A DNA stretch of 64,000 nucleotides from Saccostrea echinata (Eukaryota). The DNA is taken from contig NW_026889803.1 in assembly GCF_033153115.1 (NCBI RefSeq), forward strand, positions 43,338,001 to 43,402,000. The letters run 5' to 3'. This document shows, piece after piece, positions 1-64,000 of the stretch. The stretch's first letter is position 1. The number at the start of each line of letters is the position of its first letter. A program made the translations under genes and the position numbers. Below the pieces are notes generated by a model. It ran no database searches. It saw nothing but the letters and a program-made list of their open reading frames with translations, and was not told the origin of the DNA.

Positions 1-13600: not shown

Positions 13601-15638
13601 TTGAGCTATGTGCACCATTTTTTTTCTGTCCATTTCGTCATTTTTATTTGTTTGTGATCTACGATCACTGTCCTTTTGACCCAAAAAAATCCCATTATAC
13701 CAAGTAATACCAAATGGCAAATAATCTTTGCCTCTAGATTTTGATATAACCGGTCATATTTTAAAACGTTTTTCTTATAGGAGATGGTGTATCAATTGTT
13801 GAAAAAGACGTATCATGGAAACTTACAGGTCTTCAACGCTACCTTGTTGTTTGTCTAAAGCACTATATAGGCATCGAAGAATTGAAAGAAAAAGTAATTC
13901 TTTTCAAAAGTTCTCTGGACGAACATTTCAACGAGGTATTGCTAGAACCCTTACAAAGACTACAGTCTCCTGATGATTATGAAGAAGTGGATATATTAGT
14001 AGTTTACAATCTTCTTCGTAATGTTTGTGAACACATATATCCCCCTAAACGGGGATGGGACTACGAACCCGATGAAACTGACTTAGGACTGGGAGCTGAT
14101 ATTGAGAGGGCACGCCTAATGTGGAATAGATATTGCGATGGAAAGACTGTATTTGATGACTTGGATGCTTTATATGAAAGAATGCAGGAAAGATATGGAA
14201 ATATTGCGGTGAACATTAATGAAAAGCAGGATGTCGACCAGTGCCAAATGCCTAAAGAAAAAATATCGCCAAGTAAGTGCAAATAAAAAAAACTATCTTG
14301 AGTATTTGGATATTTATATGATACTTTTATACCAATATTGGCAGAGTTCAATTGCTGTAGAAAAAGTATAATCTTTCGAAACTTTTTGAAAGATAATTAA
14401 AGAATTACAATGAAATATCATTATATTTATTAATAGGTGTTCAACTAAAACCTGCATGCGAAGTTAGAAGTGGGGTTGTCATAAGAAAACAAACAACGTC
14501 GGTAAAGGAAATCCTAAATGAAAGTGGTTTAGCGATTTGTAAAGGTGCCATAGGATGTGGGAAGACTAGTTTTCTTAAATACTTCGATGAACTATACCGA
14601 GGATTAGGCTGGATTGTAAAATGGAGGGAGGAGGTTGTCAACAGTAATGATGTCTTTGTGAGAGAAAATGAGAAGATTCTTTTATGTTGCGATAACTTTT
14701 TTGGAACCTTTGACCGATGTGCCTACAGTGCCACGTCAGAAATTATTAATTTTTTAAATCATCGAGAAAAAGATGATGGTGGCCAACTGAAAATCCTGCT
14801 GGCTATTCATGATCATGTATATGATGAGTTGCAGAAGAATACCTCGATAAATATTCTACAAAATAAACGTGCAGTAGTTGACTTGAACGAGATAACCAAT
14901 GCTGAACAGATGCTAATTTTTAAAGAGCAAAGAAAGAATGGTCATTGTACCATTGATCCGAAATGTTGGTTCCGAAGGGTTGACTTTGAATCGCTGAAAA
15001 ATGCATTAAAACGGAATTCAGGATTAATTGGTGATCCAGCTTTAACTTTACTATATTGTAACCATCATGACATATTTGCCAAAAAAGAAGCCACATTAAA
15101 CCCTCTGAAAACACTGTGCTCTTTATTTCAGAATATTTCAGGAAAACCAAAGTTATTCAATATTCTTGTGTTCATCTTGTTTATTAAAACACATACCTTT
15201 GATAAGGAGATGCCAGCCTGGGCTGCAGCGGAACCGTTTGGACTAACAACTGATGAGATCCGGGAAAATGTCCGACATCTTCATGGATATCTTGATGTTT
15301 CTGTTGATGGAAGGACAATGAAAATGAAACATGAATTGTTAAGCATCGGTTTGTTCCACATTTGTGCAAGGGATCCTATCTATTTACCTGCTCTTTTAAA
15401 TCATTGCCACTTTCAGATGATAGAAGAACTCTTTCGTCCATCCAACTCTGAAACCCAGTCAGACTTTTCCATCATATTGGATGAAACCAATTTCCAAACA
15501 TTAATTTCTAGAATTATGAGAGACAATATGTATGTGAACCTTATAAATCACCCTTTCTTGCAAAATACTCAATTCTGTTTGAATTTGAAAAATAGTTGTC
15601 CGGATGACCTTTGGAAACGTTTCTTTTCAAAAAAGTGA
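5348..15638 (+). CDS. Type I transmembrane protein: signal peptide, 8-Cys ectodomain, S/T stalk, TM, DZIP3-like HEPN, nSTAND3 NTPase (~823 aa, 10 exons)
   Basis: Exons 5348-5576, 7367-7474, 7566-7602, 8604-8675, 8836-8987, 9243-9293, 9847-9933, 13089-13130, 13781-14272, 14437-15638. All introns are GT-AG with compatible phases; total 2472 nt = 824 codons including TGA, no internal stop. AATAAA at ~15732. An extra micro-exon could hide in the gap at 12909-13041. Confidence 0.8.
6450..6550. mobile_element. 101-bp hairpin MITE with 9-bp TSD
   Basis: CATCGTCGAATACCCACGGGTGATCT...AGATCACCCGTGGGTATCCGACGATG, flanked by TGTGCAATC at 6441-6449 and 6551-6559. Confidence 0.85.
7367..7474 (+). CDS. Receptor exon 2: Cys-rich ectodomain
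   Basis: GTCAVLNAQTYNLDSVPCVAPVGCPDKPYNPGELYN; TCAG| acceptor and |GTGAGT donor, phase 1 to phase 1. Confidence 0.8.
7989..8319. mobile_element. hAT-like MITE with 16-bp TIR and 5-bp TSD
   Basis: CAGGGGTGTGCAATTA...TAATTGCACACCCCTG; TSD CAAGG on both sides; internal ACTAGCCC repeats. Confidence 0.85.
8836..8987 (+). CDS. Receptor exon 5: transmembrane helix and basic stop-transfer
   Basis: GLVAGIIIVFLLVLVVSLVTLYIL followed by DKRNKWGLRKAIRKR. Confidence 0.8.
10520..12159. mobile_element. Non-autonomous mariner-type element with TA TSD
   Basis: TA|CGAGGGGTGATCAAAAAGTTCGCGAACTA ... TAGTTCGCGGACTTTTTGATCACCCCTCG|TA; no transposase ORF. Confidence 0.85.
10598..11245 (+). mobile_element. Pearl/HINE-type (non-autonomous Helentron) element nested in the mariner element
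   Basis: TTATACCCC..hairpin..GTATAATG start, (GTCA/GTCC)n microsatellite, and 3' GTGAGCTTGCT hairpin followed by a T-run. Boundaries approximate. Confidence 0.65.
12227..12800. mobile_element. MITE-like element with 19-bp imperfect TIR
   Basis: AAGAAGAAGGTACGGTTTT vs AAAACCGTACCTTGTTCTT. Confidence 0.55.
12909..13041. other. Assembly gap (other gaps: 16306-16440, 36285-36429, 57075-57296)
   Basis: N runs. Confidence 1.
13781..14272 (+). CDS. Receptor exon 9: DZIP3/hRUL138-like HEPN domain
   Basis: VDILVVYNLLRNVCEHIYPPKRGWDYEPDETDLGLGADIERARLMWN matches the family signature D(I)xLLYxLLRN..PPxxGW..P..D.S.GADIERxR..RN. Confidence 0.8.
14437..15638 (+). CDS. Receptor exon 10: nSTAND3-type P-loop NTPase with helical/winged-helix region
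   Basis: Walker A GAIGCGKT (14544-14567), Walker B ILLCCDNFFG, sensor strand KILLAIHDHVY, GxP motif IGDPAL, and HD-like MKHELL. The exon is in frame upstream of the ORF-track start at 14658. Confidence 0.85.
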
Positions 15639-15994
15639 TATAGCATACTATTTAATGCAGAAGACTCATTTATATACTCAAGATACTCTGAAATTTAAAA
15701 AGAATTATTTAATATGCTATAAAAATGTTGAAATAAAAATCTTTATTTAATTTTATTTTTTAGTAAGAATCAAAATTATCAAAATGACTAACAACAAGCT
15801 AAACTTACGAAACCACAATTTTGCATAATGATTTAAAATAGTAATACTAAATTAACCTTTATTCTCGGGATTTTGCCTTTGGAGCAGACACAGTTTGGTA
15901 ATTACAATTATCGTGTAAAACAAAGCTTTTAAAAATGATGAATATTACTTCTTTAATGTACATAGCTAACTGATGAAAAAAGTTTTCGTGAAAT

Positions 15995-16096
15995 ATGGAG
16001 ATGACGAACATCATTCAAGCTCAAAGTCAATTAAAACAATACAAATCGGGAGCAGAGCAAACACGGACCTCCAAAAACATCAGAGGTAGGATCAGG

Positions 16097-16100
<4 letters not shown>
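15995..16100 (-). repeat. Dispersed repeat fragment, same family as 62766-62975
   Basis: Shares GGCACCTGATCC(T/C)ACCTCTG...GG.GGT..GTGTTT with the 62.8-kb copy. Confidence 0.5.

Positions 16101-16157
<57 letters not shown>
16101..16157. repeat. (AT)n microsatellite
   Basis: Direct reading. Confidence 0.95.
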
Positions 16158-16158
<1 letters not shown>

Positions 16159-18385
16159 CGCAAAGAAATTCACTTTTTATTAGAGTACCCACTTCCGCCC
16201 CAGCCCGGGGTTGTACCGCTCGGCCATCAAGGCAAGTCCTAAAACTTGCTGCTTTCGATGCCGGTGGAATTCTCGCGGCGCTGTTCTACACTACACGGTC
16301 ATTAANNNNNNNNNNNNNNNNNNNNNNNNNNNNNNNNNNNNNNNNNNNNNNNNNNNNNNNNNNNNNNNNNNNNNNNNNNNNNNNNNNNNNNNNNNNNNNN
16401 NNNNNNNNNNNNNNNNNNNNNNNNNNNNNNNNNNNNNNNNAGATACGAAAATTTTATTTTTCAATTTTGGGCCCAGAAAGCATACAAGATTTTTACAAGG
16501 ATAATATCGAACGTTCTGAATGAAAGGTTACATACACAGATAGACACAAACACATAATATGATATAATCCATATAAGTAATTGTAGGTGCAGTAGTTGGG
16601 GTTCTGAAATTGCAACTGACACGATCATAAACCTGTCTTAACAATATATACCAGTATACAAATATGTATCTAGAACATTTTATGTTAACAGTACATACAA
16701 CTAAGTAAAATAAATACCATACAGTCTGTATGTATAAGTATTCAAAATTTTTCATATGTGTTTACTTATGGTATTATGCCTTTTTTGAAAGCTTTGATAA
16801 GATTTTCACAAGAACTTTATAATAATTAGTTTGTCTTCATTAGACATTAACCATATAAATTTTGTCTTTTTTTAAATTTTATTTTATTATTTTTTTGTTG
16901 TTGTTAATAATCTGTTTTTTTTTTTGGTCAAGCAATGAGATATCATGATAAAATTTATTTCTTTCCTAATTATATAATGAACATTTAGTAAGAAAGTGAT
17001 AGTCATCTTCTTTAAAATTTTGGTTACATAATAAACATGCTCTTTTTTGTTTCTCTCTAAAGGAATTTTTTGATCAGATTATTTTTAACAGATTCATATC
17101 TACCCTTCTCAATTCTTAGGTCATGGGCACTTATTCTAAATCTACATATAGATTTTTGCATTTCATGAAATTTAATATACATATAGTTTTCCATTGTAAA
17201 TTTTCCTTAAACATTAAATTAGAAGTTTTCCCGAGTTTAGTCCTTCTTCGCGTTTCATTGTCCAATATAGTAGAAAATGTTTTTTTCAAAATTTTTGGAA
17301 CTTGTTTTTTAAAAAAATTTGTTTTTGTATTTTTTACATTCTGATAATGAAATGTTTATTTTCTTACTGAAATAAATTACATTTTTGTACCAACAATTAA
17401 CATTGCCTAGACTAATATTTTGTGTATATGCATTATGTAACAATGAGGATTCTGGACTTGATTCCAACCTATACCAGTATAATAAAATGTTTTGAATCAT
17501 TGAGAAATACATAGGGTATCTTCCCAATTCAGAAATTATTGCAATATGTGTACTTTTTTCCTCAGCTTCCAATAGATATTTTAAAAAATTGATTTTTAAG
17601 CTTTGAACCTCCCACTCTTTAAAAATATCATATAAATGCTTGTCTCTTACATGTACCTTCGTGATGTAAGGGTTCCCCAAATTTATTTAAATGAGATCTT
17701 GCTTCTTTGAAGGAGCCACAGGAGGTAAAAATCACACCTAAGTATTTATATTTGTTTACACATTCAATATGTGAATTTTCAAGTGTGAACTTTTCATTAA
17801 TAAGATGACCGCTTTTGTTAAAGATCACTACTTTAGATTTGCTTGAATTAATTTCAAAGCACCAGTCTTTACAGTATTTCTAAAGTAAATCTAGTTTGTT
17901 TTGCAGTCCTTTTTTGGCTATCTGATAACAAAACAAGATCATCATCATCATATAAAAGTGAAGAGATTTTCTTTCCAGAAAGACTAACAAGTCCTATACT
18001 TTCTTCGTCAAGTAATTTGGAAAAATCATTTAGAAATATTTTTAAAAATGTTTGGGCTTAACACATCTCCCTGTCTAACTCCTATTTCTTGTCTATATGG
18101 GGGAGTTAACTTGTTATAAATATTTTTATAGAATTGTGGCTATGTCTGTACATGTTGTCCAGTATATTAAAAATATTTAATATTTAAATGTAAAACTTTT
18201 AATCTAATGCCTTCATAACTGTTTCAAAGGCTTTGCGAAAATCTCCAAAATATGCATATAGTCATTTATTGCCAGTGTTGATATGTTTGTAAATCAGACA
18301 TTTTATTACGTAAGTGGTCTAATGTTCTGGATTCTTTTGAAAACTCTATCTGAGTTTCATGTATTAGTTTGAGTTCTTTTAAGTA

Positions 18386-19683
18386 CAGTCAAACCTGTAT
18401 TAAGAGACCTTCCAACGAAGAATGGTTTGAACATATTTTATTGCAATAAATATATACAATGGGATTGGGCACAAGTTCTAAAAATTTAATTCGCCCTCTC
18501 CCTACATATTATATCACAAAAGATTGAATCAGACGGAGAAAGGAAAAAAGGTCACATATGACAGGTGGTCTCTTAATACAGGTTGCTTATTTTCCGCAGT
18601 GTTCAAATGTACAATGCTGAAAATATTACATGTGTATGTGTATTTTATAACATATTCTGTTTATTTTCGCTTTTTAATAAGCACTGCTAAACTCTAAACT
18701 CTAAATGATTTTACATTATAGGTACAATTCAGTAATAAAATTTGCTTGATCCGCACATGAGTTTGATTATAGGGAAATACTGTGAACATCTGAATATATA
18801 ATTTTTTTATACAGTATAAAAAAGCTGCAAAGATTTTTTTCTAGTATTTTTTTTTTTTTTTTTTACATGATAGCCTATTAATAACTTCGTATGTTTTGCA
18901 CATTACTAAAAATTAAAAACTGTATCATGATTTTTTTTATGCACTTGGTAAAAAATTATATTTATGACTAAAATCTATTTAACCTAATTAACTTTTTTTT
19001 TATTACTGAACTACCGCGTGTAATTGCCTGTTTGTCACCAGGTACATGTACTTCAATCACTTCAATTATCACCTGGCATGGGTGCTAGCTAGCGTGTGTT
19101 TACATACCCCGTTTGTGACACAATTCACTTAGATAAACATCTAGGATTTATTACTTGTTAATGAAAAGTTAAACAGGCAGGTTTATAGCTGAATATCCAT
19201 TTGGCCCTTATAGCATGAATTGATATCGGGATCGACCTCGAACGTCTATTTTCAAAATGGCACTCGATCATTGGAGAGAAAAAAACGTGAATGTTTATGT
19301 ATTAGATTTTAATGTTTATTCAATAAATATCAAAACGTAAGTAAAAATATTTATTTTGTAATGTTGTTTTATTCGCAAAACTCGCATTATATAATTATTA
19401 AATAAAATAAATGCGTGTCTGTAGATGTTTTGAACCAAAAAACATAGCATGCTCGAGCGAAATCGAAAGTATAGGAATTGGAAATTATATAGTCGTTAAA
19501 TCCAGGAAAAACTGCGTTGAAATTACAAAAAATGGTCAGGAAAATAACGGTCGCTGGTTGCGTTAGACAGGTGGTCGTTTAATACAGGTATAATATATAG
19601 GGAAAAGCGTAGGGAGGAATTCTTACGGTCACATATGACAGTGAGACGCTTAATACAGTGGGTCGCTATGGCAGTTTTAACTG
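18386..19683. mobile_element. pogo/Tc1-type MITE inserted in the LINE
   Basis: TA|CAGTCAAACCTG ... CAGTTTTAACTG|TA with subterminal ACAGGTGGTC..TTAATACAGG repeats. Confidence 0.75.
18423..18530 (-). mobile_element. Very short 3' end of a CR1-type LINE
   Basis: Closely matches 52411-52515 (TGGTTTGAACATATTT..GGGATTGGGCACAAGTTCTAAAAA..CGCCCTCTCCCTACAT). Confidence 0.7.
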
Positions 19684-21329
19684 TATGTATTTCAAAATCT
19701 GTTATTTAAAATGATATTAAAAGTTTTGTTATGCTATTGTTTACTGTTATTCCTATGTATTTTTGAGGTAACTTAGGATTATCTGATTTGAAGATGGGTG
19801 TTGTATAACCCTCTAGCCATTTGTCTGGATAAATTCCTGATGTTAATACAACATTAATCAATTTCAGAATACAGGAGTTTATGTAAATTTGGGATGTTTT
19901 TATCATTTCATTTGAGATGTTGTCTATAGCTGGGCCAGGGCTTTTCTCAAATGGTAATGGTTTTTTGGATTTCAGGTACAGATATATTGAAATCCAGTTT
20001 ATCAAAAGAGATAGCAGCCTTATTGTTTCATAATTCATTGATTTTAGTTTCAATAGTGGTGATTCTTTCTTTTTACTTTTCTGGTAGTTTAGATAAAGTA
20101 GTAGAATATTTAAACCATGTATCTTCATCTATTGACTTTTCGAAGTTTTCTCTTTTTTGTCTTCAGTTTCTCTCAGGTATTCAACTAGATTCCAATATTC
20201 TTTAGAATTAGTTTCATTAAGTTCATCTAATTTATCTAAAATACTTTGTCTAAATTTACGTTTTTTATTTTTCCGTAGTTTAGCATATTCCTTATTTAGT
20301 TTAAAGAATGGGTCTCTTAAGTAGGGGTTATTAGGAAATCTGGATAATAGTGTTGCTTTTTCAAATACGTGTTTACGCTTTTTTGTAAGGTCAGAATCAA
20401 ACCATTTTTTATTGCTTGTAGTTTTATAGTGTGATTTTCGTTGTAGAGATAGTTTTGCTCCTTTATTAAATATATTATGGATGTCATTAGTGGCTTCATT
20501 TTACTTGTTCATTATATTCAATGGTTTTATCTAGAAAAAGTTTAATATCATTTTGGACTGTTGGATGGAAGAAAGCATTTTTGAAGTTTTTTATAGCTAG
20601 GTTGTCCCATTTGTATTATCTTGGCATCTCTTGCATGTGCTTACTTGTACATTCTCTTTCAAAAGATGATAGCAGTTTAAGGGAGATTTTACAATGGCAG
20701 TCAGATAAAGGTGAAAAATCAGATACATGTACATACAAAATGTCATCTAGTACACGTAATTGTTCAGCTACAATAAAATAGTCAAGAACCAGCATAATTT
20801 TTTCCCCAATTTATTTCCCAGATCCTAATCTATAACAACATATAAATACTAACATCAAGAAAAAAAATAAAGCAACTGCCAGGGATGGGGCCCTGACTAA
20901 GCTCCTTTTAAACAATAATAATTTTGTCCTATGACGTCATGCAAGATGTTTCAAGTTAAAAAAAAATCCCTGAATACAAGTATTTTTTAAAATATATTAA
21001 TATAGTATACATCATGAATTAAGTTATGAATCATAGCTTTAAGTAGCTGTCAATAGAGGGAGCCACAATACGTATACAGTCTATTTGCCCCCTCCCCTCC
21101 CCCCCCCCCACTACTGGAAGCACTCCTGGAAGACGGGTCTCTTCTCAGTAGTAATGTATATAAGAATAAATAATTTTGTATTACATTATTTTAGAAAGAT
21201 TTTCAAAAATCTTATCTTACGCTTAATGTTTACATTTAGATATCGTAGTACTGAAGAATAGTAGCAAACTGATTTTTTTTACATGATTGTATATGTTGTA
21301 TTCAGTTTCACGGAAAGAGTCTAAACTAC

Positions 21330-22040
21330 ATAACATTTTATGTTTATATATTCTATATGCTACATAAGTAATGAGTAAGTTTAGAGATTTAGTTTTATCA
21401 TTTTTTTCATGGAAAAAACCAACAACAATATGTTTCCATTGAATTTTAAATGATAAAAAAGCTGCTTATAGTATTCCATATTCACATTCAAAAATTTGGT
21501 GTTTCACATTTTCTATTTTGTTACAATGTAGACACATACGTGTACATGATGTATCTTTTTTTTCACTTACTCACATAGGCATTGTTACATAATACATTAT
21601 TCAATAAGTTGTAGCTGAATTCTGCTATGTGTTTATCTTTCATATCTTTAATTTAATCTTACATTCATAAATATTTCTACCATTCGACTCCTCATATATT
21701 CCAAAATCTTTAGATAATATTGCTTGAAAACATGGTCTATAAAACTTTTTTCAATAAAATTCTTGTAGAAAAAGTTACTTGATTTTCCAGATACTGTATG
21801 TTAAAATATCCTGTAGGGAAGTTGAAATTCATGACATTTTGTTTATTTATATTACTTGAATTTGAAAATTTGTGAACTTTTCGAATACTCTTAGTGGCCG
21901 ATATATGAATTGTGTACCTACCTAGCCAATTAGATTTGTCAATAATATTGGAAAAATGGTTTAGTGATCTAAAAAATCCATTGTCATCAAACAAATCACA
22001 TATGTATAAAATTCCGGAATTAATCCAATTATCGAAGAAG
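21330..22040 (-). mobile_element. L1/Tx1-like ORF2 C-terminal fragment
   Basis: [23 protein letters not shown] and downstream AEFSYKL/Cys-His remnants resemble the post-RT region of Tx1 ORF2; degenerate. Confidence 0.55.
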
Positions 22041-22930
22041 AAAATTTCTGAGTATATTGATTTACATCTCCGTCCGCATGTAGAAAACTTGCCATCCAAT
22101 CTCAAGGACACCATAAACTATATAAACAAAACGCCCTCCACTGATCTTGAACTCAGATCATACCTTCCTTGTGACTATGGATGTTACATCGCTGTACACA
22201 AACATCCCGCACGATGAGGGTATTGAGGCCTGTAAAGAAGTCTGGGACAGAAGATCTATACAAATTCCTTCTACCGAGTCCCTCGTCAAGCTCCTTGAAC
22301 ATGTTCTCAAGTATAACAATTTCATGTTTAATGGAGAACATTATCTGCAAGTCAATGACACAGCTATGGGCACTAAAATGGCCACATCATATGCCAACAT
22401 CTTTATGGACAGGCTTGAACGCAACTTTTACTTCAGGCACCGTTTAGGCCCTTTAGCTGGTTGCGTTTAATTGACGATATAGAGATGAAGTGGGTGGAAT
22501 GCCGCAACAGACTCGAGGAATTAGTTTCCTTTGCTAACTCTTTCCATCATTCGATTAAATTTACTGTAGAAATATCCGATTCCAAAAACGTATTCTTGGA
22601 CACTACATCTACCCTGATTGATGGCAAAATTGAGTTCAGTCTACCCACGAAACCCACTGATTCCCACCTGTATCTCATGCCGACATGCTGTCATCCTCTA
22701 CACACATTCAACGGTGTGCTTAAGGGTCTAGCTACCAGAATCCGCCGCATCTGTTCATCCTCTGCTTCATACCAGGAAGAGAGCAATCTTCTAAAGCCCC
22801 ACTTATGCAAGAGAGGCTAAAAGCCTCTACCGTACAAACTGCTATAATTGATGAGATGGCAGGACGCGACAGACAAAACCTTTTACAATACAAGAAAAAA
22901 AAACAGTAGCAGCAGGGTTCCACTGGTAAC

Positions 22931-23061
22931 TGTAGTATTCCGGAATTCTGTAGACTTGTACCTTTTGGTTTTAAATGTTACTCAGGTACTTCCGTAATAA
23001 ATAGTTTGTAACCGCATGGAGCTGTGTTATAAATCTCATTTATTCGAGTGAATACACAACA
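22931..23061 (+). repeat. 5' LTR
   Basis: TGTAGTATTCCGG...TACACAACA. Confidence 0.95.
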
Positions 23062-23076
23062 TATCTGGCGACGAGG

Positions 23077-26000
23077 ATGGCCACTGGACGTATAGGAAGA
23101 GTCGATGTGTTCGATCCGGCAATCGAAACATGGACAACCTTCGAAGAAAGGCTGGACAATTTCTTCACAGCAAACGCAGTGGACGACAACAAAAAAGTTC
23201 CCGCGCTACTGAGCCTCGTGGGCCCCAAAACATACGCATTGTTAAGAGACTTAACAGCGCCTGAATTACCCAAGGCTAGGACGTACAAGCAACTTACGAA
23301 AGCACTGAAGGACCACTATTCTCCAAAACCGTTGGTTATAGTAGAAAGGTTTAGATTTCACAAGCGGGACCAGCAGGAGGGTGAGAGCGTCCGTGAGTAC
23401 ATTGCAGCTCTTCGTAAACTGAGTGAATTCTGTGAATTTAAAGACGTCCTTAATGACACACTACGGGACAGATTTGTTTGTGGATTGAAAAATGAACATA
23501 TTCAAAAGAAACTTCTCTCGGAGAAAAACCTCACTTACCAAACTGCGCTCGAGATAGCCATTGCGATGGAGACGGCGACTAATGACGCCCTGGAGATTCA
23601 AAGGAAACACCTTTCCATCACGTCCGGTGTCAACAAACTAAGTGTACCCAAGGGTAAGAAAAGAATTCAACAAAAGCAAACTACGGTAGTCCAGAGGTGC
23701 TACAGATGTAACGGAAACCATACCTCAGATGACTGCAAATTTATCCATGAAACATGTCGACAGTGTGGGAAAAAGGGGCATATACAACGAGCATGCCGTT
23801 CCAAACCAGCCACCATGAAACCACTACATACAAAGAGTAAACATGTTCATGAAGTGGAAGTATCGGATGATTTCGAACCAATGTTTTCACTATGCTATGC
23901 TATGGGAGGACTAAAGGATGCAATATGGATAAAGCCCCACGTGAATGGTCAAGAATTTCCCATGGAACTGGACACAGGATCAGCGATTTCAGTAATCAAC
24001 CGGAAAACTTATCAGCAAAATTTTTCCAATGTAAGGTTGATAGACACCGACATAAACCTAAGAACATACTCAGGAGAAAATATCACCCCACTAGGTGTAT
24101 GTTCAGTCAACGGATGGATGATCAGCAACAGCAGTTAAACTTGTATGTGGTCGACAAAGGGGGACCACCTTTATTTGGTCGAGAGTGGCTAAAGAACCTC
24201 AGACTAAACTGGGCAGAAATCAAGACATTAGAAACTAGAAAACAAGGCGTAAGCGAAGTAATTGAGAAGTACAAAAACGTGTTCACTGATGACCTGGGCA
24301 GGCTAAGGGACATATCAGCCAGAATAAAAGTAGAGGAGTCGGCGACGCCCAAGTTTTGCAAAGCTCGTGTGGTACCGTATTCGTTGCGCTCCAAAGTTGA
24401 TCAGGAACTGGACCGTCTTATCAAGACTGGAATTCTCAGTAAGGTAGAACACAGTGAATGGGCTACTCCCATTGTTTCAATACCAAAAAAGGATGGAACT
24501 GTGAGAATTTGCGGTGACTTCAAAGTCACAGTGAATCCCGTCTTGGACATAGACCAGTATCCTCTACCCAAGATCGAAGACATATTTGCAAGTCTGGGGG
24601 AGGTCGACAGTTTACAAAACTGGACTTGAAGAATGCTTATCTTCAAATGATGGTGAGAGAAGAGGACAGACATTATCTCACGATAAATACTCACCGTGGT
24701 CTATTTCAGTACAACAGGCTTGTGTTCGGAATAGCCTCGGCACCAGCGATATGGCAGAGAGCCATGGACACAGTTCTTTAAGGACTTGAGGGAGTACACT
24801 GCAACATGGATGATATGATCATTACTGGGAGAACACCTGAAGAAGACCTGAAAAACTTAGAACAAGTCTTGAAGCGACTTGACCGTTACGGGTTAAAAGC
24901 AAATGTTGACAAGAGTGAGTTCCTAAAAGACAAAATTGAATTTTGTGGCCATGTGATAGATGCAGAAGGACTCCACAAAACATCAAAGAAAATCGAAGCT
25001 GTGCTAAATGCTCCAGAACCAAAGAATGTGTCTGAACTCAGAGCTTTCTTAGGACTCGTAAACTACTATGGACGATTCATGGAGAACTTGTCTACTCACT
25101 CAGCGCCCTTATATGACCTTCTGAAGGATAATTCCAAATTTGTATGGTCAAAATCATGCAGAGCAGCATTTGAGAAGATCAAGAAACTTGTGACGTCAGA
25201 CCAAGTGCTCGTGCAACATGATCCCCAGAAGCCCGTAACACTGGCAACAGATGCTTCTCCCTATGGACTGGGAGCTGTGCTGTCTCACGTGATGCCGGAT
25301 GGTTCTGAAAAGCCGATTGCTTTTGCATCTAGATCACTTAGTCAAACAGAGAGGAAGTATGCACAAATTGATAAGGAAGCGCTAGGATTAGTGTGGGGGT
25401 GAAGAAATTTCACGCATACTTGTATGGGAGAAAGTTCACCTTAGTGACTGATCATCAACCTCTAGTATCTATTTTTCATCCCGAGAAAGGACTACCTGTG
25501 ACTACAGCAGCTAGACTACAGAGATAAGCGATTTTTCTATCAGGATTCCAATACGATATTCAATACAAAAACACAAAGAAACACAGCAACGCTGATGCCT
25601 TATCAAGACTTCCTGTTCCAACAGAAGGCGAAGGATCCAATGAAGAGGCTTATGATGTAACTGAACTGTATATGATTCAGCAACTTGAAAGCCTACCTGT
25701 TAGTAGTAAAGAAGTTCAGAGAGGAACCGTAAAAGACACCACTCTGAAAGTGGTATATGACATGACAGCTTCAGGATGGCCAGCATCTGCAAATAACCTA
25801 AGTGAAGAACTGAAAGCATACTTTTCTCGCAGAAATGAGATCTCAATTTATCAGGGATGCTTACTATGGGGAATTCGTGTTATCATTCCCCAGGACCTTC
25901 GTTCGCGTGTCCTAGAGGAACTTCATGAAGGACACCCGGGGATTGTCAAGATGAAAACTGTGGCTCGATCTCAATTTATCAGGGATGCTTACTATGGGGA

Positions 26001-27116
26001 ATTCGTGTTATCATTCCCCAGGACCTTCGTTCGCGTGTCCTAGAGGAACTTCATGAAGGACACCCGGGGATTGTCAAGATGAAAACTGTGGCTCGAAGTT
26101 TGGTATGGTGGCCAGGTATCGACAAAGACTTAGAAACACTGGTGAAACGCTGCAAGGATTGCCAGGAAAACCGACCCATGCCACCAGAAGCACCTGTTCA
26201 TCCGTGGGAATGGCCCCAACGTGCATGGCAAAGGATACACGTAGACTTCGCCGGCCCGTTCCAAGGAAACATGTTTTTCGTCGTAGTCGATGCATTCTCA
26301 AAATGGCCCGAAGTTGTCCAGATGTCGACAACAACTGCAGACCGCACAGTGGATGTACTGCGTAGGATATTTTCAAGGAACGGTCTACCAGATCAACTAG
26401 TCTCGGACAACGGACCGCAGTTTGTCTCAGAAACCTTCCAAGACTTCATGAAGTACAACGGAATTCGTCATACTACGTCAGCTCCGTATCATCCGAGAAC
26501 AAATGGGCTAGCAGAGAGACTAGTCCAGACGCTGAAACAGTCAATGCGTGCTTCGAAAGTGGAAGAAACTTCCATCACTAATCGTCTTGCCAACTTCCTA
26601 CTCACATACAGAAGTTCGCCGCATTCAACAACAGGGGAAACACCGGCTAAGCTTTTCTTAGGACGTGAACTATGTACAAGACTCACACGACTGAAGCCGA
26701 ATGTTCGCAACACAGTGGAAGCTAAACAAGAGAGCATGCATTACCGCACATCCGAACCCGTTCGACAGTTCAATACCGGTGACAAGGTTGCTGTGCGTGA
26801 CTATCGCAGCAATAATGAGAAATGGGTGTCAGGGAAAATAGACTCAAAAACAGGACCTCTTTCGTACAAAGTGGAAATTACACCAGGGACAACATGGCGG
26901 CGTCGTACAGACCAGATAAGATCTGCAGATTTCACCAACTCTGCAGATACATTGATACATGATGATACATTGGCGGCCAAAACATCAGACCCTACCAAGA
27001 AACAATCACCAGAACTGACCCCTATACCGACATATGCACCCGCAGCAACTTCCGTGTCCGAAAAACGCTATCCAACCCGCACCACTCGAAATGTTCTGCC
27101 AAAACGTTACCAGTAG
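23077..27116 (+). pseudogene. Gypsy gag-pol polyprotein, disrupted
   Basis: Gag with CX2CX3HX4C and CX2CX4HX4C knuckles, protease LDTGS, RT (NMDD), RNase H (TDASPYGLGAV), integrase (VDFAGP, SDNG, GLAER). Frameshifts near 24110, 24600 and 25400, TAA stops near 24780 and 25526, and a 128-bp tandem duplication at 25841-26096. Confidence 0.92.
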
Positions 27117-27426
27117 TAATAATAGACTGACAATTTTTTTTTATATGCATGCAGTGTTTGATTATTAAAAACTGTTATGTTTTGTGATTTTTTATGTTAC
27201 ATGTAACCAAGTAGTGCAAAAAAAAATGTTCACCTTTTTTTTATTCTTCTTGAAATGTGAATTTAGATTGTTCACAAGTCTAGTCAAAGTCTAGTCATGA
27301 ATGTATTAAGTCAATATGCAGATGTCCATTAATATTGATATTCCTTCTACTAGTCAAAATTTGATTTTTTTTTTATTAATCATTGAAGTATGAACTATGT
27401 GTCCATCACATTTAAAGGGGGAGGAA

Positions 27427-27557
27427 TGTAGTATTCCGGAATTCTGTAGACTTGTACCTTTTGGTTTTAAATGTTACTCAGGTACTTCCGTAATAAATAG
27501 TTTGTAACCGCATGGAGCTGTGTTATAAATCTCATTTATTCGAGTGAATACACAACA
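27427..27557 (+). repeat. 3' LTR
   Basis: Identical to the 5' LTR. Confidence 0.95.
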
Positions 27558-27886
27558 GTAACCACATACCATCCTGTCCTTAAGGAACTCAACGATGTTC
27601 TTAAAAAGAACCTCCCAATTCTTTACTCAAACAAAAGAACGGCTGAGGTCTTTAAGAAACCTCCATTGGCGGCCTATAGGCGCCCAAGGAACTTGAAGGA
27701 TATGGTAGTAAGAACCAGATTAGACAACCCATTACCCAACGGGGGTTTTAAAACTTGTTCTGACAGAAAATGTCTTCTCTGTAAGCACAGCTCTGACACA
27801 GACAGTTTTAACAGCCCGGTATCAGGCCGCAGCTACAGAATATTAGGGAACTTGTCCTGTCAAACAGATAACTGCGTATATCTCAT

Positions 27887-28877
27887 TATTCTCTTTAGAG
27901 AAGTGGACAAGCTTTCGCCTACATCCACTTCTCTTCGCAAGCCTTCATGTTTTGATTCTGGAAAACGTGTAAATCTCGAAGCGGTGACGGTCTACACTTC
28001 AACTGACATTTCGTCTAAAATACGTCTGAATGTACGTAATAGACGTGTTATATTAACAATTTTAACATAAATACACACAATTGTCACAAGAAAACTGACC
28101 TTTAAGTATTGTTAATCCAATTTCACAAGTTCTCCATCCCGGATTTAAATTATGTGCAAGTAACTCTTGAAGTATTCAAAAATCTCTAATTCGGATAAAA
28201 ATGGAAACTATTTTTACAAAATAATAATGAAACAAGAGAAATCGTCTACTCTGTTTAAATTAACGAGACAGTATTTCCTCAAGTTTTGTTCAAATTCTTT
28301 TGATCTTTATTCTAAATCTTTTTTTCAGTTCTCGGGAGAGGTAGAGTTAATATCGTTTAAAAATAAAAGAAAATATTTTTTAGTATTGTCAGTGAGGAAG
28401 TAATGAAGTATTTTTTAAGCTCAAATTTACATCTAGATTGTATTTAAATAGTAAAAATAAGTATAGGTAATAATATTAATTTTGAATAATATGCTAAATC
28501 AAAAGTGAATTGTCAAAAACTTTTTTTGAACATTAAAATACGTCTTCACCAATTTTTCCAAATTATCCGACTTAAAATTTTCAATTTTTTCTAATAAGCT
28601 GTGGTAGATAAACATTAGTTTAAATCCGGGATGGAGAACTTGTGAAAATGGATTAACAATACCTAAAGGTCAGTTTTCTTGTGATAATTGTGTGTATTTA
28701 TGTTAAAATTGTTAATATAACACGTCTATTACGTACATTCAGACGTATTTTAGTAAAATATCAGTTGAAGTGTAGACCGTCACCGCTTCGAGATTTACGT
28801 TTTCCAGAATCAAAACATGAAGCTTGCGAAGAGAAGTGGATGTAGGCGAAAGCCTGTCCACTTCTCTAAAGAGAATA
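27887..28877. mobile_element. Foldback MITE with ~260-bp TIRs and 9-bp TSD (Mutator-like)
   Basis: 27887-28150 is the reverse complement of 28618-28877; TSD ATATCTCAT at 27878-27886 and 28878-28886. Confidence 0.92.
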
Positions 28878-29492
28878 ATATCTCATCAGCTGCAAAGTTT
28901 GTCAAAAGCAGTATGTGGGTGAAACAGGAGATCTCCGCAGAAAAATCAATAATCACCGCTCGACCATCAAGATCAAGAAAATCGACGAACCTTTCCACCC
29001 CGAAGGTCACAAATGGGAGGACATGACAGTAGTGGTTATTGACCATAATCCAAGATGGACAGACGCTCAGAGACAAAGCAAGGAAAAGTTCTGGATGCAC
29101 AGATTGAAGTCATTCCGCCCTAATGGCATTAACAAAATAAATAACTTCACCAGGATGAACGTGAACTAGATCAAATTCCTGATTGTGACAAACAAGAACA
29201 TTCTCTCCATTTATTATATACCCAACAGTGTATCACTCAATTTTACTGTAGATTTTGTACAATCACGTGACGGTGTGATCCGACTTTCCGGATCACCACA
29301 CTATGGTTTTCTGAATCCATATCAGCCCTCTCTGAAATTGATGACTTAGTACACAGAAACATGACGTTATTTTTCTTGCGCATCAAAAAGTCCCTTGACA
29401 GAATGCTTTGTTTAATGGAAAAATATTAAATAATTGATCTCAGAAGTTTTTAAAACTATATCTTGTTAGTTGTAAGGGGTATATAATAAATT

Positions 29493-29662
29493 TATTATTA
29501 TAACAGTAACTTGATCCGAAGAGCCGTATCACGTCTCTTTGACAGGCGCGGATCATCAGATCAAACTCGACGCTTCGCGTCTCGTTTGATCTGATGATCC
29601 GCGACTGTCAACTCGACGTGATACGACTCTTCGGACTGTTATAAGTTACTGTTATAATAATA
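29493..29662. repeat. 170-bp near-perfect palindrome (hairpin MITE)
   Basis: TATTATTATAACAGTAACTT..TCCGAAGAG.CGTATCACGTC..CGCGGATCATCAGATCAAAC..GACGC-TTC-GCGTC, then the mirrored arm. Confidence 0.85.
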
Positions 29663-31245
29663 TATATATAGTGTTAACTTTACAGTGAATTCGTATTATC
29701 AATTCCGGAAAGACCCACACACATATGTTTTGCTTACATTTTTGTTTATTATTTCTTTTATCCGATAAACAGTCCTCAAAACCTTTCCAAATTTATAATA
29801 GATCCAAATTCATATTTTAAAATTTCCCTTCTATATTATCTTTCTTTGTTTTTTTTTTATCATGAATGTTTATGCTATTTTGAAGGCATAAGACAGTGCA
29901 AGTTCAAGTTCAATTTATTCACCCAAACCAAAATATTGGTACATGGGGTTCATTAATAACATAATTATATACATTATATACAATCTGGTCAGAGGTACAT
30001 ATACAAAACAAAAAAACATGACAAATGATTGAAAAAGAAAATAAATAAATAAGAGAGGGGAAAATATATCAAGGAGAACATCATAAATTTTTAAAATAAA
30101 CATACATAGTTTTTTCAGCATTTTTCGTTTTTGGTTGACTTTAGTTCCATGAATTTAATAACATTAGGTCTGTGGGAATAATAATTGCCCAGGTAATTTT
30201 TTCTTACATTAGCTAAAGTTTTACATTCTAAGATATAATGAAATTCATCAGCAGTTTGATTATTATTACAAAATGTACAGATTCCATCACACAGTGGTAT
30301 ACCATACCATACAAAATTCTGTAAATCTGTCCTTTTGAAGAATTATTTACGTCACAAGACCACTTTTGAATAATTGTTCTTGTAATATTTGTTTTACAGT
30401 AGCAGTTATCCATTTATAATTCATATTGACACCCTGTTCGTACCATACATTTGACAAATCACACATATTACATATTTTCTGTTTACAATCTAACCATGGG
30501 TTTGTTAATTTTCCATCACAGTACAGTTTAAACATATGTTTGTATAAAACATTTACAATTTATTTGGCGGGCCTGAAAAAAGCTTTGCCCAGTATGAAAT
30601 CATTCTACAATATACCGAAATATACAGAGGAAAACGACCTGTTTCACCATAGACGATGTACGATGGCGTGGAACTTTTCAAATTAAATACATACTTTATA
30701 AACTTCAAGTGCAAACGCTCAATAATATCAAGGTTTTCATAGCCCCATATTTCAGAGCCATATACCGGTAGTAAGACCGGAACTACAACTCTATCAAAAA
30801 GGTCAAATTGACAGTCCACTGGTAGTTGGAATTGTCTAATTTTTCTTATAATGCCATACATCGCTTTTTGTGCTTGTTCATATAAGTGTTTTTTGTTTTA
30901 CAAAAGGAACCTGTGCGTGAAAAAACAACGCCTATTTAAACTCTCTAGTATTTTCAATAACTAAGTTTTCTTTTTAACATAGGACCCTTTGAAAATACTA
31001 GAATCTTCGTTTTTTCGACATTCACTTTCAACTTCCATTGTAAACAATATGTCTGAAATTTATTGATTGCATGTTGTAATTCATCGGCTGATTCAGCCAT
31101 AATAACAGTGTCATCCGCATAAAAGAGAATCAACAATTCATAATACATTAGTAATTCGTTCTCAATGGTTCTTGAAATACTTTGTATAAGCCTGCAATAT
31201 TCTTGTTTAGTAAAAAATCTTCAAGATCATTAATATACATTGAAA

Positions 31246-31250
<5 letters not shown>

Positions 31251-31283
<33 letters not shown>

Positions 31284-32619
31284 CACATTGGCTTAGCAAA
31301 AGCACAAATCAGTTCAGTATTGAAAAGATTACCGGGAGGGGGGGGGGGCTTGTCAATATAACAAATGGCTTTGTTGTACTTGAGAAGATTTAAAAAAAAA
31401 AATTTCCCATATATTCCTTTGTAAAAATTTGATCCCCCATTGTGGCTCCTCCCTATCCCAGGGGTCATGATTTGAACAAACTTGAATCTACACTACCTGA
31501 GGATGCCTCCATATCAATATGACTAAACATAGCTTTTCTTTTCTTGAGAAGAAATAGTTTTTCTATATGTTCTTATGCAAAATTTTTGATCCCGCATTGT
31601 GGCTCCTCCCTATCCTAGGGGTCATGATTTGAACAAACTTGAATCTACAATACCTGAGGATGCTTCCATTTCAAAATGACTAATCATGGCTTTGCAGTTC
31701 TTCAGAAGATATTTTCCTATATATTTCTATTTAAGACTTTGATCCTCCATTGTGGCCCCACTCTATCCCCGGGGTCATGATTTGAACAAAATAGAATCTA
31801 CACTACCTGAGGATGCTTCCATATAAATATGACTCATCATGGTTTTTCTGTTCTTGAGAAGAAGATTTTTAAAGGTTTTTCCTATATATTTCTATGTAAA
31901 ACTTTGATCCTCCATTGTGGCCCCGCCCTACTCCCGGGGGTCAAAAATAGAATCTACACTACCTGAGGATGCTTCCATATAAATATGACTTATCATGGCT
32001 TTGCTGTTCTTGAGAAGAAGACTTTTAAAAGTTTTTCCTATATATTTTCTATGTAAAACTTTGATCCTCCATTGTGGCCCCGCCCTACCCCCAGGGGTCA
32101 TGATTTGAATAAAATTGAACTTGCACTACCTGAGGATGCTTCCATATAAATATGACTCATCATGGCTTTTCTGTTCTTGAGAAGAAGATTTTTGAAGGTT
32201 TTTCCCATATATTTCTATGTAAAACTTTGATCCTCCATTGTGGCCCCGCCCTACACCCGGGGGTCATGATTTGAACAAACTTGAATTTGCACTATTTGAA
32301 GATGCTTCCATACAAATATGACTCAAACTGGCTTTTGCTGTTCTTGAGAAGAAGATTTTTAAAGATTTTTCCTATATATTACTATGTAAAACTTTGATCC
32401 TCCATTGTGGCCCCGCCCTACCCCCGGGGGTCATGATTTGGACAAATTTGAATCTACAGTACCTGAGGATGCTTCCACATGAATTTTATCTTTCCTGGCC
32501 CTCTGGTTCTTGAGAAGAAGATTTTTAAGATGCTATTAATTTTTCAGTAATTCTTTATTATCTCCCCTTGAAAAGGGCGTGGCCCCTCATTTGAACAAAC
32601 TTGAATCGCCTTCACCCAC

Positions 32620-32652
<33 letters not shown>

Positions 32653-32756
32653 CAGTAGTTTTGGAGAAGAAGTTGAAATTGTGAAAAGTTTACAACGACA
32701 ACAATAACGCCGCCGACGACAACGACGACAACGACGACAGACAACGGACAAATTTC

Positions 32757-32798
<42 letters not shown>
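31251..32798 (-). mobile_element. Non-autonomous Helentron (HINE) carrying a Cg170-type satellite array
   Basis: On the - strand it begins TTAGCTCACCTGAGCCGAAGGCTCAAGTGAGC, has a (GTC)n microsatellite and tandem core repeats, and ends CTCAGGTGAGCGATGTGGCCCATGGGCCTCTTG. Inserted in a T-run within the LINE RT with no TSD. Confidence 0.9.
31430..32530. repeat. About 7 tandem copies of a 153-167-bp satellite monomer (Cg170/HindIII-like)
   Basis: GATCC.CCATTGTGGC...GGGGTCATGATTTGAACAAA...ACCTGAGGATGCTTCCA recurs at ~31431, 31588, 31741, 31906, 32063, 32229 and 32396. Confidence 0.9.
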
Positions 32799-32801
<3 letters not shown>

Positions 32802-33330
32802 GGTGAAAGATTTTCTCCCTGTCTTACTCGTACATTACAACTAAAAAATTCTGTGGACATGCCATTTATTTTCACCATAGATTTAACACCTTTGTACATA
32901 TTTTGAATATATTGAAAACATTTACCATTTATACCATGAAAATGTAACTTGGTCCAAAGCCCATTCCGCCATACAGTATCAAATGCCTGTTTAAAGTCAA
33001 CAAAGGCGCAAAATTACGATGGCCGACAGCGGCCGCCACTTTTGAATAGAAATATTGTCATTTTGTACAGCGCTTTTGTCAATTTTTGTTGACAAGTTAC
33101 AACTCAACTAGTAATGCAATATGTACATGTACAATTCTTACACTGACAAAGTTCACCTGCGAAAAACATTAAAATTCTTTCGTGGGATATGAAATAAAAC
33201 AGGTGACTTGAAAGAGATAATGTTCTATCAGTTCTTCGATAATATAGCAAAGGAAGTGAATTTCACACTTAATTAGTCTGGAGCTAGATTCTGTTTACGT
33301 CAAAAGTGCACCGCATTGTATGAAGAAATA

Positions 33331-34181
33331 ATGACCGATACAAGTAAGTAAAAATAATCCTTTTACAAAAATTGTGAAGTTACCAATGATTTTAATGCAT
33401 TTGCATTAATGTTCGTGAGACTAAACTTAGTACAATATTATACAAAAAAAATTTCAGCAAATGATTAAATATTTGTATCGTGTTTCTTTTTTTTTTCACG
33501 TATGCAGATAGTTTGTTACTAGAATACGCCGCCAAAAATATGAGCCACAAAGAAATTTCATTGGTGATGATCAAGGAGCATAATATACATTTGAGGTAAA
33601 TGATATTCTCTATGTAACTTACATCTGCTGTTATTTATTTATAATAATAATAGTAATTATTTTTTTTGTTGCTGAAATTGGTTTGAGCTTGAACATTGTT
33701 TGTTATCTCCATATAATTTTGATTTGAACATATTTTATTGTATAATTAATGCAAAAGGAATTGGTAACAATTTCTTACAACTTAGAAAATTCTTTCCCTG
33801 TAATATATACAACAATTATAATTATAGTGATTGTAGAACCTACAAAATATTTCAAAGACACTTAAAGGTTCAACATTAACAAGTCTATAATGATGCATGT
33901 ATATGAATACACAATGACAACAATGCTTGCCAAAAATAAATAAATAAATAACAGTAATAATAAACATGATAAACAAACATAATTTAAACAAAATCACCCA
34001 TTGAATGGAATGAGGGTGTACATACTCAAGCATAGAAATTAAGAAGAGACATCAGCATGAATATATATGTAAATCGCATGACTTGCACGTATATATATGT
34101 AGCATACATGTCTGCGCTTCGTGAAATATGGCTACATAACAGATATGTGTAATTTAGATCTACACACCAAACCCAAAATAA

Positions 34182-34216
<35 letters not shown>

Positions 34217-37200
34217 CAGAATTTGCCTTAAATGTGTACACATACCTGCATAAATTCGATTCGTACATATGAATAATAATATTTTAAGAATCTCCATGTA
34301 CAATAATGTATGCTTAAACATTTTCTTTAATGATTTATTCGTTTTACTAATGTCATTATGCATTATGTTCAAAGCTCTAACGCGGTGGGGAAGCGTTTGC
34401 TACGGTGTGATTATCCACCAAGGCGAGGATCAACAGGGTACAGTGATGCAAAACTGGAACGTAAAATAAAGGTATTTTTCATTTACATGTATAATGTTCC
34501 CATAAATTATTAAGAATTTTTTTTATGATACATTTACCTAAAATATTGGATTAATATCATACGATATATTTTATTTAAAGTGACAGTGTGACGGACAAAC
34601 GGGAAAATTGACAACAGTAGAATTTTTGCGTGACACATGCAAATTTTGTTCAGTTCTTGAAAATATTAGGTTTCAGAAAATTACAGGTTTCAGAACCTAA
34701 AAAATCTAATTTAATGGAGAAAAATAAGAGTAAAAAAAATCTTGGTATAACCCATCACAAAAATATTGCTTCATGTCTTCCTCTTTATTGTACGCATGCG
34801 CTGAAAAGTTGAAGAATTTACCATGGTTTCAATATTCCATAGATATAAATGTCGGATGACTGAGAATTTTGATACAATCTTCAAAAAAGATGATCATAAC
34901 TTATTCCTTACAGTGTACTTCTGCTTGCCCGAATTCAATGTTGTTTACAAGTTTCACGCTAAAAATAAAGGACGCGTGACCTTGTTGACATTGACGATAA
35001 AAACAAAGCGATAGATACAACATTTGTTTTTCCGGCACTTATATTTTGCAGTTTTTTTTCTTGCTTTACAGTGGAGTTGAGTTGTCAAAACTTCGCTATA
35101 TTCATATTTCACAGAAATCTTTTGTTTTGTGATACAATTTTCTTAAAAGAAAAACATCGTTTTGACTCATTATGCAACTTTAATGGCAATATCCCATACT
35201 TTTTACGATACATGCAGTTTTCATGGATTGTCTCCCATCTATTATCGTAGGAGCGGCCCATCTTTTTGTAGTTGTGTTAGGAATTGAGGCGTTATTTCTT
35301 TTTTCATTGCCTCGATGAAATAATTCTTTATTGATAACAAACATAGAAGTCATGAATAAAGGTTTTTGAAATTCGCTTTATACTTTGTCTTAATGGTTGT
35401 TATTAAGTTTTAATTTGTTTTCTTTTTCATCGAATATTCATTAATTTATGATTTTATAAAAAGTTGTTGCATGAACTGCTCCACAAGATGGGCATGCATA
35501 AGATATAGAAACAAAACGTAGTTAGTTTCCGGATATGAATTACAGTACCTGAAATAACTAATAAATTGTAAAAGTTTTTAAGAAGAAGTGAATTTTGTTT
35601 TGAATACATCTATTGCAGTTGCAAATGACACCCCGATTTTTGGACATTTCACATATATTTTAGAACATCGGCATCATCACATGACAAAGCTCCACGATAT
35701 CAGTACGTGGAGTTTGTATTTCCTTTTTTGTCAGCAATTCAGACAGTATGTCATTATAGATATGTTTTGCATTTGTATTTGAGTCAAATAATTTTATGAT
35801 CATACTATCCTTTTTTTATATCCATGAATTCATTTACTTTGTTTGATCAGACTGAAAATTGAAGTATAAGAAATTATATTTACATTTCCAATGTCTTTGT
35901 CCGAGATAAAATTACGAATTGTAAAAATACTTTATTTCTACATAAATCTACTGGTTCATCGATAGGCGCGGTTAAAAAAAAATCACGTGCGGGGCGGGAC
36001 AAATAGAGACAGAAGCGGGGCTAATAGCACGGGAATTTGCAGAATCAGGAGCATGTAAATATAAGGAATAACTGTCAGATTTTTTGGATTCATGACGATG
36101 ATCAATCGATTGGCTTGCGTGATAATTTTATGCATAAACGCCTTGGGCGCTTTTTGCAAATTATTGCCCAAGCCACTCGATTGATCACATCATGAATCCA
36201 AAAAATAAGACAGTTATTCCTTAAGCACAGAAAAAGTAAAGCAATGGAACAATTTTCAAAAGAAATGTACCATGTATTTTTTAANNNNNNNNNNNNNNNN
36301 NNNNNNNNNNNNNNNNNNNNNNNNNNNNNNNNNNNNNNNNNNNNNNNNNNNNNNNNNNNNNNNNNNNNNNNNNNNNNNNNNNNNNNNNNNNNNNNNNNNN
36401 NNNNNNNNNNNNNNNNNNNNNNNNNNNNNAATATCACATTGATTATATCTACTTGCATTTCAATTTACAGGACATGCTACAATCTTCGCCACCGACAGTT
36501 GGCTATAGACATATGACAGACAAGCTCAGACATCTAAATATACCAGTTCGCAGGTACATTATTTTTTTGTAAAGTCATAATGATTTTATAGCATTTATAT
36601 TTTAGTCAATTAGTCAAGAAGCAAAACTTTACTTCAAAAAGTTTAAACTTGTTTTCTAGCTTCCCTCTTAAACATCAATACAAGAAGAATCATTTAGACT
36701 CGAGTTATGACGTCTTTTCTGACTTTATTGTATGATTGTATTATAGAACTTATAAATAACTATGTTTTAGTCATTTAAAGTTGGCATTGATGTAAAACGG
36801 TGTACAAACGTTCATCATTTAGTGAACCCCCATTTTTTTTTTATTAAGGGGAGGGGCTTGCAGATTGTGGAAATAAATATTTTTCCTCCAAAATGTTGAA
36901 AATAAATTTTCTGTCCTAGACTGGCGATATGTCCTCGGCTAGAGTTTCGGTTTGGCATGAAAATACATGTAAATAATCTGACTCGAAAAAGAATTGCCAC
37001 CGGGCCCTTTCAGAATCAACTAGTCGTCCCCTTAAGTTTTCTATAATGCCTTTAACAGTTGCCACATTATGCATAGTTAAATATTTTTATGCAATCAAGT
37101 CCACTTTAAAATTTTATCTTATTTCAGAGATAAAGTAATGGAAATTATGAGACGAATTGACCCACTCGGTGTTGATTTTCGAAGACGCCGTCGCATCAAA

Positions 37201-40200
37201 CGAAAAATATATTATTCACAGGGTCCAAATTATATATTGCATGTTGATGGGTAAGATGATATGTCAGGTCATGTAAAACTGATTAATATCGAAAAGATTA
37301 AATTCCAAATCTCCTTCCGCGTCGGGGAAAATTTTTCATCCCTTGGAGACTAACATAATCAATGTTGCCCTCAACTCCAGTCAACTTTTGCAAAATGATC
37401 ATCGCCCATTCCATCCCCCAACCCCCACCCCTATATGTTATTTCTCTCAACTAAGGGATTCCTTGACCTTTCATTTTCTGTCATCCCTTCATTCTAATTT
37501 AAATATATTGAGCTCGAATACTGTTTGTTATCTCCACATATTTCATTCAAAGAAAGCTCACAACCATTGTAATGTCACTTTTTCAGTTTATAAATAGAAT
37601 GAGTTTTAAATGAAGAAATGCTCAAGAAATCAAGAATATCTTTTGTTTAAAATCAATTATTTGCACACTTACAGATATGACAAATTAAAACCGTTTGGAT
37701 TTCCTATTCATGGATGCATAGATGGGTAAGTCAAATTTTGATTTAATTAACTTGTTCAATGACTTTTGTCAAGGACCTGTGCACAGCAGGCACTTCATTT
37801 CTCTTCCTGACCTTAAAATATACTTCAGTAATAGATTTCATTATATACCAGTGGGCCAATTTCAAGCTAACTTCCCACCAGAATCCTTTGGTGAAGAGAA
37901 TTCAAGTTTGTTCAAATAAAAGGATAATAAGGACTTAGTTTAAATTTCATGGCACCTTACAAAAATCTTCTCAAGAGTAACTGAACCAGAAAATATGAAA
38001 CTTACATTGAAATTTCCTGACTTAGTGTAGACTCAAGTTTGTTCAAATTGTGACTCACGGGGTAGGATAGGGCCCCCCATGGGCCATCAGATGTTTACAT
38101 AGGAGTATATAGGAAACAAAACATTTAAAATTCTTCTAGTCAAGAACAGGAACGCCATTGTAAGTCATTTTATATGTAAACACCCGCAGGTAGTGAGTAT
38201 AGATCCCAGTTTGTTTAAATCATGCTCCCCTGTGGGTAGCATGGGGCAAGAATGTGCGATGAAAATGTCTACATAGAACTATAGGGGGAAATCACTGAAA
38301 ATAATTTTCTCATAAACAGCAAAGCCATGACTAGTCATATTATATGAAAGCATTTTAAGATAGTGTAGATTTAAATTTGTTCAAATCATGACCCCCAGGA
38401 ATAAGGTGGGGCCACAATGGGCGATCAAATGTTTACATAAAGTATAAAGGAAACACCTTTAAAAGTTTTTCTCAAGAAACAGCGAAGCCCAGGTCAGTCA
38501 TATTTATATAGAATCATCCTCAGGTAGTGTAATATGGGAAAAAATCTGCTGGTGAAAAAATAGCAGGGCCATAGTGGTTCAGGTAAGCATTGTGGCCCAT
38601 TGGCCTCTTGTATGAGAGTTATATGGTTGTTTTTCAAGATGATACGTTATTAAAATGATAGTGAAGGTGGAGGTATACCTTGTGGAAGTGTTCTTTGATA
38701 GCGATGTCTGAAACTCGCCAGTGCTGTAATCATCTTTTCCAATTACAAATACCTAGGTTTTCACGACGAATTATGTGGCTTGAAGTAGGGCCTTCTAACA
38801 ATGATCCAGAGATAGTGGCCTGCAATTTTGTCCAAACTGTAGCGGCTTTGAGAGGTATCAAATAATATTACAAACTTTCTATTCAGTTTCTGTACTTGCA
38901 ATCATGCATATATTCTGTATGAAAATTCATTATTATATAACATGTATAATAGGATGCCCAAGAATACTACAAAGTGACCCGGGAACAGAAAACATAACCA
39001 TGGGTGCTCTTCAGTGTTTGTATCGAAATCCAGAACAAGATCAGTCCACGGCAAGAGACTGTTATCGAGTTACCAGATCAGTTTTCAATCAGGTGCGTGA
39101 TTGGTCAACTATGTTGTACGTCATTGTAAAGCTTTGATCATTTCTTTATGTCCATTGTCAGAAACAAAATTCACACAGTCTATATCACATTAAACCACTC
39201 GTCCATTTCATACCAAAAAAAAAAAAAAAAAAAAGAAAAATTCAACCTGGATACCTATGATGTAAGCACCATGCACACCATATGGAATTTGATGTAGTAC
39301 TACAGTCTGTCGAGATAGAAGACAATCTAGAATTACTTAGACTGTGCATCCTGGTAGAATTTTATCTCCTTCGAGTGACCTGTCTTATGTACATGTGTGT
39401 TTTATAAGAAAGGATTTTGATGGATTTCTCCTGTGGAAATTGTCTGTCTAATATCGTGGGATATACAAAAAAAATAAGGAAAAAAAGAACTAAATCCGAA
39501 GTCTCAATAGAGCAATCCGAAGTAACTGTCAAACAGAAGTAAATCGAATATCCAAGAAATTCACGTACATTATTTTCACAGAGAATTGAGGCATGGTGGA
39601 GCATGATGCGCCGGCATGAAATGGAATGGTGGATATCTTTTTTCAAGGAATTGGAGACTGATGGTTTCTTTCGTAAAGATGTGATAAATGATGTGTAAGA
39701 ATTGGCAAATAATATTCTTTATGCTCATTGACTTAAACATATACGGAATAATAATGTTGAGAAGAGTTTATATAGTAAATGCTCTACATAATTATGTTTC
39801 CAGGTATTCATTGCGATTTTGCTTTATGCCAGTTCTACAAAACGTCCTGGATGCGGTAAAAGAACAATGGAACAATCACCCAATAGCATACAACAGACAC
39901 TCTGCTTGTCCACATGGTCGTCCAAATGTACTTTATATACTGCCAGAGGAAAAGGGTACTACACTTAATGCTTGAAGTTCATGCATAAAATAACCTCTTC
40001 TAAAAGAGGGCTTTTCCCTGCCTTTAATGTGAAAGAAATGCACATAAATTAGGTAAAAAAAATGCTATCAAGTCACTTCCCTCGACATTCACAATGAAAA
40101 TTTAAAAAAAAATGCAGTTGAAATTCTAAAACACAGTGAAAGCGGATAGGGTATGTGCTTGTTAATTAAATATCAAACCGTCCCAATTCTTTACCTTTTC

Positions 40201-40446
40201 AAAACTAGGTGCAATTTAAATACATGTATGTTGATATTTACAGGATTCTCTGATTGCATTCACCCCGTTTCTGAAGAAGATATTAACTTCAGCAAACTGC
40301 AGTGCAAGGTTCCAACTAGAAGTGGATCTTTGGAATTTGACAATTATTCTAATGCTTTGTTTGGACGAAAAGGGTGGAGTGATGCAACTTCCTGGCAAGA
40401 AGCACTTGAGCAATATTTTGAACTGGTTGCAAATAATATGAATTAA
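33331..40446 (+). CDS. Spliced integrase-core DDE transposase (IS3/IS481-like)
   Basis: Exons 33331-33343, 33508-33595, [one exon not found, possibly in gap 36285-36429], 36471-36553, 37128-37250, 37675-37725, 38757-38854, 38953-39092, 39582-39694, 39804-39955, 40244-40446. Motifs VGYRHM, RKIYYSQGPNYILHVDGYDKLKPFGFPIHGCIDGFSRRIMWL, SDPGTEN, NQRIEAWW, WNNHPI. The D-D-E triad is intact. Confidence 0.88.
37790..38611 (+). mobile_element. Decayed HINE with Cg170-type repeats in a transposase intron
   Basis: Satellite-like monomers in the opposite orientation to 31251-32798; 3' end TCAGGTAAGCATTGTGGCCCATTGGCCTCTTG. Confidence 0.7.
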
Positions 40447-41729
40447 TCCTATTTTCAACTTTTTCCTGGTGTTTGTTTTTTTCTTTTTTTTTTTTTTTTA
40501 AAATTTCCGTGGGATGCAAAATAAAAACTGATAATAATAATAAAACAGCATGCTCAATTGAGAAAATTTTTATTTATTCATATTTTGTTCGCTGTTCAAA
40601 CCAGAGGCCCTTAGGGCACAACACCTCTTTAGACCCATGTTGTACAGAGAAGAAAAAAAGGATAGGAATAGAAAAATGTTAACCACCGTGTTCTTCCAAG
40701 GTGTATTGATAAAAATTCGGGAATGTCAGAATATACTCCAACACAGAATTCTTTTCATCATGATATAGACCTAGAGAAACACAGGACTCTTTAGCAGTTC
40801 ATTTCTACAAATTTTTTTTATACTATTGACGATTATTGTATACATGCAATTGGCATTGGGAAAAAAATACATTGTGATAGTATATAATGTCGCTTACCAT
40901 TACAATCATGAACGAACACAAAAACCTGAACTTGAATATATTTAGGAAAGTATTAAAAAATTTATTTTAAAATTTCACCACAAATAAAAAAATAATTCGG
41001 AAATATTAAAAGAACAAATTGCAGTCATTTTGTACAGCATACAATAATTCGGAAATAAAGACCATATAGTTATACGAAAAAGATTCTTCATAGGTAAAAA
41101 GGAACTATATGTTTTGAGGATAAGGTCTTAAATTGTTTAAGCTAATTAGTTATTTTTGTACTTAAAAAAAGGGTCTGTCCCAGGGAAGTATTTTGCACCC
41201 TGGCATTTTTTTTTAAAGAAATACATTAATTTTTTTAAAGATAATTCTCTGAAAAATCTAACACAATAAACGTTCAGAACCCTGACATAGTTGAACATTA
41301 ACACGTTTTCCTCATGCTTCATATTTTAGTTTTTCTTAATCCCAATCATTGCTCCTTTATAACATCCCTTTATAACATCTGGGTCATTGTTTCAACTTGA
41401 AAAAAATATTACAGATGAAACACACAATGTATTCGATGAGAGGTTGAAGATGATATTATGCAGAGTTTACAACCACATTGTCATTTGGGCCCTTTGGCGC
41501 AATTTTTCGACCAAAATCTGTAATATAATTTTTAAAAAAAGTCTGTTTCTCCTTTTTCGACACAGTCATTTAACAACAGAAAGATAGGTAGGATTTTTTA
41601 AAAAGATACATGCAACGTTTTATCATTAAAATTTATCATTACTATAAATCACTCATCATCACAAGGCTGACTGAATGACCTATCTAAAATAAAATCAACC
41701 CGATGAAAACAGATATGACATGAAATACG

Positions 41730-41980
41730 AAGTGTTTGTGAAACACTAATGCCCCTGTATGGTAGATCAACACCAATTTTAATTTTTTTTATGTACGTCA
41801 AACTCCAAGGTCAAGACGTTAAAATTATTGGTACGTAAAAAAGTCCTTGTCACAAGGAATACACATGTGAAACATGAAAGCCTTAACCCCAACCAAAGTT
41901 ATAAATATGGTTATAGTTTTTGCGGACAGTCAGACCAAAAACTATATACCCCGAATTCTTTGATTATGGGGGCATAAAAT
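41730..41980 (-). mobile_element. Short HINE/pearl-like element
   Basis: AAGTGTTTGTGAAACACTAATGCCCC hairpin at one end and GGGGGCATAAAA at the other (subterminal inverted repeat). Confidence 0.5.
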
Positions 41981-44827
41981 AAAAATTCCAATGAAAAGAG
42001 GAATATAAACCTTAGCGTAGGGTCAATTTTTGTTGCTTGGTCGACAAAAGGGTAAACACGCGATATTTTAATTAAAACCAGTCTGACATGCATATGTAGA
42101 GTATGTGTAAAACACGAAGAGAGAAACGAGAAATGAAAATTGAATATAATTAAGGAATGATAAAAACCAATTACCTCAAAATGTCAACTGAGGGGACAGC
42201 TTTTGCCTTGATTTTATTTTGTTGGAGAAGAGGCTGAGTGAAATTAAAACATCGACTTAAAACACCTGACAGATTTAATTAGATATCTACAGCAGAAAAG
42301 TACATGTTTAACTGGTAAGAGACGGATCACCTCAAATTATTATCTGATTGTTACATAATCAAAGAAACAAAACGTTAAATAAAATATTTATACGTCTGTT
42401 TATCAATAACATATATATAGTACGGAAAGCTATTATAACATTGACATTAAATTTCTCTTATGATATTACCAGATTTCTATATCACAAGGATTATCTTGGT
42501 GGCAGTAAAATCTGGTAATCTGCATCAATTGATTCTTTTTTGACAAAGGTATAATTAGAGTTTTAAAATAGTTTGGACTATTATATAGTATGCCAGCGGA
42601 AATACGTTCAATAAGTTTATCACTCAAGATATCAGTTGATGACTTTATTATTTTAAGAAAAAGGTGGGTAAGCATTTCTTTCGTGTGATAGTGTTGTATG
42701 AATTAAATCTGTCAAGATTTTACGTTTTTTCAGTGTGGGATACTTGTGCGGGTCGCTGATAAATCTGACCTAAGTAAGATGTTTTCGATTCGTAGTTTAA
42801 CCCAAAATGGGTGTTAACAAATGCCAAATCGTACATTTCAAAGTTAACTTCCGAAGGAAGCAATAGTCTATTTATACATGTTGTCGCGGTTGGAAACCGC
42901 CCCTCTTCCAGCTGGAACACAATATTGTTGGCTGTATAGCATATCCCAACACAGGTATTTCTCTTGCTCCTGTTACGAAAGCTAGAATGTTTTCCAGACT
43001 GACCTTGTCACCCCGTCTTCCAGCTGAAAAAAATTATACCTTTAAATTAACATTTTTACTTTAATATGATAAACAAAAAGTACATAATTTTTAGGTGCAT
43101 TGTTTATTCGGAATACCTAACAACAGCGGATAAATTCGAACTCTTCTTTTTTTCCGTCAGAGAATCACTGAACACTGCAGTACGTACCGTAGACATCTCT
43201 GACGTATTTGAGGAATTGTCTATACATGTATATTGTTTCTTCAACCCTCCTCCTATTAGTCCCTTCCTCGCTGAACTTGACTTCGAATGTTTTGATAAAC
43301 TTTTGTACGGTGAGTACAATATTTTCAATTCTTCGAAAAAGGAACTTCAGGGTTCTTTTGCCCCTCATCAACTGTAAAACATTGTTTTATGTATATACTA
43401 ATTTTTTTTCTAAGGACATGTACCAGCATCATTTAAAAAGGCATAATCTGTATATTCAAAGAACGACATGTAATCAAACTACCAGGAATTAAATCAGTAT
43501 TTAAAAAGCATTCAATATAATTACATGTAGTTGAATAAACATCTTTAAATAAATGTAAGCTTTGAATTGTAAATTTTTTGGACTATCATTGAATCATAAC
43601 GCACACGTATTTCTAACGCGCTATTGAGCGGAATTTAAATTCCACATCGTTCACAGGTTTCAGTGATATGCATTTTTTATGGACTCATAACAAACCCCAC
43701 AAGGATTCAACGGGAAGAAGCCAGTTGAAATGCTTTTTGACGAGAAAGACGTTTCTTACTAATACAACTATGTTTTTAAAAATATTCCTATTTCAATATG
43801 GAATTGGAATATAAATTATATCCTTGTCCGCATCCAAACAGTGATTTTTTTTTTTTTTTTTGGCAAGGTAATCTGTTAGCGAAGCGACATGCTTGTGATT
43901 CAATCTGGAGTGGAGTCACATAAATAGATATGTCAGCAACCTACGTGGGCTAGCTCTGTTATAAAAAAAAACACATGGTACGCAGAAGAAAAAATTTTAA
44001 TTGATTTGAAATAGCTCCTCCCCGTAATATGACCCAGACTACTTTTTTTTATTACTGAATTTTCTCCAAACTTAACCTAGCGCCCTATCAGTGTACCATA
44101 AATCTTGGGTTGCTGAAACAATAACGAGAATGACTTGATAACTTTGTGGGGATTTTTTATGCAAGTGTGTGCATTGTTTGTTCACAACTAACACAGATTA
44201 AGAATACATTATTTTGAGAGAACATATAGTTATGGTGCTTCACTTCTATTTAAGCTTTTATAAAATGACCAAGAAATTAGCTATAGAAGTGTTTTGCTCA
44301 TTTTTAATGAAGTAAGCAATCATTAATATCTAATTGTAAACACTTAAACTTATTTAATTTTTGCACTTATTTTCTTGAACCCTTTTAATAATGCCAAACA
44401 AACCCACAAAATCTGATCGGTAACGTGTTATTTTACAGCATTATTGTGCTGTGCGATAAATTTGACAAATGATCGACGTTTATAGCCATGGGAATTACCT
44501 AAATGTTATAAAGTTCAGCAGTTGTAAACAGCAGAATCTTAATAAATAGATGGACTTGTTTATCTTAAATATTTGGTCAATTTATTAGCATAATCTCTTT
44601 GATGTTTCATGTCCAGATTCATTGTTGATATTTAGACCTTTTAAGCTGAGGGTTTAAGAGAGCTAATGTTAACTTGTCATCGTCTTTTCTAGAATCACTG
44701 GCCAATTCATCTGACTGGTCATACTTCACATTAATGTAAAAAAAAAAAAAAAAAAAAAAAAACATAGCTCTAAGCATATTAGATATCTCCCCTATTGTGA
44801 CCGTCTACTCGATCCATCTAGTTATGT

Positions 44828-45320
44828 TATTAGTCCCCTACCGGTGAAACCGGAGGGGACTATAGGTTTCCTCTGAGTCTGTCCGTCCGTCTGTCTGTCT
44901 GTCCGTCCGTCTGTCTGTCTGTCTGTCCCTCTGTCTGTCTGTCAGTCTGTCCCACTTGGTTTTCCGCACTTTTTTCCTAAATGCTTGCAGATATTGAGCT
45001 GATTTTTGGTATGTGAGTGTATTTTGATGAGTTACAGATCAAGTTTGAATTTCCTTCCGCTTCATTGATTTTTGACGGAATTACGGCCTTTTCAATTTTT
45101 ACGGGTTTTCCGCAATTTTCTTCTAAACGCTTGTAGATATGGAGCTGATTTTTGGTATGTGGCTTTACCTTGATTAGTTATAGATCAAGTTCGCATTTCG
45201 TCCCGCTTCATTAATTTTTGACAGAATTATGGCATTTTCAATTCTTAACGGGAACCAGATTACATGCACTTGCCGGTAGGGGACTAGTATTGCTAATGCA
45301 ATACTCTCAGAATGCTTGTT
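44828..45320 (+). mobile_element. Pearl/CvA-like HINE
   Basis: TTATTAGTCCCCTACCGG..CCGGAGGGGACTA hairpin, (GTCT/GTCC)n, two core repeats, and 3' CCGGTAGGGGACTAGTATTGC..GCAATAC. Confidence 0.8.
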
Positions 45321-47754
45321 GATACGGGAATAGCTGAGTGTATATGCAGATGTTTTCACACTTGTATTAATGTCGCAACAAAATCAGGTCTATAGTATAA
45401 TGCTTTACAACACATTTGGAATTGGGTTCACTTCCTTACCATGCACATCTAAATTCCGTATTTTATTTCGCTTTTTAATCTTGTAATTTCTTCTTCTTTT
45501 TTTCATTTAACAATTTTGTTCTTTATTTTGTAAATTTAGTTATTTTATTTATATTTTTTATTTTGCACTATTGGGCTTTCGGAATTAAACGACTAAAAGT
45601 GCGTTGTGAATAATTCACGGTAAAACGAGTCGTAAATAATTTAATATTATTAAAAGCGGGAAATTTCATAATTTAGAGACATTAGTAACCAGCAGGCAAA
45701 CACTATAAAATCAAAGATGTACCTGAATCAGCCCTGTCTTTTCCAGTCCCCGGACGAACTGGTCTTTTTGCTCTGATTCCGGAGATTGGAAGAGCTGATC
45801 CAGAAAGTCAGCTAATGACCCTCCTTGAATAGCACTCAGACCTGGAATTCAGATAAATAAAGAAGGAAAATAGCAATTTGCACATCTATAAGGTAAATAT
45901 ATATGTAACGTCCGAGCAATTATCAGATAAATTAATTAGTCCATTTCTTATTGCAGGTAGCAATAATATGTAAAATATAAGTAAACGCTCAATGCGTAAT
46001 CCAGGTATTTAATCGCTCCCGGCGATTTACTCCTGCTTTGGAAATCAAAAGTTAGTATCGGGTTAAATTTTATTTACACATAATCATAGTTAAGAATCAT
46101 CCAAAATCAACACAATAAAACACTGTATAATTAATCCTGGAACAATTTTTGAGCGAAGTATCTCCCAACAGAACTATATGAAAAAACTGTCCTCGTATCA
46201 AATAAGTACCCGTATATATACTAAATGACCATCACTCCTAAGGAGTGATGGGGTATAAACAAATGACCGTCACTCCTAATGAGTGACCGGGAGTTATATA
46301 AATACTGCAGAATATTAAATAAACAAATAAAATAATAAATTTAGAAAAAGGCTGACTTAAAAATACGTGACATATAATAATGCTGTATGACCTCCTTTTT
46401 GCTTAAAAATAGATATTGAATCCTTGTTCGATCATTTTTGCAAGATTTTTTGATATATCTCGGTATTTATTTTCTGCCATTATTGTTATTTATGCCAGGG
46501 TAAAAATAGTTAACTTTTACATTAATCCGTTGAGTTATTCTAAATTTTAATTTTGACTAACCTATTGTGATTCCAGCGTAATAATAGTAATAACGCGCCA
46601 GTGCCTCCTCGTCTAAGTGCAAGGTGACTATACCATTTGAAACTGACACAAGTTTCTCTTTGATGGCAGTGAGCATCAATTCGAAAAATTCCCTCCTAGG
46701 TCCACCATAATCTTCGGCGTTCTCCCCATGGAAGTTTACTTCCAAGGGATATCTGAGGTTTTCAAGATGCTGCAACTCCTCAATGGCATCCTGGAATATG
46801 TCACCGCGACTAACAAAAATAGAGCAGGTCTCTCCTTCGATGACCACCGACTCGTGGGATATATCCAGTGGCCGTCCCCTCATGTAGATGGACTGATATT
46901 CTTTAAGAATTTCCACTGGATCAGAGGACTGTGTTCTGGAAAAAAAAAATATATCAACTGTATGTGAGTGCATGGAAGTTCGGAATGAAGCATTCATTGA
47001 AACATGAATTAATACATGTAACTTTTAATTCAAACATACAAAACATGTGATATTTTAGCAATTTTTTTTTAAATGCATACCCATATCTTGTTTACTTTTA
47101 ATTGTTTTCTTAAAGTATTGAAAATAATAATGTCAGTTAGAACACTTACTTTAAAACTTTTTCCGCCAAATATGACGGAATTTCTGATGGCATTGCATAT
47201 GATCCCGGAACAGGCTCCTCCATGTCTATGGATTCTGTCACTCTACAATTAACAAATACATACATATTCATACATATATGAATGTCATGGTAATCGGTGC
47301 ATATTTTAAACATTTATATTCACTTTTCCGAAACTATTTTTATCTATTCCTTAAGTAATAAGTTCTGATACAAAAATAATAAAAGACTATTAATTATCCG
47401 ATTTATAAGTTTGACTAACCTAAAGAGCCGAAGTGTGTACGAATATATCATTCCCATTGTTATAGATTGCATACAATGAAATTGATCTTTACTCGATAGA
47501 TAACTTTTTGAAAATAACCTGTTTTTCTCCCTAAAACGTGTCAGAAATTAATTTAAGACAATGAACAATATGAGTTGTCAACAGTTCATTAATCGCAGTG
47601 AATGTCTGTTATGGCCACGGCCCTCTCTTTTTGGCATATTTACGAATAGTCATGATTGAAATTGCCAACTTATGTTAAATGATTTGTTAAAAAATATCCA
47701 TGCTCTGGCCATAGCTATATGCATACTTAACCCTCATATAGTGGCGTTGAATAA

Positions 47755-48262
47755 GGCATATTATAAAACTTGGCCTGGCCCTTCTGACCTGGCTTTGCCT
47801 CAAAGTTGGCCTGGCCTCTATTTTGGCCTCTAATTTGGCTCCAGACCTGGTCTCAAAAGTTGGCCTGGCCTCAAATTTGGCTTCTGTAAAAAATTGTTGG
47901 CCTCACACACCAAAAAAATTTCTTTTTCAGAATTTTGATTGATTTTATTGATATTTTATTGGTTTCAGTTTTCAAAGTTAAAACAGATAAATAATATATT
48001 TCTGTTGATTTTTAAATGTGTACGTTAAAATAATCATGATCCACCACCATCTGATTTATTTTATTGATTATCGATCAATCAGTTCTCATAGATTTCTTAT
48101 TAATATGATTTGAAAACATTTCATACTGACGCACTACCAATAGTCTTGCTTGATTATTTACAACAGTGTTTCAAAGTTTATTTTGTATTTTCCAAAGTAT
48201 GTACATTGAAAACAATCTCAAGATATATTCCAAAGGGACCAGGCCAGGTTTTATAGTATGCC
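47755..48262. mobile_element. MITE with ~29-bp TIR and 9-bp TSD
   Basis: GGCATATTATAAAACTTGGCCTGG ... CCAGGCCAGGTTTTATAGTATGCC; flanks GTTGAATAA / GTTGAATCA; internal TGGCC repeats. Confidence 0.75.
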
Positions 48263-49242
48263 GTTGAATCATTCACAGTATGGAGACAAAATGTCTTTGA
48301 TTAAATTTATTTGAAGGGTTCTAACCATACAGCATACCAAAGAGGTTTCTTCGGTTAAATAATGATTATGAACCCTATCTGAATACTGACCCAGTTTCAG
48401 TAGTCCCTTTTTATTTTCATCTTCTTTAGGAGTGGAGGTCAAAGGCAATATTTCTGGTAAATCATCGGAGGACGAGGAATCGCTGATGATTTCAATATCC
48501 TCAGAATGTTGATTTGCCTCATAGTCAGCTTAAAAGATTCATCGTTGGAAACATCATTACCATTGTATTTAATATGCAGGTTATAGTTGAGGTTTGTGGA
48601 GCTCTTGAAAGTGTGCCAATATTTTAGTCTTTATACGTAAACCATTTTCCCCCTCTCTCTCTCACTTTCAAATACCTTTCGCTCAAAATAATTTGGAATT
48701 GTGCTATGAGTGTAAATTGGTGAATACAGTATTCCCTTACCTTTCGTACACAAAAATAATCTAAGCCTATCGAATCGTCTTTGAGGGTCAATACTGTCCC
48801 TGTAACCTTTAATTGAGAAGGGTTCGTCGGATCCAGGAATTTTGTTTACTATAGAACCATCCGGATATAATAAGTGGAATAGCTCATTTGATTTGTATTT
48901 TTGTCTGAACACTCTGTTTTGATCAGAAAATTTCTCAAAGGCTGCATTCTTTATATCATCTGACACGTTTCCTTCCTTGGAGAAAGGTCCAACTATCACC
49001 ATTCCCCCGCATCCAGACAGACTAAGCGCAGACATCTTACAAAACACCCCATTTTTGAAATATCCATTTCCAACAGAAATCTGAAAAGGAATCAAATGTA
49101 ACAGTTCAAATTTTTGGTCACTCCAAATAAATTAATACCTACTCGTAAACATCAATATTCCAAGATATGTCTGCACAGAACTACTTGTAACACGACTACA
49201 AGTTCGAAATGCAATTACAAAATGTACACGGATGGTTATTTC

Positions 49243-50631
49243 TACGATGGCCGACAGCGGCCGCCACCTTTGATTAAGAATATTGTAATTTTGTACAGCG
49301 TTTTTGTCAATTTTTGTTGACAAATTACAACTAAACTGGTAATGTTATATGTACATACAAAGGTTTACACTGACAATATACACCAGAGGAAATCATTAAA
49401 CTTCTTTCAAGTGATATGAAATGTAGATACATAAAACAGGCGAGGTAATTCTAGATTAGTATTGGCTTCTAGCTAGATATGCTTCCTCGACAGATTGTAG
49501 TAATTAATTTAAAAAATCCCACGTTGGTGTACGTACTAGTCACATCATAGATAACCATTTTTTTCTGGGTCTATAAGAAATTTGATTTTTCTATATAGTG
49601 GGACGTGACGATGTCTTTGGTGTATGAATTATTTTTTTATTAATGTGCACAAAATAATTCATCATAGTACATGTATAGCTATTTTAATTGGTCGTGACAC
49701 ATAGAAAAATAATTAGTCGACCAGGTGGAATACTTTTGAGGCTGCGTTGGCCTTTAAAAGTGTTTCAAACACTTGATTATTAATTTTATATATTTAAGGA
49801 GCAAACACAGACTCCCACATTTAAGGTTGACATTTTATTCTTGTTAAAAAAACGGGTATATTTCCGTATCTAAAGTTTTGTTTTTGATACAATCCAAAAA
49901 CTTTAGACTGGATGCTCTCATGTATAGCTGCTAAATCCTGTTGCTCTACCTCTGCATAATTGGTAGAATCGAGCTGTCTCATAAACTACATGTATGCGAT
50001 ACAGTACCAACCAGACCCAACCTGACACCAAAGCAGTCCCAGAAAGCAGTCCCCGGGACTGCTTTGGGACCGCTCTGGGACTGCTGTGGGACTGCTCTGG
50101 GACCGCTGTGGGACTGCTCTTGGACTGCTGTGGGACTGCTCTGGGACCGCTCTGGGACTGCTCTGGGACCGCTGTGGGACTGCTAAAGCAGTCCCAGAAA
50201 GCAGTCCCCGGGACTGCTCTGGGACTGCTTTGTGTCAGGTTGGGTCTGGCTGGTACTGTATATTGATGTGTATCCATAACAAAACTGTATTTATCCACAT
50301 AATTGTGATAATCCTTAGATTTTTTTTAAGATGCAGCAAGAAAGAAAATGACAAATGACAATTTTACATCTAACATCTAGGGTACGATATCTCAGACTAA
50401 TTAAGAGTGAAAAATCATTACAAAGCACCTTATCTCTTCCAAGTCATCTGTTTTATGTATGTTAATTTCATATCACAAGAAAGAATTTTAATGTTTTTCG
50501 CTGGAGGAAATTGTCAGTGTAAAAACTGTACATGTACATTTAACATACCAGTTTAGTTGTAATTTGTCAACGAAAATTGACAAAAATGCTGTACAAAATG
50601 ACGGTTTTCTTAATCAGAAAGTGGCGGCCGC
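49243..50631 (+). mobile_element. Non-autonomous derivative of the host IS3EU-like element, nested inside it
   Basis: Left end TACGATGGCCGACAGCGGCCGCCAC plus diverged TIR; right TIR ends GTGGCGGCCGC and lacks the last 14 bp; TSD TATTTC at 49237-49242 and 50632-50637. Confidence 0.85.
50002..50258. mobile_element. Tc1/pogo-type MITE filled with an 11-bp minisatellite (GGGACYGCTST)
   Basis: TA|CAGTACCAACCAGACCCAACCTGACAC ... GTGTCAGGTTGGGTCTGGCTGGTACTG|TA. Confidence 0.85.
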
Positions 50632-52374
50632 TATTTCTCTCTCCCCCCCCCCCCCTTAATTTTGTTTCAAATACGAAATAAACTTGCCATGACTTTATCT
50701 TGCTTTTTGCTCTTCTCATTTACGTGAACATGTCTGCTTGGCTGTCTAGATGCTAGTTGCATTCTGTACGACTGAAACATTCCAAATCTCGAAGAATTGT
50801 CTGAACAGAGAAAAATACAAACTTGATTTAACGACTCGATGGGGACTAAATAACTTTACAATGAGGATCTTTGACATTTTTGGATAGTAGAGGAATTGCT
50901 TTTATTAATTAACACTTTAGAAATAATTTGTCCCAAAGTAATTTACATCTTACAACAAACATTAATAGAAATAATAATAGAATCCAAGTGGATGTAGGCT
51001 ATGTCTGTCCACTTCTCCAAGGAGAATATAATGACACAGTTTATTCTACCGAATAAAGTAGATTTTAAAAAAAATGATGTTTCTTGTGTCCAGGTTCTTG
51101 TTTGTAAGTCATGATTTTATTTTGCTGTATGTACTTGTATCTGTCTAATACTGTACGTATTTTACCTATCCGTAGTTGCCGAAATCCCCAAAAATTAAAA
51201 ATGAATGGAGTTCTTATAACCTGATATATTTAATTTATGGATTAGTATTTACATCATCGGAATATTTAATCCATTATTTCCTATGAAAATCATGGCTATT
51301 TATCAATCAGTAAACGCCGTTTTCAGGCCACCTGTATAAAATCTTAGATAGTGTGCTTTAACTGCTTTTCAATCAATGAAACATACAATGATGTACCTAC
51401 ATGCAATATTGAACTTACTTTATAGGAGTATTTATAGAGACATAGATATAATCAATAAAATGTTTTTCTTTGATGGCTTATGCGGGTTGTGTATTTTTTC
51501 TGTTACAGCTACAATCGTGGATTCCAGTTCCAACAATCAGAGAAATTTTTTTTATTGTTTTTAAAAGGCGACTTTTTATTGTAAAAAAGTTATTGAATAA
51601 ATATTATTTAAACTAGAAATTAAGGATTTTTGCTTTTGATAAAGATTAAAATGCATGCCTATCATCCAATCATACAGAGTATTACAAGTGAAATAGAAAA
51701 ACGAGTAACGACCTCCGTTAAGGAAATCACATTGAATAATGGGATTGATAAAATAAAGCTCCTGGTTCATATCAAAAGTGTACACACTTGACAAAGATAC
51801 TGGTCCACTGTTAACAACCAAATAAACTCGTCCTGACACTTGCCATCCGCCATTTGGTTCCAAGAAGACATTCTCTCGACAAAGTATATGGTGTTGTTTA
51901 TCATCGTGATCTTCTTTAAACCTGACAGAAATTGCATTTGGAAATGCGCTTCCTGTTCGAAATGAAATGTCTAGCTTTTAAGTACGTTGTGCACTTTTAG
52001 AAAAATTCATTTCTTTATTACATTGAAAGAGTTAAAATATATATAAACATACGTAAGTCCTCTAGAGTTAGCTTATTATCTTCCGGGATTGGAAAATAAA
52101 TTAATGTTTCCTCTTCATCATCCAAGCAGCGAATTGGAATATTAGACCTGATAATTATACATAAGCATAAAGAATTAATTAAAATAAAGTTATGGGGTTC
52201 CAACTTGTTATCTGATTGGTGTTTAAAGGTAAACATTTTTAAAAAAAAATTCTTAATCTTTTAAATTTAATAAGGCTGACTGTAATATTAAGCAAAAACT
52301 TTTGTTCCAGAATGATGTTTCTATAGCAATAAATATCTTGGACTTCATCTAACTGTTTTCATGCAGCAAGATCA

Positions 52375-53327
52375 GGCTCCGGGGCCATAAAACTTAGATG
52401 AGCTCACTTTTGGTTTGAACATATTTTATTGTAATTTCTAATTACAAAGGGATTGGGCACAAGTTCTAAAAACTTATTACGCCCTCTCCCTACATGTAAA
52501 TTACAAAGATTAAATTAGTTGAATATGTACATTCAAAGTATTCAATATTTGCAAAATTAACAAATCAATGCATTTAAAAGAATCATGCATATAATTTTAT
52601 AAATACATGCATATATAAATAAAAATATTTATGTTAATACTAATACTAACATGTGAATCTGCCAGAATGTTTGATAAATGTTTGAACAATAGAGAAAAGA
52701 CATTCATTCTTCACAGCACTCAGTGATTCTATACCCCATAATAAGACATGTGTATCTAAAATGTGAATTTTATCAAATAATAAAAAAATATCTAAAAATT
52801 CCTTTCTGGCTTTTTTATACTTTTGACATACAAAAAAATAATGATACGCACATGAGTATAAAGGGCTTGAGATTAAATTGCGTCTGTAAAGGTCATTATT
52901 TAATGAACAATTATGTCGAAGTCTGGTCTGGAGAACATTCAGTTGCCAGTTACCATATTCAAAATATGTTGATGGGGCAGATTTTTTAATACTTATTTTA
53001 GATTTAAAATTTGACATCAATTGTAAGTTTCTTTTTTCAAGTGGTAATGAGTTCCATTCATTAACTACAGTAGGAATAAACGATGACTTATTAATCTGTA
53101 ATCTACATTTCGGAATATCTTAATTTTGAACATTTCTAGTAGAATAGTTATAAGTATTACGTCGCATATCTGGAAGTATGTCCATAAGATAATCCGGTAC
53201 TAAATTATCATACATTTTAAAAATGCTTACTTTTGATCTAAGTCTCAATTTTCCACTATAAATTCCTTATGTAAAAGTGAAACTGAGATCAAAAGTGAGC
53301 TCATCAAAGATTTATGGCCCCGGAGCC
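52375..53327. mobile_element. Small TIR element interrupted by a CR1 fragment
   Basis: GGCTCCGGGGCCATAAAACTTAGATGAGCTCACTTTT and its inverted copy at 53291-53327. Confidence 0.8.
52411..53222 (-). mobile_element. CR1-type LINE 3' fragment
   Basis: SSFIPTVVNEWNSLP, LQTRLRHNCSLNNDLY..HYFFVCQKY..FIKHSGRF; imperfect TSD GCTCACTTTTG / GCTTACTTTTG. Confidence 0.8.
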
Positions 53328-54687
53328 AGACCTCTTTAAAGAAAAAGCTTTGAAAGCATATTTTAAAATTGAAAAATATAGTTTTATTAATTCGAACTCA
53401 GGAACTGTGGTTACGTAAACATTTATAAACATTCGTCTGGAATGTAACCTGTTAAAATTTTGGCCATAGAAGATCACTATGTAGACTAAAAATTTTCTTT
53501 CAAAAGTTACAAATTGAAGTGGGTAGGTTCACTAATATCCCTAGATGATCGCTTACATGTATGTATCAGATATAATTCTACCACTATAAATATTGAAACC
53601 CATATCTTTATAACATGTGAAAAAAAAATCACCAAAGAAAAGAAATATTTCGAGTAATTAAAATCAAATTTATTTACAAATTCATTCAGATAGTGAACAA
53701 AATGTATTTGGTTGTTCAGTAGTGAAGACAAGGAAAGTCAATTTATTAAATATAACATGTTATAGTAATCATGTACTTGTACAGATTATTGTACTTTTTT
53801 AAAAAGAATAATTTTTGTCACAAGATCAATTAGCAATGCTATGTACTATTTGTTATACTTTCCATTGGCATGTCTTTTCCTGATTATTGTAACCATTTCA
53901 CATTTATTTATTTTGGGCTCTTACTTACAAATAAATATTCTGTTCTGTTCTATTATCTATTTCGGACATACTTATAACAGGTTTACAGGTTTATTATGCA
54001 GGTATTTTTTTTTCTTCATGCCGTGTTTAGAATATTACATTGGAATGCTAACGAGTACTATATAGATATTTGTAACTATTTATAAAATATCTCTCCTCTT
54101 TCTCTCTATCTGAAGTCAAAGAAAGACAACTTGTCCGTTACGACTAGGAGGAGTGCAAGTAATTTGCTATACTGTTTCTGTGTGTGAGTGAATCTCATTT
54201 TCAATTACTTTATTATATAAAATGATCCTAAATCGGAAAGGATGGTCAGAATTCTGCACAAGGTCACATGTTCCATACATTATTTAAATTTAAACCCTCC
54301 AAAAAATTCTCAAAGTATGTTCGAAGTTAAATTCTAATACTTACATTTTAAGAAAACAATGCCTCTTCTTGGTGTGAAACGCTACGAAATGACGACAATA
54401 TGCCCAGCGGGAAATAGGATCTCGGACCAATTAAGCGTGAACTTCAATAAAATGCACGTTCTTATATAAAATTATCTTTATCAAGTCACCTGTTTAATGT
54501 ATCTTAATTTCATATCCCACGAAAGAATTTTAATGTTTTTCGCAGGTGAACTTTGTCAGTGTAAGAATTGTACATGTACACATTGCATTACTAGTTGAGT
54601 TGTAACTTGTCAACTAAAATTGACAAAAGCGCTGTACAAAATGACAATATTCATAAACAAAAGTGGCGGCCGCTGTCGGCCATCGTA

Positions 54688-54926
54688 CAAAATAGTTTCT
54701 TTTTTCTTTGCATCAAGATATTTGCATCAAGATATTTGATAAAAATTGTAAGGTAAGGATATGATCGAGTGTAGAATAATTTTTCCGAAAACCCGCTTGG
54801 TTTTCTTTAAGTAGATTAATTTCATTTGCATAAGCTTCCAATCTAGTATTTAGTATACAAGTAAATACTTTTCCTAAGCAACTTAGCAATGTTATGGGGT
54901 GATAATTATCAGGTTTAGTCGGGTCT

Positions 54927-55022
<96 letters not shown>

Positions 55023-55380
55023 GTTAAATTAAACCAATCAACCGTTCTTCGGGAACAAAACCACTTTCGTATATGATGTTAAAATTTTTTAAATAGACTG
55101 GCATAAATGTAGTTAACGTTGATGAAATATGCACATTCAGGATATTGTCAACTCCAGCGGATTTACCTTTTTTTTAATTTTTGTTACAGCTTCTAGTATA
55201 TCATTTTCACGAATAACAGAATTCAGAAACTCGTCGGATATGGCATGGGTTGCATTTGTGACGGATGGTGCATTATTACTATATGTATAGTTCTCTTCAT
55301 TATCGCTTTCATTGATATTTTTCAAGAAATCATATATATCATTTATATCAACAGAACACTTTTTTTGCTTTATCAGAGGT
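54688..55380 (-). mobile_element. Same LINE, 5' portion, separated by the 21.7-kb transposon
   Basis: [50 protein letters not shown] join in frame to CAFVDFKQ at 33008 once the insertion and one TSD copy are removed. Confidence 0.88.
54930..55019. repeat. (TA)n microsatellite, about 45 units
   Basis: Direct reading; lies inside the LINE. Confidence 0.95.
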
Positions 55381-55526
55381 ATTTAAAATTTTTATTTACA
55401 TGATTTATTATACATGGTCGTAATTAATTAGCGATAATTAATCCGTTCAATTATGTATATTTGTAAATTGTACTTCACCAGAGTATACCCGACAGACCGG
55501 ACGTATTTCACAGCAGTCCGGATATC

Positions 55527-55558
<32 letters not shown>

Positions 55559-55683
55559 CTGTTTATAAACTCAAATTAAACACGTAACATTGTAAAAATG
55601 TAGTGCTTGGTAGTTTAGTAGTAGTGCTAGTTGTTTTTTGTTTCTCTATTTCCTTTGTTTTTATGACTTCTTAACTTTCTTCT

Positions 55684-55724
55684 TTGTCCTGAGGAAGGGA
55701 CAGGGCGTCCCGAAAATTTGACAA
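55684..55724 (+). ncRNA. Minimal type I hammerhead ribozyme (Penelope-associated type)
   Basis: TTGTC-CTGAGGA-A-GGGAC-AGGGC-GTCCC-GAAA-ATTT-GACAA: stem I TTGTC/GACAA, CUGANGA core, stem II GGGAC/GTCCC, GAAA, palindromic mini stem III. Confidence 0.65.
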
Positions 55725-57864
55725 TTTTTAATTGTTCGTGTCGTTTCAACTTATTTCAAATGATGTTATCGGGTTAATGACAAAAAGAAATAATTATCAA
55801 CATGCTAGTGAAAATCTGAAAATTAAGTCAAATCACAACCTCTAACTAACCCCCCCCCCCCAAAAAAAAAAAAAAAACAACACTTATTCAATATTTGACT
55901 ATCCATTGTAAAACGCCTTTCAACGCCCCATGTAGTACGGTTTTCCAGCATCGTAGATAGCCTCTAAAACAAACACTTCTTTCAATAATGAATTCAATTT
56001 CATATCTCAATGAAGTATTGATTTTGCACATTTTGTATTCAATGTTGTATGGGGCCAAATTAGAAAAAATAATTCTAAAAATGAAAGCAATTGATTGAGC
56101 GTCGTATCTAAATGTGACGTTTTTGCCGTCAAATATCATTGTGACACATAGCTACATGTTGTACATATATGTGACACGGTAGTTATTCTTAACATCTACG
56201 ACATCTCAAGTTTAAATTCTGTATAGATATGCTTTTCTTAATAACATGAAAACATTTTTGTAGAGTTTAAAAAATATTTGACCTTGATTTTTCTCTCAGT
56301 ATTACAAAATTAGCCATTCTACGGATCTTAAAAACTGTGTGACACTGAACCTCCAAACTTTGTGACACACCATCTTATTCAATATCCTCCCAATGAATCT
56401 TCTTAATAGCAGGTATCCAACATACATACCAACACAAAATATCATTTTATTCTAAAATATAGTTCTTCACACACCAAAAGGATTATCGAGATGTCAATTT
56501 AAAATTGATTTAGCTTATTTTATATTTTTCTAAGTATCCAAAGGCATTTCATGTTCATTCCATATTTCTTCGTTTAACGCTTGTCTACATCTCCGCCTTG
56601 CATTTTGAGCGAAGCATTCACAGCATACGGATTGAATGACATCACAATTGCAAGAATTTACATCATTTACAACATATTTTGAATTTTTCTGCTAAATTTT
56701 ATGTTTGTATTATTTGTTTTATGGAAGTTATCAACATTTTGTTATTGCGTGTGCGACGCTCCCGTTATCTATCTACATGCGTTTTGGACGTAATTGACGG
56801 AATAGTCGAATTAATATATTTGATAAATGGATTTTTTAACCAATATTTATTTTAAAATATATTAAGTATACAAATACCGACCGAATGATATATAGTTTTC
56901 ACACAGTTAATTGTTTCAAAATTATAAAAATAGCGCAAATGCCGCCACAATGGAAAATTTGACTTTTTGACACCAACACCGTGCGCGACGTCTCGTCATT
57001 TTTAGTGCTTTATATAAAATTCAATCTTTGATCTGGTATCTATTTAATAGATCCGACACATAGGATAAATGGTGNNNNNNNNNNNNNNNNNNNNNNNNNN
57101 NNNNNNNNNNNNNNNNNNNNNNNNNNNNNNNNNNNNNNNNNNNNNNNNNNNNNNNNNNNNNNNNNNNNNNNNNNNNNNNNNNNNNNNNNNNNNNNNNNNN
57201 NNNNNNNNNNNNNNNNNNNNNNNNNNNNNNNNNNNNNNNNNNNNNNNNNNNNNNNNNNNNNNNNNNNNNNNNNNNNNNNNNNNNNNNNNNNNNNNNCTTA
57301 GTCTCTAATATAGCTCAAAACAATATCAAAATTATACAGTATATTCCTGTACATGTAAATAGTCCATTTAATTCCCAACAGGCCAAATATCGGCGAACCC
57401 ATTGTGACATCAATTTTGAAAAATGACATATAGGCCTACATTGTTTATTTATAATTAGAAGTTCAATCTGACATGTTTATGGACACGGGCATATTTAGTT
57501 ATTAATAATTAAATAACAGTTTTATTCGACAAATTGACGTACATATTGCATTTTTATCTAAAGTGCTCCTTTTTCGTCCACCTAACGTGCACGATTATTC
57601 TATTAAGGTACTTGTTTACTCACGATATTTTAACAACGGGTCGCCGTAGTTATAAATGTCGTAAATTCAAAGAGTTGTGTGAATGAATAGTTTTGTATTT
57701 TAAAACTATATGTAAGAGTTACACATTACATATACAACTAATATTTGTGTCTTTCTGATTCTAATATTTATAATTTATCGGAAGTATATTGTTTACGACA
57801 TATGCCGTATATCAGCGCGGTAAATTGTAAACAATCGTCTGTCATTTAACATCACCGATGTATC

Positions 57865-60375
57865 ATGACACGCTGGAAGAAACATGGTTTCTCAAAGAAA
57901 ATATCCCAGTACAGGAAAAATTCTCAGCTGCTTACGAATCGCTGGGCAGAAAGTAGGATTAATTTAGACCATAATTATGATGTCAATCGATCTACAGAGG
58001 ATGAGACTGGACATGATGACAACATACATGTAATTGTTCCAGAACCGGCAGGTAGCGACGTTCCCGTCTCCTTCAACGACTCAGAAAATTCTAGGTAATG
58101 CTTAAGTCTAAGACCATAAATTATTAGAAACTCTTTTTCTGTAGGTGTGAATACATACATGTAAATCTTTCGGCAAAAATATTGTTGCCTACATAAACAC
58201 TGATAAAGATCTAGAGGTCGAGGGATATAATAACCAAAGCCATCACCTGTTAATCTAACAATATCAGTGACATGTATCCTGCTCAACTGCTGAATCCTAT
58301 TCACTTTTAGTGCATAAATAAAGTATAGTTTAAAATGATATGAACTTATAATGAAAGCTTTGACTGCCAAATATTTTTTTTATTTCTTTATATATGAATT
58401 ATGATATAGGATTATAAGTTAAGAATGATTCAGTTTAATTGCATGATCAGTGCATAATTGTTATTGATCATTTAACTTAATGCAAACAACACTTTTTCTA
58501 AAGATATGACATTGCTTGGAGAGAAGGAAGAAGGGTGGTTGAGTTAGGGGTGTTAGCAGATGGGCTCTCTGGTTGTGAAGTTTGTGGCATTCCTCTCCAT
58601 CTTTCTCATACCATGGGAATACTAACTTGTGGATTAGGTTCATTCTTGAAAGTCCAATGTCAAAACACAACATGTCAGCATGTAAATAAAATAGCGACTG
58701 GAAAACGCCATGGAAAGATATGGGATGCAAATACCAAGCTTGCCACAGGTACATATTTTGTATTTATTTTTCAGTTACAGTACATGTATATTATGAAAGG
58801 ACCAGGGTAATTTCCTGTCATGAATATATTCTATTTTTTATAAATACATCTGAATTATATATTTTTAGGAATGGTGCATACAGGCATGGGGCCTTCTCAG
58901 GTGAATGCACTTTTAACATCATTAAATATCCCCCCAATCAGTTCTAGGACACTGCAAAACAGACAAAATGAAACAGGAACAGTTATGGAGAAAATTGCAG
59001 TAGAAAGTACCAGAAGCAGCCTTCATGATGAAATTCAGGCAACTGTAGAGTATGTACATGCAGAAAAACACATCCATTGTAATATGAAAATATTGGTTTT
59101 GAATATTTAGGACACTAATTAAAAATATATTTGATATAAATGAAGTTATAATGTGTTTATCAGAATGTAAATGCATAGATGATGTCATTTAGAATCTTAA
59201 TATTTCTATTCTCAAATATATTCATCTTTAACATATTACATGTAAGTAGTAAATCCTATCATTTTCAATTAAAGATTTTAAGATAGTTTTCCTAAAGATA
59301 TACTGCATAGTAACCTATTATTATATAAAATGCTCATTTTAAGAGATTTACCACAATTAAGGTGGGAAAAACCAACTAGCTTCATGTTTCTGAAAGCTTT
59401 CCTGTGATTTTTAAGGTGTGAAGGTACAGACGAGCTAACAGTCAGTGTTGATGCAGGGTGGCAGAAACGAGGCAGTGGGCGATCCTATGACAGCCTCTCT
59501 GGTATGTTGTGCATATTTTTTATACCCTCCGTTTGAAAAGTGGGAGGGTATATAGTGATCGGTATGTCCATCCGTCTGTACATCCATCTGTCTGTATGTC
59601 CGTCTGTTATGCTTTGGGGTACCCATCTCTTATCCACAACTCCTCTTATACCACTGGATGAAATTTAATGAGACTTTCACAGATTCTGTGTTACATAGTG
59701 CCACTGTGCACCTCCTATTTTACTATTTGATCGGACACATATTTTGGGTTTCCAAGAGCAAAACATGGACACTGTCATTCTTTTTATGATATTGGAGGGT
59801 ACCCATCTCTAATCCAAAACTCCTCCTATACCACTGGATGAAATTTAATGATACTTTCACAGATTCTTTTTTACATAATGCCATTGTGCACCTTCTATTT
59901 TACTTTTTGTTCTGATACTTATTCGGGACTCCCAGAGCAAAACATGGACCTTGCCTTTATAATCATATGGGAGGTGGGGGGTATCATTTAGTGAGCTCAT
60001 TGCTCACAGTACCTTTAGTTTTCTTTTAAAAGGAGTTGGATGTATAACAAAGTAAAACTTCAGTTGTTTAAATTATTTTGAATTATAATTGTTATACCTA
60101 TTTTATACAATATTTATATATTTTATAATAAATATATTTCATAACAAACATATTATATACCGGTATATATTTTATAATAAATTCATTCCTTAAATAACTC
60201 AATCTGCATGACTTTTTATTTGAAACAATATTTTTAGGTCATTGCTCAATGATTGGATCTCAGACAGGCAAAATCATTGACTATGAAATACGAACAAAGT
60301 GTTGCAAAATTTGTGAGAGTGCCAGAAGAAATGGAAAAGACCCCAAAGATCATGACTGCCGAAAAAACTGGGAAG
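57865..60375 (+). CDS. Spliced Mutator-like-domain (Kolobok-type) transposase, 5' exons only
   Basis: Exons 57865-58094, 58504-58748, 58869-59049, 59416-59501, 60238-60375 are in phase. Motifs EGRRVVELGVLA..CEVC..GLGS..C..C, NTKLATGMVHTGMG, VSVDAGWQKRGSGRSYDSLSGH, KCCKIC..HDCRKNWEG. Later exons were not found in the window. Confidence 0.82.
59517..60020 (+). mobile_element. Pearl/HINE element in a transposase intron
   Basis: TTTTATACCCTCC..GGAGGGTATA hairpin, (GTCC/GTCT) microsatellite, two ~180-bp core repeats, and 3' GTGAGC..GCTCAC hairpin. Confidence 0.8.
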
Positions 60376-62765
60376 GTACATTGTATTTTAGTCTCTGAGA
60401 GAGAGAACTGATCCACCTATCCTTTTCTCTCTATTATTCTCACTTTCATTAATAACTAATCATGATGCAAATAGGGTAAACTGATCGAAAGTCGAACATG
60501 ACCGCGAGTCGAACGCATTTTAACCCTCACCTACACCTTTTGATAAACAATAAATGGTAGGCAACTCTTGATTATCTGTCTTCTTTTTTATCCATTTAAT
60601 TAATTAGAGTTATCTTTTTTAAGTCGAACTCTTCTGTCAGTAGTTCTGGGTGCCGGGAAATTTGAAGGTGATTTCTCCAAATTTTCTGTCGTAAATGAAT
60701 TATCCATGTTGTTTCAAAGCTCCAAACATTTACCAAATAAGCTAATCAATACTTTAAAAGACAGATTTATACCAATCAATATTTTTAAAAGCTGTTTTTA
60801 TATGGTTTTGGATACATAATTCGCAAAATAATTAACCAAAGCTCATTGAATTAATATCGAAAAAAGATATGGAGTCGAACACCGAAAAAGATCGCAAGTC
60901 GATCAGTGTTCGACACTAGAAACAACTATAAAATACCGCAATTTACACAAGAGAGAATAAAAGCTTTATAAGATTTATAAAAATTACATTATTATAGAAG
61001 AAAATGAATCAACTCTTTCCATTAAAAAAAACAAACAAAAAAAAAAACAAAAAACAAACAAACAAACGAACAAACAAACAAACCTGTGCCACCAGTACTT
61101 TAATTATTCCATGATTCAGACCACAATTTACTTGATCATTTTAACTGTAAACATCTATTAGTAATAAAGCAAAATTTGGAGGTAGGCTATCTATTTTGGC
61201 AATTACGTCTAAAATCAAGTTTTAAACTTTGTGCAAAAATCCTCATGCTGGGGAAAGGAGTTTTCTTTTCTTTTTATCAACAAATTTGTGAGTTGGATTT
61301 TTTTTTAAATGTAGTCCCCCCTCCCCTCTCTCTGGAAAAAAAACCTGGGTCTGCACCTGCCAATGTTTTCAGTGCTCTCCAGAGCCCAATACATGTTACT
61401 GGTGGGTTCTTAATGCTTTATTCATTTACCAAGACTGTGAAAAGACAAACAAAGATGAATATTTAATTAAGAAGATCTGACGCTCCGCAAGCACGAAGTA
61501 TATTTTCGAACATAATATTTTACTGTCAATTTAGTTTGAAAATGTTCATTGAAAAGTCTAGCTGCAACCCCTCTCCTAATTTTTTGCAGCACGGTAAAAT
61601 CGCCCCGTTTTATGTAGCCAAAAAGCTTATTGTTGAAACAGTTGGAACCCCCCCCCCCCCCCCCCCCCAACCGCATAAAATTTTCGAGATTGGATAATTA
61701 CTTCTTGGTTTTTGCTGGCTCATGGCGCAGTCTTCACAACAATTTTTTTTTTCAACGCATGCCCGTCGGGCATCTCATCTACTACTTTTACCAAGTTTAC
61801 ATGCCTTACTCAAAATTTAACTTCATGAAATTAAAAAAAAATGCTGTCTCTACAGTGTATGAACCATTGTTTATACAAGAATGGACCAACAACCAAAAAT
61901 TTCCGAGAGTGAAAAATATTCTTTCGGGTGGTCAAGAACATATACTTTTTATTGCTGTAATGCATTACCGAAAATTTTGAAATGTAGTAGTTTATCATTA
62001 AGGAAAAACCTGCATGCAGTTTTTAACATACTGAATTTGGATTCCATGTGAAAATCCTACAGTGTAATTACAGTTTGTGTACACAGTGTGTACACAATGT
62101 GGCATGATTATCTCGTGCATTTCAACAACAGTAGAAAGACGACAGGGATTAGTTAGTTACGCTTCTTTGCATATGACACCTGTGAAATTGATTTCAAAAT
62201 GTGTATGCACTTCTTTGGTCAACTTATTTAGTATATATACTTGTGTGTTTTCATGATATTGTTACATTAGGTAATAAAAAATAAATTTCACCTATTTACT
62301 TGACTACTGACGGCATATTTATTTGGTACATTAAATACATGTATAAACAGGGCTGTTAAAAAAGGTCAGTGAATCTACAATGAATAATAAATCTACCAAA
62401 ATGTGGTAATCATTGCTATTTTTGAAGAAATCTGAATTTAATAAACGAGTATTGAACAATTGAACGTTGAAAAAGGGGGGGGGGGTAACGATAACTTCTG
62501 ACGTAAATGTAATTTCTTTTGATTTTAATTACCGGGTATTTTACTAAACTAATATTCAAATTTTCACACACAAAAAATCAAGAAATGCCAATTAGAAACA
62601 GAAAGGGAAAAGGAGTTGTCATGGAATAAAATACCGTACATACTTTAATATCAGAAACGAAAGTATAGATTGCAATCCACTGTGTAAAATATTTTTACAT
62701 AAAAGTCAGTCTATAATGGAGAAAACATTACACATGCCCAGCGGACATGTGAATCTTCATTTTTT

Positions 62766-62975
62766 ACATGCCCGCCCGCAATTTTACCATCGGACTCGAT
62801 CCCGGGTTATTTCGAAGACTGATGGCGGGTGTGACTGGTCAACTTACTTCTCCTAGGCACCTGATCCCACCTCTGGAATTTCCGGGGGTTTGTGTTTTGT
62901 ATCCTTTTCACAGATTTGTATTGTCTGTAGATTTTCTTGAGATCGATTCCGTTCCCTATCTTCATCTTTTTCAGG
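62766..62975 (+). repeat. Dispersed retroelement-derived repeat fragment
   Basis: GGCGGGTGTGACTGGTC..CTTACTTCTCCTAGGCACCTGATCCCACCTCTG; related copy inverted at ~16050-16100. Confidence 0.55.
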
Positions 62976-64000
62976 TACGTTGTCTTGAATCTTTTTGAAT
63001 CTTTTTTCGCTCCCCCCTCCCCCCTTAAAAAAAAAAAAAAACCAACGATGCTGCAAGTATGTTTGCGCCAGTTCCAGAAAAAAAAGAAAAGATTTGTTGA
63101 GATCTCAGGAAAATAGGGGCCGTAACAGAGGATTAACATTTGATTAAAGAAAAAAAACGAATGCTTATAGAGATAATTTGAATGGTTTTAAAATCCGCAT
63201 GAAAGATTTAAAAATTTCTGAAGAAATAAATATTCAACATCAAATTTTTATGCAATTTTGTAAATCGTTTTATGTCTTCTGATTTTAAAATATGTCAAAT
63301 TGAATTTGTTTCATGGCAAGATTGTTTAGATTGAAACTATTTTGCGTTAAATAAAGTAATCGAACTTTAAGAAAATCAGTCCTATCATAGAAAGTTGTGA
63401 AACTTCAAACAATAAATTGAGTCCTGACCACATAAATTCGCCTGAAACGAATACTTAGAGCATTCGAAATGCTACCTTAGAAAAGACTTCTAGGTGCAAA
63501 AAATGAAGATAACAAACAGTGATCGATGTCAAAAAAAAAAAGAAAAAAAAGCAAAACTTTTTTTTTCTCTTTTGCCATAACTTCAAATTGGGCTTCAAAC
63601 ATGTTCAACGGAGGATGAAAAAAAGAGAGAAAAAGCATATAAAACTGGGGGGGGGGGGGGAACTGAATATAGAGAGAAATAAGATAAAATCAACAGAAAA
63701 GGTGGAGGATCAATGAAAAATTTTGCAAATTGATAATGTTGACTGAATTCTACATTACATGTATTACTTTCCTCCTTTAATTTAAAATTATTTCCCGTAT
63801 TACCAACAACGTTTCACAATCTTCCTTGATATTAAAATAAATGAAATGAAAATCATGTCAAAATGTTTGGTATGAATCAAAATCTATCTATAAAAGAAAA
63901 AGACGAGATCAAACAAAATCTTTTCAGAAGTTTGTCTATTTTTAAAAATAATAATATATTATGTTAATGTCATGAAAAGCAGTTCCTATTAACAATTATG

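Follow-up and report, generated by a model that had tools for sequence, protein, structure and literature searches.

The N-terminal domain of TDP-43 (Pfam TDP-43_N, PF18694) has a DIX-like or ubiquitin-like fold and joins TDP-43 molecules into chains, which control the splicing activity of the protein and protect it from the kind of aggregation found in ALS and FTD. To our knowledge, this domain has been studied almost only within TDP-43. The polar interface between successive units is formed by residues E14, E17, E21, and Q34 on the tail side and by N45, S48, R52, R55, and N76 on the head side, the strands β2 and β4 form an intermolecular β-bridge, and polymerization is abolished by the substitutions E17A/E21A or R52A/R55A (PMC5491494). 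In the same work, the TDP-43 N-terminal domain has been likened to DIX, a domain that serves to concentrate an activity attached to it (PMC5491494). Two scallop proteins in the databases already carry the PF18694 tag, and our literature search found no paper on an architecture combining TDP-43_N with HECT or on its transposon context; full-text searches returned no paper combining IS3EU with HECT and no paper with PF18694, and broader searches on transposons and HECT returned only unrelated papers among those listed. Here we describe a TDP-43_N-type module that leads a HECT ubiquitin ligase gene of a DNA transposon in the oyster Saccostrea echinata.

The analyzed window, a stretch of 64,000 nucleotides from contig NW_026889803.1 (positions 43,338,001 to 43,402,000, numbered below from its first base), contains an element of 21.7 kb bounded by terminal inverted repeats (TIRs) at 33015-33198 and 54504-54687. 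The two arms measure 184 nt, are 96% complementary, and are flanked by the 6-bp target-site duplication CAAAAT at 33009-33014 and 54688-54693, respectively. Homology to the copies on C12, C5, C33, and C36 stops exactly at position 54687, and the copies on C12 and C33 also start at about 33014-33015; the C12 copy is 100% identical to the window element and has different flanks. In addition, empty sites in which both flanks are contiguous were identified at other loci, e.g., C56:18468402-18468856. The possibility that the arms are unrelated repeats instead of real TIRs is contradicted by the copies ending at the termini and by the empty sites. The element is a recently mobile TIR DNA transposon, and the ligase that carries the module is its second gene. 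The transposase exons (37081-40443, plus strand) are convergent with the HECT gene, and their open reading frame pieces contain motifs like those of a DDE integrase-type transposase; three of these exons, searched singly, gave no match in Pfam. In three diverged lineages of the element, homologous transposase exons likewise lie downstream of the HECT gene and are encoded on the strand opposite to it.

The module is encoded by two exons on the minus strand. Exon 1 (52053-52147), which covers strands β1 and β2 and the start of helix α1 of the TDP-43_N-like domain, is flanked by an acceptor AG at 52149-52148 and a donor GT at 52052-52051, and its in-frame part (52054-52146) is translated into 31 residues. 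Exon 2 (51788-51952) covers strands β3 to β6 and includes the family motif QHHILCR; it is flanked by an acceptor AG at 51954-51953 and a donor GT at 51787-51786 and contributes in frame 47 residues up to VVN, followed by seven further residues. The 100-nt GT..AG intron between them (51953-52052, minus strand) interrupts an Arg codon (C/GA) made up of C at 52053 and GA at 51952-51951. This intron position is common to all paralogs in which exon 1 was located, whereas the TDP-43 domain of the host gene has no intron there. The first base of exon 1 is presumed to be the last base of the start codon. A pyrimidine-rich tract followed by AG/G precedes exon 1 in the window, in the close copies L003 and L005, and in paralogs that are 39-68% identical over exon 1, and both the AG/G acceptor and the GT donor of this exon are kept in paralogs with identity as low as 39%. 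Since this acceptor is accompanied by in-frame stops upstream of exon 1 in L005 and in three divergent paralogs, the start codon is probably split as AT/G, with its AT coming from a separate 5' exon. The peptide proposed in an earlier sequence-only reading of this DNA is thus encoded as written, by two exons with canonical splice sites and with the same Arg at the codon split by the intron, except for its initial '(M)', which is absent from both exons.

Downstream of the module, on the same strand, a short linker exon (exon 3, 50724-50800) was located by tblastn of residues 73-89 of the protein P0005 and contains the scallop motif RFG(L/V)FESYR; with its cag/ acceptor and /gtaaat donor, it connects exon 2 (phase 1) to exon 4 (phase 0) without loss of frame. 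Exon 4 (48741-49080, minus strand) encodes a conserved middle domain with 52-54% identity to P0003, a spliced relative from Pecten maximus, and to P0005. No Pfam family matches this middle domain; in the model of the scallop relative, the corresponding residues 118-246 resemble RA, RBD, SUMO, and ISG15 domains (Z about 7), which suggests a ubiquitin-like or RA-like β-grasp fold. The first HECT exon (46560-46935, minus strand; acceptor ccag/ at 46936), located by tblastn of P0003 and P0005, encodes the beginning of the N-lobe, including the motif GGPRREFF, and the equivalent stretch of P0003 has weak matches to the HECT domains of Rsp5 and HUWE1 (E 0.25-0.44). The last HECT exon (42760-43023, minus strand) encodes the C-lobe, in which the catalytic Cys codon was placed at 42878-42876 by a five-copy alignment.

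In the window copy, 2 bp inserted at 42925-42924, 15 codons before the catalytic Cys, shift the reading frame and break the ligase; none of the four other aligned copies has this insertion. The same copy lacks 26 bp including the stop codon (junction 42794/42793), and it has no HECT C-lobe with the catalytic Cys in an open frame; its two HECT open reading frame pieces are in different frames in the window and in the same frame in the C33 copy and in L035. Consequently, only other copies of the element could make an active enzyme. In the family as a whole, the C-lobe with its catalytic Cys is retained in an open frame, and the HECT profile PF00632 is matched by the relatives P0054 (34 bits) and P0053 (30.1 bits). 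The exons are in the same order as the corresponding parts of P0003, P0005, and P0054, a full-length protein from Argopecten that contains both the module and the PF00632 domain, and splice phases agree across exons 1-5. By this comparison, the encoded protein appears to begin with the module and to end with a compact HECT domain of the G2E3-like type; between them lie, in this order, a short linker, the ubiquitin-like middle domain, and a stretch rich in acidic residues and serine.

The evidence that the module belongs to the TDP-43_N family was obtained exon by exon for the window and from database proteins for the whole domain. Exon 2 alone matches PF18694 with E 9e-4 over profile positions 30-73 of 74; its score of 19.5 bits is under the curated cut-off of 27.1 bits, and exon 1 of the window alone has no Pfam match. 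The cut-off is passed by P0003 (32.6 bits), whose identity to the window is 54% in exon 2 and 53% in exon 1, by the exon-2-only relatives P0014 (30.4 bits), P0032 (28.6 bits), and P0018 (28.5 bits), and by exon 2 alone of the C61 paralog (28.5 bits). Profile-profile comparison by hhalign with the host TDP-43 domains gave 92.5% probability over 61 columns for the module and 92.7% for exon 2 alone, and it placed exon 1 alone in the right register with a weak score (E 0.0012, probability 19.5%). The host TDP-43 genes themselves are encoded at other loci (L013 to L016) and score 114-118 bits. A phmmer search of P0003 against PDB sequences returned only weak TDP-43 matches (E 0.4-2.1), so that profile and fold methods were needed, and a homologue search of proteins with P0003 residues 1-90 returned only P0003 itself.

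The fold of the domain was assessed on a template-free AlphaFold (AF2) model of P0003, built from an alignment that did not contain any TDP-43 sequence, in which residues 1-80 have a pLDDT of 77-86. In this model, the scallop relative folds as in the solved structures of the TDP-43 N-terminal domain, with one helix packed on a six-stranded sheet. Its best Foldseek matches are the TDP-43 structures 6T4B and 5MDI (E 2.7e-5, target TM 0.79-0.84, probability 1.00), and VIA-align superimposed residues 1-82 on 6T4B, 5MDI, and 6B1G with Z 11.2-11.6 and an rmsd of 2.0-2.2 Å over 78-79 residues; the best match to any protein other than TDP-43 has Z 8.1 and lies on another domain. The module and the TDP-43 N-terminal domain are true homologues, and the sequence-only reading, which had recognized this resemblance by eye and assigned the module to the HECT gene of a transposon, is borne out on the first point by the TDP-43_N profile, the profile-profile comparison, and the structures. 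On the second point, collinear exons, consistent splice phases, TIRs, and conserved gene order indicate that the module exons are part of the HECT gene and that this gene lies in a genuine transposon; the link to the HECT exons is drawn from comparative and reading-frame evidence. Neither of the two outcomes that the sequence-only reading named as refuting, i.e., no profile or structural match to TDP43_N or exons that do not splice to the HECT exons, was observed.

PF18694, searched against all six reading frames of the 923-Mb genome, gave 14 matches, which comprise five host TDP-43 loci, one single-copy gene on C29, and eight members of the transposon family. The genome contains 12 copies of exon 2 without stops, with identities of 40-100%. 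The conserved motifs of the family are (I/V)(Y/F)FP(I/V)P and QHHILCR. Between lineages, pS is 0.59-0.89 and pN 0.18-0.38, and no copy contains a stop; synonymous sites are saturated, and amino-acid change is low. Element lineages that are 40-74% identical share their gene order, and the exon order is the same in four diverged paralog lineages (L035, L036, L038, and L039) and in the close C33 copy (L040). As judged from these sequence comparisons, the gene arrangement is held by purifying selection across deeply diverged lineages of the element. The arrangement is present in several bivalve families.

The C29 gene (G000:C29:14754200-14764199, L041) is a non-transposon, single-copy gene in which a TDP-43_N domain (34.8 bits, above the cut-off) is located at the N-terminus, upstream of G2E3-like HECT exons on the same strand, so that TDP-43_N and a G2E3-like HECT domain are joined in one predicted gene. 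Unlike the transposon module, its TDP-43_N domain is encoded by one exon with its own Met. A UIM-like motif is found between the TDP-43_N and HECT parts, there is no recognizable copy of the middle domain of the transposon gene, and the start of the HECT region is only about 31% identical to that of the transposon gene. The existence of a non-transposon gene of like design implies that the fusion of TDP-43_N with HECT may have arisen for reasons other than an attack on TDP-43.

What the module does for the ligase was considered in light of the TDP-43 interface. At the nine polar interface positions the window has T, Y, P, and A on the tail side and E, D, H, L, and V on the head side, i.e., none of the nine residues is kept, whereas the host TDP-43 keeps seven of the nine. 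I16 and P19, which form the hydrophobic contact of the TDP-43 interface, do not vary in the module. The β1-β2 loop is still acidic (DDEEE in the window), and the conserved motifs of the family map to β2 and β4. We propose that the module is a tethered protein-protein assembly domain, through which the ligase would self-associate, most likely via the β2 and β4 edge strands that TDP-43 uses. The interface chemistry would be re-coded, with Tyr/Phe, Pro, His, and Leu in place of the Glu-Arg salt bridges of TDP-43 and with these replacement residues placed within the motifs (I/V)(Y/F)FP(I/V)P and QHHILCR. Such self-assembly could raise the local concentration of the ligase or its avidity for whatever it ubiquitinates, and the re-coded interface would keep the resulting chains from mixing with those of host TDP-43. 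Tethering and self-assembly of the ligase via a re-coded TDP-43-type interface, in a transposon gene under selection, is in our view the best explanation, and we give it an even chance of being correct. The module may not polymerize at all, because none of the nine polar residues is kept and the substitutions E17A/E21A or R52A/R55A are sufficient to abolish the polymerization of TDP-43. Likewise, the conservation of β2 and β4 could serve folding alone, and a β-grasp domain beside HECT could equally work as a ubiquitin mimic.

The strongest competing explanation is that the module and the neighboring β-grasp domain mimic ubiquitin and, by contacting the HECT domain or ubiquitin receptors either in cis or in trans, tune the activity or localization of the ligase without polymerizing. 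The TDP-43_N fold is itself ubiquitin-like, the middle domain has the above-mentioned likeness to RA, RBD, SUMO, and ISG15, the tandem UBL domains of USP7 align with the N-terminal half in Foldseek, the related C29 gene carries a UIM-like motif, and the polymerization contacts of TDP-43 are lost in the module. However, TDP-43_N is by far the closer match of the module (Z 11.6), well ahead of every ubiquitin-like protein in the VIA-align list, and a ubiquitin-binding element was not found in the transposon gene itself, so that we consider this explanation possible but doubtful. A role in targeting, in which the module would bind RNA, DNA, or a host protein other than TDP-43 and thereby pick the targets of the ligase, appears unlikely: RNA binding by the TDP-43 N-terminal domain is reported in a 2026 preprint (10.64898/2026.10.01.755875) and the family-specific His-His-x-x-Cys motif could form a ligand or metal site, but this motif is not retained in the two most divergent paralogs.

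The sequence-only reading had suggested two functions for the domain, namely polymerization of the ligase or co-assembly with host TDP-43 so that TDP-43 is ubiquitinated, which would counteract silencing. Its placing of a TDP-43_N-type module in the HECT gene of the transposon holds, whereas canonical co-assembly with TDP-43 is at odds with the interface, in which no polar residue is kept. In the second of these scenarios, the module would dock on the N-terminal domains of host TDP-43 by co-polymerizing with them or capping their chains, HECT would ubiquitinate TDP-43, and the element would be derepressed. The true homology of the two domains speaks in favor of such a trap, host TDP-43 has kept its basic head (R52, R55), which the acidic tail of the module could still contact, and TDP-43 is described as regulating retrotransposable elements in other animals (PMC12758826). 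However, all nine polar interface residues are replaced in the module, including the arginines and glutamates needed for TDP-43 polymerization, the published link of TDP-43 is to retrotransposons whereas the present element is a DNA transposon, and the single-copy C29 gene of the same design points to a more ordinary origin of the fusion. We thus consider the trap very unlikely. A complex prediction that paired P0003 residues 1-82 from scallop with the oyster TDP-43 N-terminal domain, i.e., a cross-species pair, scored 0.28 against a mark of 0.34, a value that counts neither for nor against the complex. A narrower form of the trap, in which the acidic tail of the module docks on the head of host TDP-43, caps its chains since the module lacks the arginines that would accept another TDP-43 unit, and marks TDP-43 for ubiquitination as a counter-defense of the transposon directed at an RNA-binding repressor, is highly improbable. 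Finally, that the exons are a chance resemblance or a dead relic and not a functional domain has a negligible probability: window exon 2 alone is under the Pfam cut-off, exon 1 alone has no Pfam match, and the HECT frame of the window copy is broken, but both readings are contradicted by the relatives that pass the PF18694 cut-off, the hhalign probability of 92.5%, the fold match with Z 11.6, and the evidence of selection, with 12 stop-free paralogs, saturated synonymous and low non-synonymous change, and conserved splice sites.

The reconstructed gene represents a second selected use of the TDP-43_N fold, as the leading domain of bivalve HECT ubiquitin ligases, some of which are carried and copied by recently mobile DNA transposons. 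The module is a natural TDP-43_N variant with a fully re-coded interface and can be useful for asking what polymerization requires. It also provides a testable handle on why a transposon carries an E3 ligase, via the assembly partners and substrates of this enzyme.

The closest known system is the TDP-43 N-terminal domain itself (PF18694; PDB 5MDI, 6T4B, and 6B1G), with which the module shares fold, length, and strand order, the core residues F35, P36, P64, G67, W68, Y73, I16, I18, and P19 (human numbering), and the placement at the extreme N-terminus of the protein, at an identity of about 23-26%. The two domains differ in their context: the module is transposon-encoded, is split by an intron that the host TDP-43 domain lacks, and precedes a ubiquitin-like domain and the HECT ligase, whereas in TDP-43 the domain is followed by two RRMs and a glycine-rich tail; the gene of the module does not have this architecture of TARDBP orthologues. 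The DIX domain of Dishevelled and Axin, PB1, and SAM are head-to-tail polymerizing domains; polymerization of the module is a prediction. With respect to the catalytic part, the nearest named relatives of the HECT domain are distant fish proteins annotated as G2E3-like ('G2/M phase-specific E3 ubiquitin-protein ligase-like'; E 2e-11 to 2e-6). The transposon ligase has its catalytic Cys motif at the C-terminus and carries TDP-43_N where the fish proteins carry PF07177. Its HECT region is short; in P0054, it spans about 225 residues, counted from the GGPRREF motif to the C-terminal end. Among mobile elements, the fungal transposons with TET/JBP dioxygenases (PMC12730594) likewise carry an accessory enzyme gene beside the transposase, and such a second gene could affect how the host controls the element; in the oyster transposon this accessory gene encodes a ubiquitin ligase, whereas in the fungal transposons it encodes a TET/JBP dioxygenase.

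The module is encoded by two minus-strand exons, exon 1 (52147-52053) and exon 2 (51952-51788), both with a canonical AG acceptor and GT donor, and the 100-nt intron between them interrupts an Arg codon (C|GA). The peptide proposed in the sequence-only reading is an exact match to the exon-by-exon translations, apart from its initial Met, which is absent from both exons. The first base of exon 1 is a G that directly follows a pyrimidine tract and AG in the window, in two close copies and in paralogs down to 39% identity; in-frame stops lie upstream of it in the close copy L005 and in three divergent paralogs. From these features we infer that the start codon is probably split AT|G, with its first part contributed by a 5′ exon, which was looked for and not located.

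The order of the following minus-strand exons, namely the short exon 3 (50800-50724), exon 4 encoding the middle domain (49080-48741), and the first HECT exon (46935-46560), is collinear after exons 1 and 2 with the scallop relatives P0003 and P0005, and splice sites and phases agree for exons 1 to 5. In Argopecten, the 715-aa full-length protein P0054 comprises the module, then the middle domain, then a HECT domain with the catalytic Cys motif at its end. The same one-strand exon order is found in four paralog lineages, whose modules are 40-74% identical, and in a close copy on contig C33; in three of those lineages, convergent transposase exons are located just past the HECT gene. The module exons are thus predicted to belong to the HECT gene, as originally proposed, on the basis of collinearity, splice phases, paralog exon order, and P0054 architecture. 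Comparisons between lineages show synonymous differences at or near saturation (pS 0.59-0.89) against a pN of 0.18-0.38, and none of 12 exon 2 copies contains a stop codon.

The middle domain of the transposon ligase has no Pfam family, carries the conserved motifs GCGG and RFDRLRL(Y/F)LC, and has about 21 matches in the genome; in the scallop-relative model it appears to resemble RA, RBD or ubiquitin-like beta-grasp domains (Z about 7). In another family member (L037, G000:C5:5069600-5079599), the first HECT exon lies about 560 bp after module exon 2 with no middle domain between them; this copy either arose by deletion or represents a shorter architecture.

Four independent lines of evidence (profile, specificity, profile-profile, and fold) identify the module as a TDP-43 N-terminal domain. 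Exon 2 by itself matches the Pfam family TDP-43_N (E 9e-4, profile positions 30-73/74). A search of 1.8 billion representative proteins with profile A1, built from nine exon 2 paralogs, returned 50 matches, including spliced scallop models in RefSeq. Such relatives, approximately 53-54% identical to the window, supply the profile and fold evidence for the whole domain: the Pecten maximus protein P0003 (LOC117332638; 54% identity over exon 2, 53% over exon 1) scores 32.6 bits against PF18694 over profile positions 9-71, with a curated cut-off of 27.1. When all 923 Mb of the genome were scanned in six frames with PF18694, 14 matches emerged. Four of them are full-length host TDP-43 domains scoring 114-118 bits (three distinct paralogs, one sequence occurring twice); the others are one truncated TDP-43 copy, one single-copy gene on contig C29, and eight members of the transposon module family. 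Comparison of the family alignment with the host TDP-43 domains by hhalign gave 92.5% probability (E 4.9e-7, 61 columns); exon 2 alone reached 92.7%, and exon 1 alone matched weakly (19.5%, E 0.0012) in the correct register.

The host TDP-43 loci (L013 to L017) are on C30, C54 (twice), C42, and C37. Their three distinct full-length N-terminal domains share 70-73% identity; the one present at both C30 and C54 perhaps reflects duplicated haplotypes, and the truncated C37 copy begins at profile position 19.

The predicted fold agrees with this assignment. In an AlphaFold2 model of P0003, obtained without templates and from an input alignment without any TDP-43 sequence, residues 1-80 (pLDDT 77-86) adopt the order beta-beta-alpha-beta-beta-beta-beta. 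Foldseek ranks two crystal structures of the TDP-43 N-terminal domain, 6T4B and 5MDI, highest in the PDB (E 2.7e-5, probability 1.00, target TM 0.79-0.84). VIA-align superimposes the model on the TDP-43 domain over 78-79 residues, almost the whole chain, with Z 11.2-11.6 and rmsd 2.0-2.2 Å, whereas the top non-TDP-43 protein (Z 8.1) matches another domain of the model. In this model, a low-confidence linker (residues 83-121) tethers the module to the ubiquitin-like and HECT domains that follow.

The element carrying this gene spans 33015-54687, with 184-nt inverted termini (96% complementary) and a 6-bp target duplication, CAAAAT, at both ends. Similarity to the C12, C5, C33, and C36 copies stops exactly at 54687, and the C12 and C33 copies start at about 33014-33015. 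Both flanks (32797-33014 and 54688-54945) are parts of a different, interspersed repeat into which the element inserted. At many other loci these flanks adjoin each other, marking empty sites; intact copies of the interspersed repeat, with joined halves, are present at more than 10 loci (88-96% identity). Sampled parts of the C12 copy show 100% identity, yet its flanks differ, indicating recent transposition. Intron 3 of the HECT gene holds a piece of about 1.4 kb (49239-50619) bordered by inverted copies of the element's terminal sequence; this piece resembles a nested non-autonomous derivative, and its termini recur at dozens of loci (83-91% identity).

The module exons are intact in the window copy. 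Within the last HECT exon, the stretch 42793-42925 (minus strand) was compared with the copies L047 (C12), L046 (C33), and L043 and L045 (both C5). A 2-bp insertion at 42925-42924, absent from these four, shifts the frame 15 codons ahead of the catalytic Cys codon (42878-42876), and 26 bp including the stop codon are missing from both the window and C12 copies; therefore, the window's gene cannot make an active ligase. Since these two copies, otherwise 99-100% identical, share the deletion and differ in insertion site, the element moved after the deletion arose.

The single-copy C29 gene (L041, G000:C29:14754200-14764199, plus strand) carries a TDP-43_N domain within one exon that supplies its own Met; at 34.8 bits, the domain exceeds the cut-off. 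A UIM-like motif and then HECT exons of G2E3-like type lie downstream on the same strand. This non-repeated locus apparently represents another design that combines TDP-43_N with HECT. The transposon's gene possibly derives from it: a host ligase already bearing TDP-43_N may have been taken up by the element.

The head-to-tail interface of TDP-43 is a beta-bridge joining strands beta2 and beta4, with salt bridges E17-R52 and E21-R55, further contacts at E14, Q34, N45, S48, and N76, and a small hydrophobic patch of I16 and P19 against M51, R52, and R55; either E17A/E21A or R52A/R55A abolishes polymerisation (PMC5491494). Because human and oyster TDP-43 domains align without gaps, the nine polar residues could be mapped onto the window through the hhalign registers. 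The window has T, Y, P, A, E, D, H, L, and V at these positions; the module retains none of the nine polar residues, whereas host TDP-43 retains seven. The module does have I16 and P19 as invariant residues, and the family motifs (I/V)(Y/F)FP(I/V)P and QHHILCR fall exactly on beta2 and beta4. We tentatively favor a self-association module, although with slightly less than even confidence: it would self-associate the ligase via a re-coded interface, and its chains would not mix with TDP-43. Alternatively, the module may be a ubiquitin-mimic regulatory domain, or may have a targeting role. The earlier suggestion that it traps host TDP-43 for ubiquitination is weakened by the loss of the interface and by the single-copy C29 gene, which apparently also joins TDP-43_N to HECT.

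An automatic PF18694 tag is already attached to two scallop proteins, and named relatives of the module occur in Pecten, Argopecten, Mytilus, and Tegillarca. A weaker relative comes from the hemichordate Saccoglossus kowalevskii: its short protein P0034 (LOC102810396, 118 aa) fits the profile of the exon 2 family (E 7.6e-5), and to judge from this match TDP-43_N-like domains outside TDP-43 may extend beyond molluscs. In the paper collection searched, no paper pairs IS3EU with HECT and none mentions PF18694, and broader searches listed nothing on transposon-borne HECT. In the transposon ligase, both the fold and the enzyme are known, but we rate their combination and genomic setting as previously undescribed.
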